64,000 nt of DNA from Armatimonadota bacterium (lineage in GTDB: Bacteria; Armatimonadota; SYMT01): contig JAWLHY010000006.1 of assembly GCA_041690135.1 (NCBI GenBank), positions 96,001 to 160,000 of the forward strand. Reading direction: 5' to 3'. The notes below the pieces were generated by a model. It did not search any database and had not been told where the DNA came from. It was given only the letters and a program-made list of their open reading frames with translations. The position numbers and the translations under genes were made by a program. Positions 1 to 64,000 of the stretch are shown here, piece by piece; the first letter of the stretch is position 1; each line of letters opens with the position of its first letter.

Positions 1-972
1 CGTCATCTGACCGGCCTCCTCCCAGAGGTCGATATCACCGGCAGTAACCGGAGCGATTCCCGCCAGGGCGAGAGAGCCCAGCCCCAGTTCCTGGGTCCGG
101 TCTTTCCACTCGATCTTGATATCGAGCAACGGCGGCTCCGGCAGGGGCGGCGGCGGAGTGCTCCATTCACGCATCGCCAACTCCGCGGGGTCGTTCTCGT
201 TACCGTAGAGCGCGTTCTGGTCCTGACCGTACACCGGGCTCAACTTGAGAGTGTTCACCAACTGACGAACCACGGAGCCGGCTGAAGGGCTCTGCTGGCT
301 GAGAGCCTGCCGGGCACTCGTATAAAGCTCTTTGGAGGGGGCGGGAAGCTGCGGAAGCAGGGCGGGAAGGCGCTGGAGCGTGGTCAACGCGCCTTCGTGC
401 TCGCCTCGCAACGACTGGGCCTCGAGCCAGAAGGCCTGCGCCGCCAGGTTGCGCGGCGCCAACTCCGCGAGGCGCTTCTTCAGGTCATGGATCCGGGGGT
501 TGGGCTCTCCCGGCCGGGATTCCAGGTGCTGGATCAGGGCCCCGAGCGCACGCGAGCTCCTGGGCTCGACTTCCACCGCCTTTTCTAGCGCCGCGGTGGC
601 CAGCTCCGGGTTTCCCGCCGCCCGGTGCAGCCGTGCCTGCACGAGGTGAGGGAGAGCCGCATTCGGCATCAGCCTCACCCCCCGGTTGGCGTCTTCCAGG
701 GCTTCTTTTACGGAATTGGGCGACCCCAGGAGCGCCACCGCCCGGTTGACATAGCCGTAAGCGAGATTCGGCTCCAGCTTCTGGATCTGCTCGAATTCAT
801 CCGCCGCGTCGACGCGCTGCTCATTCTCCAGGAGCGCGATCCCTAGCAGCCGGTGCTGATTGACCCTTCCGTACTTCTCCGGGGTGAGCCCCTTCCATGG
901 TTGCCCGCCCCCACAACCGGCAAGCAGGGTACCGCCGGCGGCAAGCGCGAAGAGCTGCGGCAGGACACGCAT
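1..972 (-). CDS. TPR-containing lipoprotein, runs off the left edge of the window (partial)
   Basis: Not in the ORF track. Read by hand from ATG at 972: MRVLPQLFALAAGGTLLAGCGGGQPWKG...GIALLENEQRVDAADEFEQIQKLEPNLAYGYVNRAVALL. Lipobox LAGC and TPR-like helices; starts 5 bp after the stop of the upstream permease gene. Confidence 0.75.
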   Translation of the reverse strand, partial: MRVLPQLFALAAGGTLLAGCGGGQPWKGLTPEKYGRVNQHRLLGIALLENEQRVDAADEFEQIQKLEPNLAYGYVNRAVALLGSPNSVKEALEDANRGVRLMPNAALPHLVQARLHRAAGNPELATAALEKAVEVEPRSSRALGALIQHLESRPGEPNPRIHDLKKRLAELAPRNLAAQAFWLEAQSLRGEHEGALTTLQRLPALLPQLPAPSKELYTSARQALSQQSPSAGSVVRQLVNTLKLSPVYGQDQNALYGNENDPAELAMREWSTPPPPLPEPPLLDIKIEWKDRTQELGLGSLALAGIAPVTAGDIDLWEEAGQMT

Positions 973-977
973 GAGGG

Positions 978-2648
978 TCAATACTCCGAATACTCCAACT
1001 GTTCGCAGGCGTTGCCCCACAGCAGTGCAACGAGGAACGCACATACCACGGTCCAAACGACAGAGATGCCGCGACCATCCATCAACTGTTGACGCATCGC
1101 CGCCTCGGGAGCCGCCGCGGCCGCGGCGATCCAGAACGGCCCGCCGGGAAACGCCACGAAGATGGCCGTCAGTCCATAAGCCCAGAACTTGGCGACGCCC
1201 GCCTTGGGCCAGATGGAGGATTGGGCCAACCCGATGAATGCCGAGACGACCATCGTCACCACGACCAGTGCGTAAACGAGCAGCACCTGGCGTCCATCCG
1301 CGCCATGGAAGAGATAACACAGCCCGAACAACGGGAGGGAGGGACTGATGAGCAGACTGAGGACCGAGACCGCTCCCAACAGCTTGCCGATCATGATCTC
1401 ACGCGGGCGCATGGGGGTCGCGATCAGCATCTCCAGCGATCCCTGGGCGCGTTCCTGCGTCACCACGTCCGAGGTCAGGTTCGGCGCCACCAGGGCCACC
1501 AGCGCCACCAGCGTCATGGTCAGCCAGAAGAACACGTTCCGGGCCGCACGGGCCGTCTGGAGCGGATCCGAAAGATCGCTCGCCGTCATGATCAACGGCA
1601 CGAAGGCGCCGGCCGCCACCGCGATCGATGCAAAGAAGATGAACTCCGCCGTGTCCTTGCTCCGGAGGCGGGTGCGGATATCGCGCGTCCAGACGGGATT
1701 CCGGAATCCCTTCCAGTAGAACTCCTCGCCGGCTTCCTCCCCCACCTCTCGTGGCTTTTCGTCGAGGGCATCGGGGTCTTCCACCAGGATCAGGTAACCC
1801 CTCGCCGCGACCCAGGCGCCGAAGGCCGCCACCGCCGCCAACAGGAGGGCATACAGAAGCGATGCCTGCCAGTGGCTGATTTCCCAGCCCAGGCTCTGGC
1901 GGAAGGTACGGTTCCACCAGTTGGGCGAAGAAGCCGCATAGACCGGCGAAACGGGCGCCACTAGAGAGATGGCCTTCACGATCCGCTGCGGGTGCTCGTC
2001 CCAGTTCCGCTGCCACCCCTTCTCCACCGTTTCGATCCGCAGCCAGAGACCCAGAACCAGCACCGCCAGTGCGGCGATAGTGGGGTAGAAGGAAACGCGC
2101 CGGGCCAGGTTGTGGCTCACGAAAAACGCCGCGGCTCCCAGGGCCCCTCCCACTCCCGCGCAGAGCGGGGTGAGACCCAGGTACAGGAGGACCTGCCACC
2201 AGGCGGTGCGCGTCAACAAGGCGGCTGCCACCCCGACCGCCAGCGGGATCGCGACTAGCGCCATACCGAACACGGCCGACATGGCCACCGTGGTGACCGC
2301 CGCCCGGGCCGGAACCTGGCGGCTGAGCAGCCATGTGTGGAAGGTATGCAGCCGCTTCTCCTGGTTCCACAGGGCCTGCGCGCGCAGGTAAGCGCCGATC
2401 CCCGCACCCGCGACGCAGGTCGCCAGTAGCAGCGCCGCTTTCCACCCCGGATCGAGGCTAAGCGGCGCCGCACTCCGCACGAGACCGCCCGGACCCAACA
2501 AGAACGGTAGGAGCACCCAGCCGATCAGAAACACGGCGATGCAGAAGACGAACGGCAGCCGCCCCGCCGCCAGAATCCGGCGGTACCGGCGCAGCTCAAT
2601 GATCCGCACGGCTTCGTCTAATTGGTTCAGGAACCAGCTCTCTTGCAT
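978..2648 (-). CDS. ABC-2-type transporter permease-like membrane protein
   Basis: Many transmembrane segments; motifs NPVWTRDIRTRLR and ERAQGSLEMLIATPM...IMIGKL typical of ABC-2 permeases. Confidence 0.75.
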   Translation of the reverse strand: MQESWFLNQLDEAVRIIELRRYRRILAAGRLPFVFCIAVFLIGWVLLPFLLGPGGLVRSAAPLSLDPGWKAALLLATCVAGAGIGAYLRAQALWNQEKRLHTFHTWLLSRQVPARAAVTTVAMSAVFGMALVAIPLAVGVAAALLTRTAWWQVLLYLGLTPLCAGVGGALGAAAFFVSHNLARRVSFYPTIAALAVLVLGLWLRIETVEKGWQRNWDEHPQRIVKAISLVAPVSPVYAASSPNWWNRTFRQSLGWEISHWQASLLYALLLAAVAAFGAWVAARGYLILVEDPDALDEKPREVGEEAGEEFYWKGFRNPVWTRDIRTRLRSKDTAEFIFFASIAVAAGAFVPLIMTASDLSDPLQTARAARNVFFWLTMTLVALVALVAPNLTSDVVTQERAQGSLEMLIATPMRPREIMIGKLLGAVSVLSLLISPSLPLFGLCYLFHGADGRQVLLVYALVVVTMVVSAFIGLAQSSIWPKAGVAKFWAYGLTAIFVAFPGGPFWIAAAAAAPEAAMRQQLMDGRGISVVWTVVCAFLVALLWGNACEQLEYSEY

Positions 2649-2713
2649 GTTGGCTAGACGGCTAAACCCTATCGACCACGTTGAACAGCAGTGGGGCGGA
2701 TTGTTTGCCGCCC

Positions 2714-2745
2714 CCTCACCCTAATCGTAATCCTCATCCTAATCC
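2714..2745. repeat. Degenerate hexamer array C(C/G)T(A/C)AT
   Basis: cctcac cctaat cgtaat cctcat cctaat cc; overlaps the stop codon of the gene at 2739-4832. Confidence 0.8.
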
Positions 2746-4832
2746 ACGTAACCCCTGGGGATGCGGACGACGAGCAGGGCGCCGCGGTTGTTGAAGGAAA
2801 CTCCATCCACTTCCAGGCCACCGCGATAGTCAGGACACTCCGCCACCAGCCACGCCTCATTGCGACCGCCGCGCCCCGCCGGATCTCCGCTTTCTCCGAG
2901 AATCAGGCTTTCCGGAGAACTCCAGAGGCGGGCCACGCTCTCCTGAAAGCGGCGGTTCTCCAGCGCGGCGCCGGTGCCGGCGAGGTCTTTTGCCGCCTCC
3001 AATTCCTTCACCCACTTATCCGCGTCGACCTGGACCTGGGTGCCCGGCTGAAGTTCCCCCAGCATCTGGTAACGACGGCGGCGGTAGAGGTAAGCGTTGC
3101 GCAGCGGCACCTGGGTGCCGTTCTTAACCGTGCCCGCGAGACGGCCGTCCAGGCGGATTTCCAGCGACCCACCCAGGTCGCGAGGCCGACGCTGTTCCAG
3201 CAGGCGGACCGAAAAAAGCTGGAGCGCCACGGCATCCCAGCGGACCGTACCGTCTTCCTGATGCGTCGGCCAGGACAGGTCGAGCGCCCCACCCACGTCG
3301 CTGGCCTCCGCCACCGCGCCAGCGGACATCTCCGCACCGGTCGCCGCCACTCCCTGGTCGGCAAGTTCGGGGGCGGCATCATCCACCGCCAGATCGAAAG
3401 ACCGGTTGGTGGGACTGAAGAGGCCCACATAGTTGTACTCGCTGGCCGTGCGACCTCCCGCCGACGTGGACAACACGGAAAGGCTGTTCAGCACGATGCG
3501 CGCGTTGCCCCAGCGCTGGCCGACGAAGAGGACCAGCAGGGTCATCCCCAGCGCGAGAGCCGGCATGAAGAGCCACGATTTGACCGTCCGCCGGAGCCGC
3601 CGGAGAACCCAGATGTTGAGGGGGCCGAAGATCACGGCGTACACGACCCCAAACACCCCGACCGCCAGTAACGGCGGCGCGGGAAGCTTCGGCAGCGACG
3701 CGGCCGCCTGTCGTCCCTCCTCCGCGCCAGGAGGCAACTCGGGCACTTCGGTTCCGCCTCGGGCCAGTTCGATCAGGCGCTCCCAGAACGGGAAGTAGCC
3801 ATCCCACCCGACCCGCAGGTTTTCGCGGAACGGATCGAAACCAAGCCAGACCACCCGCCCGTGGACGGCGGAACGGACGACGATGAGGGGGCGGTTGCCT
3901 TCCCGCCGCACGTCGATGGCACCGGTATTCAGCGGACCGCTGAGGGTCAGAATGCTCCCGGTACGACCCTCGTAGGCCGTGCCGCCCAGTTCGGCCACGC
4001 AATCGAGCCGCGGCTCCGAAGCGATCTCGGTGGGCACTACCCCCGCCAGCGCGCGACCCTCCGGATCGCTCCACTCCGCCGTCCTCTCGCCGCAGAGGAT
4101 TGCTTTCCCGCCACGCTCCACCCAGATGCGGAGCGCACGCTTCTGATCGTCGCTCATCGCGGACCACGCAGTGCCGTTCAGGGCCACCAGGTCCGCTGGT
4201 TCGTATCCCGGCCACTGGGTGGGTAGCTGTTCCGCCGGACGATGCACGACCTTGAACTTCTCGTCGTCGGCCACAAACTGGAGGCCAGCCCCCTCACCCG
4301 AAGCGCTGAGCACCAGGGCTGCATCTGTTACATAACTGGGCGTCAGGACTTCCCTCGCGATCATCCGGCGCCCCGAGAACACCAACAACTCACCCGATGC
4401 GAGTTGCGCGTTGGTATCGTCCCGGTTGAGGCGTGCGAATAGCGTGTACTGCTTCTGGCCGCCCTTCGGCAGATCGATCGGCATGTCGGTGACACGCACC
4501 GCACCAGGTCCGAAGCTGCGCAGTTCGATACGACCGGTGAACCCCTCCTCGTTGTTGGCGAGGTCTACCTGAACCGGCGTGATATGCCCTTCTCGGGTGG
4601 TGTTGTCATGACCCACCCGCACTACCAGGTTCACGGGCGGCGGCTTCTCGGGCTTCCTGGATCGGCGGACCGGCTCCTCGCCCGCGCCCCCTCCTCCTGG
4701 AGCTGTTTGCGATGGCGCCTGGGCGAACACCGCCGGCACGCTTGCCAGCGCCGCCACGGCCCCCGCCAGGACGAGGAAGCGAAGCGGACGCACGCAGCGG
4801 GAGGTTTTCAGACTCATCAACAAGGCCTTCAT
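2739..4832 (-). CDS. Exported, membrane-anchored protein of the type found beside ABC-2 permeases
   Basis: Signal peptide, large soluble region with ALRIWVERGG, two TM helices (YAVIFGPLNIWVLRR...SWLFMPALALG). Confidence 0.7.
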   Translation of the reverse strand: MKALLMSLKTSRCVRPLRFLVLAGAVAALASVPAVFAQAPSQTAPGGGGAGEEPVRRSRKPEKPPPVNLVVRVGHDNTTREGHITPVQVDLANNEEGFTGRIELRSFGPGAVRVTDMPIDLPKGGQKQYTLFARLNRDDTNAQLASGELLVFSGRRMIAREVLTPSYVTDAALVLSASGEGAGLQFVADDEKFKVVHRPAEQLPTQWPGYEPADLVALNGTAWSAMSDDQKRALRIWVERGGKAILCGERTAEWSDPEGRALAGVVPTEIASEPRLDCVAELGGTAYEGRTGSILTLSGPLNTGAIDVRREGNRPLIVVRSAVHGRVVWLGFDPFRENLRVGWDGYFPFWERLIELARGGTEVPELPPGAEEGRQAAASLPKLPAPPLLAVGVFGVVYAVIFGPLNIWVLRRLRRTVKSWLFMPALALGMTLLVLFVGQRWGNARIVLNSLSVLSTSAGGRTASEYNYVGLFSPTNRSFDLAVDDAAPELADQGVAATGAEMSAGAVAEASDVGGALDLSWPTHQEDGTVRWDAVALQLFSVRLLEQRRPRDLGGSLEIRLDGRLAGTVKNGTQVPLRNAYLYRRRRYQMLGELQPGTQVQVDADKWVKELEAAKDLAGTGAALENRRFQESVARLWSSPESLILGESGDPAGRGGRNEAWLVAECPDYRGGLEVDGVSFNNRGALLVVRIPRGYVD

Positions 4833-4976
4833 GGATTGGGGCGCTTACTCCCGGAACCCCGGTTCGCCTACACAGTCTACGATTCCCGTCCTCTTGCCAT
4901 CACACCTCTTCCAGGATCCTGGAATGAGAATGCACCGGCGGTTTGGTCCGGACGGCTCGGCAGGTATCTCCAAGTG

Positions 4977-5714
4977 ATGAATAACCGCTTGCTGATAATC
5001 GCTACTGTAGCCCTGGCGTTCATCGTGCCCCCAGTCGTCTTGCTGGTCACCCGCCGAATCGAGGTGTTCACCGCGACGATGACGGTAAGCCTTCTCGTCC
5101 TCTACCTGGTGGGCTGGCAGGCGATGCGTGCCGCCGTGCGGAGTTACTACGAAAAGGAACTCTCCTACACCTGGATCGACCCGCCGCTGGCCTACAGCGA
5201 CCTGCCGCGGGGTTACCACGAAGAACTGGAAGGACTGGGATACCACCCGGCCGGCTTTCTCCAGCGGAAGGGCCTGGCCGACATGCAAACCGCGGTGTAC
5301 GTCCATCGGGAGCTGCCGATCTACGTTCTCGTCGGCCTGGAGCGCTCAGGAGACTCGTGGGCGACCGCGGTCCTACAGTTCGATACCTTCTATCCCGATG
5401 GCAGCCGCCTGTCCACTACCACCAGCAAGACCTTCGCGCATCTAAGTGCCGGAGTGAAAGGCGAGACGACGCGCCTGGTACAGCTCCGGGAGACCGGCTC
5501 CCCCACGGCCCTGGACGGACAACACGTGGGGACCGTGCGTGCCTGGCTGGCCGGAAAGCGAGACCCCATCCCAGCGAACCCCGACCGCCTGATCGAGTAC
5601 CTGGAGCAGGACCGCCGACGCCTGCGGGATACCCTCCGTTCCTCCGGGTGGGTGCCGTTCCCGGCATTTCTGCAGACCGTCCTCGGCCGCCGCCCCGGCA
5701 TCCTCCGCTTCTAG
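4977..5714 (+). CDS. Hypothetical membrane protein with two N-terminal TM helices
   Basis: Start moved to MNNRLL (ATG 4977) to avoid overlap with the divergent gene; coding-like codon usage. Confidence 0.65.
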   Translation: MNNRLLIIATVALAFIVPPVVLLVTRRIEVFTATMTVSLLVLYLVGWQAMRAAVRSYYEKELSYTWIDPPLAYSDLPRGYHEELEGLGYHPAGFLQRKGLADMQTAVYVHRELPIYVLVGLERSGDSWATAVLQFDTFYPDGSRLSTTTSKTFAHLSAGVKGETTRLVQLRETGSPTALDGQHVGTVRAWLAGKRDPIPANPDRLIEYLEQDRRRLRDTLRSSGWVPFPAFLQTVLGRRPGILRF

Positions 5715-5743
5715 CCTCGCCAAAGAACCCGTCAATAGCCTCG

Positions 5744-5749
5744 TATAAT
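5744..5749 (+). promoter_or_regulatory. Putative -10 element (TATAAT)
   Basis: Perfect TATAAT 16 bp upstream of the ATG at 5766 in a GC-rich background; no clear -35. Confidence 0.35.
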
Positions 5750-5765
5750 CAATAAGATAGAGGCC

Positions 5766-6533
5766 ATGTCAGAACCCTTCTACCGCAACCGGCCCGGGGT
5801 CCACCGCCGGTGGATCCAGTACACGCACGACTCCGAACCCTCGGCGGACGCCTTCCTCCGTGCCGGAGTTTCCGGCGCGTACTTGCCGCGCCTGCGGTTG
5901 GAAGTTCCGCATCACCCGCAAACCCGCGTGTCGCACAGCCTTCCGCAGTGCCTCGCGATGGTCCTCGAGTACCAGGGACGGCGGATGGATCCGGATACTC
6001 TCGCTTTCCTCCTGCGCACCGACGAGGCTCACGGCACACCCGGTCGCAACCTGCTCTGGCTCCGGGCGTGGGGAATCCACACGGACTTTCCCGAGGACCT
6101 TCAGTTCTTCCGCGACGGCACGGACCGGCTCAACCAGCGCCTGGAGGTCGGCAGGCACCGTCTTGTCTACCGGTGGGAAGAGCAGTGGCTACGCTACCTC
6201 ACCACCAGCCTCCGGGAGGGTGTTCCGCCGGTTCTCTTCGTCGACCTGGGCCGCCTCAGCCGCCGGTGGCGCGGACTTCAACAACGGCACGCCGTCGTGC
6301 TTTCCGGCGGCGACGGGCGACAGGCCTGGATCAACGACCCCGCATGCGAAACCGGGCCGATCCGCATCGGGCTCTCCACGCTAATGGATGCCCTGCTGCC
6401 GGGTGAACCCCTGGCGGCGAGGATCACAACCTCTCCGCGGCTCGCCGCTTCCTCTCGCTCCCAACCGGGCGCCGCGGACACGGAGTTTCCCGAACTCTCG
6501 GAGCGCAACGAATCCGAGGAAGGCTCATTGTGA
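5766..6533 (+). CDS. Peptidase C39-like protein with Ser at the usual catalytic Cys position
   Basis: VPHHPQTRVSHSLPQCLAMVLEYQG aligns with Q-x5-C-x3-CLAM; RHAVV and INDPA supply His and Asp. Confidence 0.7.
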   Translation: MSEPFYRNRPGVHRRWIQYTHDSEPSADAFLRAGVSGAYLPRLRLEVPHHPQTRVSHSLPQCLAMVLEYQGRRMDPDTLAFLLRTDEAHGTPGRNLLWLRAWGIHTDFPEDLQFFRDGTDRLNQRLEVGRHRLVYRWEEQWLRYLTTSLREGVPPVLFVDLGRLSRRWRGLQQRHAVVLSGGDGRQAWINDPACETGPIRIGLSTLMDALLPGEPLAARITTSPRLAASSRSQPGAADTEFPELSERNESEEGSL

Positions 6534-6573
6534 AATCCATTTCCCCGGCTCGCCCAATCCCTGAACGCATCCC

Positions 6574-7170
6574 ATGCCTGTAGACGAGAAAGCCCTGGTC
6601 CCTCCCCGTCCCGCAGAGGACACAAGCACCCCAGCCACCAGCCCGGCTGCGAGCACGGTCCGCAACCTTCAAGAGCGCTTCGTGCTGCACTGGGGAGAAC
6701 TGGCCAGTGCCTGGGGGATCAACCGGACCATGGGCCAGATCCACGCGCTCCTTTACATCAGTCCGGAGCCCCTTTCGATGGACGAAATCATCGAGCGACT
6801 GAAGATCTCTCGCGGCAGCGCCAGCATGAACCTCCGCGCTCTGGAAGACTGGGGCGTAATTCAGCGCCTTCACTACACGGGTGATCGCCGGGAATACTTC
6901 CGCTCGCTTACCGATGTATGGGAACTCTTCAACACTATTCTCCGCGAGCGGAAGCGGCGAGAGTTCGATCCCCTGCTTCGCTCCCTACAGCAGTTCCTCG
7001 GTGAGACCTCCGATGCACCCGTGGAGCCCGAAGTCGCCGACTTCCGGGAACGCCTCGTCCGCCTCGTCACCGTCCTGGAGCAAATCCAGACTCTCTGCGA
7101 CCGCCTCATGCCCCGCGATCCCCGGGAAGTCTCCCGGCTGCTGGAGGTGAACGTGGAAGGACTGGAATGA
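6574..7170 (+). CDS. GbsR/MarR-family transcriptional regulator
   Basis: FVLHWGELASAWGINRTMGQIHALL...LSMDEI...ISRGSASMNLRALEDWG...GDRREYF...ERKRREFDP. Confidence 0.9.
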   Translation: MPVDEKALVPPRPAEDTSTPATSPAASTVRNLQERFVLHWGELASAWGINRTMGQIHALLYISPEPLSMDEIIERLKISRGSASMNLRALEDWGVIQRLHYTGDRREYFRSLTDVWELFNTILRERKRREFDPLLRSLQQFLGETSDAPVEPEVADFRERLVRLVTVLEQIQTLCDRLMPRDPREVSRLLEVNVEGLE

Positions 7171-7174
7171 GGGG

Positions 7175-7884
7175 CGGATAAAGATAAGGATAAAGATAAA
7201 GAAGGCACCTCGCGAGCAATGTGCTTGGCGGAACCCAGGCCACCGCGCGCGAACAGTACTTGACTTGGAAACGACAGAAGTGCGGCGACTGAGCGTAGCT
7301 GGAACGTTCAGCGGTTCAATCACTCAGCCTCATCTTCGGTGGGGTCGCCGGAAAACTCCGTCAGTGTTGCATCGTAGGTTTGGGAGCCATCCGAAATCTT
7401 GTAGGCTCCACTTCCGACCAGGCCGTAAAGCATCCGGACGATAGCTTGCAGGCGATGCTTGGCTGGTAGGACCTCTTCCGCAGTTAGGCGTTTGCGAACG
7501 ACAAGCACATCCAGGCAGGCAGCGCATTCCAGGGCGGAAGTCGCCGCAATCCGAAAGTAGTGAGAGCGGTCCTTCGGTGTAAATCGCCCATTACCTTCTG
7601 CAATGTTCAGGGGGATGCTCGAAGAAGCACGGTCCATCTGATCGCGAAGGTTGGGGAGAGACGCACATCGTCGCCAACAGGTTTCCCACCAACCGCATAG
7701 TGCGAGTGCTTCCTGATAGACGTCCAGCCTCTCGTGATTGAACAATGGCTGCATCGAAGTCCTCCAGCGTGTCGCTTTCCAATCAAACTCAGCAACTCTA
7801 CCACCAGTGATGCGTAAACGAATTCCTGGCCCTAGAGCAACCTTCCGCCCGTATCCTCATTATCCTTATCGTTATCTTTATCCG
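7175..7884. mobile_element. Putative insertion element: four-helix-bundle gene flanked by 30-bp inverted hexamer-repeat arms
   Basis: Left arm CGGATAAAGATAAGGATAAAGATAAAGAAG (7175-7204) matches the reverse complement of 7855-7884 (CGGATAAAGATAACGATAAGGATAATGAGG) at 26/30. The interior is AT-richer and antisense to the flanking genes. Confidence 0.6.
7320..7754 (-). CDS. Four helix bundle protein (23S rRNA-IVP / TIGR02436-like)
   Basis: FNHERLDVYQ...LRDQMDRASSSIPLNIAEGNGR...IAATSALECAACLD. Confidence 0.9.
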   Translation of the reverse strand: MQPLFNHERLDVYQEALALCGWWETCWRRCASLPNLRDQMDRASSSIPLNIAEGNGRFTPKDRSHYFRIAATSALECAACLDVLVVRKRLTAEEVLPAKHRLQAIVRMLYGLVGSGAYKISDGSQTYDATLTEFSGDPTEDEAE

Positions 7885-7886
7885 TT

Positions 7887-9068
7887 ATGCGCGTGATCCT
7901 CACGGCCGGAAAGGGGGGCGTGGGCAAGTCCACGCTGGCGGCGGCTACGGCGGCGGTGGCGGCGGAGCGGGGGCTGCGCGCGCTGGTGATGAGCATCGAT
8001 AGCGCCCATAACCTCTCGGACCTCTTTGCCGTTCCCCTCGCCCACACACCCACGCCCATCCGCGGCTCACTGTTCGGTCTAGAAGTCGACCTCAACCGGG
8101 AACTGCGGGAGAACTGGCAGGCGGTAACGGACTTTTTCCTCACGATGACCGCCAATAATCCACGGGTGAACCAGCTCGTGGCGGAAGAATGCGCGGTGCT
8201 GCCGGGAATGGAAGAGGTCTTCGGGCTGATGCGCCTGCAGTCCGTCGTGGAGACGGGGGAGTGGGACGTGGTGGTGGTGGATGCGCCGCCCACCGGCGAT
8301 ATGCTCAAGTTCCTCCGCCTGCCGGACGTGCTCCACTGGTTCATGGAGAAGTACCATCCCCTCGAGCGGGGCATGCTCCAGCGGGTGCGGCCCGTGGCGG
8401 ATGCGCTGAATTGGCCGGTCCCCACGGAAGCCTCGATGGAAGAGATGGAGTACTGGTACGCGCGCGTCGGCGAGGCCAGCAAGACGCTCACGGATCCCGA
8501 GAGTGTTTCCGTGCGCCTGGTAATGACGCCCGACCGGGTAGGCCAGGCGGAGACACGCCGCGCCCTGACCTGGACCAACCTGTTGGGCATGACGGTGGAC
8601 GGGGTGATCGTGAATAAGATCCTCCCCGGGGGCGAATACCCGGAGCCGATCGCCTCGTGGTCCCACCGCCAGACGAGCCTGATCGAGGAGATTGAACGGG
8701 AGTTTTCACCCCTTCCGGTACTCCGAGCCGAACTGCAGCCGGACGAGGTGATCGGAGCGGAAGACCTCACGGCGTTTGGGCGTACCCTGCTCGCCGGCCG
8801 GGATCCGGCTGCGCTCTGGTGGCGGGAGGCGCTGGTCCGCTGGGATGAGAGCCGTGACGGGTCCGGCACCCTACACGTCCGCCTGCCGTTCTTGAAAAAG
8901 GGCCAGTTCCGGCTGCTCGCGGATGCGGATGGCCTTGTGATTCACGTAGCCAACCAGCGCCGCAACGTGCCGCTCCCCCTGGCGGTCCAGCGCCGTACGA
9001 TGCGACGCGCACATTACGAAGGGGGATGGTTGCGCGTCCAATATGGCCCCCGCCCGGATTCAGCCTGA
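7887..9068 (+). CDS. ArsA/GET3-family ATPase with C-terminal HSP20-like domain
   Basis: GKGGVGKST, SIDSAHNLSD, LPGMEE, DAPPTG; beta-rich C-terminus ending YEGGWLRVQY. Confidence 0.88.
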   Translation: MRVILTAGKGGVGKSTLAAATAAVAAERGLRALVMSIDSAHNLSDLFAVPLAHTPTPIRGSLFGLEVDLNRELRENWQAVTDFFLTMTANNPRVNQLVAEECAVLPGMEEVFGLMRLQSVVETGEWDVVVVDAPPTGDMLKFLRLPDVLHWFMEKYHPLERGMLQRVRPVADALNWPVPTEASMEEMEYWYARVGEASKTLTDPESVSVRLVMTPDRVGQAETRRALTWTNLLGMTVDGVIVNKILPGGEYPEPIASWSHRQTSLIEEIEREFSPLPVLRAELQPDEVIGAEDLTAFGRTLLAGRDPAALWWREALVRWDESRDGSGTLHVRLPFLKKGQFRLLADADGLVIHVANQRRNVPLPLAVQRRTMRRAHYEGGWLRVQYGPRPDSA

Positions 9069-9133
9069 ACTCCGACGCCCGAATCGCCGTAGAATTGGGT
9101 GGGCGCCTTTTTTCCTTGTCTTCCAACTGATCG

Positions 9134-10273
9134 ATGCTGCCACCACGAATTCCCTTCCACCGCCTGCTATTGTCTCTCGCGCTGATGCCCCTGGGGTCCT
9201 ACGCCGCGTTGGCGGCCGGTGAGGTAGCAACTTCCAGCGCCCCGGTACCGATGGCGGAGGCGGTCGATCGTCCGGGAATGTTGCCCCCGGAAACGCCGGC
9301 GCCGCTACCGATGGTCCGGGAGGCGACCGCGCTCCCCTCGGTTCGGGTCCCGTCGCCCGCGAAGGGGAAACGCCGGAAAGCTCCACCGCGGAACGCCTCC
9401 TATGCGAAGGGCATCTACACGGTCGAAAAGCAGGGCTCCGGCGTGTACTACCGGAAAGGCATCGTGCTGAAGGTAGGCGTGAATGTGATCGAGGCTGACC
9501 TCTCCGACCCGGAGGTACGGGTGGGCGCGATGGTCTCCCGCAACGGGATCGGCACGGCCGAACGGTTCGGCCAGATGGTCCGCCGCGCCCAGCCCGCCGC
9601 GGCGATCACCGGGACCTTCTTCGGGATCAAGAGCCGGATTCCCACCGGCGACCTGGTCATCAATGGTCAACCGATCTTCCGCGGTTTCATCGGTACGGCG
9701 GTGGCCATCACGCCGGACAACCGCGTCGAGTTCGTCACCACCCGGTACAAAGGACCGGCCATCGACTGGTCGAAGTACGACACCGTCATGCGGGGCGGGC
9801 CGCGCCTGGTTCAGGACGGCCGGGTGATGATGACCGCGCGCAGTGAGGGTTTCCGCAGCCTGCCGATCTCCGCGCGCCGCACCCGTACTGCCGTGGGTCT
9901 CACGCGCGACAACCACCTTCAGTTCGTGGCAGTGCGCCAGGGAATCACCCTCTGGGAGTTGGCCAAGGTGATGAAGGCGATCGGCGCCTACCAGGCAGTG
10001 GCGCTGGATGGCGGGACGTCCACGGCCATGTATTTCGCGGGCCGCTACATCGCCAACCCCGGTCGGGGGCTCACGAACGTCCTGATGATCTATCACCGCA
10101 AGGACCGGTACGAGGCGATGAAACACACCTTCACGGGCCCCTACCAGGTCAGCAAGGCGACTCCCCCGCCCCCTTCCGTATTACCCGTTGATACCCGCGT
10201 ACCCGAGAACAACGGCTTCGAACCGGCCAAGGGTCTGGACTTCCCTCTCAAACCGATGGACGCCGGTCTCTAG
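9134..10273 (+). CDS. Phosphodiester glycosidase family protein (NAGPA/DUF2233), secreted
   Basis: Signal peptide; AAITGTFF, GGPRLV, RTRTAVG, ALDGGTSTAM motifs. Confidence 0.85.
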   Translation: MLPPRIPFHRLLLSLALMPLGSYAALAAGEVATSSAPVPMAEAVDRPGMLPPETPAPLPMVREATALPSVRVPSPAKGKRRKAPPRNASYAKGIYTVEKQGSGVYYRKGIVLKVGVNVIEADLSDPEVRVGAMVSRNGIGTAERFGQMVRRAQPAAAITGTFFGIKSRIPTGDLVINGQPIFRGFIGTAVAITPDNRVEFVTTRYKGPAIDWSKYDTVMRGGPRLVQDGRVMMTARSEGFRSLPISARRTRTAVGLTRDNHLQFVAVRQGITLWELAKVMKAIGAYQAVALDGGTSTAMYFAGRYIANPGRGLTNVLMIYHRKDRYEAMKHTFTGPYQVSKATPPPPSVLPVDTRVPENNGFEPAKGLDFPLKPMDAGL

Positions 10274-10310
10274 AGCTGTTCGTGACCGTGGGACGCATTG
10301 TGCCGGGCGC

Positions 10311-11603
10311 TTATCCGTTCCCCTCTCCATCCACCAGTTCCCACGTCCGCACGGCATTGGCGTAGTCCTCGCCGTCCCGCACCGGGAGCGCCGCGAGCCG
10401 GCGCAGCAGCCGCTGCGCCTCCGCGTGCCGCCCCTGCCCTTCCAGGGCCTCGGCCAGCATTCGCAAGAGGCGCCACCGCTCCGACCGGGACATCACCCCT
10501 CGACCGTGACGCACCCAGCGCAGGTTCTTTTCCGCCCGAACCCACTCGCCCCGCCGCAAGAGGAAAGCCGTATATTCAACCAGGTGCAGCGTGCAGGGGT
10601 ACTTTGCCAACGCGCGCCGCAGGCTCTCCCGCGCCCCATTCACCAGGCCGACCGCCTCCTGTGCCAGACCCTGCTGAACCAGCAGCCGGTTAACATCCTG
10701 CGCATCTTCCGCCAGCCGCAAACCTTCTTCGCAGAGGCGGAGGGCCAGGTCTGCGCGGTCGAGGGAGCGAGCATCTTCGGCGGCGAGGGCGAACACCCCC
10801 CCAATGCGGCTGCCGGCATCGCCGTAGGAACCGCGCGCAGCGTGCATCCGGCAGAGTGCCAGCAGCGTTTCGTCGTCGTTCAACTCGATCAAAAGAGCCC
10901 GCGCGGCCTCGAAGAGGGCGGTATTCAGCGGCGCCAGGTCCAGGCCGCGCCGGAAGAACCGGAGCATTTCCGGCCACTGCCCTTCCGGGCACCAGTCACG
11001 GTGCCCGGAGAAGCAGGCCGGCACGAAGTCCGGATGGCGACTCAGTACCCGGCGATAGAGCCCCAGCCCGCATGGCTCGTCGCGGCGAACCATCGCTGCC
11101 ATGAACTCCGCGTAGGCACTCTCGTCGTTTTCCGCGCGAGCTTCCCAGGCGAGAGCGTTGCGGAGGTCCTGATTGCGGTGGGCTTCCGCGTCGAAGGCGG
11201 CGCAGAGGCGCCGGAACACGGTCTCCGAGCAATCGATGAGCGACGCCTCCTCCCGGAAATGCTCCCGTCCTTCGGGAAACCAGCGGTCGAGGAGGCACCG
11301 GGCGCCCCACTCCATCCGGTCTCGCAGGTCCCGCACAGGCGCGGCATCTTCCCAGCCTTCCACTTCCGAAACGGTCCGTTCGCCCGTCTCACCCTCGGTT
11401 ACCCGGTACACGGAGGCACGCACCCTCACTTCTCCCTGACCGAAGCGGTAAGTTCCAGTGAGATAGGCGCCCGCCCAGAGCTTTGGGTGCGCCCGGCGGA
11501 GATAGTCTTCGAATCGCGCTGGCCGCTCCAGCAGAGGGCGCACCGCTGAGCGGGCCATCCAGTGCGGGTGCATGTTCACGCACGGCGACCGCCACCAGGT
11601 CAT
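10311..11603 (-). CDS. TPR-containing hypothetical protein
   Basis: TPR-like C-terminal helices. Start MTWWR chosen for its GGAGG RBS; alternative in-frame ATG at 11732 overlaps the upstream stop. Confidence 0.6.
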   Translation of the reverse strand: MTWWRSPCVNMHPHWMARSAVRPLLERPARFEDYLRRAHPKLWAGAYLTGTYRFGQGEVRVRASVYRVTEGETGERTVSEVEGWEDAAPVRDLRDRMEWGARCLLDRWFPEGREHFREEASLIDCSETVFRRLCAAFDAEAHRNQDLRNALAWEARAENDESAYAEFMAAMVRRDEPCGLGLYRRVLSRHPDFVPACFSGHRDWCPEGQWPEMLRFFRRGLDLAPLNTALFEAARALLIELNDDETLLALCRMHAARGSYGDAGSRIGGVFALAAEDARSLDRADLALRLCEEGLRLAEDAQDVNRLLVQQGLAQEAVGLVNGARESLRRALAKYPCTLHLVEYTAFLLRRGEWVRAEKNLRWVRHGRGVMSRSERWRLLRMLAEALEGQGRHAEAQRLLRRLAALPVRDGEDYANAVRTWELVDGEGNG

Positions 11604-11731
11604 GGCAAAGACCTCCGCCAGGTAGGTTCCGAGCCACGGCGGTCCCGCCCGGTCTTCTTCGGACAGGAACCGCAGGGGCGCTATCGACGGGTTATCGCAA
11701 GGACTGGGGATGCGGCGAATGTCGACGGACA

Positions 11732-12673
11732 TCAGGGGAGCTCTCCCCGGCCGTGGGGCTCGTTCCAATCGAGGATCGGTCCCAACGGCACGATCCGGGT
11801 CGGGTTGATCTGGTCGTGGGTCATGTAGTAGTGGCGCTTGATGTGGTCGAAGTTGACCGTTTCGCCGAACTCCGGGCGCTGGTACAGGTCACGGGCATAC
11901 CCCCAGAGGTTCGGGTAATCGATCAGCCGGCGCAGGTTGCACTTGAAGTGCCCCACGTAGACGCTGTCGAACCGGACCAGCGTCGTGAAAAGGCGAATGT
12001 CCGCTTCGGTCAACTGATCCCCTACAAGGTACCGTTGTGCCTTCAGGCGTTCCTCCAGCCAGTCGAGCCGCGCGAAGAGCGCCGTCACTGCCCGCTCGTA
12101 CGCCGCCTGCGAGGTAGCGAACCCGGCCCTATAGACGCCGTTGTTGACGTCTTCATAAACGACCGCGTTGACCTGGTCGATCTCATCGCGGAGGGGCGCT
12201 GGATAGAGTTCCGGGGCACCGGGCCGGTGGCAGGCGGTGAACTGCGTCTCGAAATCGATCGTGATGTCCGGAAAGTTGTTCGTCACCAGGCGCCCGGTAA
12301 CCCGGTCCCAGATACACGGCACGGTGTAGCGCCCAGAGTATTCGGGGTCGGTGCGCAGGTAGGCTTCCGAGAGGAACTTGAATCCGCACACCGGGTCCGG
12401 ACCGTGCCCCTCTCCCTCCGTGAAGGCCCAGCCCCGCCCGTTCCGGATCGGATCGACCACCGACATCGAGATCACCGGCTCCAGACCCAGCAGCCGCCGC
12501 ACGATGACCGCCCGATGGGCCCAGGGGCAGGCCAGCGACACGTAGAGGTGGTACCGCCCCGGTTCCGCCGGGAAGCCGGAGGAGCCGTCCGCGGTGATCC
12601 GGTCCCGGATCGTATACTCCTGCCGCACGAACTCTCCTTCGCGACCTGTCTCTGATGGGAACTGTCTGTTCAT
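11732..12673 (-). CDS. yqjG: Glutathionyl-hydroquinone reductase (YqjG/ECM4-type GST)
   Basis: GRYHLYVSLACPWAHR, YTVPCIWD, VNNGVYRAGFA, TEADIRLFTTLVRFD, HIKRHYY. Confidence 0.9.
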   Translation of the reverse strand: MNRQFPSETGREGEFVRQEYTIRDRITADGSSGFPAEPGRYHLYVSLACPWAHRAVIVRRLLGLEPVISMSVVDPIRNGRGWAFTEGEGHGPDPVCGFKFLSEAYLRTDPEYSGRYTVPCIWDRVTGRLVTNNFPDITIDFETQFTACHRPGAPELYPAPLRDEIDQVNAVVYEDVNNGVYRAGFATSQAAYERAVTALFARLDWLEERLKAQRYLVGDQLTEADIRLFTTLVRFDSVYVGHFKCNLRRLIDYPNLWGYARDLYQRPEFGETVNFDHIKRHYYMTHDQINPTRIVPLGPILDWNEPHGRGELP

Positions 12674-12806
12674 CGGTCCTCGCCTAGGGTCTCAGCCAAC
12701 CTCGGGGTCACGGCGAACCGTCGGTAACACTCCTGGTCCAGCCGCGCTCCAATTAAGGCATGCCACTGGTAGACTTCTCGATACCCGAACTGGCCATGGA
12801 TGGAAC

Positions 12807-13121
12807 TCAAAACCTACCTTTGAAGGCGCCGTCAACGAACGACCGGACAAAAGCCTCCGGCGCCAGCACCTCTCCGTGCCGGGCCGCCACCTGGCACTGG
12901 AGGTCCCAGTTTCTGCGGATCACGTGGTCGGTCTCCCCGGAGAACTGCAATACGGTAGCCACGATCTCCGTCCAGTGACCCTCCAGTCCATAGGTCTCTC
13001 GCAAGATCGGCGTAATCTTCTGGAGCTTCCACTCTTCCAGGGGCGGCAGGTGCCCAGTGACCCAGAGAATGTAACACTCCATGATCCGCCGAAAGGGGCT
13101 TTCTACGGGTTCTGTTGCCAT
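12807..13121 (-). CDS. Hypothetical protein
   Basis: Helical, protein-like 104-aa ORF (PFRRIMECYILWVTG...AFVRSFVD); start uncertain. Confidence 0.55.
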   Translation of the reverse strand: MATEPVESPFRRIMECYILWVTGHLPPLEEWKLQKITPILRETYGLEGHWTEIVATVLQFSGETDHVIRRNWDLQCQVAARHGEVLAPEAFVRSFVDGAFKGRF

Positions 13122-13280
13122 CCATGTGCCTCTTGAACGTATCGCTTTGCCGAACTGGACGCTCGCGACGTGGGACAGGGCTTGCACTTGAGAGGCAGTG
13201 GCGACGGTTACTTCCTCCAGGTAGGGAGTTGGGTCGGGGTTCTGACTGGGAGTGGGAGATAGAAGCAACTCCCCACCCCT

Positions 13281-13736
13281 TCAGCTCCCATCGCCAGTGT
13301 GATCTCCGGCTCCTCCCGCCACCCCGTCCTGTGGCTCCACCGAAGTGGCACTCCGCACGATCCGGCGGAGGACAGCGGTCGTGTCCCGCACTGACTGCCC
13401 CAACCTCTGGGGATCCCAGACTTGCCCCGTGACGGTGCCTTCGGGTCCGATCGCCCAGCAACGGAAAATCAACTCATCCGGCACTCTGCGAGGGAAATAG
13501 GCAAAAAAGTTGACCTTCACCCGCTCCTTACTTCCCCAGGTTTCATACACTTCCCGGGCGATGTCCACCATCCGGATTGGATCGCCTGCTTCCAGGAGAA
13601 CAATCACCTGCCCATCCAACACCAGGCTCCGCAACTCATAGGGTGAGACCTCTTCCGGCTGGACTTGCAGGGCCTTCAGCGTTCGCAGCAGCGCCGTCCG
13701 CAGCAGATAGTTCTCCACCGCCACGATCCACCGCAT
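13281..13736 (-). CDS. Hypothetical protein, possibly a degenerate receiver-like alpha/beta fold
   Basis: GGAGGG RBS before ATG; MRWIVAVENYLLRTALLRTL...VIVLLE pattern. Confidence 0.55.
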   Translation of the reverse strand: MRWIVAVENYLLRTALLRTLKALQVQPEEVSPYELRSLVLDGQVIVLLEAGDPIRMVDIAREVYETWGSKERVKVNFFAYFPRRVPDELIFRCWAIGPEGTVTGQVWDPQRLGQSVRDTTAVLRRIVRSATSVEPQDGVAGGAGDHTGDGS

Positions 13737-14282
13737 TCTACCCCTCCGCGAAAACGTCTTCGGTCATCCAAGCCCCAACTGCTCGAACATCCGACTGCCT
13801 GAACATTCATCCCTCACAGGAGGCCCGAACGCCTGAACACCCGAATAGAAACTCTCAACAGCCCTCGTCATCCTGTCGCAACATCCTTCGGAACGCCGTA
13901 CGCTCCTTCCTCCGCTGATAATAATGTTCAGCGTTCGAGCCCCTCCCTTCCGCCCCGCGCCAATGCACCGCAAGATCCGACTTCCGGCGGCCATTCATGA
14001 ATAAGGAAGGGCGCGGGAACCAGGAACGCCCTCCCAACCGGTATTCATCGGCGGCTCAGGGAGCAGTCACCCCCGAGGACGCGTGCAATCTAAGGCTCGC
14101 CCGCACCTCGTCCGCCCGCAGGGTCCCCACCCCTCCGCCAAGAGATCGCTGCCCGCCATTCCATCTTTAAAATCTGCGTCATCTGTGGACTCACATGGCT
14201 GGTGCCCCAAAGTCCAACGCCCAATGCCCACGTTGAATAAGGGTTGTTTTGCTGCTAAAATACGCGCCGAGGTAATCGTTTC

Positions 14283-17200
14283 ATGAGCTTCCTGAAGTCA
14301 CTACTGGACGGGAACGAGCGCGAAGTCCAGAAGCTGCGTAAAGTCGCGGCGGAGATCCATGCGCTCGAGCCCCGCATCCAGTCGCTCACGGATGAGCAGT
14401 TGGCCGCGAAGACGGTCGAATTCCGCGAGCGGCTGCAGCCTTTCGTCGCCCGGCTGGACGAAGCCAAGGAGCGACGCCGGGAAGCCAAGGAGCCGGGTGA
14501 GCAGTCCGCGGCCGATTCCCAGATCAAGGCTGCCTACGCCGAACTCGAAGCCGAGCTGAACCGGATTCATCCCGAAGCGTTCGCCTGCTGCCGCGAGGCC
14601 GGCAAGCGCGCTCTCAACATGCGGCACTTCGACGTCCAGATGATCGCCGGAACCGTCCTTCACCAGGGGCGGGTGGCGGAGCTGGCGACGGGCGAAGGCA
14701 AGACGCTGTCCGCCACTTCCCCGCTTTACCTGAATGCACTGGTCGGCAAGGGCGCTCACCTCGTCACCCCTAACGACTACCTGGCCAAGCGCGACGCCAC
14801 CTGGATGGGTCCCCTTTACCACATGCTGGGGCTCTCGGTCGGCATCATCCAGGGCGCCAGCTCGGACCACCCGCATGGTTCCGCCTGGCTCTACACGCCG
14901 GGGCACGTCGCCGACGATCCGCACTTCAACGACTTGGTGCTGATCGATCGCCGGTCCTGTTACGACTGCGACATCGTTTACGGCACCAACGCCGAGTTCG
15001 GGTTCGATTACCTCCGCGACAACATGGCCCACCGGCTGGAGGATATGGTCCAGTCCGAGTTGCACTTCGCCATTGTCGACGAGATGGACAGCATTCTCAT
15101 TGACGAAGCGCGGACCCCGCTCATCATCTCCGGGATGCCGGAGGCCTCCACGGATCTCTATTTCCGCGTCGACCGGGTCGTTGCCCGATTGCAGGCCGAG
15201 CGAGACTTCACCGTTGATGAGAAGGCGAAGAACGCCATGCTCACCGAGGACGGTACGCACCGCGTGGAGGAGGGCCTCGGCATCGAGAACCTGGCGGATG
15301 ACGTCCGGCTGATGCACCACGTTACGGCCGCCCTGCGGGCTCGCTTTGCCTACAAGCGCGATGTCGACTACGTGGTGAAGGAAGACAAGGTCATCATCGT
15401 CGACGAGTTCACCGGCCGCATGATGTACGGCCGCCGGTACTCCGACGGCCTGCACCAGGCGATCGAGGCGAAGGAAGGCGTCCGGATCGAGGAAGAGACG
15501 CAGACCGTCGCCACCATCACCATCCAGAACTACTTCCGCCTCTACCACAAGCTGGCCGGCATGACCGGTACTGCGAAGACGGAAGAGCAAGAGATCCGGA
15601 AGATCTACGGCATGGACGTGGTGGTCGTACCGACCAACCTTCCCATGATCCGGAAAGACCAGCCGGACGTCGTCTACAAAACGGAAGAGCAGAAGTACCG
15701 CGCCCTGGTGTTGGAAGTTCTCCAGAAGCACGTGCATGGGCAGCCGGTGCTGGTCGGCACCCGGTCGATCGACGTTTCCGAACGGCTCAGCCAGCGGCTC
15801 GAACTTGGCGAGCGGCTGCAACTGCAGGCGCTCATCCTGATCCTGCGCGACAAGCTCCTGAGCACTAAGGGTCTTCCGAAGCCGCAGGTAGAGGAGTTCC
15901 ACACGATCCTCAACACCAAGCTGGAGGACCTCTACATCTCCAAGCTCACGCCGGTCGCCAAGGCCCTGGGCGTGGAACTGGACGCACTCCATGCGGATAA
16001 CATTGCGGCCCTGAAGCGCCTGCTGGACATCGACACCAACGAGGAAGTCCTCGTAGATGCCCTCCGGGACGGGGTACCGCACGCGGTGTTGAACGCCAAG
16101 TACCACGAGCGGGAAGCCGAGATCATTTCGGAGGCCGGACGGAAGCACGCGGTGACGATCGCCACCAATATGGCGGGCCGCGGGGTCGATATCATGCTGG
16201 GCGGCAAGCTGGATCCCGGCGTCGCGCCCGAGCCGACCGAAGTCATGCTCTCCAGCGGGATCAAGAAACTCTACCCCACCCACCTCAGCGCGGAAATCGC
16301 CCAGCTAGGCGGGCTCGCCATTATCGGCTCCGAGCGACACGAGAGCCGGCGCATCGACCGGCAGCTCCGCGGGCGGTCCGGCCGGCAGGGGGACCCGGGC
16401 GAAACGCGGTTCTATCTGTCCCTGGAAGACGAGCTGTGGCGCCTCTTCGGAGACCGTGGCCAGGCTTTCCTGGGCGGTTGGCCGGAGTATGAACGCCTCG
16501 AAGCCAGCATTCTCACCAAGGCGATCGAGCGCGCGCAGCGGAAGGTCGAGGAACACAACTTCGGTATCCGCAAGCACACGCTCGAGTACGACGACGTCAT
16601 GAATGTCCACCGGGACGTCATCTACAAGCAGCGGCGGGAGATCCTCCAGGGCACGGATCTCCGCGAGACCCTTCTCGACCACGCCTATGACATGGTCGGC
16701 GGAGCGATCGAGCGCCATTGCAGCATGGTGATGCAGCCGGAGGACTGGGACCTTCGCGGCCTCTACGACGAGATGGACCTGCTCTTCGACCTGTCGCTCC
16801 ATGCCCGCCCGGCGGACCTGGAAGACAAGACGCGCGAAGAGATCCAGGAATTCCTCTTCGGTATCGCCGAGAAGCAGTATGAGGCACGCGAGGAGAGCCT
16901 GACGAAACACGGCATCGATCCGCGCGACGCGGAGCGCCAGGTGACGCTCCAGATCATTGACCAGAAGTGGGTCGAGCATCTGAACGCGATGGAGTACCTG
17001 CGCGAGGGCGTATGGATGCGCGGTTTCGAACAGCGCGATCCGCTGGTCGTCTATAAGAAGGAAGCCTTCGACATGTTCCGGGCGCTGCAAGACAGCATCC
17101 TGGACGACATGGTCAACTGGATGTTCCACCTGGCAATCCGCGAGCCTGCCCCGCCGCCTCCGCCCCGTGCCGTCGTCAGCCCATTGGACCTGGACGGAGA

Positions 17201-17372
17201 AGCCGAAGACGACGGCTTCGCGGCCGCCACCCGATCCCCGTTGGGCGGCAACGGTGCCCGGCGGGCTGTTGCGGCCAACGCGGCGGGCCGCAAAGCTGGC
17301 CGCAACGATCCCTGCCCTTGTGGCAGTGGCAAGAAGTATAAGTTCTGCTGCCTGAAGTCCGGCGCGGTGTAG
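14283..17372 (+). CDS. secA: Preprotein translocase subunit SecA
   Basis: MRHFDVQ, LATGEGKT, NDYLAKRD, IVDEMDSILIDEARTPLIISG, ATNMAGRGVDI, SEC-C motif GRNDPCPCGSGKKYKFCC. Confidence 0.99.
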   Translation: MSFLKSLLDGNEREVQKLRKVAAEIHALEPRIQSLTDEQLAAKTVEFRERLQPFVARLDEAKERRREAKEPGEQSAADSQIKAAYAELEAELNRIHPEAFACCREAGKRALNMRHFDVQMIAGTVLHQGRVAELATGEGKTLSATSPLYLNALVGKGAHLVTPNDYLAKRDATWMGPLYHMLGLSVGIIQGASSDHPHGSAWLYTPGHVADDPHFNDLVLIDRRSCYDCDIVYGTNAEFGFDYLRDNMAHRLEDMVQSELHFAIVDEMDSILIDEARTPLIISGMPEASTDLYFRVDRVVARLQAERDFTVDEKAKNAMLTEDGTHRVEEGLGIENLADDVRLMHHVTAALRARFAYKRDVDYVVKEDKVIIVDEFTGRMMYGRRYSDGLHQAIEAKEGVRIEEETQTVATITIQNYFRLYHKLAGMTGTAKTEEQEIRKIYGMDVVVVPTNLPMIRKDQPDVVYKTEEQKYRALVLEVLQKHVHGQPVLVGTRSIDVSERLSQRLELGERLQLQALILILRDKLLSTKGLPKPQVEEFHTILNTKLEDLYISKLTPVAKALGVELDALHADNIAALKRLLDIDTNEEVLVDALRDGVPHAVLNAKYHEREAEIISEAGRKHAVTIATNMAGRGVDIMLGGKLDPGVAPEPTEVMLSSGIKKLYPTHLSAEIAQLGGLAIIGSERHESRRIDRQLRGRSGRQGDPGETRFYLSLEDELWRLFGDRGQAFLGGWPEYERLEASILTKAIERAQRKVEEHNFGIRKHTLEYDDVMNVHRDVIYKQRREILQGTDLRETLLDHAYDMVGGAIERHCSMVMQPEDWDLRGLYDEMDLLFDLSLHARPADLEDKTREEIQEFLFGIAEKQYEAREESLTKHGIDPRDAERQVTLQIIDQKWVEHLNAMEYLREGVWMRGFEQRDPLVVYKKEAFDMFRALQDSILDDMVNWMFHLAIREPAPPPPPRAVVSPLDLDGEAEDDGFAAATRSPLGGNGARRAVAANAAGRKAGRNDPCPCGSGKKYKFCCLKSGAV

Positions 17373-17534
17373 AGCCGGAGGCCGAACAGGAATTTCTCAA
17401 ACAATGGATTGCGGAATTGCTGTTCGGCCTGACCCCTGCGCCGGCGTCATGGAGATAAATGCTTCGCAGTCGTCGCCAGGGCGCCCTCGCAGCAGGTACG
17501 GGGTTACGGGCCCGGGACTCTGGATGTAGTAGTA

Positions 17535-17759
17535 ATGGAAAACCAGGAAGCCCAGCAAAGCCCTCAGGAAGAGACGATCTACGCCGTCTCCTTTCCGCCC
17601 GCCATGTACGCGCGCGACATCCTCCAGAGCCGGAGTTTCGCGCAGGCCATGGGTTACGCCTGGCTGCACGACGAAGATACGGAGTTCGTCCGCAACTTCC
17701 GCGAGCAAGTCCGCCGCCAGGCCGAGTTCTACGACCAGTGGCTCCAGCAAGAAGGCTGA
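17535..17759 (+). CDS. Small hypothetical protein between secA and prfB
   Basis: 74-aa ORF with strong GC3 coding bias, co-directional with its neighbours. Confidence 0.6.
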   Translation: MENQEAQQSPQEETIYAVSFPPAMYARDILQSRSFAQAMGYAWLHDEDTEFVRNFREQVRRQAEFYDQWLQQEG

Positions 17760-17766
17760 AGGCCCG

Positions 17767-17832
17767 CAACTTTCAACCTGCGGCCTTCAAACCGTCAACT
17801 GGTAACTTTCAACCTTCAACTTTCCAACCTTT
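17767..17832. repeat. Degenerate heptamer array (TTCAACC/T)
   Basis: caactttcaacctg...cttcaaaccgtcaactggtaactttcaaccttcaactttccaacctt. Confidence 0.65.
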
Positions 17833-17887
17833 AGCCCCCGAGGGGGGCTGCAAACGCAGATCACAGATTAAGCCGAGACGATCCACC

Positions 17888-18998
17888 ATGTTGATCGACC
17901 TGACCACAGAAGTTACAGCTCTTTCTGAAAAAGTGGAAGAGCTGGGGAGGCATCTTTGACATCCCAGGCAAAGATGCTCGTATTGCTGCCCTCCGCGACC
18001 AGAGCCTGAAGCCGGATTTCTGGGAGGACCCCGAGGAAGCTCAGAAGGCCATGCAGGAACTGGCGCGCCTCGAGGCCGCCGCCAACCCCTGGCATGAATT
18101 GAAGACCCGCCTGCAGGACGCACGCGAGCTGCTCGAGCTGGCCGAAGCCGAGGAGGACCCGGAGCTCTATGCCCAGGAAGTCCGGAGTGAGCTGGACCAA
18201 CTCCAGGAGATCTATCAGCAGCTCGAGATGGCGGATATCCTCTCGGGCAAGCACGACGCAGCCGACGCCATTATGGAGATCAACTCCGGTGCCGGAGGCA
18301 CTGAGTCTTGCGACTGGGTAACACTCCTCCTGCGCATGTATCTCCGCTGGGCCGAACGCCACGGGATCAAGGCGGAGATCATCGATGAAGTAACGGGCGA
18401 TGTCGCGGGGCTCAAGAGCGTCACCATCCATTTCCGAGGCGAAAACGCCTACGGGCTGCTGAAGAGCGAGCACGGGGTGCACCGCCTGGTGCGGATTTCG
18501 CCATTCGACGCGAACAAGCGGCGCCACACCTCTTTCGCCAGCGTCGATGTCGTGCCGGAGTTGGAAGAAGAGGAAGAGGTCGAGATCAACCCGAAAGAGC
18601 TGCGGATCGACACTTATCTCTCGGGCGGCGCGGGCGGTCAGAACGTGCAGAAGAACGAGACGGCCGTGCGGATTACGCATCTGCCCACCGGTATCGTGGT
18701 GTCCTGCCAGAACGAACGGTCGCAGTTGAAGAACCGTGAGTTCGCCATGAAGGTGCTGAAATCGCGGCTTGCGGAGATCCAGCGGAAGGAACAGGAGGCC
18801 CAGGTGGCCGCCCTCCGGGGCGAGCAGCGGGCCATCGAATGGGGAAGCCAGATCCGCTCCTACGTCTTCCAGCCATACACGCTCGTGAAGGACAATCGGA
18901 GCAACTACGAAACCGGCAACATCATTGCAGTGATGGACGGGGAAATCGACCCGCTGATCTATGCCTACCTCAGCTCCACGCGCAGCCATGCCTCCTGA
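17888..18998 (+). CDS. prfB: Peptide chain release factor 2, translated through a programmed +1 frameshift
   Basis: MLIDLTTEV...GRHL then CTT-TGA-C at 17954-17960 with an internal SD (GGGAGG); the +1 frame contains SPF and GGQ motifs. Confidence 0.97.
17944..17960 (+). promoter_or_regulatory. prfB +1 frameshift site
   Basis: ggggagg-cat-CTTTGAC, the canonical RF2 autoregulatory cassette. Confidence 0.95.
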
Positions 18999-20058
18999 GG
19001 CGTTGGAAAAAACCAGCCGCTGTCGACCCGGTAAACATCTGTTGGGAACCGGGTTGGCTGCGGTTCTCAGCCTCTCGCTGATGAGTTGCGGCAGCGTGCC
19101 GTCTGGCCGGAATGCGAGTGGCGTGACAGCCGATCCGCCTTCTTCGCCCCAGGCGAAAACCACGGCCACCGATGCGCCGCGCGCGTACCAGGGTCCCGCC
19201 TTCGATGCCGACCGCGCTTTCAAGCAATTGGAGAAGCAGGTAGCCTTCGGGCCGCGCGTCCCGAATCTGCCGTCCCACCGCGCCTGCCGCGACTACCTGG
19301 TCGACATCCTGAAGCCCCTGGCCGACAAGGTGGAGCTGCAGAAGTTCGACCGCCGGGTCGGCGGTAAGACGCTGGCAATGAGCAACATCATCGCCACCTG
19401 GCCGGGCGAGGGAGGGAAGAGCCAGGGCGAGAAGCCGGGTAAGGAGGGCGTGCTGCTCTGCGCGCACTGGGACACCCGTCCCACTGCCGATTACGAGGCG
19501 ACCGCGGAGAAGCGAAAGACCCCCATTGCCGGCGCCAACGATGGCGCTTCCGGGGTCGCTGTGTTATTGGAGGCCGCGCGCCTCTTCAAGCGGACCCCGC
19601 CGCCAGTGCCGGTTACGATCGTCCTCTTTGACGGCGAAGACTTCGGCCCCGGCATCGAGAACATGTTCCTCGGCTCGAAGCACTTCGCCGCCAATCTGCC
19701 CGCCGACGTTCCCCAGCGCGGCATTCTGCTCGACATGGTGGGCGATAAGGAACTGCGAATCCCGCAGGAACAATACTCGCTGACCCGCGCGCGCGATGTC
19801 GTGGCGCAGGTCTACGGCATTGCCGGGCGGCTCGGGTACAGGCAGCAGTTCCCGGAAGAGGTGGGCCAGGCCATCGAGGACGACCACGTCCCCCTCCTGC
19901 GTCGCGGACTGCAGGTGATCGACCTGATTGACTTCGATTACGGTCCCGGCCACTCCTGGTGGCACACGCTGCAAGACACCCCCGACAAGTGCAGCCCCGC
20001 CTCCCTCAAGGCCGTCGGCGACGTTGTCGTCGAATGGGTCTACTCCCAGGGTAAGTGA
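18988..20058 (+). CDS. M28-family peptidase / glutaminyl-cyclase-like lipoprotein
   Basis: CAHWDTRP, GANDGASGV, FDGED, LDMVGD, EDDHVP, WWHT; lipobox-like LMSC. Start uncertain. Confidence 0.88.
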   Translation: MPPEALEKTSRCRPGKHLLGTGLAAVLSLSLMSCGSVPSGRNASGVTADPPSSPQAKTTATDAPRAYQGPAFDADRAFKQLEKQVAFGPRVPNLPSHRACRDYLVDILKPLADKVELQKFDRRVGGKTLAMSNIIATWPGEGGKSQGEKPGKEGVLLCAHWDTRPTADYEATAEKRKTPIAGANDGASGVAVLLEAARLFKRTPPPVPVTIVLFDGEDFGPGIENMFLGSKHFAANLPADVPQRGILLDMVGDKELRIPQEQYSLTRARDVVAQVYGIAGRLGYRQQFPEEVGQAIEDDHVPLLRRGLQVIDLIDFDYGPGHSWWHTLQDTPDKCSPASLKAVGDVVVEWVYSQGK

Positions 20059-20115
20059 AAGTCCCCCGACCCGATCACGCCCCCCACCCGCCAGGCACCT
20101 CCGTGGCCGGCATGG

Positions 20116-20138
20116 GTGGGGCGGGCGTCTCGCCCGCC
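20116..20138 (+). repeat. REP-like palindrome, family C
   Basis: GTGG-GGCGGGCG-TCT-CGCCCGCC; second copy at 23763-23785. Confidence 0.55.
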
Positions 20139-20499
20139 TGCACTGTGATTATCGCACCACAGCCCCCGCACCGGTGATGCACCCGGTCCTGGTCGGTGTC
20201 GCCGTTCCCGATCAGGACCCTCCCCGTCCAAGATCATGCCCCGCACCTGTAGTGCACCACGGTAGCCGCAGTGCAGACGGTAGGGTCGCGGTCGCTGTCC
20301 CCTACCAGGATCATGTCCTCGCACCCATACTGCACCATGCGCCGCCATCTCGGATGCCAACCGGAGCCGCCGTGTTGGTGCTGATCCCATCGTGCACCAC
20401 ACGTCGCCGTCCCGTCCGCCTCCCGGTGGCACTGCACGATCAGCCGTCCGGTACCTGGACACGATCCGGTCCCGGGACCCATTCTGGCGCGCACCCAGG

Positions 20500-20542
20500 A
20501 AACACAAAGCGGGCGCGGGGAAGAAATCTTCCTCGCGCCCGC
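20500..20542 (-). terminator. Intrinsic terminator of the ompH-like gene
   Basis: Long GC-rich stem GCGGGCGCGGGGAAGA/TCTTCCTCGCGCCCGC followed by TTTGTGTTT on the minus strand. Confidence 0.7.
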
Positions 20543-20568
20543 CCCTACCGATTTCCTAACGACCGTCC

Positions 20569-21219
20569 CTACTTCGGCAGCTTCTTCAGCACATCGTCGG
20601 TCAGGTCAATCCCACCCACGAGCACCGCGGTGCGGTTGTAAACCGTGGTGAACTTCTTCTCTTTTGCCAGCGACTGAACCACCTTCAGGAGTTCGTTCTC
20701 CACTTCCACAAGTAGCTCGGACTCCAGGTCGCGGATCTTATCGCGCCGGTCCGCTTCCGCCTTGGTCAGGAAACGGATAGCGTCCTGGCGCATCTTGGAG
20801 AGCTCTGCGATCCGAGCGGCCTCGGCGTCGGTCGGCTTCTCCTTCTGCCCGAGACTGGCCAACTCGTTCTCCAGGACATCGGAGCGCTTCACCAACGCAT
20901 CCAGGCGAGCCTGCTCCTTCTTGTCCAGCTTAGGCTTGGCCCGCAGCGCGAGGGCTTCCGTCCGCTCGGCATCCGAGCAGTGACGGACCTTGACCAGGAA
21001 CTCCATCTCCTCGGAGTACTTCTTGGCCTGCTCGCGAATGCGGTTCTGGTACTTGGTGAAAGCGGTCGTTTTCCGGTACTCGCCCAGCACCCGATTGATA
21101 TCCACATAGGCTGGGGCATTGGGATCGATCGCGTCCTTTGCGGCTGCCGAGGTCGGCGCCAGCAGTCCCAACGCCAGCACCAGGCCGGCTCCGATCTGTG
21201 CAAAACGCATCAGGCCCAT
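20569..21219 (-). CDS. OmpH/Skp-family outer-membrane chaperone
   Basis: Signal peptide, AYVDINRVL, long coiled coil, C-terminal VLVGGIDLTDDVLKKL. Confidence 0.8.
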   Translation of the reverse strand: MGLMRFAQIGAGLVLALGLLAPTSAAAKDAIDPNAPAYVDINRVLGEYRKTTAFTKYQNRIREQAKKYSEEMEFLVKVRHCSDAERTEALALRAKPKLDKKEQARLDALVKRSDVLENELASLGQKEKPTDAEAARIAELSKMRQDAIRFLTKAEADRRDKIRDLESELLVEVENELLKVVQSLAKEKKFTTVYNRTAVLVGGIDLTDDVLKKLPK

Positions 21220-21269
21220 CGTGATCTCTCCCTGGCGGTCACTCCCGCCGAACTCAGTATCAAAACCAC

Positions 21270-21668
21270 CTAGCTGTCATCGCTCCGCCAGGGAGGTCCC
21301 AACGGCGGTAAAGGGGCCAGGTCTTCCAGGTCGGACTCTTCCGTCACCGGGCTGAAGTCCCCCGGCTTTACGGTGGCGACCACACCCCACCGTTCCCACT
21401 CCTCGCCCCCGGCCGCGAAAGTCATGTAGTAGGCCAGAACACGGCAGCGATAGAGGTCTTGGAGCGTCAGGTGCCCGGCGGCGTACCGGTCCACGGCCCT
21501 CATGAGTATATAGTCGGCCGTCACCTCTGCCCGGTCCGCGGGTCCGAGGATGGCAAGTGCGCTATCCCGGGCCAAATCGGCGGAGTCACATGGGCGCCGC
21601 ACTCCGTACTTCGGGCACAATTCCGCTACTATGCGGAGGCGCTCTTCGCGGGTCAGGCGGTCAGGCAT
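21270..21668 (-). CDS. Hypothetical protein
   Basis: Overlaps the dusB stop, co-directional, protein-like composition. Confidence 0.55.
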   Translation of the reverse strand: MPDRLTREERLRIVAELCPKYGVRRPCDSADLARDSALAILGPADRAEVTADYILMRAVDRYAAGHLTLQDLYRCRVLAYYMTFAAGGEEWERWGVVATVKPGDFSPVTEESDLEDLAPLPPLGPPWRSDDS

Positions 21669-22771
21669 AACTCGGGGGACCGTCCCTGCCGGTATTCCAG
21701 TTGCTCGCCCTGGTCCAGGAGTTCGTCCAGCAGGTCTTCCACTTCGGCCAGCACGTTCACCTGCGTCACCCGCCGCCGCGCCGTAGCCGCGTGGTGGATC
21801 TCCGTGAGGTAGTGAGACAACTGCCCACGCACGCTGGGAGGGAGCGGCGTTTCCCGCGTAGTGGAACCGTACTCCTGGTAGGCCGTGAGGCGCGCGTGTT
21901 GCCGGGTGATCTCCAGCCGTTCCGCGGGGCTAGGCCGCGGCGGTACGGCTCCGGTCGCGAGATAGGTCGCTACTTCCCGAAAAACCCAGGGGTTACCCAG
22001 GGCAGCCCGGCCGATCATCACGGCATCGCAGCCGGTCTCCTGGAACATGCGCTCGGCGTCCTGCGGCGTACAGACGTCCCCGTTCCCGATCACGGGAATG
22101 GTAAGCGCCTCTTTAGCCTCGCGGATGGGGGTCCAATCCGCTTCACCGCGGAACCCCTGGATCGCCGTCCGGCCATGGATGGCAATTGCGGCCACGCCGC
22201 AATCCTGGGCCGCCCGGCCCATTTCCACCGCACTCCCCAGGCAACCGTCCCAGCCGATGCGGGTCTTGATCGTTACCGGCACGGTGCTCGCCTTAACCAC
22301 TGCGGACATCACGGCGGCGGCGCGGTTCAGGTCCTTCAGCAGTGAGGCGCCGGCGCCCGTCTTGGCAACTTTCGGCACCCAGCACCCCATATTGATGTCG
22401 ATGAGGTCGGCGCCCGCCTCGCAGCACATGCGGGCCGCCTCCGCCATCACCTCGGGTTCCGCGCCGAAGATCTGCGCGGAAATCGGGTGCTCCTCGTCCG
22501 TCCACCGGAGGTATTTGAAGCTGCGTTGGTTCTTGTGATAAAGACCGTGGCTGGAGGTCAGCTCGGTGCAAACCAGTCCCGCCCCCATCCGCCGGCACAA
22601 AATGCGGAGCACGCTTCCCGTCTCGCCGGCCATGGGCGCCACGATCACCGGCGGCCAGATGCTGACTCCACCGATCGCCAGTGGCTTCAGTCCCAGCTTA
22701 GCCGCCGGCGACCCGCGCTCGGCTCCGAAGCCGCCCGGCCGTCCCATTCCGTTCAGCAAACTCACACCCAT
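21653..22771 (-). CDS. dusB: tRNA-dihydrouridine synthase DusB
   Basis: APMAG, QIFG, IDINMGCWVPKV, TIKTRIGW, HGRT, GNGDV, VMIGRAALGNPW. Confidence 0.92.
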   Translation of the reverse strand: MGVSLLNGMGRPGGFGAERGSPAAKLGLKPLAIGGVSIWPPVIVAPMAGETGSVLRILCRRMGAGLVCTELTSSHGLYHKNQRSFKYLRWTDEEHPISAQIFGAEPEVMAEAARMCCEAGADLIDINMGCWVPKVAKTGAGASLLKDLNRAAAVMSAVVKASTVPVTIKTRIGWDGCLGSAVEMGRAAQDCGVAAIAIHGRTAIQGFRGEADWTPIREAKEALTIPVIGNGDVCTPQDAERMFQETGCDAVMIGRAALGNPWVFREVATYLATGAVPPRPSPAERLEITRQHARLTAYQEYGSTTRETPLPPSVRGQLSHYLTEIHHAATARRRVTQVNVLAEVEDLLDELLDQGEQLEYRQGRSPELCLTA

Positions 22772-22792
22772 ATCTCTTCGACACCTCTGACA

Positions 22793-23572
22793 TCAACCGG
22801 CGTCGCCGCTCCGGTGCTCGTCCCACAAGATCCGCAGCCCGTCGAGCGTTAAGAAGGGGTCGATGTGATCGATGACTTCCGTATCGCCCGCTATCAACTC
22901 CGCGAGGCCTCCCGTGGCAATGATCTTCGTGTCCGGCCCCAATTCCGCTCGAAAGCGGTTGACCATTCCTTCGAGCTGGCCCAGGAAGCCGTAATAAGCG
23001 CCGGACTGCATGCTCTCGATCGTGCTCGCGCCGATGACCTGGCGCGGCCTCACCAGCTCGATGCGTGGCAGATGCGAGGCCGTGCGGAACAACGCGTCCA
23101 GGGAAATCCCCACTCCGGGAGCAATGGCGCCGCCCAGGTATTCCCCTTCAGCCGAGATCGCGTCAAAAGTCGTCGCCGTCCCGAAATCGACCACCACTGC
23201 CGGCAAACTGTACTTGCGTATCACCGCCACCGCATCCGCCAGGCGGTCGGCGCCCACTGCGGTGGCCGGCGAATAGCGGATTGGGATGCCCGGATGCAGC
23301 ACTTCTCCCACGAACTCCGGTTCGCGCTTGAGATAATGACGAGCGAAATGCCGGATAGCCGGAGCCAACGGTGGCACCACGTTCGAAACCGCCAGGCCGT
23401 GCACCTGGTCGAAAGTCAACCCGGAACTCGCCAGCAGGCTGCGGATGAGCACGGCGTGTTCATCCCCCGTGCGGTCCCGGTTGGTGCTGATCCGCCACGT
23501 GCCCTGCAGCGCCCCATCCTGGTAAACACCCAGGACGATATTTGTATTCCCTACGTCAATCGCGAGCAGCAT
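22793..23572 (-). CDS. coaX: Type III pantothenate kinase
   Basis: LLAIDVGNTN, VGADR, VVDFGTATT, GGAIAPG, IATGG. Confidence 0.95.
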   Translation of the reverse strand: MLLAIDVGNTNIVLGVYQDGALQGTWRISTNRDRTGDEHAVLIRSLLASSGLTFDQVHGLAVSNVVPPLAPAIRHFARHYLKREPEFVGEVLHPGIPIRYSPATAVGADRLADAVAVIRKYSLPAVVVDFGTATTFDAISAEGEYLGGAIAPGVGISLDALFRTASHLPRIELVRPRQVIGASTIESMQSGAYYGFLGQLEGMVNRFRAELGPDTKIIATGGLAELIAGDTEVIDHIDPFLTLDGLRILWDEHRSGDAG

Positions 23573-23762
23573 GAATGCCCCATTATACACGAACGAACCG
23601 AAACCCGAAATCGCATCAGCCCCGCGTGGGAACCCGATCGCATCGCGATGCCAGACGCCTTCTCATCCTCACATAAAGCGACCGGGGACACTCCACGAGC
23701 ATCCCCGGTCCCATCGAGCCTACATATCCCCAATCAGGATCCCGTTCCCGCACCCGCCGAGA

Positions 23763-23785
23763 GTGGGGCGGGCGGCTCGCCCGCC
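23763..23785 (+). repeat. REP-like palindrome, family C
   Basis: GTGG-GGCGGGCG-GCT-CGCCCGCC. Confidence 0.55.
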
Positions 23786-23882
23786 AGCACAATAACGACC
23801 CTGCCCAACTTCCGCACCTGGGTAGGACCGGCTCGCTGCCGCCGACCTTGACACCACATCATCGATCCGTTAGCGCGCCCGT

Positions 23883-23944
23883 CCTTATCCTAATCGTAGT
23901 CCTCATCCTAATCGGCCCTAGCCCCTGGCCCCTAACCCCCGGCC
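23883..23944. repeat. Hexamer array followed by a heptamer array
   Basis: ccttat cctaat cgtagt cctcat cctaat, then ggcccta gcccctg gccccta acccccg; lies next to the dapL stop. Confidence 0.75.
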
Positions 23945-23946
23945 GC

Positions 23947-25182
23947 CTAAAGGGCCAGCCGAGTCCGAATTCGCTCCACGGCTTCCACCGTTGCCTCGCG
24001 ATTGCCGAAGGCCGTCAGACGCAGGTAACCCTCCCCACTGGGACCGAAGCCCGCCCCCGGCGTGCCGACCACGTTGGCTTCGCTCAGGATCTTATCGAAG
24101 AACTCCCAGGAGCCAAGGCCCACCGGAGTCTTCGCCCAGATGTAGGGAGCGTTGCGCCCGCCGTACACCGTTAGCCCGGCCCCCTCGAGCCCTTCGCGGA
24201 TGATCCGCGCGTTCTCCATGTAGTAGTCCACCAACTCGTGAACCTGCTGCCGGCCCTCCTCCGAGTAGACGGCTGCCGCGCCGCGCTGGATGATGTACGG
24301 CACGCCGTTGAACTTGGTGCTCTGCCGCCGCAGCCACAGCGCGTTCAGATCTACGGCGTTGCCCGCGCTGTCACGTCCCTTGCACTCCTTCGGAACGATG
24401 GTGTAGGCACACCGGGTGCCGGTAAAGCCGGCGGTCTTCGAGAAGCTGCGAAACTCGATGGCGACTTCCTTCGCTCCCTCGACTTCGTAAATGGTGTGCG
24501 GGATCTCCGGATCGCGGATGTAGGCTTCGTACGCCGCATCGTAGAGGATGATCGCCTCGTTCTCTCGGGCGTAGTCCACCCACGCCTTCAGTGCTTCGCG
24601 GGTGATAACCGCCCCCGTGGGATTGTTCGGGTAGCAAAGATAGATCAGGTCCACCTTCCGGTCCGGCAAGGCGGGCTGGAAGCCGTTCTCCGCGGTGCAG
24701 GGCAGGTATACCAGGCGGTCGTAGCGGCCGTCATCCGTCGGGCTACCGGCCCTGCCGGCCATCACGTTACTGTCCACGTACACCGGATAGACGGGATCGG
24801 TAAGGGCCACGACGCACTCCGCCCCGAAGATCTCCTGGATGTTCGCGGTGTCGCTCTTGGCGCCATCGCTCACGAAGATCTCGTTGGTCCCGAGGGTCAC
24901 CCCCCGGGCCGCGTAGTCGTGCTCCGCGATATTCTGGCTAAGGAAGTCGTATCCCGGCTCGGGACCGTAACCGCGAAAAGTCTCGGCATGCGCCATTTCG
25001 TCCACGGCCGCGTGCATCGCCTCGATCACGGCTGGAGGGAGGGGCCGGGTAACGTCGCCGATCCCCAGGCGGATGAGCGCCGCGCCCGGGTTGGCCTCCT
25101 GGAATGCCCGGATCCGACGGGCGATCTCCACAAAAAGGTAGCTGCTCTTCAGCTTCAGGTAATTCTCGTTAACGATGGCCAA
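23947..25182 (-). CDS. dapL: LL-diaminopimelate aminotransferase
   Basis: [59 protein letters not shown]; TTG start. Confidence 0.96.
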
Positions 25183-25286
25183 CGTGTCTCTCCTCGACAG
25201 GCAAGCAAAACCTGCCTTAGCTTATCACGGGAAAAATCTCGAAAATCGATGCAACGGTCTGTTCCGTCGCTGCGTCTAGGCTTATG

Positions 25287-25391
25287 AAAACCTGATATCC
25301 CCGGCGGCCCCGTAAGCCGTCCGATGGGGACGGGCCCAGTTTAGCCCTCGCGCTCTTGCATCCTTTGGGATGCGGAGTGCGGGGGCTTTTT
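25287..25391 (+). promoter_or_regulatory. Structured 5' leader with an intrinsic terminator upstream of the SigB/F-type sigma gene (candidate attenuator)
   Basis: Bulged hairpin 25298-25330, ACGGGCCCAG, terminator stem 25343-25387 followed by a T-run, 35 bp before the start codon. Confidence 0.65.
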
Positions 25392-25426
25392 GCTTTCTGA
25401 AGTAAGTCACTCGAAGGAGCCTCCCA

Positions 25427-26182
25427 ATGACCCGCGAAGAAGATACCCGCCTCGCCAACCAGCTCTGGGCTGACTACGCTCGCACACACGATCCTCGCAC
25501 TCGCGAAGCCATCGTGCACCAGTTCGAACGGCTCGCCTTCTCCATCGCGAACCGGTTCGCCAAGCGGGGCGTGCAGAACGAGGATCTCTTCCAGGTCGCG
25601 ATGATGGGGTTGGTCAAAGCAGTCGACCGCTTCGACCCCACCACCAACCACCGCTTCAGCACCTTCGCCACCCCGACCATCCTGGGTGAGATCAAACGCT
25701 ACTTCCGGGACCACTCCTGGAACGTCCACGTGCCGCGCGGGATGCAGGAACTGGCACAGCAGGTGAACCGCACCAGCCGCGAGCTCACGGAAAAGCTCGG
25801 CCGCACGCCGACCGCCCAGGAGATCGCAAACCGGCTGGAGCTTCCTGAAGACCGGGTGCTGCAGGCACTCTCGTTGGAGGATATCAACCGGCCGCTTTCC
25901 CTGGACGGCGAGATCGAGACGGGCGACAGCGACCGGCCGAGCGTGCTGGAGCAGAGCCTCGGCAGCGAGGACGGTGCCCTGGCGGTGACGGAGGACAAGG
26001 TCAGTATCCACCAGGCGCTGCGCAACCTGAGCGATCCGCTGCGCGAAGTGATCCAGCTCCGTTATCTGAAGGAGATGAGCCAGCGCGACGTGGCCCGCCG
26101 GATGGGCCTGTCCCAGATGCAGGTCAGCCGTCTGGAGCGCCGCGCCCTCACCGAACTGCGCCAGCAGTTTGCCGTACATTAA
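25427..26182 (+). CDS. SigB/SigF/SigG-family RNA polymerase sigma factor
   Basis: EDLFQVAMMGLVKAVDRFDP, FSTFATPTILGEIKRYFRDH, VHVPR, SQMQVSRLERRAL; AAGGAG RBS. Confidence 0.95.
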   Translation: MTREEDTRLANQLWADYARTHDPRTREAIVHQFERLAFSIANRFAKRGVQNEDLFQVAMMGLVKAVDRFDPTTNHRFSTFATPTILGEIKRYFRDHSWNVHVPRGMQELAQQVNRTSRELTEKLGRTPTAQEIANRLELPEDRVLQALSLEDINRPLSLDGEIETGDSDRPSVLEQSLGSEDGALAVTEDKVSIHQALRNLSDPLREVIQLRYLKEMSQRDVARRMGLSQMQVSRLERRALTELRQQFAVH

Positions 26183-26211
26183 GAGAGGCTCGCCGCGTCC
26201 GTGGAAATTCA

Positions 26212-26667
26212 GTGATGATTAGCAGTACACCACTCCCCACGATGGCCACTTCACCGTTAACCGTCATTCGCATCCCTGGTCCGCACGGGCCGATCCTGCG
26301 GTGCCAGGGAAGCCTCACGGTCTCTACGACCGAGGTCTTGCGGAGGGACCTCGGTCTCCTGTCTTCGTCCGGCCACGGGGGTGTAGTCATCAACCTCAAT
26401 GGCATCCGGCAGATCGATCAGGACGGAGTGCTCGCGCTGGTCGATCTCGCCGAGCCGGGCCGGAGCCGCCTGGTGCTCGCAGTGGCCACCGAACCGACGG
26501 CAGGGTATCTTCATCTCACGGGTGTGGACCGGGTCCTGCCGATCTACCGCACCGAGGCGGAAGCCGTGGCCGCGCTGGCGCGAGAAGATGACACTCCGGA
26601 AGCCGGTCGGGCCGAAGCGCGCGAGCATGCGCTGGCCGTGCTGAAGCACTCAACGCAATTGCAGTAA
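26212..26667 (+). CDS. STAS-domain protein (anti-sigma factor antagonist-like)
   Basis: LRCQGSL, VVINLNGIRQIDQDGV, LHLTGVDRVLPIY...EAVAAL; start uncertain. Confidence 0.8.
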   Translation: MMISSTPLPTMATSPLTVIRIPGPHGPILRCQGSLTVSTTEVLRRDLGLLSSSGHGGVVINLNGIRQIDQDGVLALVDLAEPGRSRLVLAVATEPTAGYLHLTGVDRVLPIYRTEAEAVAALAREDDTPEAGRAEAREHALAVLKHSTQLQ

Positions 26668-26765
26668 CCTCGGTGCGGCAAACCGGCCGCATCGCAACGT
26701 CCTGGATAGTGGAGCAGTACCATCGCAGCTCGAGAGCAATAGAGCGCAAACTCTGTTGCCCGATT

Positions 26766-26793
26766 GGGCCCCTGGATCACAGGGGCCCTTTTT
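26766..26793 (+). terminator. Intrinsic terminator after the sigma-STAS pair
   Basis: GGGCCCCTG-gatca-CAGGGGCCC-TTTTT. Confidence 0.8.
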
Positions 26794-26915
26794 CATGGAG
26801 TGGCCGAGAGCCCGGCGAGATGGACATAATATCCTCGAAAAACACAGGTCAACTGCACGCCCAGCCCCACCGTCGGGCGTCGGTTCAGGCCGAATCTGCA
26901 ATCTCGAGGATACCG

Positions 26916-27527
26916 ATGCCAGAGGGTCATCCCTCCCCCGCTTCCGCCGAACCCCTCCGCATTCTTGTTTGTGAGGACGAGGGCCTCACGGCGCTGCGCC
27001 TGCAGAAAACCCTTTCGAGCATGGGCTACCTAGTCGTCGGCGAGGCGAAAGACGGCGAGGAAGCCGTCCGACTGGCGCGGGCCCTCGGCCCCGACATCAT
27101 CATGATGGATGTGCGCATGCCGAAGCTCGATGGCATCGAGGCGACCCGTCGCATCATGGAGCTGGCGCCCACCGCTATCGTGATGCTGACTGCCTACAGC
27201 GACCAGGAGTTGGTCCAGAAAGCGCTGGACGCCGGGGCTTCCGGATACCTGGTGAAGCCGGTGAAGGACGAACAACTCAAGCCCGCCATCACCGTGGCCC
27301 GTACTTCGTTCGCGCAGTTCCAGGAATTGGGCTCGGAGATCGCCGGGTTGAAGGACACCCTGGAGGCACGAAAGCTGGTGGAGCGGGCAAAGGGAATCCT
27401 GATGCAGCGTCGGAAATACACGGAAGAAGAAGCCTACAAGCAGATGCAGAAGGTCAGCCGGGATCGGCGTCAGTCCCTGAAGGAGACCGCGCAACAAATT
27501 ATTGCCGCCGCGGAACTACTCGGTTGA
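26916..27527 (+). CDS. ANTAR-domain response regulator (AmiR/NasT/PdtaR-like)
   Basis: Receiver domain ILVCEDE...MMDVRMPKLDG...LTAY...YLVKP; ANTAR domain RKLVERAKGILM...EEEAYKQMQKVSRD. Confidence 0.93.
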   Translation: MPEGHPSPASAEPLRILVCEDEGLTALRLQKTLSSMGYLVVGEAKDGEEAVRLARALGPDIIMMDVRMPKLDGIEATRRIMELAPTAIVMLTAYSDQELVQKALDAGASGYLVKPVKDEQLKPAITVARTSFAQFQELGSEIAGLKDTLEARKLVERAKGILMQRRKYTEEEAYKQMQKVSRDRRQSLKETAQQIIAAAELLG

Positions 27528-27533
27528 CGAGCG

Positions 27534-27542
27534 TGCTATAAT
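27534..27542 (+). promoter_or_regulatory. Extended -10 promoter (TGcTATAAT) for the ECF sigma leader
   Basis: Perfect TGn-TATAAT immediately after the ANTAR gene stop. Confidence 0.6.
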
Positions 27543-27564
27543 AGGTCCAGAGATTACCGATTTG

Positions 27565-27690
27565 AACTGAATACCGCTCGCCGCGACCCTGTCCGTCGCG
27601 ATTGGCGAGCACTGGCCAAGAGCGCCGGGCTATGCCTGCTGTCTGACTTTATGTCGGATACGGGGATGGTCGCGGCGTTTTTTCGTTTTT
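27565..27690 (+). promoter_or_regulatory. Structured 5' leader with an intrinsic terminator upstream of the ECF sigma gene (candidate attenuator)
   Basis: Bulged hairpin 27576-27610, ACTGGCCAAG, long terminator stem 27623-27677 followed by TTTTTTCGTTTTT. Confidence 0.65.
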
Positions 27691-27729
27691 CTGGTGCAAA
27701 CAGGGACGGTTGAAGAAAGGGTGACTGCC

Positions 27730-28329
27730 ATGTCGGTCGAACGAGGGGGACAGCCGGTAGTGTTGGGGCAGGCGCGTAACGAAGCAGAGGTGGTACGCCT
27801 TTGCCAGACGGGCGACGCGGGTGCCTGGTCCGAGCTGCTTGCGGCCGTGCGGCCCCTGGTCCAGACGATCGCCCGCCGGGACTTCCACCTGGGTCTCGAC
27901 GACGTCGAAGACATCCACCAGCTCGTTTGCGTGAAGCTGTACGAAAACATTGGCCAGCTTCGCGAACCCGCCGCCTTCCGCCAGTGGCTACGGTGCCTCA
28001 CCCGTCGTGTAATTGTCGACTTCCTGCGCCAACGGAAGGACGCTTCCTCTCTCGATTACCTGGAAGAGTCGTTCGGACTGGAGCCGACGGAACAGACTGC
28101 GGACCTGCGTTGGGTCGAGCAGGCCACCCTGCGGGTGGAGGTCCAGCGAGCGCTGATGAGCCTTCCCGAAAAGTATCGCCGCCCTCTGCTCCTCCATTTG
28201 CTCCTGGGAGAACCGCAGGAGGAAGTCAGCCGGATGCTGGGGCGGCCTCGTTCCACAGTCGCCAGCCAGATCCACCGCGGCCTGGCCCGCCTCCGCCGGA
28301 CCCTTTCCGCCGCCGACTACGCTTCCTAA
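27730..28329 (+). CDS. ECF-type sigma-70 factor
   Basis: GDAGAWSEL, DVEDIHQ, LREPAAFRQWL, ALMSLPEKYR, RSTVASQIHRGLARLR. Confidence 0.9.
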   Translation: MSVERGGQPVVLGQARNEAEVVRLCQTGDAGAWSELLAAVRPLVQTIARRDFHLGLDDVEDIHQLVCVKLYENIGQLREPAAFRQWLRCLTRRVIVDFLRQRKDASSLDYLEESFGLEPTEQTADLRWVEQATLRVEVQRALMSLPEKYRRPLLLHLLLGEPQEEVSRMLGRPRSTVASQIHRGLARLRRTLSAADYAS

Positions 28330-28370
28330 AGGGTTGGGGAAGTGTGATCGGCGGGGATAGAATTGATCCA

Positions 28371-29234
28371 ATGTACCCGCCGACAGATGAACTCCTTCCC
28401 ACCCAGTCTGATGAGGGAACTTTCCCCAGTGGAGGCTTCACGCTCTTCCGGCGCTCCGTGATGCCGGCGGAGATGCCCTCCTGGGCGCGCCTCCTCTTTA
28501 TCCACGGCTATGGGGAGCACAGCGGCCGGTACCGGCACTTTTACCAATGGCTGGCCGAACGAGGCGTCGCGAGCCATGCGGTCGACCTGCGCGGTCAGGG
28601 GCGTTCCACCGGCCAGCGCGGTTTCGTTCGAGACTGGTACGAGTACGTAGAAGACGTCAGTGCCACCCTACAACAGGAGTTCGTCGCGGGTTCCGGTCCC
28701 CTCTTCATTCTCGGCCACAGCCATGGCGGCCTGGTAGTGACGGCCGCCGTCCTCCGGGGCCTCGATGCGGCGCGGGGATATATCCTCAGTGCCCCTTACT
28801 ACCGCAGTCGAGTCCCCGTCCCCCTTATCAAGCAATGGGCGGGGCGCGCGCTCAACCCCATCTGCCCTTCCCTGCGGATTCCGTCCGGCCTCGACTCGGC
28901 CTGGATGACCTCAGACCCCGCTATGCGTGAGGACAGCCGCAAGGACCCGCTCATCGTGGGAACGGCGACACCCCGCTGGTATTGCGGCGCCATGGCGGCA
29001 CAGGCGGAAGTGATGCGCCACCGCGCCGATTTCCGCCGCCCGTTCCTGGCGCTGGTCGGCGACGCCGACCCCGTATCCGATCCCACCGCAGTCCACGAGT
29101 TCTATGTCGACGCCGGAGCCCCGGACAAGGCGGAGCGCATCTATCCGCACCTCCTCCACGAGATCCTCCGGGAGACGGATCGGGAGCGGATCTTCCAGGA
29201 CATCCTGGAGTGGATGCGGGAGCGCGCCGAATGA
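28371..29234 (+). CDS. Alpha/beta hydrolase, lysophospholipase-like
   Basis: IHGYGEHSGRY, DLRGQGRS, GHSHGG, HEILRE. Confidence 0.88.
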   Translation: MYPPTDELLPTQSDEGTFPSGGFTLFRRSVMPAEMPSWARLLFIHGYGEHSGRYRHFYQWLAERGVASHAVDLRGQGRSTGQRGFVRDWYEYVEDVSATLQQEFVAGSGPLFILGHSHGGLVVTAAVLRGLDAARGYILSAPYYRSRVPVPLIKQWAGRALNPICPSLRIPSGLDSAWMTSDPAMREDSRKDPLIVGTATPRWYCGAMAAQAEVMRHRADFRRPFLALVGDADPVSDPTAVHEFYVDAGAPDKAERIYPHLLHEILRETDRERIFQDILEWMRERAE

Positions 29235-29641
29235 TCGAACCAACCTGGGAAACCCTGGTCGCGGATACGCCGGACCTCTTCTTGCGGCTCCGCCGGTATC
29301 AGGGCTGCGAGATCCTCGTCCGGTACGCCGTCGGAGAGCGTCAGGGGATCCAGGTCGAGGTGCCCGCGGCCCGCACCACGCTGCAAGGCCGGCTCGAGGT
29401 GCATCCGCAGGTCGATCGCTTTCGCATCCGGCTCGAAGGCTGGAGCGAGGAAGACTTCATCTGGCTCGCGCGCCGCAAAGGACGCGGGGGTCCGGGTTAC
29501 TGGCAGGGAGCCATCGAATACCGCCCCGAGGGAAAACCCGCCCTGGTCCACTACTTCACCGCCCCGCTCGACGGCCTCGTGATAAAGCTTCGCCCCACCA
29601 GGAGCAATACCGATCATCCGGGTCACTGCGAAGAGGAATAG
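29231..29641 (+). CDS. Hypothetical protein
   Basis: ATGA overlap with the hydrolase stop; beta-rich 136-aa ORF. Confidence 0.6.
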   Translation: MIEPTWETLVADTPDLFLRLRRYQGCEILVRYAVGERQGIQVEVPAARTTLQGRLEVHPQVDRFRIRLEGWSEEDFIWLARRKGRGGPGYWQGAIEYRPEGKPALVHYFTAPLDGLVIKLRPTRSNTDHPGHCEEE

Positions 29642-29733
29642 AACCCCGCCGACTTCACAGACTACACGCCGCCCCACCGTCGAAGCACGGCCGTCCAGAA
29701 CGTGTATCCCGTCACCCGACGCGGCAGCCCTCT

Positions 29734-29867
29734 GGTCAGGGAAGTCATCCCGTCCCCGACCTCCTTATCCTAATCCTCGTCCTAATCCCTCCGGGGCCCC
29801 TGTCCAGGGCAGCTATCCTGTAACGGGATTCGTAATCTTTATCTTCCAACCATCCTTATCTTTATCC
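29734..29867. repeat. Composite intergenic repeat: GGTCAGGGAAGTCRTCC plus hexamer arrays
   Basis: 17-mer at 29734-29750 recurs at 36902-36918; hexamer runs at 29763-29788 and 29831-29867. Confidence 0.65.
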
Positions 29868-30803
29868 ATCTCCCCGGGTTATCCGCCAGCAGCGGTGGAT
29901 CTTCTTGTTGCGGTAATCCTCCGGGATCGTCTTCTCCGTGATCTCCTCCAGGCGGCACGGCAACAGCTCTTCTTCCCGCAGCTTGAAGCCGCGGTAATTG
30001 GTGCTGAAGTAAAGCACGCCCTCCGGCGTGAGAAGCTGCAGGCAGTGGTTAATGAGGAAGGGATGCTGCACCCCCACATCCAGCACCTCGCGCATCTTCT
30101 TGGAGTTGCTGAAGGTCGGCGGATCGCAGACGATCAATTCCCACTTCCGCTTGGCCCGCACCATCTCCGGGAGCCACTGGAGCACGTCGGCCCGTTCGAG
30201 CGTGTGAATTTCCGGGTTCAGTTCGTTCAGCTCGAAGTTTCGCTTCGCCCAGGCAAGGTAGGTATTGGAGATATCGACGGAGTGTGTGCGGATAGCTCCT
30301 CCCCCGGCCGCATAGACGCTGAAACTCGCCGTGTAACAGAAGAGGTTGAGCATCCGGCGGTCGTGCGCTTCCTCCTGCACCATCTTCCGCGTATTGCGAT
30401 GGTCGAGGAACAGGCCGGTGTCATGGTAGTCGGACAGGTTCACCCAGAAGCGATGGCCCTGCTCTTCCACCACGAACTCGAAGCGCTCTTCCGCGAGGCG
30501 CTGGTATTGGGAGTGGTCCTTCTGCCGGTAGCGTTCCTTGAAAAAGAGGGTCTCGTCGGTGACGCCGAGACCCTCTTTCACCTCGGCTTCTACTTCCGCC
30601 AGCCACGTCTCGCGCGCCTCCGGCGTTTCATCCTTCTTCCGGTGCATCGCATAGACCAGCGCGCGCCCGTCGTACCAATCCACGATCACGGGTTGGTCCG
30701 GGATGTCCTTCTCGTAAAGGCGATAGCAGGTCACCCCTGTCCGGCGCGCCCACTTTCGGAGGTGCCGGTGCATCCGCTGAAGCCGGTTCGCAAGCATTCC
30801 CAT
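29862..30803 (-). CDS. 23S rRNA methyltransferase, stand-alone RlmK/RlmI-like (C-terminal half of RlmKL)
   Basis: LANRL, CYRLYEKDIP, VNLSDYHDTGLFLDHR, LNLFCYTASFSV, DPPTFSNSKKM, IPEDYRNKKIHRCW. Confidence 0.85.
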   Translation of the reverse strand: MGMLANRLQRMHRHLRKWARRTGVTCYRLYEKDIPDQPVIVDWYDGRALVYAMHRKKDETPEARETWLAEVEAEVKEGLGVTDETLFFKERYRQKDHSQYQRLAEERFEFVVEEQGHRFWVNLSDYHDTGLFLDHRNTRKMVQEEAHDRRMLNLFCYTASFSVYAAGGGAIRTHSVDISNTYLAWAKRNFELNELNPEIHTLERADVLQWLPEMVRAKRKWELIVCDPPTFSNSKKMREVLDVGVQHPFLINHCLQLLTPEGVLYFSTNYRGFKLREEELLPCRLEEITEKTIPEDYRNKKIHRCWRITRGDG

Positions 30804-30836
30804 GACGACATCATATCAGACCAAAGCGTCACAATA

Positions 30837-32723
30837 TCAGCGGCGCCCTCCGAGCAGCAGTTGGAGTAACCCCCCGCCAGAACTCTCGGTGATGAAATCG
30901 ATGAAGGCGAAAGCCATCTCGTCCGTCGTCTGCTCGCCGAAGCGCACGGTTTGCGGAGGATTGCTGGGATTGCGCGGGTTGTTGGCGCTGTTGTCGAAAT
31001 ACGCCCGCATCTCAAGCAGGGTGCCGGCGGGAAGCTCCACCATCTCCTTGTAGCGGTAGGTGTCCTGCCACCGATAGTCCCAGTTCTTCACCCACACCAG
31101 ATCCTTGACGGTGCCGTCGGGCAGCGTGGCGGTGACTTTCATCTCCTTCCCCAGCAGGTGCATGTGCGGGGTGATGGAGAAGGCCTTGATCGCCATCGGG
31201 GTCTTCATCGAGGCCTTCACTTCGTGGCGTTCCACTCCCGGCGGAATATTGATATCCAGCCGGGTCAGGGGCCAGATCATCGCCGTGTACTTCACCGGTT
31301 CCTTGGCGAAGTAGAGACCGATACTGGTCTTATCCTTCTCCGGCTTGCCCGTCTTGTGGTAATGCGCCTGGATAACAAGGTCCGATCCCTTGGGCAAGGG
31401 TCGCGCCACGCCTTCCGGCATAAAGCGGGGCATGTTGCCCGGCGCCCAGCCTCCGAGCCCGCCGCTGGGGAAAAAGCCGATTCCGCCCGGACCGGCATTG
31501 TACCCCGGCGCCGGGTCCTTGGCGTCCAGCGCGCGCCCCCGACCCTGCGTGTCCGTGAAGGCGAGGATGTGGTGAAGCACGCGGGGGTTACCGGCCCTCA
31601 CTTCCATGGCGACCACCTGCTTGTCTTCGGTGAGCCCGGTCGGCAGCACGAAGCAGCGGAAATCGTCCTCGCCGGTGGCCCCGACCTGATAGGCCTCTTC
31701 CATCGTCAAGACCAGGTCCGGCTTACCCAGGGTCCATCCGTCTTCCCACTTCTTCGCCGGCGGCGCGTCCTTCTTCCGTCCGGCCGGAGCACCGTCGTCC
31801 ACCCAGGCACAAACCGTGTCGATTTCTTTCTGGGTCATGCGCCGCACGTCCATGAAATCGCCGTGTCCCGGCTCTGCCTGCCACGGCGGCATCAGGCGGC
31901 CCTTCACGAACTGCTTGATCTCCCCCGCCCAACTCTTCGCGTCCTCATAGCTGAGGAGGGAGAAGGGCGCGACCTGGTCCGGACGGTGGCAGGATTGGCA
32001 CCGCTCCTGAAGGATTGGGAGCACGTCCCGGTAATAGGTCACCGCGGCCTCCCGCTCCTGCTGGCGCGTCTTCGGCTGGTTGTAGACGATGGTGCAACCG
32101 AAGGGGCGGGTGACCGGGTTCTTCACTTCCCGTCCCGCAAGCACGGCGTCGAGCGCCGACTGCAGATCCTTCGTCGTCACGAAATTCCGCTTCTCGGTGC
32201 GGCTCGCGTAGGCGTTGTCGATCCGGCCGCGGTATCGGACGATGCGCTGCTCATCCAGGACGAAAGCTTCCGGAGTGATCCGAGCCGCCAGCCCGCGCGC
32301 GAGCACCTGGCGATCATCCTTCAGCACGGGGAAGGAGTAGCGATAGGCACGGGCGTGCTGGTGGGCGCCTTTCAACTCTCCGGGATTGGCGTTAACGGCC
32401 AGGAACTGCACGCCTCGGCGACGGTAGCTTTCCGCCAACTCGGAAAGGGGTGCCGCATAGCCGTTGGCAATGGGACACCGGGTGCCGATGAAGACCACCA
32501 CCATGGCCTTCTTTTCGGCATACTGTTCCAGCGTGCGCGTTTTGCCGTTGGTGTCCCGGAGCCGAAACTCCGGCATCTGCTGCCCAATCGTCTGCTCCGG
32601 TGCCGGAAGCGCTTCATCCGCCCTGGGGGCGGCCAGCGACACCAGTGTAAGTGTTGCGGCGGCAATCAGCCCTACCTGCATCGGGGCGAGCCGGCGCCCT
32701 CGACTGGTCCGGAAGTGCTCCAT
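30837..32723 (-). CDS. Redoxin domain fused to a CxxCH segment and a copper type II monooxygenase-like domain
   Basis: FIGTRCPIA, TPEAFVLD, YRGRIDN; CQSCH; VLHH, HYH, PHMH, EM metal-ligand motifs. Confidence 0.8.
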   Translation of the reverse strand: MEHFRTSRGRRLAPMQVGLIAAATLTLVSLAAPRADEALPAPEQTIGQQMPEFRLRDTNGKTRTLEQYAEKKAMVVVFIGTRCPIANGYAAPLSELAESYRRRGVQFLAVNANPGELKGAHQHARAYRYSFPVLKDDRQVLARGLAARITPEAFVLDEQRIVRYRGRIDNAYASRTEKRNFVTTKDLQSALDAVLAGREVKNPVTRPFGCTIVYNQPKTRQQEREAAVTYYRDVLPILQERCQSCHRPDQVAPFSLLSYEDAKSWAGEIKQFVKGRLMPPWQAEPGHGDFMDVRRMTQKEIDTVCAWVDDGAPAGRKKDAPPAKKWEDGWTLGKPDLVLTMEEAYQVGATGEDDFRCFVLPTGLTEDKQVVAMEVRAGNPRVLHHILAFTDTQGRGRALDAKDPAPGYNAGPGGIGFFPSGGLGGWAPGNMPRFMPEGVARPLPKGSDLVIQAHYHKTGKPEKDKTSIGLYFAKEPVKYTAMIWPLTRLDINIPPGVERHEVKASMKTPMAIKAFSITPHMHLLGKEMKVTATLPDGTVKDLVWVKNWDYRWQDTYRYKEMVELPAGTLLEMRAYFDNSANNPRNPSNPPQTVRFGEQTTDEMAFAFIDFITESSGGGLLQLLLGGRR

Positions 32724-32901
32724 GGTGACCCTCGACTATCCTGAACGCCCGGGACGGGTCCCAGAGCGACCTTCCCGGGCCGAGTCCTCTCGGAAAAACC
32801 CAGATCGAGGGGCTTGAGCCGGGTACCGGCGAGCCCCTCGTCTGTTTATATGTTGGCCCAACCGCCTGGAGCAACGGTGCTTTCGCGCAGTCTTGCTCCG
32901 G

Positions 32902-33156
32902 TTAATCCTCCTCTTCGAAGAGATCCTCGTCTTCTTCCAGCCAGGCTTCTTCCTCACCGCCGTGGGCATGGTCCGGACCCGACACCTCCAGGGCAATCTC
33001 GAACGCGCCGGCCTTGATGCTGATTGCGATCCGGCTCACCCCGTATGGAAAGACATCGGACTCAGTGATATCGGGACCGGCCGCCTGCCGGAGCAGGTCT
33101 TCGGCTGCCGCCTTCACTTCCGAAAGGGTGGCGGTTTGTTCCGGTTTGTCGCTCAT
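32902..33156 (-). CDS. Small acidic hypothetical protein
   Basis: AAGGAG RBS before MSDKPEQ; acidic C-terminal tail. Confidence 0.6.
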   Translation of the reverse strand: MSDKPEQTATLSEVKAAAEDLLRQAAGPDITESDVFPYGVSRIAISIKAGAFEIALEVSGPDHAHGGEEEAWLEEDEDLFEEED

Positions 33157-33276
33157 GACTATCTCCTTTGCCGTCTTCGGCACTCGCACATCTCGGACAT
33201 CGTGGGGAATCGCTCCCCCGTGGAAACGGTGGGGCGGCATGCCTATCTGACCCGTTGTTGGGACTGCCGAAACGTT

Positions 33277-34365
33277 CTAACGCTTGAACCGGTAGGTCCG
33301 CAGGTTCCCGGTGGGGATCCCGCTGCTCACGATGGCGAGGCGACCGTCGCCATCCAGACCCACCAGGTACGTCTGTCCCGGCCCCAACTCCGAATCGATC
33401 ACCTGGCCGCGCCAGGTGGAAAGGGCCCCGTCCTCGGGGCAGTACACCCGGAGGTCCGCACCCGGACGGAAGCTGCCGGTCACAATTTCCGGAAGGCCGT
33501 CGCCGTTCACGTCCCCACAGGCCAGCGAGTGACCCCCTTCCAGATCGTCTGCAATTACCACTCGCTCCCAGTCCGGCGTCCGCGGGTCCGCGGGCGCGCG
33601 GTACCAGCAGAGGGTGTTTCCGTGCCACGGCTCGATGGCGGCAATCCCCAGCAACTCGCCGGAGCGACCCAACAGCACGTGGGCCTCACTGGTTTCCCGT
33701 TCGCTGATCCGGTGGCGCTCCCAGGCCCCTCCCCCCATCGGTTCATACCAAAACAAGCCTTCCCGCGCGCCGACCAGAAGGTCCGTCCCCGGTCCCTCCC
33801 CGATCTGGGCAAAGGATAACCCGTGGTTCAGGCGAAGGTGCCCATCGATGACCGTTAGAGGCCACGGATCGACCGCGGGATCCTCCGGGATCCGGTAGAA
33901 GCCCAGCCAACCCGGATCGCTCCAGTCCAGGTGCGAGCCCTCCGGTCCCCGGATCGTCGCCACGATCAACTCCCGTTGCCCGTCGCCGTCCACGTCCGCC
34001 CACCCGATCCGGTGGATAAACGGCACCCGGTCGATCAGGAATTCCTCCCATTCACCTTCCGGGTCCTCCGGTTGACGCAGCCAGTGGAGGCAGGCCTCCT
34101 GCGCCTGGATCCCGGGATTGAAGCCACTGGCAAGTGCCACGTCGGGACGACCGTCCCCGTCGATGTCGTGCACGGCGATCCCGATGTTGCCGCGGTAAGA
34201 CCTGCTGATCACGACCCGCCGCCAGTCCGGGGCCTGGTACCAGGCCAGGAACGGTTCGGCGGTGGAGCCGACCACCAGATCCGGACGTCCGTCGCCATCG
34301 AGGTCCGCGACATCCAAACCGTACAGGCTGGGAACGGCTTCGACCTCTTCGATCAAGAACTGCAT
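33277..34365 (-). CDS. FG-GAP/VCBS repeat beta-propeller protein (aldos-2-ulose dehydratase-like propeller)
   Basis: Repeated DLDGDGRPD, DIDGDGRPD, DVDGDGQRE, DVNGDGLPE; IEPWHGN. Confidence 0.8.
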   Translation of the reverse strand: MQFLIEEVEAVPSLYGLDVADLDGDGRPDLVVGSTAEPFLAWYQAPDWRRVVISRSYRGNIGIAVHDIDGDGRPDVALASGFNPGIQAQEACLHWLRQPEDPEGEWEEFLIDRVPFIHRIGWADVDGDGQRELIVATIRGPEGSHLDWSDPGWLGFYRIPEDPAVDPWPLTVIDGHLRLNHGLSFAQIGEGPGTDLLVGAREGLFWYEPMGGGAWERHRISERETSEAHVLLGRSGELLGIAAIEPWHGNTLCWYRAPADPRTPDWERVVIADDLEGGHSLACGDVNGDGLPEIVTGSFRPGADLRVYCPEDGALSTWRGQVIDSELGPGQTYLVGLDGDGRLAIVSSGIPTGNLRTYRFKR

Positions 34366-34401
34366 CAATCGATACCTGTGTGAAAACGTGAGGCGCATCG
34401 G

Positions 34402-34626
34402 CTACCGGCGGTTCGCCGGAACCTCCCATACCACGGCTCTCCAACCGTCCCGGATCAATTCTTGGGCGTATTCAATCGCTTCCTGATAGTTATCGGCGAC
34501 CGCCAGGTGTCCCTCGCGGCTGTTGGGGTCCGCCGCGGCCACCAGTGCCGAATGCGGCGCTTCCACCAGCGCCCGCGCCACCGCCACGTGGAAATCCTGA
34601 TCCAATTCCAGCACGACTACCGCCAT
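34402..34626 (-). CDS. Small hypothetical protein
   Basis: GAGG RBS; co-directional with the FG-GAP gene. Confidence 0.55.
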   Translation of the reverse strand: MAVVVLELDQDFHVAVARALVEAPHSALVAAADPNSREGHLAVADNYQEAIEYAQELIRDGWRAVVWEVPANRR

Positions 34627-35054
34627 TGTGTTCCTCGTTCGATCAACGCTAATGGGCCGCCATCGCGGAAGGAAAACACCCGCAATCGGGAACGGAACGG
34701 GAGTTCCGCACCGGCATCATCATTCAGTTCTACTTCCCTACCGGGCTCTTCGTGCCCTGAAAAGCCGTCCGATTTCACCCGCACCCGCATTCGCTCGCTC
34801 TTGCCTGTTCGGATCCTGGTGCCGAAACGGAGAGAAGGCGCGGCGTACCGCTTGCTACATGTGCTTTCGAAGGACCTGCTTCCCACTCCTTCACGGGTGC
34901 GTTCGAACGCGATGGTCGTTCTCCTGGAGGGTGAACCCCCGCACGGCGATCCTGTCTTCGGCTCGATACCATGGCAGTGCCGCGCTTCACTGCCGCCGGG
35001 GGATATGCACCGCATAATCCACCCATCGGACCGCTACACTACGTGTTGAGGCAG

Positions 35055-36836
35055 ATGATGATCCACAGCCGCACCCAGTTGGGAAACCTCCTGCTCCGTC
35101 ATGGAACGATCACCGAATCCCAGCTCCAGGCCGCGCTCCAACATTCTCGCGAACACAACTGCCGAATCGGTGAAGCCCTGATCGCCCTGGGGCTCTGTTC
35201 CGAGGTGGAAATCGGCCGCGTGCTGGCCCAGCAAATGGAGATCCCCTTCGTCGACCTCCGCCAGACTCCGCCCGTCGCGCAGGTGCTGCGCCTCATCCCC
35301 CGCGAAACGGCCCAGGCGCTGAGCATCATCCCGGTACGGATGGAGAATGGGCGCCTGCTGGTGGCGGCAGCCAACCCGTTCGATATCCGAATCGACGAGT
35401 TGGTGCGCAAGGTGACCGGGCTGCCGGTCCTCGTCGCCAGCACCGCGGAATCCCAGCTCCGGGAGGCCCTGCGGAACTGGACCCAACTCCTCGCGACAGC
35501 TCCGGCAAATGCAGCGGCCGTCTCCCCGCGCCAGGCGTTCCCCGGATCGTCCGCTCCGGCCGTGGCGGAAAACAAGCTGATCGCCCGCGCCGAACACCCG
35601 GACATCGTGCAGCGGGTGAACGCCCTGCTGGCGGACGCGGTCCGCACGGGGGCCACCGACATTCACTTTGAGCCGGACGGCGACGGAGTAAAAGTGCGCT
35701 GCCGAGTCGACGGTCACATGCACGGGTTGGCGCGAATTCCCGCCGAGTGGGCGCCGGCCATGCTGGCGCGCGTCAAAATCGCGAGCGGCATCTCGCTGGA
35801 GCGTCCCGGAGACCCTCGGAGGGGGACCTGCCGGTTCCGCGTAGACGGAAGGTCGCTTGAGTGGAAGGTCAGCGCCGTTCCGGGAGTAGAGGGCGAGGTG
35901 ATCGTCCTGCGCGACATGCCACTCTCCCGCGGTCCGCTTCCGCTGGCCGATCTGGGGCTCTCACCTGGCATGCTGTCGGAGCTCACCGGGCTCCTGAACG
36001 GCGGCGCGGGTGGACTGTTGCTGATCTCCGGGACCGCGGGTTCCGGAAAGACGACGACCCTCTACGCGCTCCTCGACTACCTGAACGCGGACGACCGCCA
36101 CATCGTCAGCATCCAGAGGTCACCGGAGCCGAAGCTTAGAGGCGTGCACCAGCTATTGTCGGACAGCACGGAAGGGCGGTCTCCCTCTTTCCTGCTTCGC
36201 GCTTGCCTGGAGCAAGAGCCGGATTTGGTGATCCTGGACGAGATTTCGGACGGGGAAACGGCGGAAATCGCCTGCCGCGCGTCGCTCACCGGAAGGCTCC
36301 TGTTGAGCACGCTTCCGGCTCCTTCCGCGCCGAGCGCCATTGCGCGCCTCCTGGACATGGGCGTCGCTCCTCACATTGCGGGCACGGCGCTGGCCGGAGT
36401 GCTCAACCAGCGCCTGGTCCGCCAGGTCTGCTCGTACTGCCGCGCGGAGCATCAACCGGCCGCGGAACTACGGCGTTCCCTTCACCTCTGCTTCGGGCAG
36501 GACGACGGCGGCTCTTATCAGCGGGGACTGGGCTGCGACCGATGCCTGCACCGGGGGGTCCACGGCCGTACCGGCGTCTTCGAACTGTTGACGTTCGACG
36601 ACGATCTCCGTTACCTGCTGGCAGAGCGAGCGGTACCGAGCGCCATCCAGCAGCACATCGACCGCGGCGGCTTCCTGAGCCTGGAGCACGATGCCTACGC
36701 CAAGGCTCGTGCCGGCCGGATACCACCGGAGGAGATCCTCCAGTTGGGCCTCGGGGTGGCCTCCGCGGTGGAGCGCCGCCCGAGCATACAAGTCACGTCC
36801 CCCGGCATACCGGATTTCCCATCGTCGCACTCCTGA
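35055..36836 (+). CDS. GspE/PulE/PilB-family protein with an MshEN-like N-terminus and degenerate ATPase motifs
   Basis: LGNLLL...RIGEAL, ATDIHFEP, RVDG, GSGKTTTLY, NQRLVR, CxxC pairs, GRTGVFELL. Confidence 0.88.
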   Translation: MMIHSRTQLGNLLLRHGTITESQLQAALQHSREHNCRIGEALIALGLCSEVEIGRVLAQQMEIPFVDLRQTPPVAQVLRLIPRETAQALSIIPVRMENGRLLVAAANPFDIRIDELVRKVTGLPVLVASTAESQLREALRNWTQLLATAPANAAAVSPRQAFPGSSAPAVAENKLIARAEHPDIVQRVNALLADAVRTGATDIHFEPDGDGVKVRCRVDGHMHGLARIPAEWAPAMLARVKIASGISLERPGDPRRGTCRFRVDGRSLEWKVSAVPGVEGEVIVLRDMPLSRGPLPLADLGLSPGMLSELTGLLNGGAGGLLLISGTAGSGKTTTLYALLDYLNADDRHIVSIQRSPEPKLRGVHQLLSDSTEGRSPSFLLRACLEQEPDLVILDEISDGETAEIACRASLTGRLLLSTLPAPSAPSAIARLLDMGVAPHIAGTALAGVLNQRLVRQVCSYCRAEHQPAAELRRSLHLCFGQDDGGSYQRGLGCDRCLHRGVHGRTGVFELLTFDDDLRYLLAERAVPSAIQQHIDRGGFLSLEHDAYAKARAGRIPPEEILQLGLGVASAVERRPSIQVTSPGIPDFPSSHS

Positions 36837-36868
36837 CGGCGTCCGGGCGCCAATCCCGAACCCGGCAT

Positions 36869-36918
36869 CCTTATCGTAGTCCTAATCCAACACGGCCCCC
36901 GGGTCAGGGAAGTCGTCC
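36869..36918. repeat. Hexamer array plus GGTCAGGGAAGTCGTCC
   Basis: ccttat cgtagt cctaat cc between convergent genes. Confidence 0.65.
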
Positions 36919-36964
36919 TTACGCGGCCGTGGTTAACCCTTCCGCCGTACTGTGCCGCCCTCCG

Positions 36965-37915
36965 CTACATCGGAAGAACCTCCCAGTCGCGGATCGAGAT
37001 CTCCTTCCGAAACCGCCGGATGACCTCGTGCACTTCGTTCATCGACGTGGTCAGGTAGAGGTCGTCCGGATAAAGCAGGCGTTTGGCCACTGCGTCCAGC
37101 CGAAAGGCCCAGTAAAGAGTCATCAACGGATTGATATACAGTTGGCTCCCGCGGGTCCGCTCCGTTACGTGATAGTCGCCGAACTGTCCGGCAATGGCGG
37201 AGAGGATCGAGGTGCAAACGATGCTGGGGTACCGGCGCATCGCCTGGATGACCGCCACCGTGGCCTCGTGATAACGGAGCACCTCCGGCATCTCCGCCGT
37301 GAGGCTCCAGGCCCCGAGGAAATTGCCGGACCGGGTGAGTTCGGCCACGCCCTCCAGGAAGTGCGAGTGGCAGACCCCATGAAACCGGTCGATGCCGAAA
37401 CCCAGGCACACCAGCAATTTGCGCTCCATCGGAAGCCCGTGGACCGCCGCGAGGCTGGCAATGTCTTCCTCCGGGGTACCCAACCCGACTTCGTCGCCTC
37501 GCATCAGGCTATCCGTGCCGCCGTCCACCAGGATGACCGTGTCGAGTTCCAACTCGTCCGCGAGGGTTTCGTAGGCTTCCGTCAGGGGCCGCACCCCCGT
37601 CTTCCGGAAGGTGTAGATCGGCACCTCTTCACCCTGCTGCGCGAACCAGCGCGCCAGGTGTAGCTCCGGGAAGTAGACTTCGTCCCCTCGGGACTCAGCA
37701 GTCACCCGGACGACCGCGGGCGTCAACCAATGGCCAGCCTGGCGCTCCAGTGAGGAGAAGGAGAGATTGGCGAGGTAAACGGTCACTCCCGCTTCGCGTA
37801 GCCCGAAATAGAGCGGCAGTCCGCTGAACACGTCGAACCCGCCCCCCGCCCCCGCGATCAGTATGCGCCTGGCGTCCTTCAACTCCGCCGCCACCGGCAA
37901 GCGCAAGATGTCCAT
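36965..37915 (-). CDS. DUF1152 family protein
   Basis: ILIAGAGGGFDV, LVDGGTDSLMRGDE, LGTPEED, GFGIDRFHG. Confidence 0.8.
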   Translation of the reverse strand: MDILRLPVAAELKDARRILIAGAGGGFDVFSGLPLYFGLREAGVTVYLANLSFSSLERQAGHWLTPAVVRVTAESRGDEVYFPELHLARWFAQQGEEVPIYTFRKTGVRPLTEAYETLADELELDTVILVDGGTDSLMRGDEVGLGTPEEDIASLAAVHGLPMERKLLVCLGFGIDRFHGVCHSHFLEGVAELTRSGNFLGAWSLTAEMPEVLRYHEATVAVIQAMRRYPSIVCTSILSAIAGQFGDYHVTERTRGSQLYINPLMTLYWAFRLDAVAKRLLYPDDLYLTTSMNEVHEVIRRFRKEISIRDWEVLPM

Positions 37916-38133
37916 TGTTCCGTCTCCACCATCAGAATCCGGCAAGCGCATGAATGCCACATTCATGATCGCAGAAACCGAGAGCCGGCGCCACGCCTTC
38001 CCCGTACGCAAAAACGGGAGTGCCTCCTGCAAAGGCACTCCCGTCATTCCGGTGCTATGGCGGATCTATCCGAACGCATCCCGCCCCACGTCCGAGGCAC
38101 AATCCCTGTTCTTGCAGCCGCCTCGCACGTAAG

Positions 38134-38162
38134 CCTCACGCGTCACGTTTCACGCCTCACGC
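38134..38162. repeat. Heptamer array (NNTCACG)
   Basis: cctcacg cgtcacg tttcacg cctcacg, directly after the permease stop. Confidence 0.65.
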
Positions 38163-38165
38163 AGC

Positions 38166-39029
38166 TTACACTTCCTTCTTGCTGAAGGCGAGAACTCCCG
38201 CATAGACCATCACGGCGATATAGAGAACCCCGTAGAGGGACACCGTGCTGATGTAGATCAGCGGGGTCGTCTTGATCGCTACTTCCGGCCTTACAAGGCC
38301 GCCCATCACGTTGATGTCGTAGAAGTGAGGCGTAAGGTAGTAAGCGCCTTTCAACAGCCACGGCACCAGCACCATACCCTCGTCCTGCCGGTTCGCCAGC
38401 GCCAGGATGATCCACTGGAGCGACCCCAGGATCCACATAAAGGCGGTCACCGAAAAGTTCACCGTGGCGGTGAGAAACAGCGACAGGAAAGTGGCGATAG
38501 CCGTGATCGCGATCATCTGGAAGAAGACCAGCAGGCCCCCGATCAGAATCGGCACGGCCTGCCGCACCACGGCCTGCAGCCACGAGATCTGCGCTCCCGC
38601 CTGCCCGCTCTGCGCCGCCGCGCCCGCGGCGGCGGATGGCAGCGCGGCGAAGATCATGATCGCGACGAGCAGGACAGCCGTCATCACCCCCACCATGAGG
38701 CCGGCCGTAAGACTGCCGCCGAGGAACTTGCCGACAAAGAACTCCCAACGCTGCACCGGTTTAGACAGCACCGAGTAGATCGTCCGCCGCTCGATTTCCG
38801 TAGGGATCAGGAAGACGGCGGTGGTTATGGCGATCAACGCCCCAAAGATCAGAACGACGATCATCTGGCCGGGCGTGTAGAGTTCCGCTCGGTTCGCCGC
38901 CGCGTTGTACTGGATCAGCACCGCCAGGCCAAGCGTGACGATGGCGAGCACCAAAAAGACCGCCAGCACCCTTTTGCGGATGGTGTCCTCGAGAGTATTG
39001 CGGGCTATCTCCCACGTGTTCGCGAACAT
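38166..39029 (-). CDS. ABC transporter permease (PilI-like, ABC-2 family)
   Basis: IARNTLEDTIR, IPTEIERRTIYSVLSKPVQR...GKFLG, FSKKEV; GGAGG RBS. Confidence 0.82.
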   Translation of the reverse strand: MFANTWEIARNTLEDTIRKRVLAVFLVLAIVTLGLAVLIQYNAAANRAELYTPGQMIVVLIFGALIAITTAVFLIPTEIERRTIYSVLSKPVQRWEFFVGKFLGGSLTAGLMVGVMTAVLLVAIMIFAALPSAAAGAAAQSGQAGAQISWLQAVVRQAVPILIGGLLVFFQMIAITAIATFLSLFLTATVNFSVTAFMWILGSLQWIILALANRQDEGMVLVPWLLKGAYYLTPHFYDINVMGGLVRPEVAIKTTPLIYISTVSLYGVLYIAVMVYAGVLAFSKKEV

Positions 39030-39229
39030 GTGTCCTCCACGCCGCTTCTCATAAGCGGGGATCGAGTGGGATGAAGTGTTAAACGGGGCCGGCGAGTCGT
39101 GGAAGCAACAGACTCGAACCGGTGCGGAAACGGTCCCCCATCCTATCGGGCTGAGGGGTCAGAGGGTTTGCCGTCCGTCCCGTAAAGATAACGGTTCAGG
39201 CCCCGACCCCGGTTCCCGGTGGCGACAGT

Positions 39230-40564
39230 TCAGCCTTCAAACAGCGCGGTGAGGGCGGGGATCAATTGCTTCTTGCGCGAAACCATCCGGCCGAGATCCC
39301 ACTCCCCCTCCGCGGTGTGGGCGAAGGGCAGCGCGTTCAGCAGCCGGGCCTCCCCGCGGCACAGGAGACGAGAGCAGCCGTGCACGATATCCGTGACCAT
39401 CAGGCAGGCTAGCGCGAGGCCCTCTGTGTTCCGTCGCGATTCGAGTGCCTCCAGCAGCCGTTCGCGAGCTTCGGGGAGCTCTTCAAAGTCCGGCACCTCT
39501 ACCTGGGCCACGCTCAGATCGTCCCCGCCCATGCCGTAGGCTTTGCGGTCGGCGTCCACAATCTCGCCGGCATCCCGGTCCACCAATCCGGGTGAGGCCT
39601 GCAGTAGTTCCTGGCCGTACCGTTCCGGGCTGACGGAGATCAGTGCCGCCAACCAGCCGGCCGCGCCGACGTCACGAGGGGTGCTGGTGGGCGACCGGAA
39701 GACGAGGGTGTCGGAGAGAATGCCGCTAAGCAGCATTCCGGAAATGGATGGCGGCGGCACCAGGCCGGCTTGAAGAATTCGTTCCGCCACCAGGCTGGAA
39801 GTACTGCCCACGGGGTCCACCACGAACGGAATGGGGGTTGCGGTTGGCGGATTGCCGAGGCGGTGGTGGTCCAGCACGCCGACGATCTCTGCCTCTTCCG
39901 CACCTGAAACGGCCTGGGAAAGTTCGTTGTGATCGACGAGAATGACCCGCGCGCGCGGGGGTTCGAGAATCCGCACACGGGTCGCCAGCCCGACGTAGCG
40001 GCCGGCATCATCCACAATGAGGAATTCTTCTGTCTCGCTGCGGAGCAGACCGCGCCGGTAATCGCTGATCTTCTCCTCCGCCCGGTACACGGGCACCGAC
40101 TCCACCGCGGAGCCGGCGGTCCGGGTCAGCACGTCTGCGGTATTCCCCGCCGCCGTGGCGTCCGCCAGGGCCCGCGCCAGCATCATGGGGGTGACCAACC
40201 CTACCGCCGTTCCGTCCGGGCCGACCACGGGCACGACCCGAGCGCCCGCGCGGAACTGGTCGATGACGTCGGTGAGGGGAGCGTCGGGAGGCACTGCGAC
40301 GGTGGCCCGAGCGGCGTGTCCGAACGTCGGCGCCACGGAGGGAAGCAAGACGGGCGGCTCCGCGGAAAACCGCTCCAGCGCAAACGCAGCCTGAACGGAG
40401 ATCAACCCGGCGCGCGCGGCAACCACGGACTGGTCGCCACGTGCTTTCAGCAACCACGCATACCCCAACGCCGCGGCAATGGCATCCGTGTCCGGGCGCT
40501 GGTGTCCTACTACGTATGTCAGCGCGGGTGACCAGCCGACATGGGGAATTTCAAAAGAGGGCAT
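39230..40564 (-). CDS. Mn-dependent inorganic pyrophosphatase (family II) with CBS domains
   Basis: GHQRPDTDA, LVDHNE, LDHHR, PVGSTS, ILSDTL, DHHA2 domain ending VSRKKQ; CBS insert. Confidence 0.88.
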   Translation of the reverse strand: MPSFEIPHVGWSPALTYVVGHQRPDTDAIAAALGYAWLLKARGDQSVVAARAGLISVQAAFALERFSAEPPVLLPSVAPTFGHAARATVAVPPDAPLTDVIDQFRAGARVVPVVGPDGTAVGLVTPMMLARALADATAAGNTADVLTRTAGSAVESVPVYRAEEKISDYRRGLLRSETEEFLIVDDAGRYVGLATRVRILEPPRARVILVDHNELSQAVSGAEEAEIVGVLDHHRLGNPPTATPIPFVVDPVGSTSSLVAERILQAGLVPPPSISGMLLSGILSDTLVFRSPTSTPRDVGAAGWLAALISVSPERYGQELLQASPGLVDRDAGEIVDADRKAYGMGGDDLSVAQVEVPDFEELPEARERLLEALESRRNTEGLALACLMVTDIVHGCSRLLCRGEARLLNALPFAHTAEGEWDLGRMVSRKKQLIPALTALFEG

Positions 40565-40593
40565 TGTTTAGCACCGGTCCTCAACTTACCGGT

Positions 40594-41169
40594 ATGGCTC
40601 ATGAAATGGAAGAAAAACAGTTAGTCCGAATCAGCAAGTATCTGGCGAAACACCTGCGCCACGAGCCGGAAGCCCTGGGCCTCACGCTCGAGCCGGGCGG
40701 CTGGGTGCCCGTCGAGGCGCTGCTCTCCGCCTGCAACCGGCGCGGTTTCTCCCTGACCCGAAAAGAGTTGGACGAAGTGGTCTCGCGCAACAGCAAGCAG
40801 CGATTCTCCTTCGATTCCACGGGCGCCCGCATCCGCGCCAACCAGGGGCACAGCACCGAAGTCGACCTTCAACTCGAGCCGGTCGAACCGCCGGCCGTGC
40901 TCTATCACGGTACGCACCACCGCGCCGCCGACGCGGTGGTGCACACAGGTCTCCAGCGGATGTCCCGCCACCACGTGCACCTTTCCTCCGACATTCCCAC
41001 GGCCGAAACGGTGGGGGCCCGCCGCGGCCGTCCCGTGATCTTCCGGATAGACGCGGCGGGTATGCGCGCAGCGGGACATCTCTTCTATCGTTCCGAAAAC
41101 GGCGTGTGGCTCACGGATGCGGTGCCTCCGGAGTTCCTCCAACGCATCGACCCGAGGGCGAACTCCTAA
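40594..41169 (+). CDS. kptA: RNA 2'-phosphotransferase KptA/Tpt1
   Basis: SKYLAKHLRH, KQRF, IRANQGHS, LYHGT, RHHVHLS, NGVWL. Confidence 0.93.
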   Translation: MAHEMEEKQLVRISKYLAKHLRHEPEALGLTLEPGGWVPVEALLSACNRRGFSLTRKELDEVVSRNSKQRFSFDSTGARIRANQGHSTEVDLQLEPVEPPAVLYHGTHHRAADAVVHTGLQRMSRHHVHLSSDIPTAETVGARRGRPVIFRIDAAGMRAAGHLFYRSENGVWLTDAVPPEFLQRIDPRANS

Positions 41170-41425
41170 CGACAAGCCGCAACCACCGACCAACGCGCAC
41201 TCCTCTGTTCCACTCTTTCGTTCCCTTCGCCGCCTCCGCGTCTTTCCCATATGGGCAAGCTCGCGTGTTTCCATACGGACGCATGCGCCGCGGGCAGAAA
41301 CGCCCCAGCGAACGCCGAGGAGAGCCGCAGTCGCCCGGAGAATTCTGCATGAGAGCGTCGGGTCCCTTCTGAAGCCGCGGCCGGTCTTCCGGACGGGATC
41401 TCCGGGACGCACGGAGTTATCTGGC

Positions 41426-42289
41426 GTGACCGCAATCCTGGAACAATCGGTCCCGACCCCGCATGGGTCCCTCAACGTAGCTATCGGGCCCGAAAACGGT
41501 CCCCCGCTCCTCTTTCTCCACGGTGTCTGTCGACGCTGGCAGGACTTTTTCCCGCTGCTGACCCCTCTTTCGCTCCGGTGGCAGGTAATCGTGCCGGATT
41601 TTCGGGGCCACGGCGCCTCGTATCGCAAGCCGGGTGGCTACCGGGTGATCGACTATGTGGAAGACGCCCTCGCCTGCTTGAGCCTGGCACCTACCCCGGC
41701 GGCCATTTATGGCCACTCCCTGGGCGCGATGGTCGCCTGCGGCGCGGCCGCCGCGGCAGGCCCCCGCGTGCGAGGCCTCATCCTCGAAGATCCACCGTTC
41801 GACACGCTCGGCGCCGGGATATTTCGCACCGCTTTCCATTCGCTGTTCTGCGGCATGCAACTGCTGGCCGGCCAGAGTGATCGCCCTACCGCCGAGATCG
41901 CGGCCGATATGGCGGAGATCCGGCTTCCCGGCCCCCAGGGGCCCGCCACCGTAAGGCTCGGGGACGTGCGCGACGCCGTCCACCTCCGGTTCGGGGCGCG
42001 CTGCCTGCAGTTCCTCGATCCGGCCGTGCTGACGCCGCTGACCGCGGGCGCCTGGCTCGACGGTTATGACAAAGCGATTCTTCTCCCCCGCGCGCAGTGC
42101 CCCGCCCTACTGCTGGTGGGCAATGTTGACCGGGGCGGCATGCTCCCAGGGCCCGCCGCCGCTACCGTCGCCACTTTGCTTCCGGATTGCGCGCTACTCA
42201 ACCTGGAGGACGGGGGCCATCTGCTGCACTGGTCGCACACGCAGGAAGTACTGAACCATACCACCCTTTTTCTGGAATCGATTCGGTAG
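41426..42289 (+). CDS. Alpha/beta fold hydrolase
   Basis: LFLHG, DFRGHGAS, GHSLGA, GGHLLH; GTG start after GGAG. Confidence 0.85.
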   Translation: MTAILEQSVPTPHGSLNVAIGPENGPPLLFLHGVCRRWQDFFPLLTPLSLRWQVIVPDFRGHGASYRKPGGYRVIDYVEDALACLSLAPTPAAIYGHSLGAMVACGAAAAAGPRVRGLILEDPPFDTLGAGIFRTAFHSLFCGMQLLAGQSDRPTAEIAADMAEIRLPGPQGPATVRLGDVRDAVHLRFGARCLQFLDPAVLTPLTAGAWLDGYDKAILLPRAQCPALLLVGNVDRGGMLPGPAAATVATLLPDCALLNLEDGGHLLHWSHTQEVLNHTTLFLESIR

Positions 42290-42298
42290 GAGATCCCG

Positions 42299-43564
42299 AT
42301 GCAGAACGCAGTTGGAACGACAGTCATTTCGAACGGGCAGATCGTGGACGGCACAGGAGCCCCACCGATTGCCGAGGGAACGGTCGTCATCCGGGATGGA
42401 AAAATAGCCTACGCCGGTCCCGCCGCGGTAGCGCCGGACGCCCCGCCGGATGCCGCCCGGATCGACGCCCAGGGTGGAACGATCATGCCCGGGCTGGTGG
42501 AAGCGCACTTCCACCCCACCTACTTCAACGTGGCGGCGCTCGAGGATCTGGACATCAAGTACCCGGTCGAGTACGTGACCCTGCTCGCCGCCGCGAACGC
42601 CCGCCTGGCCCTGGAATGCGGCTACACCGCCGCTCGCAGCGGGGGCAGCCTGTTCAACATCGACGTGTGGCTGAAGAAGGCGATCGAGGAAGGGGTCACT
42701 CCCGGGCCGCGACTGGCGGCGAGTGGACGGGAGATCTGCGGTGTGGGCGGACTGATGGACTGGAACCCTGATTTCCGCAAGATCGGGATGGAAGGGCTCG
42801 TCCTGTTGGTGAACGGCGCCGACGAGGCCCGTGCCGCGGTGCGCAAGCTCGTTAAGGACGGCGTGGAGTGGGTAAAGACCTACCCCACCGGTGATGCCGC
42901 CGCCCCGGACACTAACGACCACCACACCCTCTGCATGACCTTCGAGGAGATGCATGCCGTCGTGCGCACCGCGCACAACCACAACCTGAAAGTCACCGGC
43001 CACTGCCGCGCCACCGAAGGGATCAAGAATGCCCTGCGCGCGGGCTACGACACCCTGGAACATGGAACCTTTATGGACCAGGAAGCACTCGACCTGCTGT
43101 TGCAGCGGAATACGCCGGTGATACCCGCGCTGCAGTTTGAGTTGGCCAGCGTGGAACGCGGCCCCGAGGTCGGAATGCCGCAGTCCGTCATCGACGGTCA
43201 CCGGGAGACCCTGGAAGGCGGCGCCGAAAGCGCTCGCATGATCCTGAAGGCCGGAGGCCGCGTCGGCATGGGCGGCGACTACGGCTTTGCCTGGAACCCC
43301 CACGGCACCTATGCGAAGGAACTCTCCTTCTTCGTCAACTACGTCGGCTTCAGCCCACTGGAGACGATCAAGTGCGCCACGAAGACCGGCGCCGAGATCA
43401 TGGGCCGGGGTCAAGAGTTCGGCACCCTGGAGGCCGGCAAGCTCGCGGATATCCTCATAGTACGGGGCAACGTGCTCCAGGACATTTCAATCCTGGAAGA
43501 TCGCTCCCGCTTCCTCGCGGTAATGCAGGGCGGCGAAATCAAAGCCGGCCTACTCCACGCCTGA
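42299..43564 (+). CDS. Metal-dependent amidohydrolase family protein
   Basis: IMPGLVEAHFH, WVK, GHC, EHG, GGD, GTLEAGKLAD. Confidence 0.88.
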   Translation: MQNAVGTTVISNGQIVDGTGAPPIAEGTVVIRDGKIAYAGPAAVAPDAPPDAARIDAQGGTIMPGLVEAHFHPTYFNVAALEDLDIKYPVEYVTLLAAANARLALECGYTAARSGGSLFNIDVWLKKAIEEGVTPGPRLAASGREICGVGGLMDWNPDFRKIGMEGLVLLVNGADEARAAVRKLVKDGVEWVKTYPTGDAAAPDTNDHHTLCMTFEEMHAVVRTAHNHNLKVTGHCRATEGIKNALRAGYDTLEHGTFMDQEALDLLLQRNTPVIPALQFELASVERGPEVGMPQSVIDGHRETLEGGAESARMILKAGGRVGMGGDYGFAWNPHGTYAKELSFFVNYVGFSPLETIKCATKTGAEIMGRGQEFGTLEAGKLADILIVRGNVLQDISILEDRSRFLAVMQGGEIKAGLLHA

Positions 43565-43684
43565 ACCGCGCCAGAAAATACAACACACGGCGCTGGGTAG
43601 CATGGTAGCGCCGTGTGTCTTTTCTGCGACCGGGCAGCCTTAGCTTGCTGCCCGGTGCAGTCGATGAATGATTCGGCGTGCGGC

Positions 43685-44467
43685 TTACGGCGTGGAGCCG
43701 ATCGAACCGTTGTCGCGCACGATACCCCAGAGTTCCGTCCGCCCATCGTAAGGACCGCCGGCCACGACCCAAATGCCGTCCGGTCGCTGCCGGGCCTTCT
43801 GGTACTTGGCGTGACCATCCGCATACGTCACGGAAACGCCGTCGTGGTGGCGCGGCTTTTTGCCAGGTACGGTGATCGGACTGTTGAACTGGCAGGCATT
43901 CCCATAGGCGCCCGAGCAGAGCGGCCCGCAGAGGTAGCCGTCGTAGAAGATCGTCGTGTCGGCCGGTCGGGGGAGGGAGGCCAACGCGGTCGGCGGTGAG
44001 GCACTGGCTCCGAAAATCGGATTCCCGACTCCTTCCTGGAAGATGGCGTAGTTGGCGTTGTAACTGAAGTACCGGAAGTTGCCCATCGACGTACCCATAG
44101 CGCCACCAAAGCAGCCCGCCGGCGGCCCCTGCGTGAGGAGTGCCACCCAATCCATCTCCGTAGGACCGCTGGGACAGGTCATAATCCCCGCGTTCTTCGA
44201 GTAGGGGAGAACGGCGTCATACACGGAGAAAGCGCGCGGGCTCCCTGTACTCATGTCCGGGTAAACCGAAAGTGGGTACAACTCGTCGTAGTCCTGCACG
44301 TACATCATCGTCGCGGTGCCGAACTGTTTGGTGTTGTTGAGACAACTGGTTTTCCGTGCCGCCTCCCGAGCCTGGGCGAACACGGGGAACAGGATCGCGG
44401 CCAGAATGGCGATGATGGCTATGACCACGAGAAGCTCGATCAGGGTAAATGCACGACGGCGTGGCAT
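43685..44467 (-). CDS. Prepilin-type N-terminal cleavage/methylation, DUF1559 protein with H-X9-DG motif
   Basis: [63 protein letters not shown]. Confidence 0.93.
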
Positions 44468-44711
44468 ATGGGAATCCTCCCTCTATCCTGAGACGGTTCG
44501 AACCAACCAACCGAAGTGAGCCAAGCAAGCGGCTCCACACGAATGTTCGACGATCGTAGCGTTACTACCTGCCTTTAGACGTCCATTTGAGGGACAACGA
44601 TGCAACCAAATGGCCTAAATTTCGTCTCGTGATGGAAAAATCGCCGCTCGGTCCCCGTAACCGCATCCTAGCTTGCCCGTTTAACCTGACTGAGAAGGGT
44701 TGTTAGCCACG

Positions 44712-45425
44712 ATGCTGCAAATGATTTCTCCACAATCAACGGTTGAAGAGTACCTGGCCCACGTGGAGGGCCGTCTTACCGGTCTGCCCGCAGAGACGCG
44801 CCGCGAGCTCCTCGAGCAAACCCGGGCACGCATCGAGCTGGAGTTGGAGATTCAATCCATTTCGCCCAGCGATCGGGAGGAAGTGGAGGTCGTGCTCGGC
44901 CGGCTCGGTTCGCCGGAGGAATTGGGGGACCAACTTGCCCGCACCGCCCAGGCCCCGACCGCCGAAACGCCGGCCTCTCACGTTGCGAGCTCGGGCCTCA
45001 CTTACTGCCGCGCCTGTACGAAGGAAGTCAGCCGCGAGGCGATGACCTGCCCGCACTGCGGCGCACCCTACCCGGCTCGGCAGAACTGGCAGGGTTGGGG
45101 GTACGAGTGGAAGTCGAAGCAGACCCTCTTCGGGCTGCCCCTGGTGCACGTCGCCTTTGGAAGGGACAAGGATGGCAAGGTCCGCGTTGCCAAGGGCGTG
45201 GTAGCGATCGGGCAGTTCGCCGTGGGCGCCGTCACCATCGCGCAGTTCGGCGTGGGCGCGATTTTCGGGCTTGGTCAGTTCGTGGCGGCCCCGCTGGCGA
45301 TCGGGCAGTTCGCCCTGGGACTGGCCGCCATCGGCCAGATCGGAATCGGTCTGTTCTACGGTCTGGGCCAGTTCGCCACCGGCATCTGGCATACGGACAT
45401 GCGGAGCCTCTTCGGACCGCGTTGA
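44712..45425 (+). CDS. Membrane protein with HAAS-like helical domain, zinc ribbon and Gly-rich repeats
   Basis: EEYLAHVE...VLGRLGSPEELG; CRAC...CPHCG; repeated (I/L)GQF(A/G)xG. Confidence 0.7.
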   Translation: MLQMISPQSTVEEYLAHVEGRLTGLPAETRRELLEQTRARIELELEIQSISPSDREEVEVVLGRLGSPEELGDQLARTAQAPTAETPASHVASSGLTYCRACTKEVSREAMTCPHCGAPYPARQNWQGWGYEWKSKQTLFGLPLVHVAFGRDKDGKVRVAKGVVAIGQFAVGAVTIAQFGVGAIFGLGQFVAAPLAIGQFALGLAAIGQIGIGLFYGLGQFATGIWHTDMRSLFGPR

Positions 45426-45471
45426 GGCCGGCACTCAAGTGAGTTTCTTATATGACTGTTTCCATCCAGCC

Positions 45472-46317
45472 GTGACGGTAACGGACCCATACCTCCCTGC
45501 GGCTGCCAGAGCCGTTATCGAAGATTACCTGTGCCGGCTGGAGGCCTCTCTGCCGGGTCTACTGGAGGGCTTTTACCTTCATGGCTCGCTGGCCCTGGGG
45601 GCGTTCAACCGGTCTTCCAGTGATATCGATTTCGTTGCGGTACTGCGCCGACCGCTTGTCGCAGAAGAGGTCGCGCAACTCCGCAAGATCCACGACGCGG
45701 TAGCCGCGGCGCACCCGGCACCGGTTTTGGAGGGAAGCTACCTCCAATGGGAGCACCTGGGGCAACCGGAGGAGGCGATTCCCGCCTCGCCATGCTACCA
45801 CGAGGGACACTTATCCCCCCTCGGCCACCTCGACCACAACCTGGTCACGTGGTGGGTCCTGAAGGAGCGCGGCATCCCGCTTGTCGGTCCCCCACCTGCC
45901 GAGTTGGCTTACACCGTGGATTGGAACCTCCTCGTCACGCAGATGCAGGAGAACCTGAACACCTACTGGCGGGGCTGGACCCAGGATCCGCGGCGGGTGG
46001 CCGCTCTGTCCCAGGATTGGGCCGTGGAATGGTGCGTTCTGGGAGTGCTGCGACAGTTCTACACGTTCCGCGAACGGGACATCACCTCCAAAACCGGAGC
46101 CGGCGAGTATGCTCTGCGCACGCTTCCTCCGGAGCGGCACCGCATTGTTCGGGAGGCCATTCACCTCCGCGAGCAGATCGCGGAAAGGGTCTACGTCTCC
46201 CCCGAAGAACGCGCCGCCGCCGCGCTGGCACACCTGGAATACATCATCGCCACCTGCAACGAGTTGCTACCTGGAACAGCGATCAGGTCTACGGCCCCTC
46301 TACCGGATACTCCATAA
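45472..46317 (+). CDS. Nucleotidyltransferase, aminoglycoside adenylyltransferase-like (DUF4111)
   Basis: YLHGSLALG...SSDIDF; ITSKTGAGEYAL; start uncertain. Confidence 0.78.
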   Translation: MTVTDPYLPAAARAVIEDYLCRLEASLPGLLEGFYLHGSLALGAFNRSSSDIDFVAVLRRPLVAEEVAQLRKIHDAVAAAHPAPVLEGSYLQWEHLGQPEEAIPASPCYHEGHLSPLGHLDHNLVTWWVLKERGIPLVGPPPAELAYTVDWNLLVTQMQENLNTYWRGWTQDPRRVAALSQDWAVEWCVLGVLRQFYTFRERDITSKTGAGEYALRTLPPERHRIVREAIHLREQIAERVYVSPEERAAAALAHLEYIIATCNELLPGTAIRSTAPLPDTP

Positions 46318-48106
46318 TCCGCAGCGGCCCCTCATCGCTGACCAACGGCGCCAGCACGGGGTTCCGCAGGAGGTCTTCCAGGCGGTGGTGCTCTCCATCC
46401 ACCCACACGCACTGCTTCACCAGCCGCACCCCGTGGCTGTAGTCCACGTAGCCGGAATGATGGACGATGGTCAGGGGTTGGATCGGCTTTCCCCCGGTCC
46501 GGTGCCAGCCGTAAATCGCCACCCGGTTCGGTTTCTCCAGCAGCCGGTTGGAAAGGACCACGTCCTTCTTCGTCCCCACCACCAGTTCCCCGGGTTCCCG
46601 CAGCCCCCGCTGCGCTTCGATTCGGCGGTGGTGCTCCAAAAACGCCTTTACGCTCTCCCGGTCCTGGGTGAGAGGGAGCGGCTCCAACCGCAGCCCGGCG
46701 TGGCGGTAGAGATCATCGACGATCTTCCGCGTGGGGAGCATACAGTCCCACGCCGTCGCCACGCGCTGCGCCGCCATCGGCGTGAGAGGCACCCGGACCC
46801 AGTTCTCTTCTCCACCGAGGGCGAGATAGTCCGCCATCACTGCATAGCGGACCCGCCGCTCGTTCCCACCCGCATCGCGAGCGGTGGTTTCCACCATTAC
46901 AAAGCGACGTCCCGCCTCCGGGACGTTCCCGGACAGCAGTTCCGCGGTCAAAACCCGCTCCCGCTCCTTCACCGGAAGTGCGGCCACTTTCTCGAGGAGC
47001 ACGCTGCCACCCGCGGCCCCGGCGCACCGCTGGGGAATGACAACCCCGGATCCCCCTTCCGGGAGTTCCGCCGATGGTTGCACCCACCTCACGTAAGCCC
47101 GTGGAGGAGCGAAATCCCCCCACGCACCCACGGCAGGCGTGCCCACGGTCAACGCGTGCAGCAGCCCGTTCCACTCTCCCACCATGGTCGTGTGGAGAAT
47201 CTGGTTCTCCGGGTTGGTGTGGACCCACCAGCTAGCACCTCCCCCCAGGGCGACATACCGGTTGAGGTCTCCCTCTTTCTCCTCGGTAACCGTTCCCACC
47301 TTGCGGAAGCTCTCCAGCATCCGGTGCGACGCGCGAAAAGTGCCGCCGGTCGGGCCCACCACCGGCTTCCCGTCCAGCACAATCTTCCGATCGTCGTAGG
47401 CCAGCACCACCAGCCGCCGTCCGGCGTTCCCTTCCAGCCAGGACCGCAGACGGGCGAAATGGAGATTCGCTTCGTAAGAGTAGTTCGCGTCGAGAAAGGC
47501 GATTCGATCCACGACGGACGGAATCGCCGCCCCTCCAGTGATGTAGGAGAAAAGGAATGCTCCGCCGCCGCTGTGGCCCGTCAGGCTGACCCGCTTCACC
47601 GTTCCGGGGAGTTGAGATAGCGTTGTGTCCACCAACTCTCGGATGCACTGTCCGGCATCGGCGCGGTCTCGCCGCCATGCGGGCCAGCTCTTTCCGTCCG
47701 CCTGCACGCATGCCAGGAACACGTTCTCGTGCGGGTCCACTTCCCGCAGCCGGCGCACCTGGGCGGCCACATGCTGAATATCGTACCGCCAACTGATTCC
47801 CGGTCCCGGCCGGCACCCAAGCGATTCCGCGAGGGTGGAGCCGTTCGGGGCAGCGTAGACCACCAGCCGCGTCGGCCGCTCCGGCGCAATCCGCGCGGGA
47901 GCGTTCAATACCATCCGCATCCCGTCCGGCGTGCGGCACTCCCGAACCTGCTCGCAAAACCAGCCGTGGCGGGCCACGGTGAACCTGGAGGTGGCTTCGG
48001 GATCCCGTCGCGTCTCCCCACGCACGGCACCCATCGCCAGTGAGAGAAGCACCAACCCAACACAACAGCCCGCCCGAACACCAGTCCAGGATGCTCGATC
48101 GATCAT
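46289..48106 (-). CDS. Secreted two-domain protein with an alpha/beta-hydrolase-like N-terminal domain
   Basis: Signal peptide; GHSGGG nucleophile elbow; C-terminal domain ending AIYGWH...YVDYSHGVR; start overlaps the DUF4058 stop. Confidence 0.7.
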   Translation of the reverse strand: MIDRASWTGVRAGCCVGLVLLSLAMGAVRGETRRDPEATSRFTVARHGWFCEQVRECRTPDGMRMVLNAPARIAPERPTRLVVYAAPNGSTLAESLGCRPGPGISWRYDIQHVAAQVRRLREVDPHENVFLACVQADGKSWPAWRRDRADAGQCIRELVDTTLSQLPGTVKRVSLTGHSGGGAFLFSYITGGAAIPSVVDRIAFLDANYSYEANLHFARLRSWLEGNAGRRLVVLAYDDRKIVLDGKPVVGPTGGTFRASHRMLESFRKVGTVTEEKEGDLNRYVALGGGASWWVHTNPENQILHTTMVGEWNGLLHALTVGTPAVGAWGDFAPPRAYVRWVQPSAELPEGGSGVVIPQRCAGAAGGSVLLEKVAALPVKERERVLTAELLSGNVPEAGRRFVMVETTARDAGGNERRVRYAVMADYLALGGEENWVRVPLTPMAAQRVATAWDCMLPTRKIVDDLYRHAGLRLEPLPLTQDRESVKAFLEHHRRIEAQRGLREPGELVVGTKKDVVLSNRLLEKPNRVAIYGWHRTGGKPIQPLTIVHHSGYVDYSHGVRLVKQCVWVDGEHHRLEDLLRNPVLAPLVSDEGPLRIMEYPVEGP

Positions 48107-48882
48107 CACCGAAGGCCAGCCTCCCGCAGCCGAGTCACTGCCCACTCAGCATCTTCCGCCCGCAGTGGCGGATCAGGCGGAGTGGTGTAATCTACCCTGG
48201 ACGCATACCGTCCACGTTCGTAGACCTCCGCGTAAACCCTCCCAAACGCCACTCGTGGCTCGACTTCTCCGGGTTGGAGCGGTAACGGGAATACCGGAAT
48301 CGGGTCTCGCACCGAGAACGGAAGAAGCTGCGCTCTAGGACGCTGCGACGCCCGGCAGATGAGGACGCCGTAATCGTAATCGGCGGGACTACCCTGCGCC
48401 GGCATTCGCGGCCCGGCCCGTTGGAGGTCGATCTCCACGAGATTGGTCTCCGATGCGGTGATGGCGCCGCGCTTGAGGAGATACTCGTCCCGGCCGTTCC
48501 CCGGCAGTTTGTTTGTCGGAGACAGGATCTCAATGACGGTGACCAACTCATCCAGGCCGCCGGCGCTCCGGATCTCCAGGTACCGTTCGCGGATCGGGTT
48601 CTCGGCGGGAACCTGCACTTCCACGCCCATCTCCAGCACCGCACTGGCTGTACCGCGCTTGGAACCGGAAGGCTCCACCGCCGCCACCGCCACGTCCGGC
48701 AGCCGGATACCGTCGCTGGCGGGGCGGCTGACGGAGGTCCGCTCCTCGACCGAAACGTAATAGGCGGGCGGCAGCACCGTATCGATCAGGTCCGCCAGGC
48801 CCACGATCAGCCGGGTATGGAAGGGGTGCCAGAGCAGCGGGTTTTCCAGGTACGGATCGACGCCGGGAAATGGAGAACGCAT
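48106..48882 (-). CDS. DUF4058 family protein
   Basis: MRSPFPGVDPYLE, VTVIEILSPTNK, NLVEIDLQR. Confidence 0.88.
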   Translation of the reverse strand: MRSPFPGVDPYLENPLLWHPFHTRLIVGLADLIDTVLPPAYYVSVEERTSVSRPASDGIRLPDVAVAAVEPSGSKRGTASAVLEMGVEVQVPAENPIRERYLEIRSAGGLDELVTVIEILSPTNKLPGNGRDEYLLKRGAITASETNLVEIDLQRAGPRMPAQGSPADYDYGVLICRASQRPRAQLLPFSVRDPIPVFPLPLQPGEVEPRVAFGRVYAEVYERGRYASRVDYTTPPDPPLRAEDAEWAVTRLREAGLR

Positions 48883-48901
48883 GGGAGGACCTCCATCCCT
48901 A

Positions 48902-50524
48902 TCATAGCGGATAAGCGGGCAGCGTCGTCAGCCGCGGATCGTCCACCGCTCCACCCACGGTGAAGTGGTAGAGACTCTGGAATGCAGCATCTTGCAGGCC
49001 CAGCAACTCGTGCATCGGATCATCGAAGAAGCAGCCGATCCCTGTGGCCCGCACCCCCGTCGCCTCCGCCTCCAGATAAAGCACCTGTCCGATGACTCCG
49101 CACTCCCAGAACAACCGCGGATAGACCCAGGGACCGCACTCCCGCAGCGGCGCTTCGAACTCGGCGAGCATCCCCAGGCTGAAACAGCCGTCCACCGCGA
49201 TCTCCTGATGGCAGGAGAGACGCTGCGCCGCTGACTGCGCGTCCGCTGTCAGCAGCCGGTACAATCCCAGGTGCTCCGGGCACTCCCGCGGTTTCTCCCA
49301 TGCGAAGTCCGGCCGCAGCGCCGCCTGGAGCACGGGGAGACTGCCGGGGTTCCGCACGAGCAGGTAGAGTCCGGGCTCCACGTCTTGAACCCGGTGGACG
49401 AACAACGCCAGGTGCACCCGCGGCTCCCAGGGCAGCGTGCGGAACGGCACCTGGTCCGGACCGGGAAGCGTCTTGAGGAGAATCTGGTAGAACGCGGCGC
49501 GGGTGATGCCGGTGCGACCGTCCATGTCCACCGCGCTCCGTCGCTGCCGGATGATCCGCCGCAGCGGCACCAGCGACTCTTCTACCTTCAGCCGTGGTGT
49601 GATCGAAGCACGCTTCTCACCCGTGGAGAGAGTATTCGGCTTCCAGGCGGCGTGAGCGACGGCATCGATGCCCGGCCAGTCCACGTGCTCCTCGCTCAGC
49701 CGGTTAGGCCGCCCCCGCCACTCCAGGGAACCGAACCGGTCGACGACCGCCGCGGAAAACCCAAGCCGCTCCCCATCGAACGCCTCGGGGGAAAGCGCGA
49801 GGAGGCAGTCCGGGTGCTCGGTCTCTGCTTCCGAGACTTCCCAGAGCCCCAGCAGCCGCCGGATCTGCTCGGACCCCAGTCCATCCAGCAGCCGTGTTCT
49901 CCACCCTAGCCCGGCCGCGGCGATTGCCACCGCACCGATGGCATGCCCCACGTCGTGCTGACAGTACCGGTAGGCGCGCAGCCCATACTTCCACGCTTCC
50001 CGCCAGTGGATCGACGAGAGCCCCACCAGAACCACGGGATCCGGCAGGCCGGCTGTGAGCGCCTCCCAGTCCTCTCGGAGCACCTCGGTGCGGATCTCCA
50101 GCGCGTGCTCCCGCGGTGCGTAATGTGCGACGATCGGGGTGCGACAAACGCCCTCCACGGGTCCCGACAGCAGGTACCCCTCGGTGGGATGCAGGTTGCC
50201 GCTGGAGGGATTGACTCGCAGCGCCCAGCGACTCCCGCCAGCCTGCTTCCAGGCGGAGAGCGCCAGGCTGTCGAAGAAGAGTTGCGAGACAAACGCCCGG
50301 TCCAGCGTGGCCGGCGGCAGGCAGCCTTCCAGGAACGCCGGCTCGTAACGCGGCATCTCCGTGGGAGGCACCCGATCGAGCGGAACCAGGGGCGCCCCCG
50401 CGTATCGCCGGAAAGGATCCGGCTGATTCGCCCAGTCGAGATACCCCGGCCCCGGTGCGTACCGGTGGAAATCGTGCTTACTCTGCTGGTGATACTCCAG
50501 CACTCTCCTCAGATCAGTTTCCAT
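48902..50524 (-). CDS. SagB/ThcOx-family nitroreductase-fold dehydrogenase with two domains
   Basis: YHQQSKH, LDWANQPDPFR, LRVNPSSGNLHPTE, WREAWKYG, RQRRSA, GIGCFFDD. Confidence 0.88.
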   Translation of the reverse strand: METDLRRVLEYHQQSKHDFHRYAPGPGYLDWANQPDPFRRYAGAPLVPLDRVPPTEMPRYEPAFLEGCLPPATLDRAFVSQLFFDSLALSAWKQAGGSRWALRVNPSSGNLHPTEGYLLSGPVEGVCRTPIVAHYAPREHALEIRTEVLREDWEALTAGLPDPVVLVGLSSIHWREAWKYGLRAYRYCQHDVGHAIGAVAIAAAGLGWRTRLLDGLGSEQIRRLLGLWEVSEAETEHPDCLLALSPEAFDGERLGFSAAVVDRFGSLEWRGRPNRLSEEHVDWPGIDAVAHAAWKPNTLSTGEKRASITPRLKVEESLVPLRRIIRQRRSAVDMDGRTGITRAAFYQILLKTLPGPDQVPFRTLPWEPRVHLALFVHRVQDVEPGLYLLVRNPGSLPVLQAALRPDFAWEKPRECPEHLGLYRLLTADAQSAAQRLSCHQEIAVDGCFSLGMLAEFEAPLRECGPWVYPRLFWECGVIGQVLYLEAEATGVRATGIGCFFDDPMHELLGLQDAAFQSLYHFTVGGAVDDPRLTTLPAYPL

Positions 50525-50768
50525 GCCGGTTCAGTGTACCCCGCAGGCCCGAAATCGCCCTTTCCACCGCCTCGCAACCATCTCCCCAGTTCCCACCCCG
50601 CCAACCCTACCCCCGGCCTGCTCCATGTCATCCCGTACAGCGTGAAGGATCTCCTTGCGACCCTGCCCCAGCCACCCGTCCTGCCAACTCAACACCCGCC
50701 TTGCCCCCACCCCTTGCGTTCACCGACCCCGCACCCCGCGCCGAATACCAACCACCACCCTGCCCCCT

Positions 50769-50820
50769 GTGGGAGTCCGGACACTCGTCCGGCGCTTCGC
50801 GACTTTGCCCCCGGATCCCG
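50769..50820 (+). repeat. REP-like element, family B
   Basis: GTGGGAGT-CCGGAC-actc-GTCCGG-CGCTTCGCG...CCGGATCCCG; related copies at 56686-56750 and 63774-63816 (minus). Confidence 0.65.
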
Positions 50821-50997
50821 CCTCGCCAACCCCATTTCCCATCAAGTTTCGGTCGCTACAACCATCGACCCCGGCGCCCGTTATGGCCAAACATCGACTC
50901 CCACAACACCCTGCCCTCCTCGTAAGCACTACAGGAACCACGAGGCCACCTGCGGAAGTTAAAGCCACACACTTTACCAACGCCTCTCGGGACCCAA

Positions 50998-51420
50998 ATG
51001 CCGCGCCTCACCCCTTCCGAAAGCCAGACGACGCAGACCACACCCCCATCGGATACTACCGCCACCTCCCGAGCGGAACAGTTGGACCACGCTCGACAAC
51101 AGGATCGCCAGTGGCGCGCAGCCCGCGAGCGCAGCGTCCGCGGCCAGGTACACTGGCTCGACACCCTCCCCCATCGCTCATCTCGCAAGGTCTTCTGGAG
51201 CGTGTTCTTCGGTATTCCGCTCTTCCTTTACCTTCTGAACCTGGCGGGTGTCGTCGAGCTGGGGTCTCCATCGCTGTCACTCAAGACGTTGCCCGCTCTT
51301 TACCTGGTAGCCTGGGCTGCCACCGCCACCTGGCGCGCGGCCGTATCCCTCGCTTCCACGTCCGTACGCCGGATCGTCATCCGCCGCGCCCGCAACGCCG
51401 GCGTCGAAGTCGAAGAATGA
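50998..51420 (+). CDS. Hypothetical membrane protein
   Basis: Two hydrophobic segments; start uncertain. Confidence 0.45.
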   Translation: MPRLTPSESQTTQTTPPSDTTATSRAEQLDHARQQDRQWRAARERSVRGQVHWLDTLPHRSSRKVFWSVFFGIPLFLYLLNLAGVVELGSPSLSLKTLPALYLVAWAATATWRAAVSLASTSVRRIVIRRARNAGVEVEE

Positions 51421-51647
51421 CCCCGGCAGTCGCTTTGACTAAACAAAACCGCAGAAGTCAGGTCGCCATCGGGACCCGCGACGGGCTGAAGCCGCGCCGC
51501 TCCCGTTACCCTACGGGGTGCCCGCCTTCGCGGGCACAGTCCGGCGAGGAGATGGGCACCCTGATCAGCGGTTCTGTTTAGGGATCCAGCATCAGGGCGT
51601 ACCGGGTTCCATTCGTGACCGTGATCGGTCCCCTCTCCACCCTCCAC

Positions 51648-51673
51648 CCTCATCATAATCCTCATCCTAATCC
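51648..51673. repeat. Hexamer array
   Basis: cctcat cataat cctcat cctaat cc. Confidence 0.7.
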
Positions 51674-51728
51674 GCCCCAGTACGGTAGACTTCCTCAGCC
51701 AGCCTCCTGCACATAAGGTAGCCGCCCC

Positions 51729-53000
51729 ATGTCCTCCGCCTTTGGTTCCCGCCGATCGTTCCTGAAAGCCGCCGCCGGTGTCGCCGGCGCCGCCGCCCTC
51801 ACCGATACCGCTTCCGAAGCCACTGCCGCTCCCTCGGAAGGCACCCTCATGTGCTACGTGGGAACCTTCAGCTCACCCCTGCGGGACGTGCTGCCCACCC
51901 AGGTCGACCTGCCCCCCGGCAACGGCCGGGGCATCCACCTGTTCGAAGTGAACCGGGAGACGGGCGTGCTGCGGCCGGCCGGGATCCACGAAATGGGCAC
52001 GAGCCCGAGCTGCCTCGCGCTGAACACCGCCGGGACCCGCCTCTATTCGGCCAACGAGACCGACCGCGTCGGCCCGGAGAAGGTCGGAACCGTCACCGCC
52101 TTCTCCATCAACCCGGCAGATGGACAACTGACACCCCTCAACACCGTCCGCTCCGGCGGCGCCGGGCCCACGTATGTGAGCGTCCACCCCTCGGGCAGGC
52201 ACCTCCTGGTGGCCAACTACTTCGGCGGCTCCGTTGCAGTGCTGCCGATCCTCCCGGATGGCCGCCTGGGCGAGGCGACCGACGTCAAGCTGGATGAAGG
52301 CTCCGTCGGCCCGACCCGCGCCCCGCACGCCCCTCCCGGCAGCTTTGCCTTCAGCGGCCACGACCGCACCCACGCCCACCAGATCCATGCCGATCCCTCC
52401 GGCCGCTTTGTGCTGCACGTGGACCTGGGCCAGGACCGGATCTACGTCTGGAAGTTCGACTCGGCCAGGGGCACCCTCTCACCCGCCGCCACCCCCTTCG
52501 TTTCCCTACCCCCCGGCGACGGACCGCGGCACTTCCACTTCCACCCCAACGGCAAATGGTTCTACTCCATCCAGGAAGAGGGCTCTACGCTCGTCTTGTT
52601 CGACTGGGACGGCGATACCGGCAAGCTCACGGCCCGCCAGACGATCTCCACCCTCCCGCCGGGCTACGCGGGCAGCAACTTCTGCTCGGAGATCCTGGTC
52701 TCCGAAGACGGCAAGTTCGTCTACGCCGGCAACCGCCTCCACGACAGCATCGGCATCTTCTCCGTGGGCCGCGACGGCCGCCTCAAGCACCTGGCGGATG
52801 AATGGACCCGCGGCAACTACCCTCGCAGTTTCACCTTCACCCCGGACGGACAGTTCCTCTACTGCTGCAACCAGCGCGCGGACCACGTCACCGTCTTCCG
52901 GGTCAACCGCCGCACCGGCGCCCTCAAGTTCACCGGCCACTACGTTCCCGTGGGCAACCCTTCCCACATCGTCTTCCTCAACCTGCCAAAGCGACCCTGA
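51729..53000 (+). CDS. Lactonase family protein (6-phosphogluconolactonase-like), Tat-exported
   Basis: SRRSFLK Tat motif; LVANY, HAHQ, GDGPRH, GNR, PRSF. Confidence 0.9.
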   Translation: MSSAFGSRRSFLKAAAGVAGAAALTDTASEATAAPSEGTLMCYVGTFSSPLRDVLPTQVDLPPGNGRGIHLFEVNRETGVLRPAGIHEMGTSPSCLALNTAGTRLYSANETDRVGPEKVGTVTAFSINPADGQLTPLNTVRSGGAGPTYVSVHPSGRHLLVANYFGGSVAVLPILPDGRLGEATDVKLDEGSVGPTRAPHAPPGSFAFSGHDRTHAHQIHADPSGRFVLHVDLGQDRIYVWKFDSARGTLSPAATPFVSLPPGDGPRHFHFHPNGKWFYSIQEEGSTLVLFDWDGDTGKLTARQTISTLPPGYAGSNFCSEILVSEDGKFVYAGNRLHDSIGIFSVGRDGRLKHLADEWTRGNYPRSFTFTPDGQFLYCCNQRADHVTVFRVNRRTGALKFTGHYVPVGNPSHIVFLNLPKRP

Positions 53001-53298
53001 GTTCGTTTCACAGTTACCAGGGTGCGACTTCGACACAGAGGGACACGAGAGGGAGACAGAGCGGACACAGACGCCGCACTGGGGCTCGACACGGATGTCA
53101 CGGGTGGAGCGGGGCGGCCCGGATGAAGTGTTAGGGACGAATTCCAAGAGCCCGCCGCCCGCCACGGAATGAAAGACTGCGCCCACTACAGAGTGAAATC
53201 CCTTCGGGGCTTGCGCGACACACTACCGGTGCCTATCTGTGCAATTACTTCCCCGCCCCCTTTGATACGCGCGTTCCACGATCCCTGAGGGAAAGCTC

Positions 53299-53928
53299 AT
53301 GTTCCATTCTCATTTGTCTATCCAGTTCAGCCGAGTGCTCTTGTTCCGCGCTGCCTTGGCCCTGCTGCTTGCCCCCACCGCCGCCCGGGCCGAGCAGTTC
53401 GTCCTGTTCGACGTCACCTTCCCCTTCAGCAAGATGGATGCGGACACGTCCACCCCCAGCAAGTCCCACTACTACGTCAAGGGAGACGCCCTCAACCCCA
53501 AACGGCCAAAGGACTGGACCAGCCCCGTCGACTACCGCAACGGTACCGTCCACATCCGTATCGAGGTGCTCGACGCGCCGGAGAACGGCGAGCCCACCAT
53601 CTGGAACCTCTGCTACATCCCCAACAAGGGCCAGGGTAACGGCTACGGCTGCACCGCCACTCCCCTCTATACCGGCAAGGGCGTCTACGAGAAGGACGTC
53701 TCCATGAAGTCGTTCTGGCAGAACGATGCCATCATCTGGACCGAAGGTATCAAGCAGATGGACCTGGTGATCAAGGACAAGAACAATCTCCACGCCCACA
53801 AGCGCCCCGACCCGGAGAAGTTCTTCCCCACCCGGGTGCGCATTACCATGGTCCAGGTCTCCGCCGGCTCCAAGTACGATCCCAAGCTCGTCCCCAACCT
53901 CCCCCAGAACTCCACCCCCGCAAAATAA
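53299..53928 (+). CDS. Secreted hypothetical protein
   Basis: Signal peptide ending ARA-EQF; very high GC3 codon bias. Confidence 0.7.
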   Translation: MFHSHLSIQFSRVLLFRAALALLLAPTAARAEQFVLFDVTFPFSKMDADTSTPSKSHYYVKGDALNPKRPKDWTSPVDYRNGTVHIRIEVLDAPENGEPTIWNLCYIPNKGQGNGYGCTATPLYTGKGVYEKDVSMKSFWQNDAIIWTEGIKQMDLVIKDKNNLHAHKRPDPEKFFPTRVRITMVQVSAGSKYDPKLVPNLPQNSTPAK

Positions 53929-54012
53929 CGGGCATCCCAGCCCGCCTCCCTGGCTCTCGCGAGGCGCCGGCCCCCACGGCGCCTCCCGTCCCGCTAATCC
54001 CACCACCGGCGA

Positions 54013-54201
54013 GGCCCTTAGTGTGGACTCGCCGATTGCATCGGCGCCTGGCGACCCTGCCCCCGCCACCCGTCCCGCCAACCCCACCGCCGCCGAGGCC
54101 CCGTCCCTCGCGGCCTCTACCCCCAGCCTCTCGTCTTGACAACCCAACACCCGTCTCGCCTTTTAGTGTGGACTCGCCGATTGCCTCGGCGCCTCGCGAT
54201 C
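54013..54201 (+). repeat. Two direct copies of REP-like family A
   Basis: TTAGTGTGGACT-CGCCGA-ttgca-TCGGCG within 54013-54060, and a near-identical copy (loop ttgcc) at 54163-54201. Confidence 0.8.
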
Positions 54202-54734
54202 TGGAACTCGGATCCCGCGGCGCCCCTCACTGCATCTCCGGCTCACCGAACCACCGCAGGCCAGCCGTCGGGGCTGGCCCCTTGTGGCTCCCCCTGGGGG
54301 GAGCGGCTTAAGCCGAGGGGGAGACGACCGTTCACGCCCGGCCGAAGGAACCGTGCCCGTCCCTCTCGCGGGAAGCGTTACTGCCAGGGGCTATCTTCCC
54401 TTTGAACCTCTGCGCCCCCCTTCGCGACTCCACGCTTTGGCACGAGATTTTCCACTCCCCTTCCCTCCCCTTTTCCGTATCATTGCGCATGCTCCGCGGA
54501 CAACTCTCCCTTTTCCCCCTCGCGCCCTTTGCGTCTGCGGTATGCGCTGCGCCGCCGCACGCAAGGGAAAAACGATCCCGCATAGGCCCGCCTTCCGGTT
54601 GCGGCGAGTCCGTGGCGCACAACGAGGTGGGGAGCATCTATGCTTGACCCCGATCCACCGGCCGAGGGCAGGAATCGGCCTCTCAAAGATGAAAGGGTCA
54701 GAGATCATGTGAGCCGTGTGAGAAGCAGGTACTG

Positions 54735-56618
54735 ATGAAAACCCTTACGGTTGTCATGCTCCTTGCCTGGGGAGGAATGCTCATCGGCAACGCCCGGTGC
54801 TTGGGGGCGGATGCCCCCTCCCGCGAGACGCTGGGCCGCCAGGTGAAGCTGAGAATCCTGGTGGACAAGGTGATGCAGCCCGAAGAGGGCTGGACCACCC
54901 AGGAATGGATGGTAAAGGAGACCGCGGGCGCAGGCTTCAACGTGCTCTCGCCCCGTCGCGGCTACGAGAACTTGGACGAGGTGCGCCAGGTGGCGGAGTG
55001 GTGCCGGAAGTACGGCATTTACTATATGCCCTGGATGCGGGGTTCCCTGAGCGCGCCGGATGGCCCCCAGGCAGACGGGAAACGCCTGGTGCGGGCCTCG
55101 GGGAAGGAACAGGCTCTCTATAGCCCCAACGCGGACGAGTTCTGGGAGTGGACCCAGCGCTACATCCTGGAGTATGCGCGGATCAGCGCCCGCAACCGGA
55201 ACCTGATGGGCGTCTTCCTCGACTACGAGAACTATGCCCCCGGCAAGGCCGGCGACTGCTACGATCTGTCCTACGACGAGATCATTCTGGGAAAGTTCGC
55301 GAAAGCCAGAAGTATTGCGCTGCCCCGGTTGGAGCCAGCCCGGCGAAAGGTCTGGCTGGACGAGCTCGGACTGCACGAAGAATTCCGCACGTTCCAGATC
55401 AACCACTGGCGCGAGCGCTGCCGGGCTCTCCGGCGGGCCGTCGACGCCATCGATCCGACGTTCCAGCTCTGCATCTACCCGGCGCCAGGTACGCCCTTCG
55501 TGGTCGAGGCCTGCTACCCGGAGTGGTCGAGCAAACGCGCCCCCATCATCCTCGCGGACCCCTGGGTCTACGGCCGTCCTTCGCGCTTCATGCCGCAGCG
55601 CGAGGCCCTGGAAGAGAATCGCCGGAAGCTGCTGCGCGGTCGGGAGGTACCGGAGAAGGCCGGTATTCCGTTTATCTATGTTGGAGGCGTCGACCCGGTG
55701 GTCACCGGCGCCGACCCGGAGTTCTCCGGGAAGAACGCCGTTATGCTCTCGGACACCGCCCACGGCTACTGGGTCTTCTACGAGGGCCCCACCTACACCA
55801 AGCAGGACCATCGTGACTACTGGAAGTGGTTCACCTGGGCCAACAACGCCATCGCTGCCGCGAATCTCAAGGCCTGGCACGAGCCCCGGCAGACGCCGGG
55901 GGACTCCCCGCTCGCCGCCTTGAGGAGCGAGGCCGGACAACTGCGGGCGGTGGAGCCAGCCACCCATGGGGTGAAGGTGGAGATCCCCGCGGTGCGACTG
56001 CGTGGGGAGAACCGGATGGTGCTTAGCTGCAAGGCAGGAACGCCGGTGGAAGTTGTGCTGGGCAACCACCCCGTTAGCGAGACCCTGTCGCTGCTCGTCT
56101 GGGAACTGTACAGTCCAACGCTGGCAAAAATTGCTGGCGGTACAATTCCCGCCAGACAAGCAGGTGCCGTGCGCTTTACACCAAAATCCGACGGCATCTA
56201 CATCCTCGGGACTTCGGCGGGGCGCTGCGCCTACTCGGTGACGAGCGCTAACATCCCGATCGGTCTCTTCACGGGCGATGGGGTCTCGCTCATTCACGAG
56301 GCCCGCCGCCTCTACTTCCACGTTCCGGCAGGCGTCCGGGAGTTCACGGTAGTCGGGCGCGGCGGTGGCGGGGAAACGGTCCGAGTAAATGTATTCGACC
56401 CGCGCGGCAACCGCGCGGCAACCGGTCAGACCACCCTCCAACAAAGCCGGATCGAAGTCACCGTGCCGGTCGGCGCCGATGGCGGAAAGAGGTGGTCGGT
56501 GGAGGTTACCCGAGCGGACGCAGGGACGCTGGAGGACAGCCGGATCTGGCTGGATCCGAAGCTCCCGCCCATCCTATCGCTGGTACAAGAGCACGCCTTC
56601 CAGCGCAGCGGGCACTAA
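54735..56618 (+). CDS. Secreted hypothetical protein, probable glycoside-hydrolase-like barrel plus C-terminal beta-sandwich domains
   Basis: Signal peptide; AGFNV, GIYYMPW, GVFLDYENY patterns; family assignment is inference only. Confidence 0.65.
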   Translation: MKTLTVVMLLAWGGMLIGNARCLGADAPSRETLGRQVKLRILVDKVMQPEEGWTTQEWMVKETAGAGFNVLSPRRGYENLDEVRQVAEWCRKYGIYYMPWMRGSLSAPDGPQADGKRLVRASGKEQALYSPNADEFWEWTQRYILEYARISARNRNLMGVFLDYENYAPGKAGDCYDLSYDEIILGKFAKARSIALPRLEPARRKVWLDELGLHEEFRTFQINHWRERCRALRRAVDAIDPTFQLCIYPAPGTPFVVEACYPEWSSKRAPIILADPWVYGRPSRFMPQREALEENRRKLLRGREVPEKAGIPFIYVGGVDPVVTGADPEFSGKNAVMLSDTAHGYWVFYEGPTYTKQDHRDYWKWFTWANNAIAAANLKAWHEPRQTPGDSPLAALRSEAGQLRAVEPATHGVKVEIPAVRLRGENRMVLSCKAGTPVEVVLGNHPVSETLSLLVWELYSPTLAKIAGGTIPARQAGAVRFTPKSDGIYILGTSAGRCAYSVTSANIPIGLFTGDGVSLIHEARRLYFHVPAGVREFTVVGRGGGGETVRVNVFDPRGNRAATGQTTLQQSRIEVTVPVGADGGKRWSVEVTRADAGTLEDSRIWLDPKLPPILSLVQEHAFQRSGH

Positions 56619-56685
56619 CGGTGAGCTTCGGGGATAGAAACGGACTCCGCGCCCCGTGCTGCCTACCAACCTTCACCGGGCTCCA

Positions 56686-56750
56686 GTGGGAGTCCGGACA
56701 CCCGGGTGCCCTTTGGGCGGGGCGCTTCGCGTCCTTGCCTCCGGATCCCG
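56686..56750 (+). repeat. REP-like element, family B, with an internal insertion
   Basis: Same ends as 50769-50820, but the centre is replaced by ccgggtgccctttgggcgg. Confidence 0.6.
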
Positions 56751-57005
56751 CTTCCACAGACCTGCCTCCCCTATGGCCCCCTGCCTGCCCAATCCGCGTC
56801 CTCGCCACGGCTTGGCGCACCAATTCCGAACAATTCCCAAAGAACCGTACCCGCATGGCCAAACCACCGCTCCGCATCTTTCTAATCTTGACCATCTGTG
56901 GACTCTTCTGGCACGGCCGGCTCTCGCTCGATCACCCGTACACAAAGCGGGCTCGCCCCCAAAAGACGAGCCCGGAAAGCTTAACTGTAAGAGGGCATGC
57001 GAGAA

Positions 57006-57671
57006 CTAAACTGATCGCTGCCGCCTGAGGAAAACAACCACCCCCAGCGCCGGCAAGAAGAGCAACACCGCACCCGGCTCCGGCACAGCCGCAGGCGCAG
57101 GCACCGCCGACCCCTGAACTTCAAAGGCCCATTGGCTTTCGTCTGCGCGAACGCTCCAGGCCGCTGGCGAAAGATCGCTCCTGGACATGGCCCATCCTTT
57201 CTTCGCTTGTTTGTTCCGGAACCACAGCACGACCGCGTCCCCGGTCGCCTCTCCTGCTAACCAGTAGGTGGAGTTCGCGTTCAACACCGTTGTGCCCGAA
57301 AAGTTAGCTGCTGCCAATGCGCTCGTCGTCGGCGCCGAGGCGAGGGTCGCCGTCTCTTGCAGGGCGCCCGGCCGGCCCCCCTCGTCAGCTAGAATGTGGA
57401 CCTTAACGGCTGTGTTGCTCCCGGCATAGTGCTGTAGAGCTAGCCGAACCTGTTGGAGATAAGCGCTGCTACTTCCCACGGTGAAAGCGTTTGCGAAGAT
57501 GTAGTTTCCGGCGGATGGGCCGGCGATAGCTCCGTCCGGCGCGATGATGTACGTATCACCCGGTCCAAGGTTCGAATAGATCGTCGTCTGCGCCGCCGCT
57601 GGCCGCGCTCCCCCCAGCAGCCCCACGGCCAGCGCCAGCGCACCTAACCAACACCACCGTTGCATCTGCAT
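57006..57671 (-). CDS. PEP-CTERM surface protein (choice-of-anchor-like domain)
   Basis: Signal peptide, TTIYSNLG N-terminus, C-terminal VPEPG + TM helix + RRQR. Confidence 0.85.
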   Translation of the reverse strand: MQMQRWCWLGALALAVGLLGGARPAAAQTTIYSNLGPGDTYIIAPDGAIAGPSAGNYIFANAFTVGSSSAYLQQVRLALQHYAGSNTAVKVHILADEGGRPGALQETATLASAPTTSALAAANFSGTTVLNANSTYWLAGEATGDAVVLWFRNKQAKKGWAMSRSDLSPAAWSVRADESQWAFEVQGSAVPAPAAVPEPGAVLLFLPALGVVVFLRRQRSV

Positions 57672-57952
57672 TCCTTTCCGGCCGCCCCAGACCCCATTGC
57701 AATTTGGCAATGGAAGAGTGGCTGTTCGGTTGTAGCGCAGCTCCGTCAAACCTCCGTCAGGCGAGCGTCAAAAGCCCTGGCAAACGCCCCCCACCGGCCC
57801 TGTGTGTTACGTCGGCTCCGTCCCGGAAACCAATCAACCCTCACAGTCCCGCTGGCGAGTGGTATCCTGGCGACACACTTCATTCCCGGCGCCGGAGGAT
57901 CTAATCAGCCATCCTCCGAACGGTATTTCTCACGATACTTAGCTGGTATCAG

Positions 57953-59398
57953 ATGAAGCAGATTACCACTCTCATAGCCGAGCTTGCATCCGGCGATCTC
58001 GAGAAACGGGCCGCTGCGTGGGACGTACTCCGGAGCATAGAGCCCGATGGCCCGGTAGTCCTTGCATTAACTGACGCACTCTACGGCCACGATCGGAGGG
58101 TGCGCCAGGTCGCCGGCCGAGCACTCGCCAACATCGGCGCGGATGGGATCGACGCTCTCGCTCTCGCCCTCTCCCACTCCCGGCGATCCGTCCGAAGGGC
58201 GGCTTTCGAGGCCCTCGACGAGTTGGGTCCTGCCGCCGCCCCGGCGGCGGAGGCCTTGATGCGGGCCTTCACCGATGCGGCCCCGGAGGAGCGGCTCTTT
58301 GCGGCTCGTGTGTTGGGCAACATCGGTCCTGGTTCCGCACCCGCGGTACACGTTCTCGCCCGCGCCCTCTCGGACCCGGAGATTCGGGTGCGCCAGGCGG
58401 CGGCCCGTGCGCTCGACGAGTTGGGTCCTGTCGCCGCCCCGGCAGCTGAGGCTTTGATGCAGGCCCTCAGCGACCCGGACCATCAGATGCGGAGGATTGT
58501 TGCCCGAGTGCTGGGCAACATCGGCCCTGATGCTGCGCCGGCGGTCGCTGTCCTCGTTCACGCCCTCACTGATTCCAATAAAGATGTGCGATGGAATGCC
58601 GCCCGAGCACTGGGTAACATCGGCCCTGCGGCTGCAATAGCCGCTGAGCCTCTCACTCGCGCCCTTTCCGACTCGGATAATCCCGTACGCCAGGCAGCGT
58701 TCGAGGCATTGTGCAAGGTGGGTGCTCCCGCGGTTGGTGCTCTCGTGGAGGCCCTATCACCGGGTGACTGGACGGTGCGGAGGGATGCGGCGATGGCGCT
58801 TGGCAGGATCGGTACCGCTGCCGGGCCCGCCGTTGACGCCCTCACTCACCTCCTGTCGGATAGTAACGAGAATGTCCGACGCGCGGGCGCCGTGGCACTA
58901 GCGGGAATCGGCCCTGCAGCGCTCCCAGCCGTCGACGCCCTCTCACAAGTTCTCATTGACTCCAACCAAGGGGTGCGGCAAGCGGCAGCCCGAGCACTGG
59001 GAGCGATCGGTCCCCCCGCCGCTCGCGTTTTCACCTCACTTGTCCAGCTACTTGGCGATCCTGCGGCTAAGGTGCGGAAAAGTGCCGCCAGGGCACTTGG
59101 CTCCATCGGGGTTCGCGCTACCTTACCAACTCTGCAAGCTGCCGCCCAACTTGAAACCGCACCGGAAGTCCGCAGCGCGATCGTGGAAGCGATCCAATCC
59201 ATCGAGGAAGCCACTCACCACCTTCGCGATGTTCCCATCACCGCGACAGCACCAGCTTCCGACGCCCACCGGCTCCCACGACCCTCCTCTCCTGCACAAC
59301 TACAACCGGAAACGCTCCCAATCCCCGTCCCTCCGCAGGACGACGACTGTTCCCGTTCCAAACGCACTTCCTGGCTCACCCGCCACTTCCACCCCTAA
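57953..59398 (+). CDS. HEAT repeat protein
   Basis: About 11 repeats of L..ALSD.D..VR..AA.ALG.IGP.A.PAV. Confidence 0.88.
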   Translation: MKQITTLIAELASGDLEKRAAAWDVLRSIEPDGPVVLALTDALYGHDRRVRQVAGRALANIGADGIDALALALSHSRRSVRRAAFEALDELGPAAAPAAEALMRAFTDAAPEERLFAARVLGNIGPGSAPAVHVLARALSDPEIRVRQAAARALDELGPVAAPAAEALMQALSDPDHQMRRIVARVLGNIGPDAAPAVAVLVHALTDSNKDVRWNAARALGNIGPAAAIAAEPLTRALSDSDNPVRQAAFEALCKVGAPAVGALVEALSPGDWTVRRDAAMALGRIGTAAGPAVDALTHLLSDSNENVRRAGAVALAGIGPAALPAVDALSQVLIDSNQGVRQAAARALGAIGPPAARVFTSLVQLLGDPAAKVRKSAARALGSIGVRATLPTLQAAAQLETAPEVRSAIVEAIQSIEEATHHLRDVPITATAPASDAHRLPRPSSPAQLQPETLPIPVPPQDDDCSRSKRTSWLTRHFHP

Positions 59399-59495
59399 CC
59401 GCCGCCGCTTCCGTGGCCGGCAGGCGCCACCCGAATCACTGGCGAACCACCTCCCACCCTGCCCAATCTGTGAAATCTGTGGCTCCCCCATCACC

Positions 59496-62400
59496 TCACG
59501 CCGCGTACCGCCCCGCATCCACTTCCCGCGCCTGCCCCAGCGACACCAGCGTCGCCAGCAGCATCTCCAACCGGTCGACCCGCGCCCCCTTGAAGCCCGC
59601 CGCCAGCTCCTTCGCGCCCGCCACCGCGCCGTAGGCCACCAGCGCCGCCCGCACGGCCCGCGCCTGCTCTGGCAGCGACTTCGGCCACGCGATCTTCTCC
59701 GCTTTGGCCGCCTTCACCACCGGGGCCGCCTCGTCGCCGGTATCCAGCGCCGTCTGTCCCGCTCCCTGCGGGTTCTGGAACTCGGGCCGCAGCCAGCGGA
59801 CCAGCCCCCGCCGCTCCTCCGCCGCCCGCTCCGCGTTCAGGGCCACCACGCGCTCCAGGATCTCCTCGTCGGTGAGCGTCGCCGGCCACCCATATGCCGC
59901 GAACACCGCCGCATCCAGGTCGTCGTGGATCTGCTTCAGCACCGAGACCAGCCCCTGCTCGTGGACCACCTTCTCCTTCTCCGTCAGCGCCTCTCCCGCC
60001 CGCAGCTTCTCGAGTACGGCATATATATCTGTGAGCGTGAGAGATGGATACAGAGCCTGCTGACGCTTGCGATGGAGGTCCAGTTGCTCGCCAACCAGCC
60101 GTATAGAGTTCTTCTGAGCGAGTTGCGCATCCGGAAACGGAAATGGATCAAAGCATCGGGTCTTGGTGTACCGCGGGTCGTTTCCAATTCCAAGTCGACT
60201 GCCCGCAGCCAAAGCCCAGGTAACGTGAATACGAGATGAAAGAACTCCCAGGTGAAAGGCATCACTAGAGGCGAACGCAATAAGCATGTTGTCCGGGAGT
60301 ACCCGTTCAGGGAGAAAGACGAAATACCTTCGACGAGCTGTCTCAATCGTCGCGATGTATCGATCAAGACCAGCAAGCGCTTTGCGTAGTTCCGGCCTGG
60401 GTTTTCCGAACAACCACCAGAAGGCTGCATACTGACTGGCGTCAGCAGTTCGGCCCGCACTGGCATCCCGTTCCGGTTTGACGCGTTCGTGAACCCACTG
60501 GTAGACTTCGGGGAAACGAACTCGCACGGATTCAGCGTCCAGTCCGAAAAGGTCGATTACCATCACCCCTCGGGCTTTGGCACTCAAGTCTCGCCCGTTC
60601 AAATAGGGACGGATATGCGCCTCCATCCCCTGAAGTCTACCGAGACCGAGTTGGGCTGCTTCCACTGGCGTGACGATAAAGCCGCTCCCGTGGAGCTTGA
60701 CACCGGGGCTGCATAGACGGTCATTTGCCCGAAGTGCCAATGCCCCCGCAACGTCAGCACCGATGCTGAGGTCCGAGTGAAGCTTGCCTAAACGCCCCAT
60801 CAGCTTTACTTCGCAACCATCGCCATCTCCTGGAAGCTCTGAGGTCACACGCTGCAGCAGACCTGATTGTCCACCTGGGACGCCAACGGTTATGGCGATC
60901 CGGACATCTGCACCTTCTGCGGCGTCGACCCAGGGATGATCCGGGATCGCGAAGTCAAGCGATAGTGGCGGAGTCGCTGAAAGGTGACGCTGCACCACAC
61001 GCCTGTTGAACGTCTGTGGCAGGCTGTTGGTCGTGATCAAACCAAACCGCCGGACTTGACCACTCCGCACCAGATCGGCCGCCCGGTCCCACCAGTACAT
61101 CACATAGTCACTGCTTTCCGGCACTTCGGGATAGATCCGCCGCAGGGTCTCGGCGTAGCCGTCACCCAGGGCCGTGCGCATCCGCCAGTTGCCGATAAAG
61201 GGCGGGTTACCGATGATAAAGTCCGCCTCCGGCCACTCCGGCCGGTGTGGGTTCAGGTAGCGCAGCAGGGGAATGCGTGCATTCTCGTCCGGCACCTGCT
61301 CCCCGGTAACGGGGTGAGTTTTCATCGTGCGGCGGTCCCACACCGTTACTGGTTGGCCGTTCTCATCGAGCAGTGGCTCGGTGCCGTCGTAGGCCAGCAC
61401 GGCATCCCGGCACTCGATGTTGTGGAACTTCCGGATCACCGGCTCGCGGGGCAGGGCGTCCCCACGCGTGCGGAAGTGCCACTGCAGGTAGCCGATCCAC
61501 AACACCAGGTCCGTGATCGCGGCGGCGCGGGGATTGATCTCGATGCCCAGTAACTGGTGCGGGTCCACCGCCAGGCCGCTGGCGTCGTAGTCGAGGCTGA
61601 GCTGGCCCAGGCTGTCCAGTGCGTTGAGCACTTCCCCTTCCAGCCGCTTCAGGTGCTCCAGCGTTACATAAAGGAAGTTGCCGCTCCCGCACGCCGGGTC
61701 CAGCACCCGCACGTTGCACAGGTCGCGGTGGAACTTCCGCAGGATCTCGGCGGCCGCCGGCGTATTTCCCTCCCGCTGGGCGGTGAGGGCGGCCGCCTGC
61801 ACGTCGGTCCACTCCTCGCGCAGCGGCTCGATAATGGTGGGCATCACCAGCCGCTCCACGTAGGCGCGGGGCGTGTAATGCGCCCCCAGCTTGTGCCGCT
61901 CCACCGGGTCGAGGGCCCGCTCCAGCAGCGTGCCGAAGATCGCGGGTTCCACGTCCCGCCACTCCGCCTCGCTGGCGCGGATCAACAACCCCAACTGCTC
62001 GCTGGTGAGAGGCAGCGCCTCCACGTTCTCAAACAGACCGCCGTTGAACTGCAGCAGCTTCTGGCGCACGATGGGCGAGAACCCGCCGTGGTTCATAGCT
62101 TCCCACAGGCTGCGGACCATATCCGGAAACAGGTGCGGCTCGTCCCGGAGGTCCTGGAGCAATTTCGTGAAGCTCTCGGAGGGAATGAGCCGCACGTCCT
62201 CCGCGAACATGGTGAAGATGCAGCGCATCAGGAACTGCGCCACCGCCTCCGCGGCGTGGCCCGAGGCCTCCAGCGACTTCGCCAGCACTGCGAGCTGCTG
62301 GGCCACCTCGCGGGTCACGCGGGCGCTGCGCCGGCTGGGGTCGAGGGCCAGCGGGTCGAGCCAGAGACCGCGCAGGCGCTCGCGGATCTCCGGTCGCGCC

Positions 62401-62951
62401 AGGTCGGCCAGCAGGATCCGGTGGCTGCGCGGGTCGGGAAACGGGATGTACGTCTTCCCGGATCGGGAGAAGTCGGCGTAAAGCTCGATCGAATAGCCCA
62501 CGTCGACCACCACCAGGAACGGCGGCCAGCCTTCCACCAGCGGCAATGCCTTCGCGTACTGCTCGGCCTGCCCGCGGGCCGCGAGCATCGCGTCGTCCCA
62601 ACCCTGCGTGCCGCGGGTGGCCGTCCCCTTCTTCTGCTTCTTGCTCTTGCCATCCAGCCCCGGGGCCGGCGCGCGATCGCTCCCCTGCTTAGCTTCCAGC
62701 ACAAAACAGGCTCGCCGGTACAGGTCAATGCGGCCGACGCTGGTGGTCCCGTCCCCATTCTGGAAGGTCACCGACCGTTCGAAGACGTAGTCGTTCTCCG
62801 CGTCATCCGGCTGGGTTGGGTTCGGCCGGGGCACGCCCAGCACGTCGCACAATTCGGAAAGGAAAAGCTGGTAGTTTGCCCGCTCGGCCGCACCGGAGCG
62901 CGACCAGCGGTCCAGAAACGCCTGCAGATCGGAGGGTTCAATCTCGTGCAT
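59496..62951 (-). CDS. MmeI-like type IIL restriction-modification enzyme (nuclease + adenine methyltransferase + TRD)
   Basis: GRIDLY...VLEAKQ (PD-ExK), [36 protein letters not shown], target-recognition region, DPFPFP; start set at MHEIEP. Confidence 0.88.
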
Positions 62952-63631
62952 AGGATCGCTGTTGCCGGAGCCCGGTCCTGCCCAGTGGCGCCACTCGCCG
63001 CCGCTGCCTCCGGCTCTCCTCACTCGCCGTGGGGCGCCGCCGCCGGCGCCCCACATAACGGGCGCTCGCCCGCTGGGCGGGATAGAGTTCAACAGCGCGG
63101 ACACTGTATCCTTTACCGGGCGCCCCATCCCTCCCGCGGGAAGAGTTACTGCCATGCACGCCCGCAGCTGGCCGCTAGCGACGGCCGGGTACCCACTATG
63201 TGGGTGGGGCTGGCGGGCAGGGAGCGTAAAAGGCCGAGCGAAGGGCCGAAATCACGTGAGGTCGTCACCCAGCAGGTGAGGGCCGGGGGGACTTACCGCA
63301 CAGGCTCACCGAATGCCTCGTCGCTTTCCCGACCCAAAGGAGCAAACCCTCCACTTCCCGTCCAACGGACAATCACAGGGGACCACCCTGCCCCTTCATC
63401 AAGCGTGCTGGAAGCCGGAACGATTGCGGAAAGGTCGCTCGTCAAACGAGCCGGGTGTAAAGCAGGAGTGTCACTTCCCTTAAGTACCTGTAGTATCCCG
63501 GGAGGCCTTAAACAATCAGCCCCGGCCCGAGCCTGCGCCTCAGCAAAAGTGCGTGCGGGAGTGCCAGAGCAATTGTCACGCCATTCCGAGGCCCAGAGAA
63601 GCATGAAGACCCGGCAGGACGGGTAGCCGAG

Positions 63632-64000
63632 GCAGGGTCGCCAAGCGCCGATGCAATCGGCGCGTCCACACTAAGGGCCAGAACCGAACGGGTTGGACAG
63701 GGCGAGGACCGGGGGCGTGATCGCAAGGGCTGGCGCCGGTGGAGAGGCCGAGGTGCCAGATCGGGAGGCCGAGTCAGGGTCGCGAGTTGCCAGACTGGCG
63801 TCTGGACTCCCATAGGCTCCACGACGGTGGCTGGTTGGTATTACAGGTGCGTAGACGGTGACCGCAAGGGCTGGCGCCGATGGGAGAGGCGGAGGGGGCA
63901 GAACGGGAAACCGGGGCAGGCTCGCGAAACGCCGATGCAATCGGCGAGCCCACACCAAGGGCCAGGACCGGACGGGTTGGCAGGGTGAGGACCGGCGGCG
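63632..64000 (-). repeat. BIME-like array of alternating REP families A/B/A, period about 142 bp, runs off the window
   Basis: REP-A 63632-63679, REP-B 63774-63816, REP-A 63916-63963; shared linkers cgcaagggctggcgccg (63722, 63863) and accg(a/g)acgggttgg (about 63683 and 63967). Confidence 0.78.

Follow-up and report, generated by a model that had tools for sequence, protein, structure and literature searches.

A candidate variant ANTAR dual-hairpin antiterminator upstream of two sigma-factor genes in an Armatimonadota bacterium

The locus described here lies in a 64-kb stretch of DNA from a little-studied soil bacterium of the Armatimonadota (the window, i.e. the whole stretch that was analysed), and all of its features are on the forward (+) strand. 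The first gene (25427–26182) encodes a sigma factor of the SigB/SigF/SigG family, whose product passes the cut-off of the corresponding NCBIfam model (TIGR02980, 261.9 bits versus 234.35) and matches Pfam sigma-70 regions 2, 3 and 4. It is followed by a STAS-domain gene (26212–26667; Pfam STAS, 36.7 bits), possibly an anti-sigma antagonist, which scores 23.1 bits against the NCBIfam anti-sigma antagonist model and thus remains under the cut-off of 53.45. A terminator 3′ of the STAS gene (26766–26798) consists of a 9-bp stem (26766–26788) and a subsequent T run. The gene at 26916–27527 encodes a PdtaR/EutV-like REC-ANTAR response regulator (Pfam Response_reg 101.3 bits, cut-off 30.2; ANTAR 72.9 bits, cut-off 27.3), which is the proposed trans-acting factor. 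The last gene (27730–28329) encodes an ECF-type sigma factor (TIGR02937, 77.6 bits versus a cut-off of 42.9), with matches to Pfam regions 2 and 4 and none to region 3; the ATG at 27730 was used as start, and in-frame alternatives are the GTG codons at 27694 and 27721. The Pfam and NCBIfam results bear out the gene calls (sigma, STAS, ANTAR, ECF) of an earlier note made from the sequence alone. A SigB/F/G-family sigma gene followed by a STAS gene recalls SigB/SigF partner switching. On the other hand, a domain search of the 64-kb window found no anti-sigma kinase gene adjoining the SigB/F/G-type gene, and the control proposed below would act on transcription elongation, upstream of any protein-level switch.

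Each of the two sigma genes is preceded by a leader of a common plan, in which a short spacer separates a bulged hairpin (P1) from a small one (P2), and a long intrinsic terminator follows whose 5′ strand contains the 3′ strand of P2. In leader 1, P1 (25298–25330) has a 5-bp lower stem, a 4-nt 3′ bulge, a 6-bp upper stem and a 7-nt loop with C at position 1 (C1) and G at position 4 (G4), closed by a C-G pair. The proposed antiterminator P2 (25332–25347) has a 4-bp stem, a C-G closing pair and an 8-nt C1/G4 loop; the terminator stem starts with the 4 nt of its 3′ strand. The terminator (25344–25396) is a 43-nt imperfect hairpin (25344–25386) of about -35 kcal/mol with a T-rich tail from 25387, and the ATG of the sigma gene lies at 25427. 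In leader 2, P1 (27576–27610) has a 7-bp lower stem, a 4-nt bulge, a 5-bp upper stem and a 7-nt loop, again with C1, G4 and a C-G closing pair. P2 (27612–27628) has a 5-bp stem and a 7-nt loop with C1 and G4; its fourth pair, G-C in the other copies of the class, is U-G here. The terminator (about 27618–27686) is a long imperfect hairpin reaching to 27682, of about -33 kcal/mol, with a T run at 27678–27683. RNAfold yields -64.4 kcal/mol for leader 1 (z -3.54) and -73.0 kcal/mol for leader 2 (z -3.15), and 0 of 200 shuffles were as stable in either case. The simple consensus terminator scan missed both of these long, imperfect terminators and listed only the post-STAS one.

Two leaders with one architecture and different stems, as reported in the earlier note, are hence present in the window, and they recur in orthologous leaders. 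The CTGA(T/A) start and the GAT-containing bulge, which that note regarded as part of the shared design, occur in both leaders of the window and are not conserved in relatives. Its GGC-GCC antiterminator geometry holds up well: the GGC is the 5′ strand of the conserved hairpin P2, the stem of which covaries and the 3′ strand of which lies in the terminator in all 25 leaders collected (see below). The loop of P2 is of the same kind as that of P1 (C1, G4, C-G closing pair), a feature the note had overlooked. It is by virtue of this likeness that the pair resembles an ANTAR dual-hairpin target.

The class was sampled with 8 species genomes; class-level and order-level searches gave the same 8. 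A model-based search finds two real copies in each of 7 of these genomes, one at the SigB/F/G-type sigma gene and one at the ECF sigma gene. Orthologous leaders of the class keep the architecture with changed stem sequences. On an unfitted MAFFT alignment, RNAalifold predicts P1, with compensatory change in 5 of 6 pairs. Among 14 leaders located by gene orthology, 93.2% of alignment cells are paired, versus 80.4% after shuffling (0/500 shuffles as high) and 27–48% in slid controls, and 7 of 11 pairs change on both sides; P2 is misaligned in two rows of this alignment. A wider set of 25 leaders, 11 of them added from other families, shows 95.9% pairing versus 76.8% (0/500), with change in 8 of 12 pairs, and in 3 of 5 pairs of P2. 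The stems of P1 and P2 both covary. Conservation is confined to loops, closing pairs and spacing, while spacer sequence and lower stems vary freely.

These data also bear on another explanation, namely that the resemblance of the two leaders is due to chance or to simple paralogy without function. A loose two-hairpin descriptor is indeed common in this G+C-rich genome (1053 matches versus 919 in a reversed-sequence control). However, requiring a terminator leaves 19 matches, among which only the two leaders are both intergenic and conserved; moreover, pairing is kept while sequence changes in orthologous leaders, and 7 genomes have exactly two real copies each. We regard this explanation as highly improbable. 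Three extra intergenic descriptor matches had no convincing gene or conservation and were discarded, and the third model match from the genome of the window falls within an ORF for a permease.

C1, G4 and C-G closing pairs are found in both hairpins of all 14 orthology-located leaders. C1 and G4 are likewise found in both loops of 25/25 leaders of the wider set, partly by construction, as the detector or model required them in the 11 added leaders. Loop 1 has 7 nt in 24/25 leaders, and loop 2 has 7 nt in 18/25 and 8 nt in 7/25 (model R1 keeps a one-column error for 8-nt loops). All 25 leaders carry two tandem hairpins with a short linker, the distance between closing pairs being 15–23 nt (18 nt in 13/25). 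In every one of their minimum-energy folds, the 3′ strand of P2 is paired within the downstream hairpin. A crude test, in which the f13 copies are undercounted, shows a T-rich tail directly after this hairpin in 15/25. The earlier note had called the loops non-canonical, and they are: 7–8 nt long, with C1 instead of A1 and G4 kept. According to the loop tables of the 14 and the 25 leaders, no redrawing of any leader yields a canonical hexaloop with A1/G4. A pseudoknot between loop C-C-Y and spacer G-G-G was considered and rejected, since those G residues form the covarying P2 stem and the ECF leader of the window would mismatch.

No Rfam 15 covariance model reaches its gathering score across the 64-kb window, and at E values up to 10 there are five weak matches, the best of which (22.4 bits versus a threshold of 50) spans the terminator only. 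This agrees with the earlier note, which had asked for such a check and had recognized no known riboswitch class in the leaders. In the literature covered, we found no ANTAR-controlled sigma gene; the supplementary target lists of the ANTAR papers lie outside this coverage and may bear on the point. Most likely, the mechanism is of a known kind (ANTAR antitermination), with unusual RNA loops and target genes.

ANTAR regulators are widespread, and most of the targets known so far are genes for nitrogen or ethanolamine metabolism. To our knowledge, the known ANTAR RNA code is a single motif (a hexaloop with A1/G4), and almost nothing is known on regulation in the phylum. The RNA targets described in two papers are the eut leaders bound by EutV (Enterococcus faecalis), nasF for NasR and amiE for AmiR (PMC3369931; PMC8934654). 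In these targets, two hairpins carry G4 and conserved closing pairs, their spacing is constrained, and P2 stands at the 5′ base of the terminator (PMC3369931; PMC8934654). The leaders presented here share with these targets the two small tandem hairpins with G4 in both, the closing pairs, the constrained spacing, and a second hairpin that has bases in common with the 5′ side of the terminator; as in those systems, a REC-ANTAR protein is encoded beside a target. In contrast, loops are 7–8 nt long rather than 6, C1 replaces A1, P1 is often long and bulged, and the genes behind the leaders encode sigma factors rather than nitrogen or ethanolamine functions. The absence of the hexaloop and of A1, both of which define the published ANTAR targets, counts against the reading we favour. 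Mutation of A1 impaired EutV control (PMC3369931).

The best solved relatives of the regulator are Rv1626 (E 4.8e-46) and EutV (E 3.4e-37), and its residue D65 aligns with the phospho-acceptor Asp of EutV. Seven orthologs share 61–66% identity. With reference to the RNA-contact residues of EutV given in PMC8934654, the alignment shows that all G4-contacting residues (Arg142, Lys149, Glu160, Tyr164) are kept. Lys143 and Arg175 are also kept and Lys147 appears as Arg, while Arg168 is changed to Gln, Met172 to Arg, Asn173 to Asp and Arg177 to Ser. Met172 is the loop-size "plug" of EutV, and Arg, which sets the regulator apart from EutV here, occupies this position in 31 of the 31 phylum homologs fetched. 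As a mark of motif-bearing genomes this Arg was discarded, as it also occurs in 21 of 88 other relatives.

In 3 of 6 relatives, a HisKA_2 kinase gene immediately precedes the regulator gene, and an ortholog of this kinase (67% identity) is encoded elsewhere in the window's genome. PdtaS is a kinase of the HisKA_2 type. The system thus resembles PdtaS/PdtaR in its partner kinase where adjacent, in Rv1626 as the best solved relative of the regulator, and in dual stem-loop RNA targets. On the other hand, Rv1626/PdtaR is reported to act on translation and not on termination (10.1101/660928). Actinobacterial ANTAR RNAs are described as having A1/G4 hexaloops and as overlapping ORF start sites to repress translation (10.1101/660928). 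The hairpins of the present leaders differ from these mycobacterial and actinobacterial RNAs by lying upstream of a terminator, 36–47 nt or more before the start codon.

Based on the conserved and covarying structures, the overlap of P2 with the terminator and the gene linkage observed here, we hypothesize that the leaders represent a variant ANTAR dual-hairpin antiterminator that gates a two-sigma cascade, a reading to which we assign a probability of roughly 0.7. Each leader would act as an ANTAR-type attenuator of transcription that depends on a protein. By default, the nascent RNA would fold P1 and then the long terminator, and transcription would stop before the sigma gene. Upon induction, the neighbouring REC-ANTAR regulator would be phosphorylated, probably by a HisKA_2 kinase, and would bind P1 and P2 at their look-alike loops (C1, G4, C-G closing pair). 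P2 would thereby be held closed and the first bases of the terminator 5′ strand withheld, such that RNA polymerase may read into the gene.

The earlier note had left the choice between the neighbouring ANTAR protein and an unknown ligand as the gating factor. The comparative evidence points to the ANTAR protein as the likely factor: in 7/7 class genomes with RNA copies, the ECF leader comes directly after its gene. The eighth genome (G006) lacks the ANTAR ortholog (best match 41%), the ECF ortholog and both RNAs. A real attenuator read by something else, be it a small-molecule ligand (riboswitch), another RNA-binding protein or a second ANTAR paralog, could be considered in view of the deviation of the loops from the published ANTAR consensus and of the lack of an Rfam match, which leaves no known class excluded by name. 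In G052, two copies are located on a contig for which our searches gave no ANTAR match, and the window's genome encodes a second REC-ANTAR paralog with its own HisKA_2 kinase (C6:203415-205649), which could bind the leaders. However, this paralog is kept in G006, where there is no RNA copy, and conservation confined to loops, closing pairs and spacing fits repeated protein contact and offers no pocket-like core. An unknown ligand is therefore the less likely choice, and we consider a reader other than the neighbouring ANTAR protein unlikely overall.

It may also be argued that there is no switch at all. The terminators would then be constitutive, marking the end of the ANTAR transcript or serving as insulators, P1 would be a hairpin for stabilising or processing the 5′ end, and P2 would be too weak to matter; alternatively, the short terminated leader RNA might titrate the regulator as a decoy, as in the EutX-type sequestration described in PMC8934654. 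In the 25 leaders, P2 comprises 4–6 pairs against terminators of -14 to -45 kcal/mol, and in several relatives the ECF leader begins 20–30 nt past the ANTAR stop codon, where its terminator could simply end that transcript. Yet the SigB-type leader has the same design in the window's genome and in G003 without a co-directional upstream gene, and where a strong terminator separates a conserved promoter from its sole gene, there must be a means of passing it. Covariation of P2 and a loop kept like that of P1 would be unexpected for a meaningless terminator flank. Either version thus appears quite improbable.

Returning to the ANTAR antiterminator reading, the wiring of the two leaders deserves attention. 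A two-block motif (TGCRNC, 16–17 nt, GYGTCY; 25250–25277) lies about 20 nt upstream of P1 in leader 1 and aligns in 7/7 orthologous SigB-type leaders, with T-G...C and G-T-C invariant. From its sequence, which we take to be similar to ECF promoters, the motif is read as a putative ECF-type promoter of the SigB/F/G-type gene. The ECF gene itself lies directly behind the regulator gene. The likely circuit would hence run from kinase to ANTAR protein to ECF sigma factor to SigB-type sigma factor, and, as the ANTAR switch would also gate the second step, it would constitute a feed-forward AND gate. We put forward only tentatively, and with some doubt, the more specific proposal that a distinct PdtaR-like ANTAR subfamily (Arg for Met172) has the C1/G4 heptaloop pair as its recognition code, and that a two-component system employs this code to drive such a feed-forward cascade from ECF to SigB-type sigma factors in the phylum. 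On this proposal, one phosphorylated antiterminator would license the ECF gene first, and then the SigB-type general-stress sigma gene behind the ECF-read promoter.

If true, ANTAR regulation would reach past nitrogen and ethanolamine metabolism to global transcription reprogramming: with a switch before two sigma genes, a two-component signal may be turned, during transcription elongation, into a genome-wide change in promoter use. A conserved second loop code with a matching protein subfamily would be a natural pair for studying loop choice by ANTAR proteins, for which the change of Met172 to Arg is the obvious place to look. In synthetic antitermination circuits, the C1/G4 loop code could also serve as an orthogonal part.

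Beyond the class, three other families of the phylum contain 11 further copies, of which 9 precede ECF-type genes, 1 a PBP-like gene and 1 a gene without assigned family; for most of them, an ANTAR gene lies within 2.5 kb. Of 401 genomes of the phylum, 275 encode ANTAR homologs, whereas RNA model R3 finds copies in only 16 of 151, which implies that the link between RNA and ANTAR protein is not general or that the model is narrow. Of the 21 places indicated by R3, 6 are false and lie inside ORFs, and model R2 was overfitted to ECF-type leaders. Four R1 matches outside the class, all inside ORFs, were not counted, nor were the partial look-alikes in G013 and G037 (one hairpin fits, the other does not) and a solitary P1-like hairpin in G328. 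Model R1 gave no copy, among the matches listed, on 80 metagenome loci with distant ANTAR genes (45–60% identity in the C-terminal domain), and the metagenome matches listed include no ANTAR ortholog. A scan of genome contigs returned mostly unrelated receiver domains among the matches listed. Chthonomonadales MAGs are the nearest relatives that bear a name. Among the public sequencing runs listed for this DNA there was one DNA run, with a small share of words, and no RNA run.

An extended -10-like element just 3′ of the ANTAR stop codon (27534–27542), which a two-hexamer promoter scan did not pick up, may be an internal promoter for the ECF leader; similar elements are present in 2 relatives.

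Judged by sequence comparison, the leaders preceding the SigB-type and the ECF-type sigma factor genes (leader 1 and leader 2, respectively) are a real, conserved and structured attenuator common to both genes, as the earlier note had proposed, and most likely a target of ANTAR-type antitermination with a new loop code. The SigB/SigF/SigG-family sigma factor gene (25427–26182; TIGR02980 score 261.9 against a cut-off of 234.35) is followed by genes for a STAS protein (26212–26667), a REC-ANTAR response regulator (26916–27527) and the ECF-type sigma factor (27730–28329, with alternative in-frame starts at 27694 and 27721), all four running co-directionally on the plus strand. The aminotransferase gene upstream of leader 1 (23947–25182) lies on the minus strand, and hence no co-directional gene precedes this leader. 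The STAS protein scores 23.1 with the anti-sigma-antagonist model, below the cut-off of 53.45, and no RsbW/SpoIIAB-type anti-sigma kinase gene adjoins its gene; the neighbourhood of the sigma and ANTAR genes in the window also holds no histidine kinase gene. Further out lie housekeeping genes, for example those for SecA, RF2, Dus and CoaX. The first residue of the RF2-like ORF (18051–18998) aligns to position 28 of the PCRF profile and leaves the earlier profile positions unmatched, so that its N-terminal part is probably encoded upstream in another frame, presumably through the +1 frameshift that is usual in prfB.

Folding recovers both leader structures as they had been described from the sequence. 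Each begins with a bulged hairpin (P1; 25298–25330 in leader 1, 27576–27610 in leader 2) and ends in a terminator, which in leader 1 is a hairpin of 43 nt followed by a T run (25344–25386) and in leader 2 spans about 27618–27682, all on the plus strand. In both leaders the stretch that separates P1 from the terminator forms a small second hairpin (P2; 25332–25347 and 27612–27628), which adds to the earlier description, and the 3′ strand of P2 is at the same time the start of the terminator 5′ strand. The P2 loop resembles the P1 loop: each is closed by a C-G pair and has C as its first nucleotide (C1) and G as its fourth (G4). Both leaders are more stable than each of 200 dinucleotide shuffles (z −3.54 for leader 1 and −3.15 for leader 2). 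A simple terminator scan lists only the terminator after the STAS gene and neither of the two long, imperfect leader terminators.

The class of the window genome comprises 8 species genomes. Orthologs of the SigB-type gene (48–73% identity) and of the ECF gene (38–48%) are present in six relatives, and P1, P2 and the terminator are kept in all 12 orthologous leaders of these relatives despite differences in stem sequence. A covariance model built on these 12 leaders and the two of the window (R1), the kind of search of relatives that the earlier note had put forward, matches in 7 of the 8 class genomes, with exactly two real copies in each. A third R1 match in the genome of the window falls within an ORF for an ABC permease and was dismissed. 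The remaining genome (G006, 94% complete) displays neither RNA in the R1 search and no ECF ortholog; its best ANTAR match is a 41% paralog that other class genomes also carry. In all seven genomes with the RNAs the REC-ANTAR gene ends 20–110 nt 5′ of the P1 of the ECF leader. In four of the seven, the SigB-type gene is on the same contig as the ANTAR-ECF pair, less than 9 kb away; in the other three the two are on separate contigs of fragmented assemblies.

Covariation of the stems, proposed earlier as a check, is present by RNAalifold and by shuffle comparisons. RNAalifold predicts the upper P1 stem (6 bp) on a plain MAFFT alignment, and five of its pairs carry compensatory change. A model-fitted alignment of 14 leaders, including two rows misaligned in P2, has 93.2% of its cells paired against 80.4% after shuffling and two-sided changes in 7 of 11 pairs; sliding the partner by 1–3 columns leaves 27–48% paired. 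A wider alignment of 24 rows (21 leaders, a doubtful row from genome G013, and one unrelated hairpin twice), which leaves out four SigB-type leaders that scored below threshold, has 95.9% paired against 76.8% and two-sided changes in 8 of 12 pairs. None of 500 shuffles reaches the observed value in either alignment, counts that are not probabilities because the alignments are structure-fitted and the sequences related. P2 contributes three of its five pairs in the wider alignment because its stem sequence differs in f13, a family outside the class; at one P2 pair, 9 rows have A-U and another 9 have G-C.

All 14 leaders that were found through gene orthology have C1 and G4 in each loop and a C-G pair closing it. 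The P1 loop always has 7 nt, and the P2 loop has 7 nt in eight leaders and 8 nt in six. Across the full set of 25 leaders the closing pairs lie 15–23 nt apart (18 nt in 13 of them), and in all 25 minimum-energy folds the P2 3′ strand is paired as part of the downstream hairpin. Among the leaders compared, conservation does not extend to the sequence of the spacer, the bulge or the lower stem of P1; nor is the CTGA start, named earlier as a common feature, conserved in the leaders of relatives.

ANTAR targets have been described as two small hairpins whose hexaloops bear A1 and G4 and whose closing pairs are conserved, joined by a linker of 5–12 nt in which length matters; the second of them sits at the terminator's 5′ base (PMC3369931). 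The sigma leaders are like these targets in architecture and logic, but the hexaloop and A1, two defining features, were looked for and are absent; we therefore class the leaders as a variant and not as a member. The earlier supposition that the motif may be undescribed agrees with the lack of any match in Rfam 15. In the EutV-RNA structure (EutV being a structurally solved ANTAR antiterminator), the sole base-specific contact is with G4, which is stacked against Tyr164 and bonded by Arg142, Lys149 and Glu160; Met172 acts as a plug in the loop and has been proposed to determine loop size (PMC8934654). The REC-ANTAR protein of the window keeps four of four G4-contact residues in alignment to EutV and has Arg at the Met172 position, as do 31 of 31 phylum homologs fetched, which would fit retention of G4 alongside an altered loop; Arg at this position is no discriminator, since 21 of 88 other relatives have it too. 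In the literature records surveyed for ANTAR together with sigma or ECF terms, and in a 2025 review, no ANTAR-controlled sigma gene was found.

Of 401 phylum genomes, 275 have REC-ANTAR homologs at an E-value of up to 1e-40. Reading the DNA beside the best of them, together with a search using a broader covariance model (R3), yields 11 further leaders outside the class: seven in f13 (G018, two copies in G031, G375, G192, G400, G080), three in family f27 (G162, two copies in G052) and one in family f7 (G040). An ECF-type gene is recognised downstream of 9 of the 11, all but the G080 copy and the second G052 copy. The latter (locus L315, 1501–1551, minus strand) is a dual hairpin whose loops match those of the other copies, set before a PBP/transglycosylase-like gene at 1.6 kb from the divergent ECF leader; it has a downstream hairpin, lacks the T run, and would be a third kind of target. 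On 151 sampled genomes R3 finds 21 places in 16 genomes, of which 15 were judged real and 6, lying inside ORFs, were discounted. The model searches scored 37–150 of several thousand first-look candidates per genome, and some copies may therefore be missed.

With these comparisons the overall reading of the sigma leaders is well supported. Upstream of the SigB-type leaders lies a two-block motif with a fixed spacing of 16–17 nt (25250–25277 in the window), in which T-G...C and G-T-C do not vary among the 7 such leaders compared. We take this motif to resemble ECF promoters, which suggests that the ECF sigma factor may transcribe the SigB-type gene. The ECF leader starts 20–30 nt past the ANTAR stop codon in several relatives, implying co-transcription there; the window has an extended −10-like element at 27534–27542. 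Directly upstream of the regulator gene there is a HisKA_2 kinase gene in three relatives (G004, G007, G001); in G005 the gene at this place encodes a SpoIIE/PP2C phosphatase, and in G002 a GGDEF protein. The kinase ortholog of the window's genome (67% identity) lies on another contig. This genome also has a second REC-ANTAR paralog outside the window (C6:203415–205649, 42% identity), with a HisKA_2-type kinase match of its own about 1 kb away.

Other structured elements were seen near ANTAR genes. At four f7 loci (L266, L269, L270 and L271 in G198, G363, G373 and G087) a conserved promoter-like element and a hairpin lie downstream of the ANTAR genes, with no obvious terminator; the gene that follows them is S1/P1-nuclease-like in G198 and G087 and a different one in G363 and G373. 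One of these hairpins has a C1/G4 heptaloop. Locus L272 of G328 (882–930, reverse complement) displays a lone P1-like hairpin with a C1/G4 heptaloop and without P2, some 700 nt upstream of an ANTAR gene. In metagenome loci L173, L165/L167 and L166, a strong promoter-like element and a common structured stretch, unlike the two-hairpin motif of the sigma leaders, follow distant REC-ANTAR genes by about 0–200 nt and may represent another conserved RNA.
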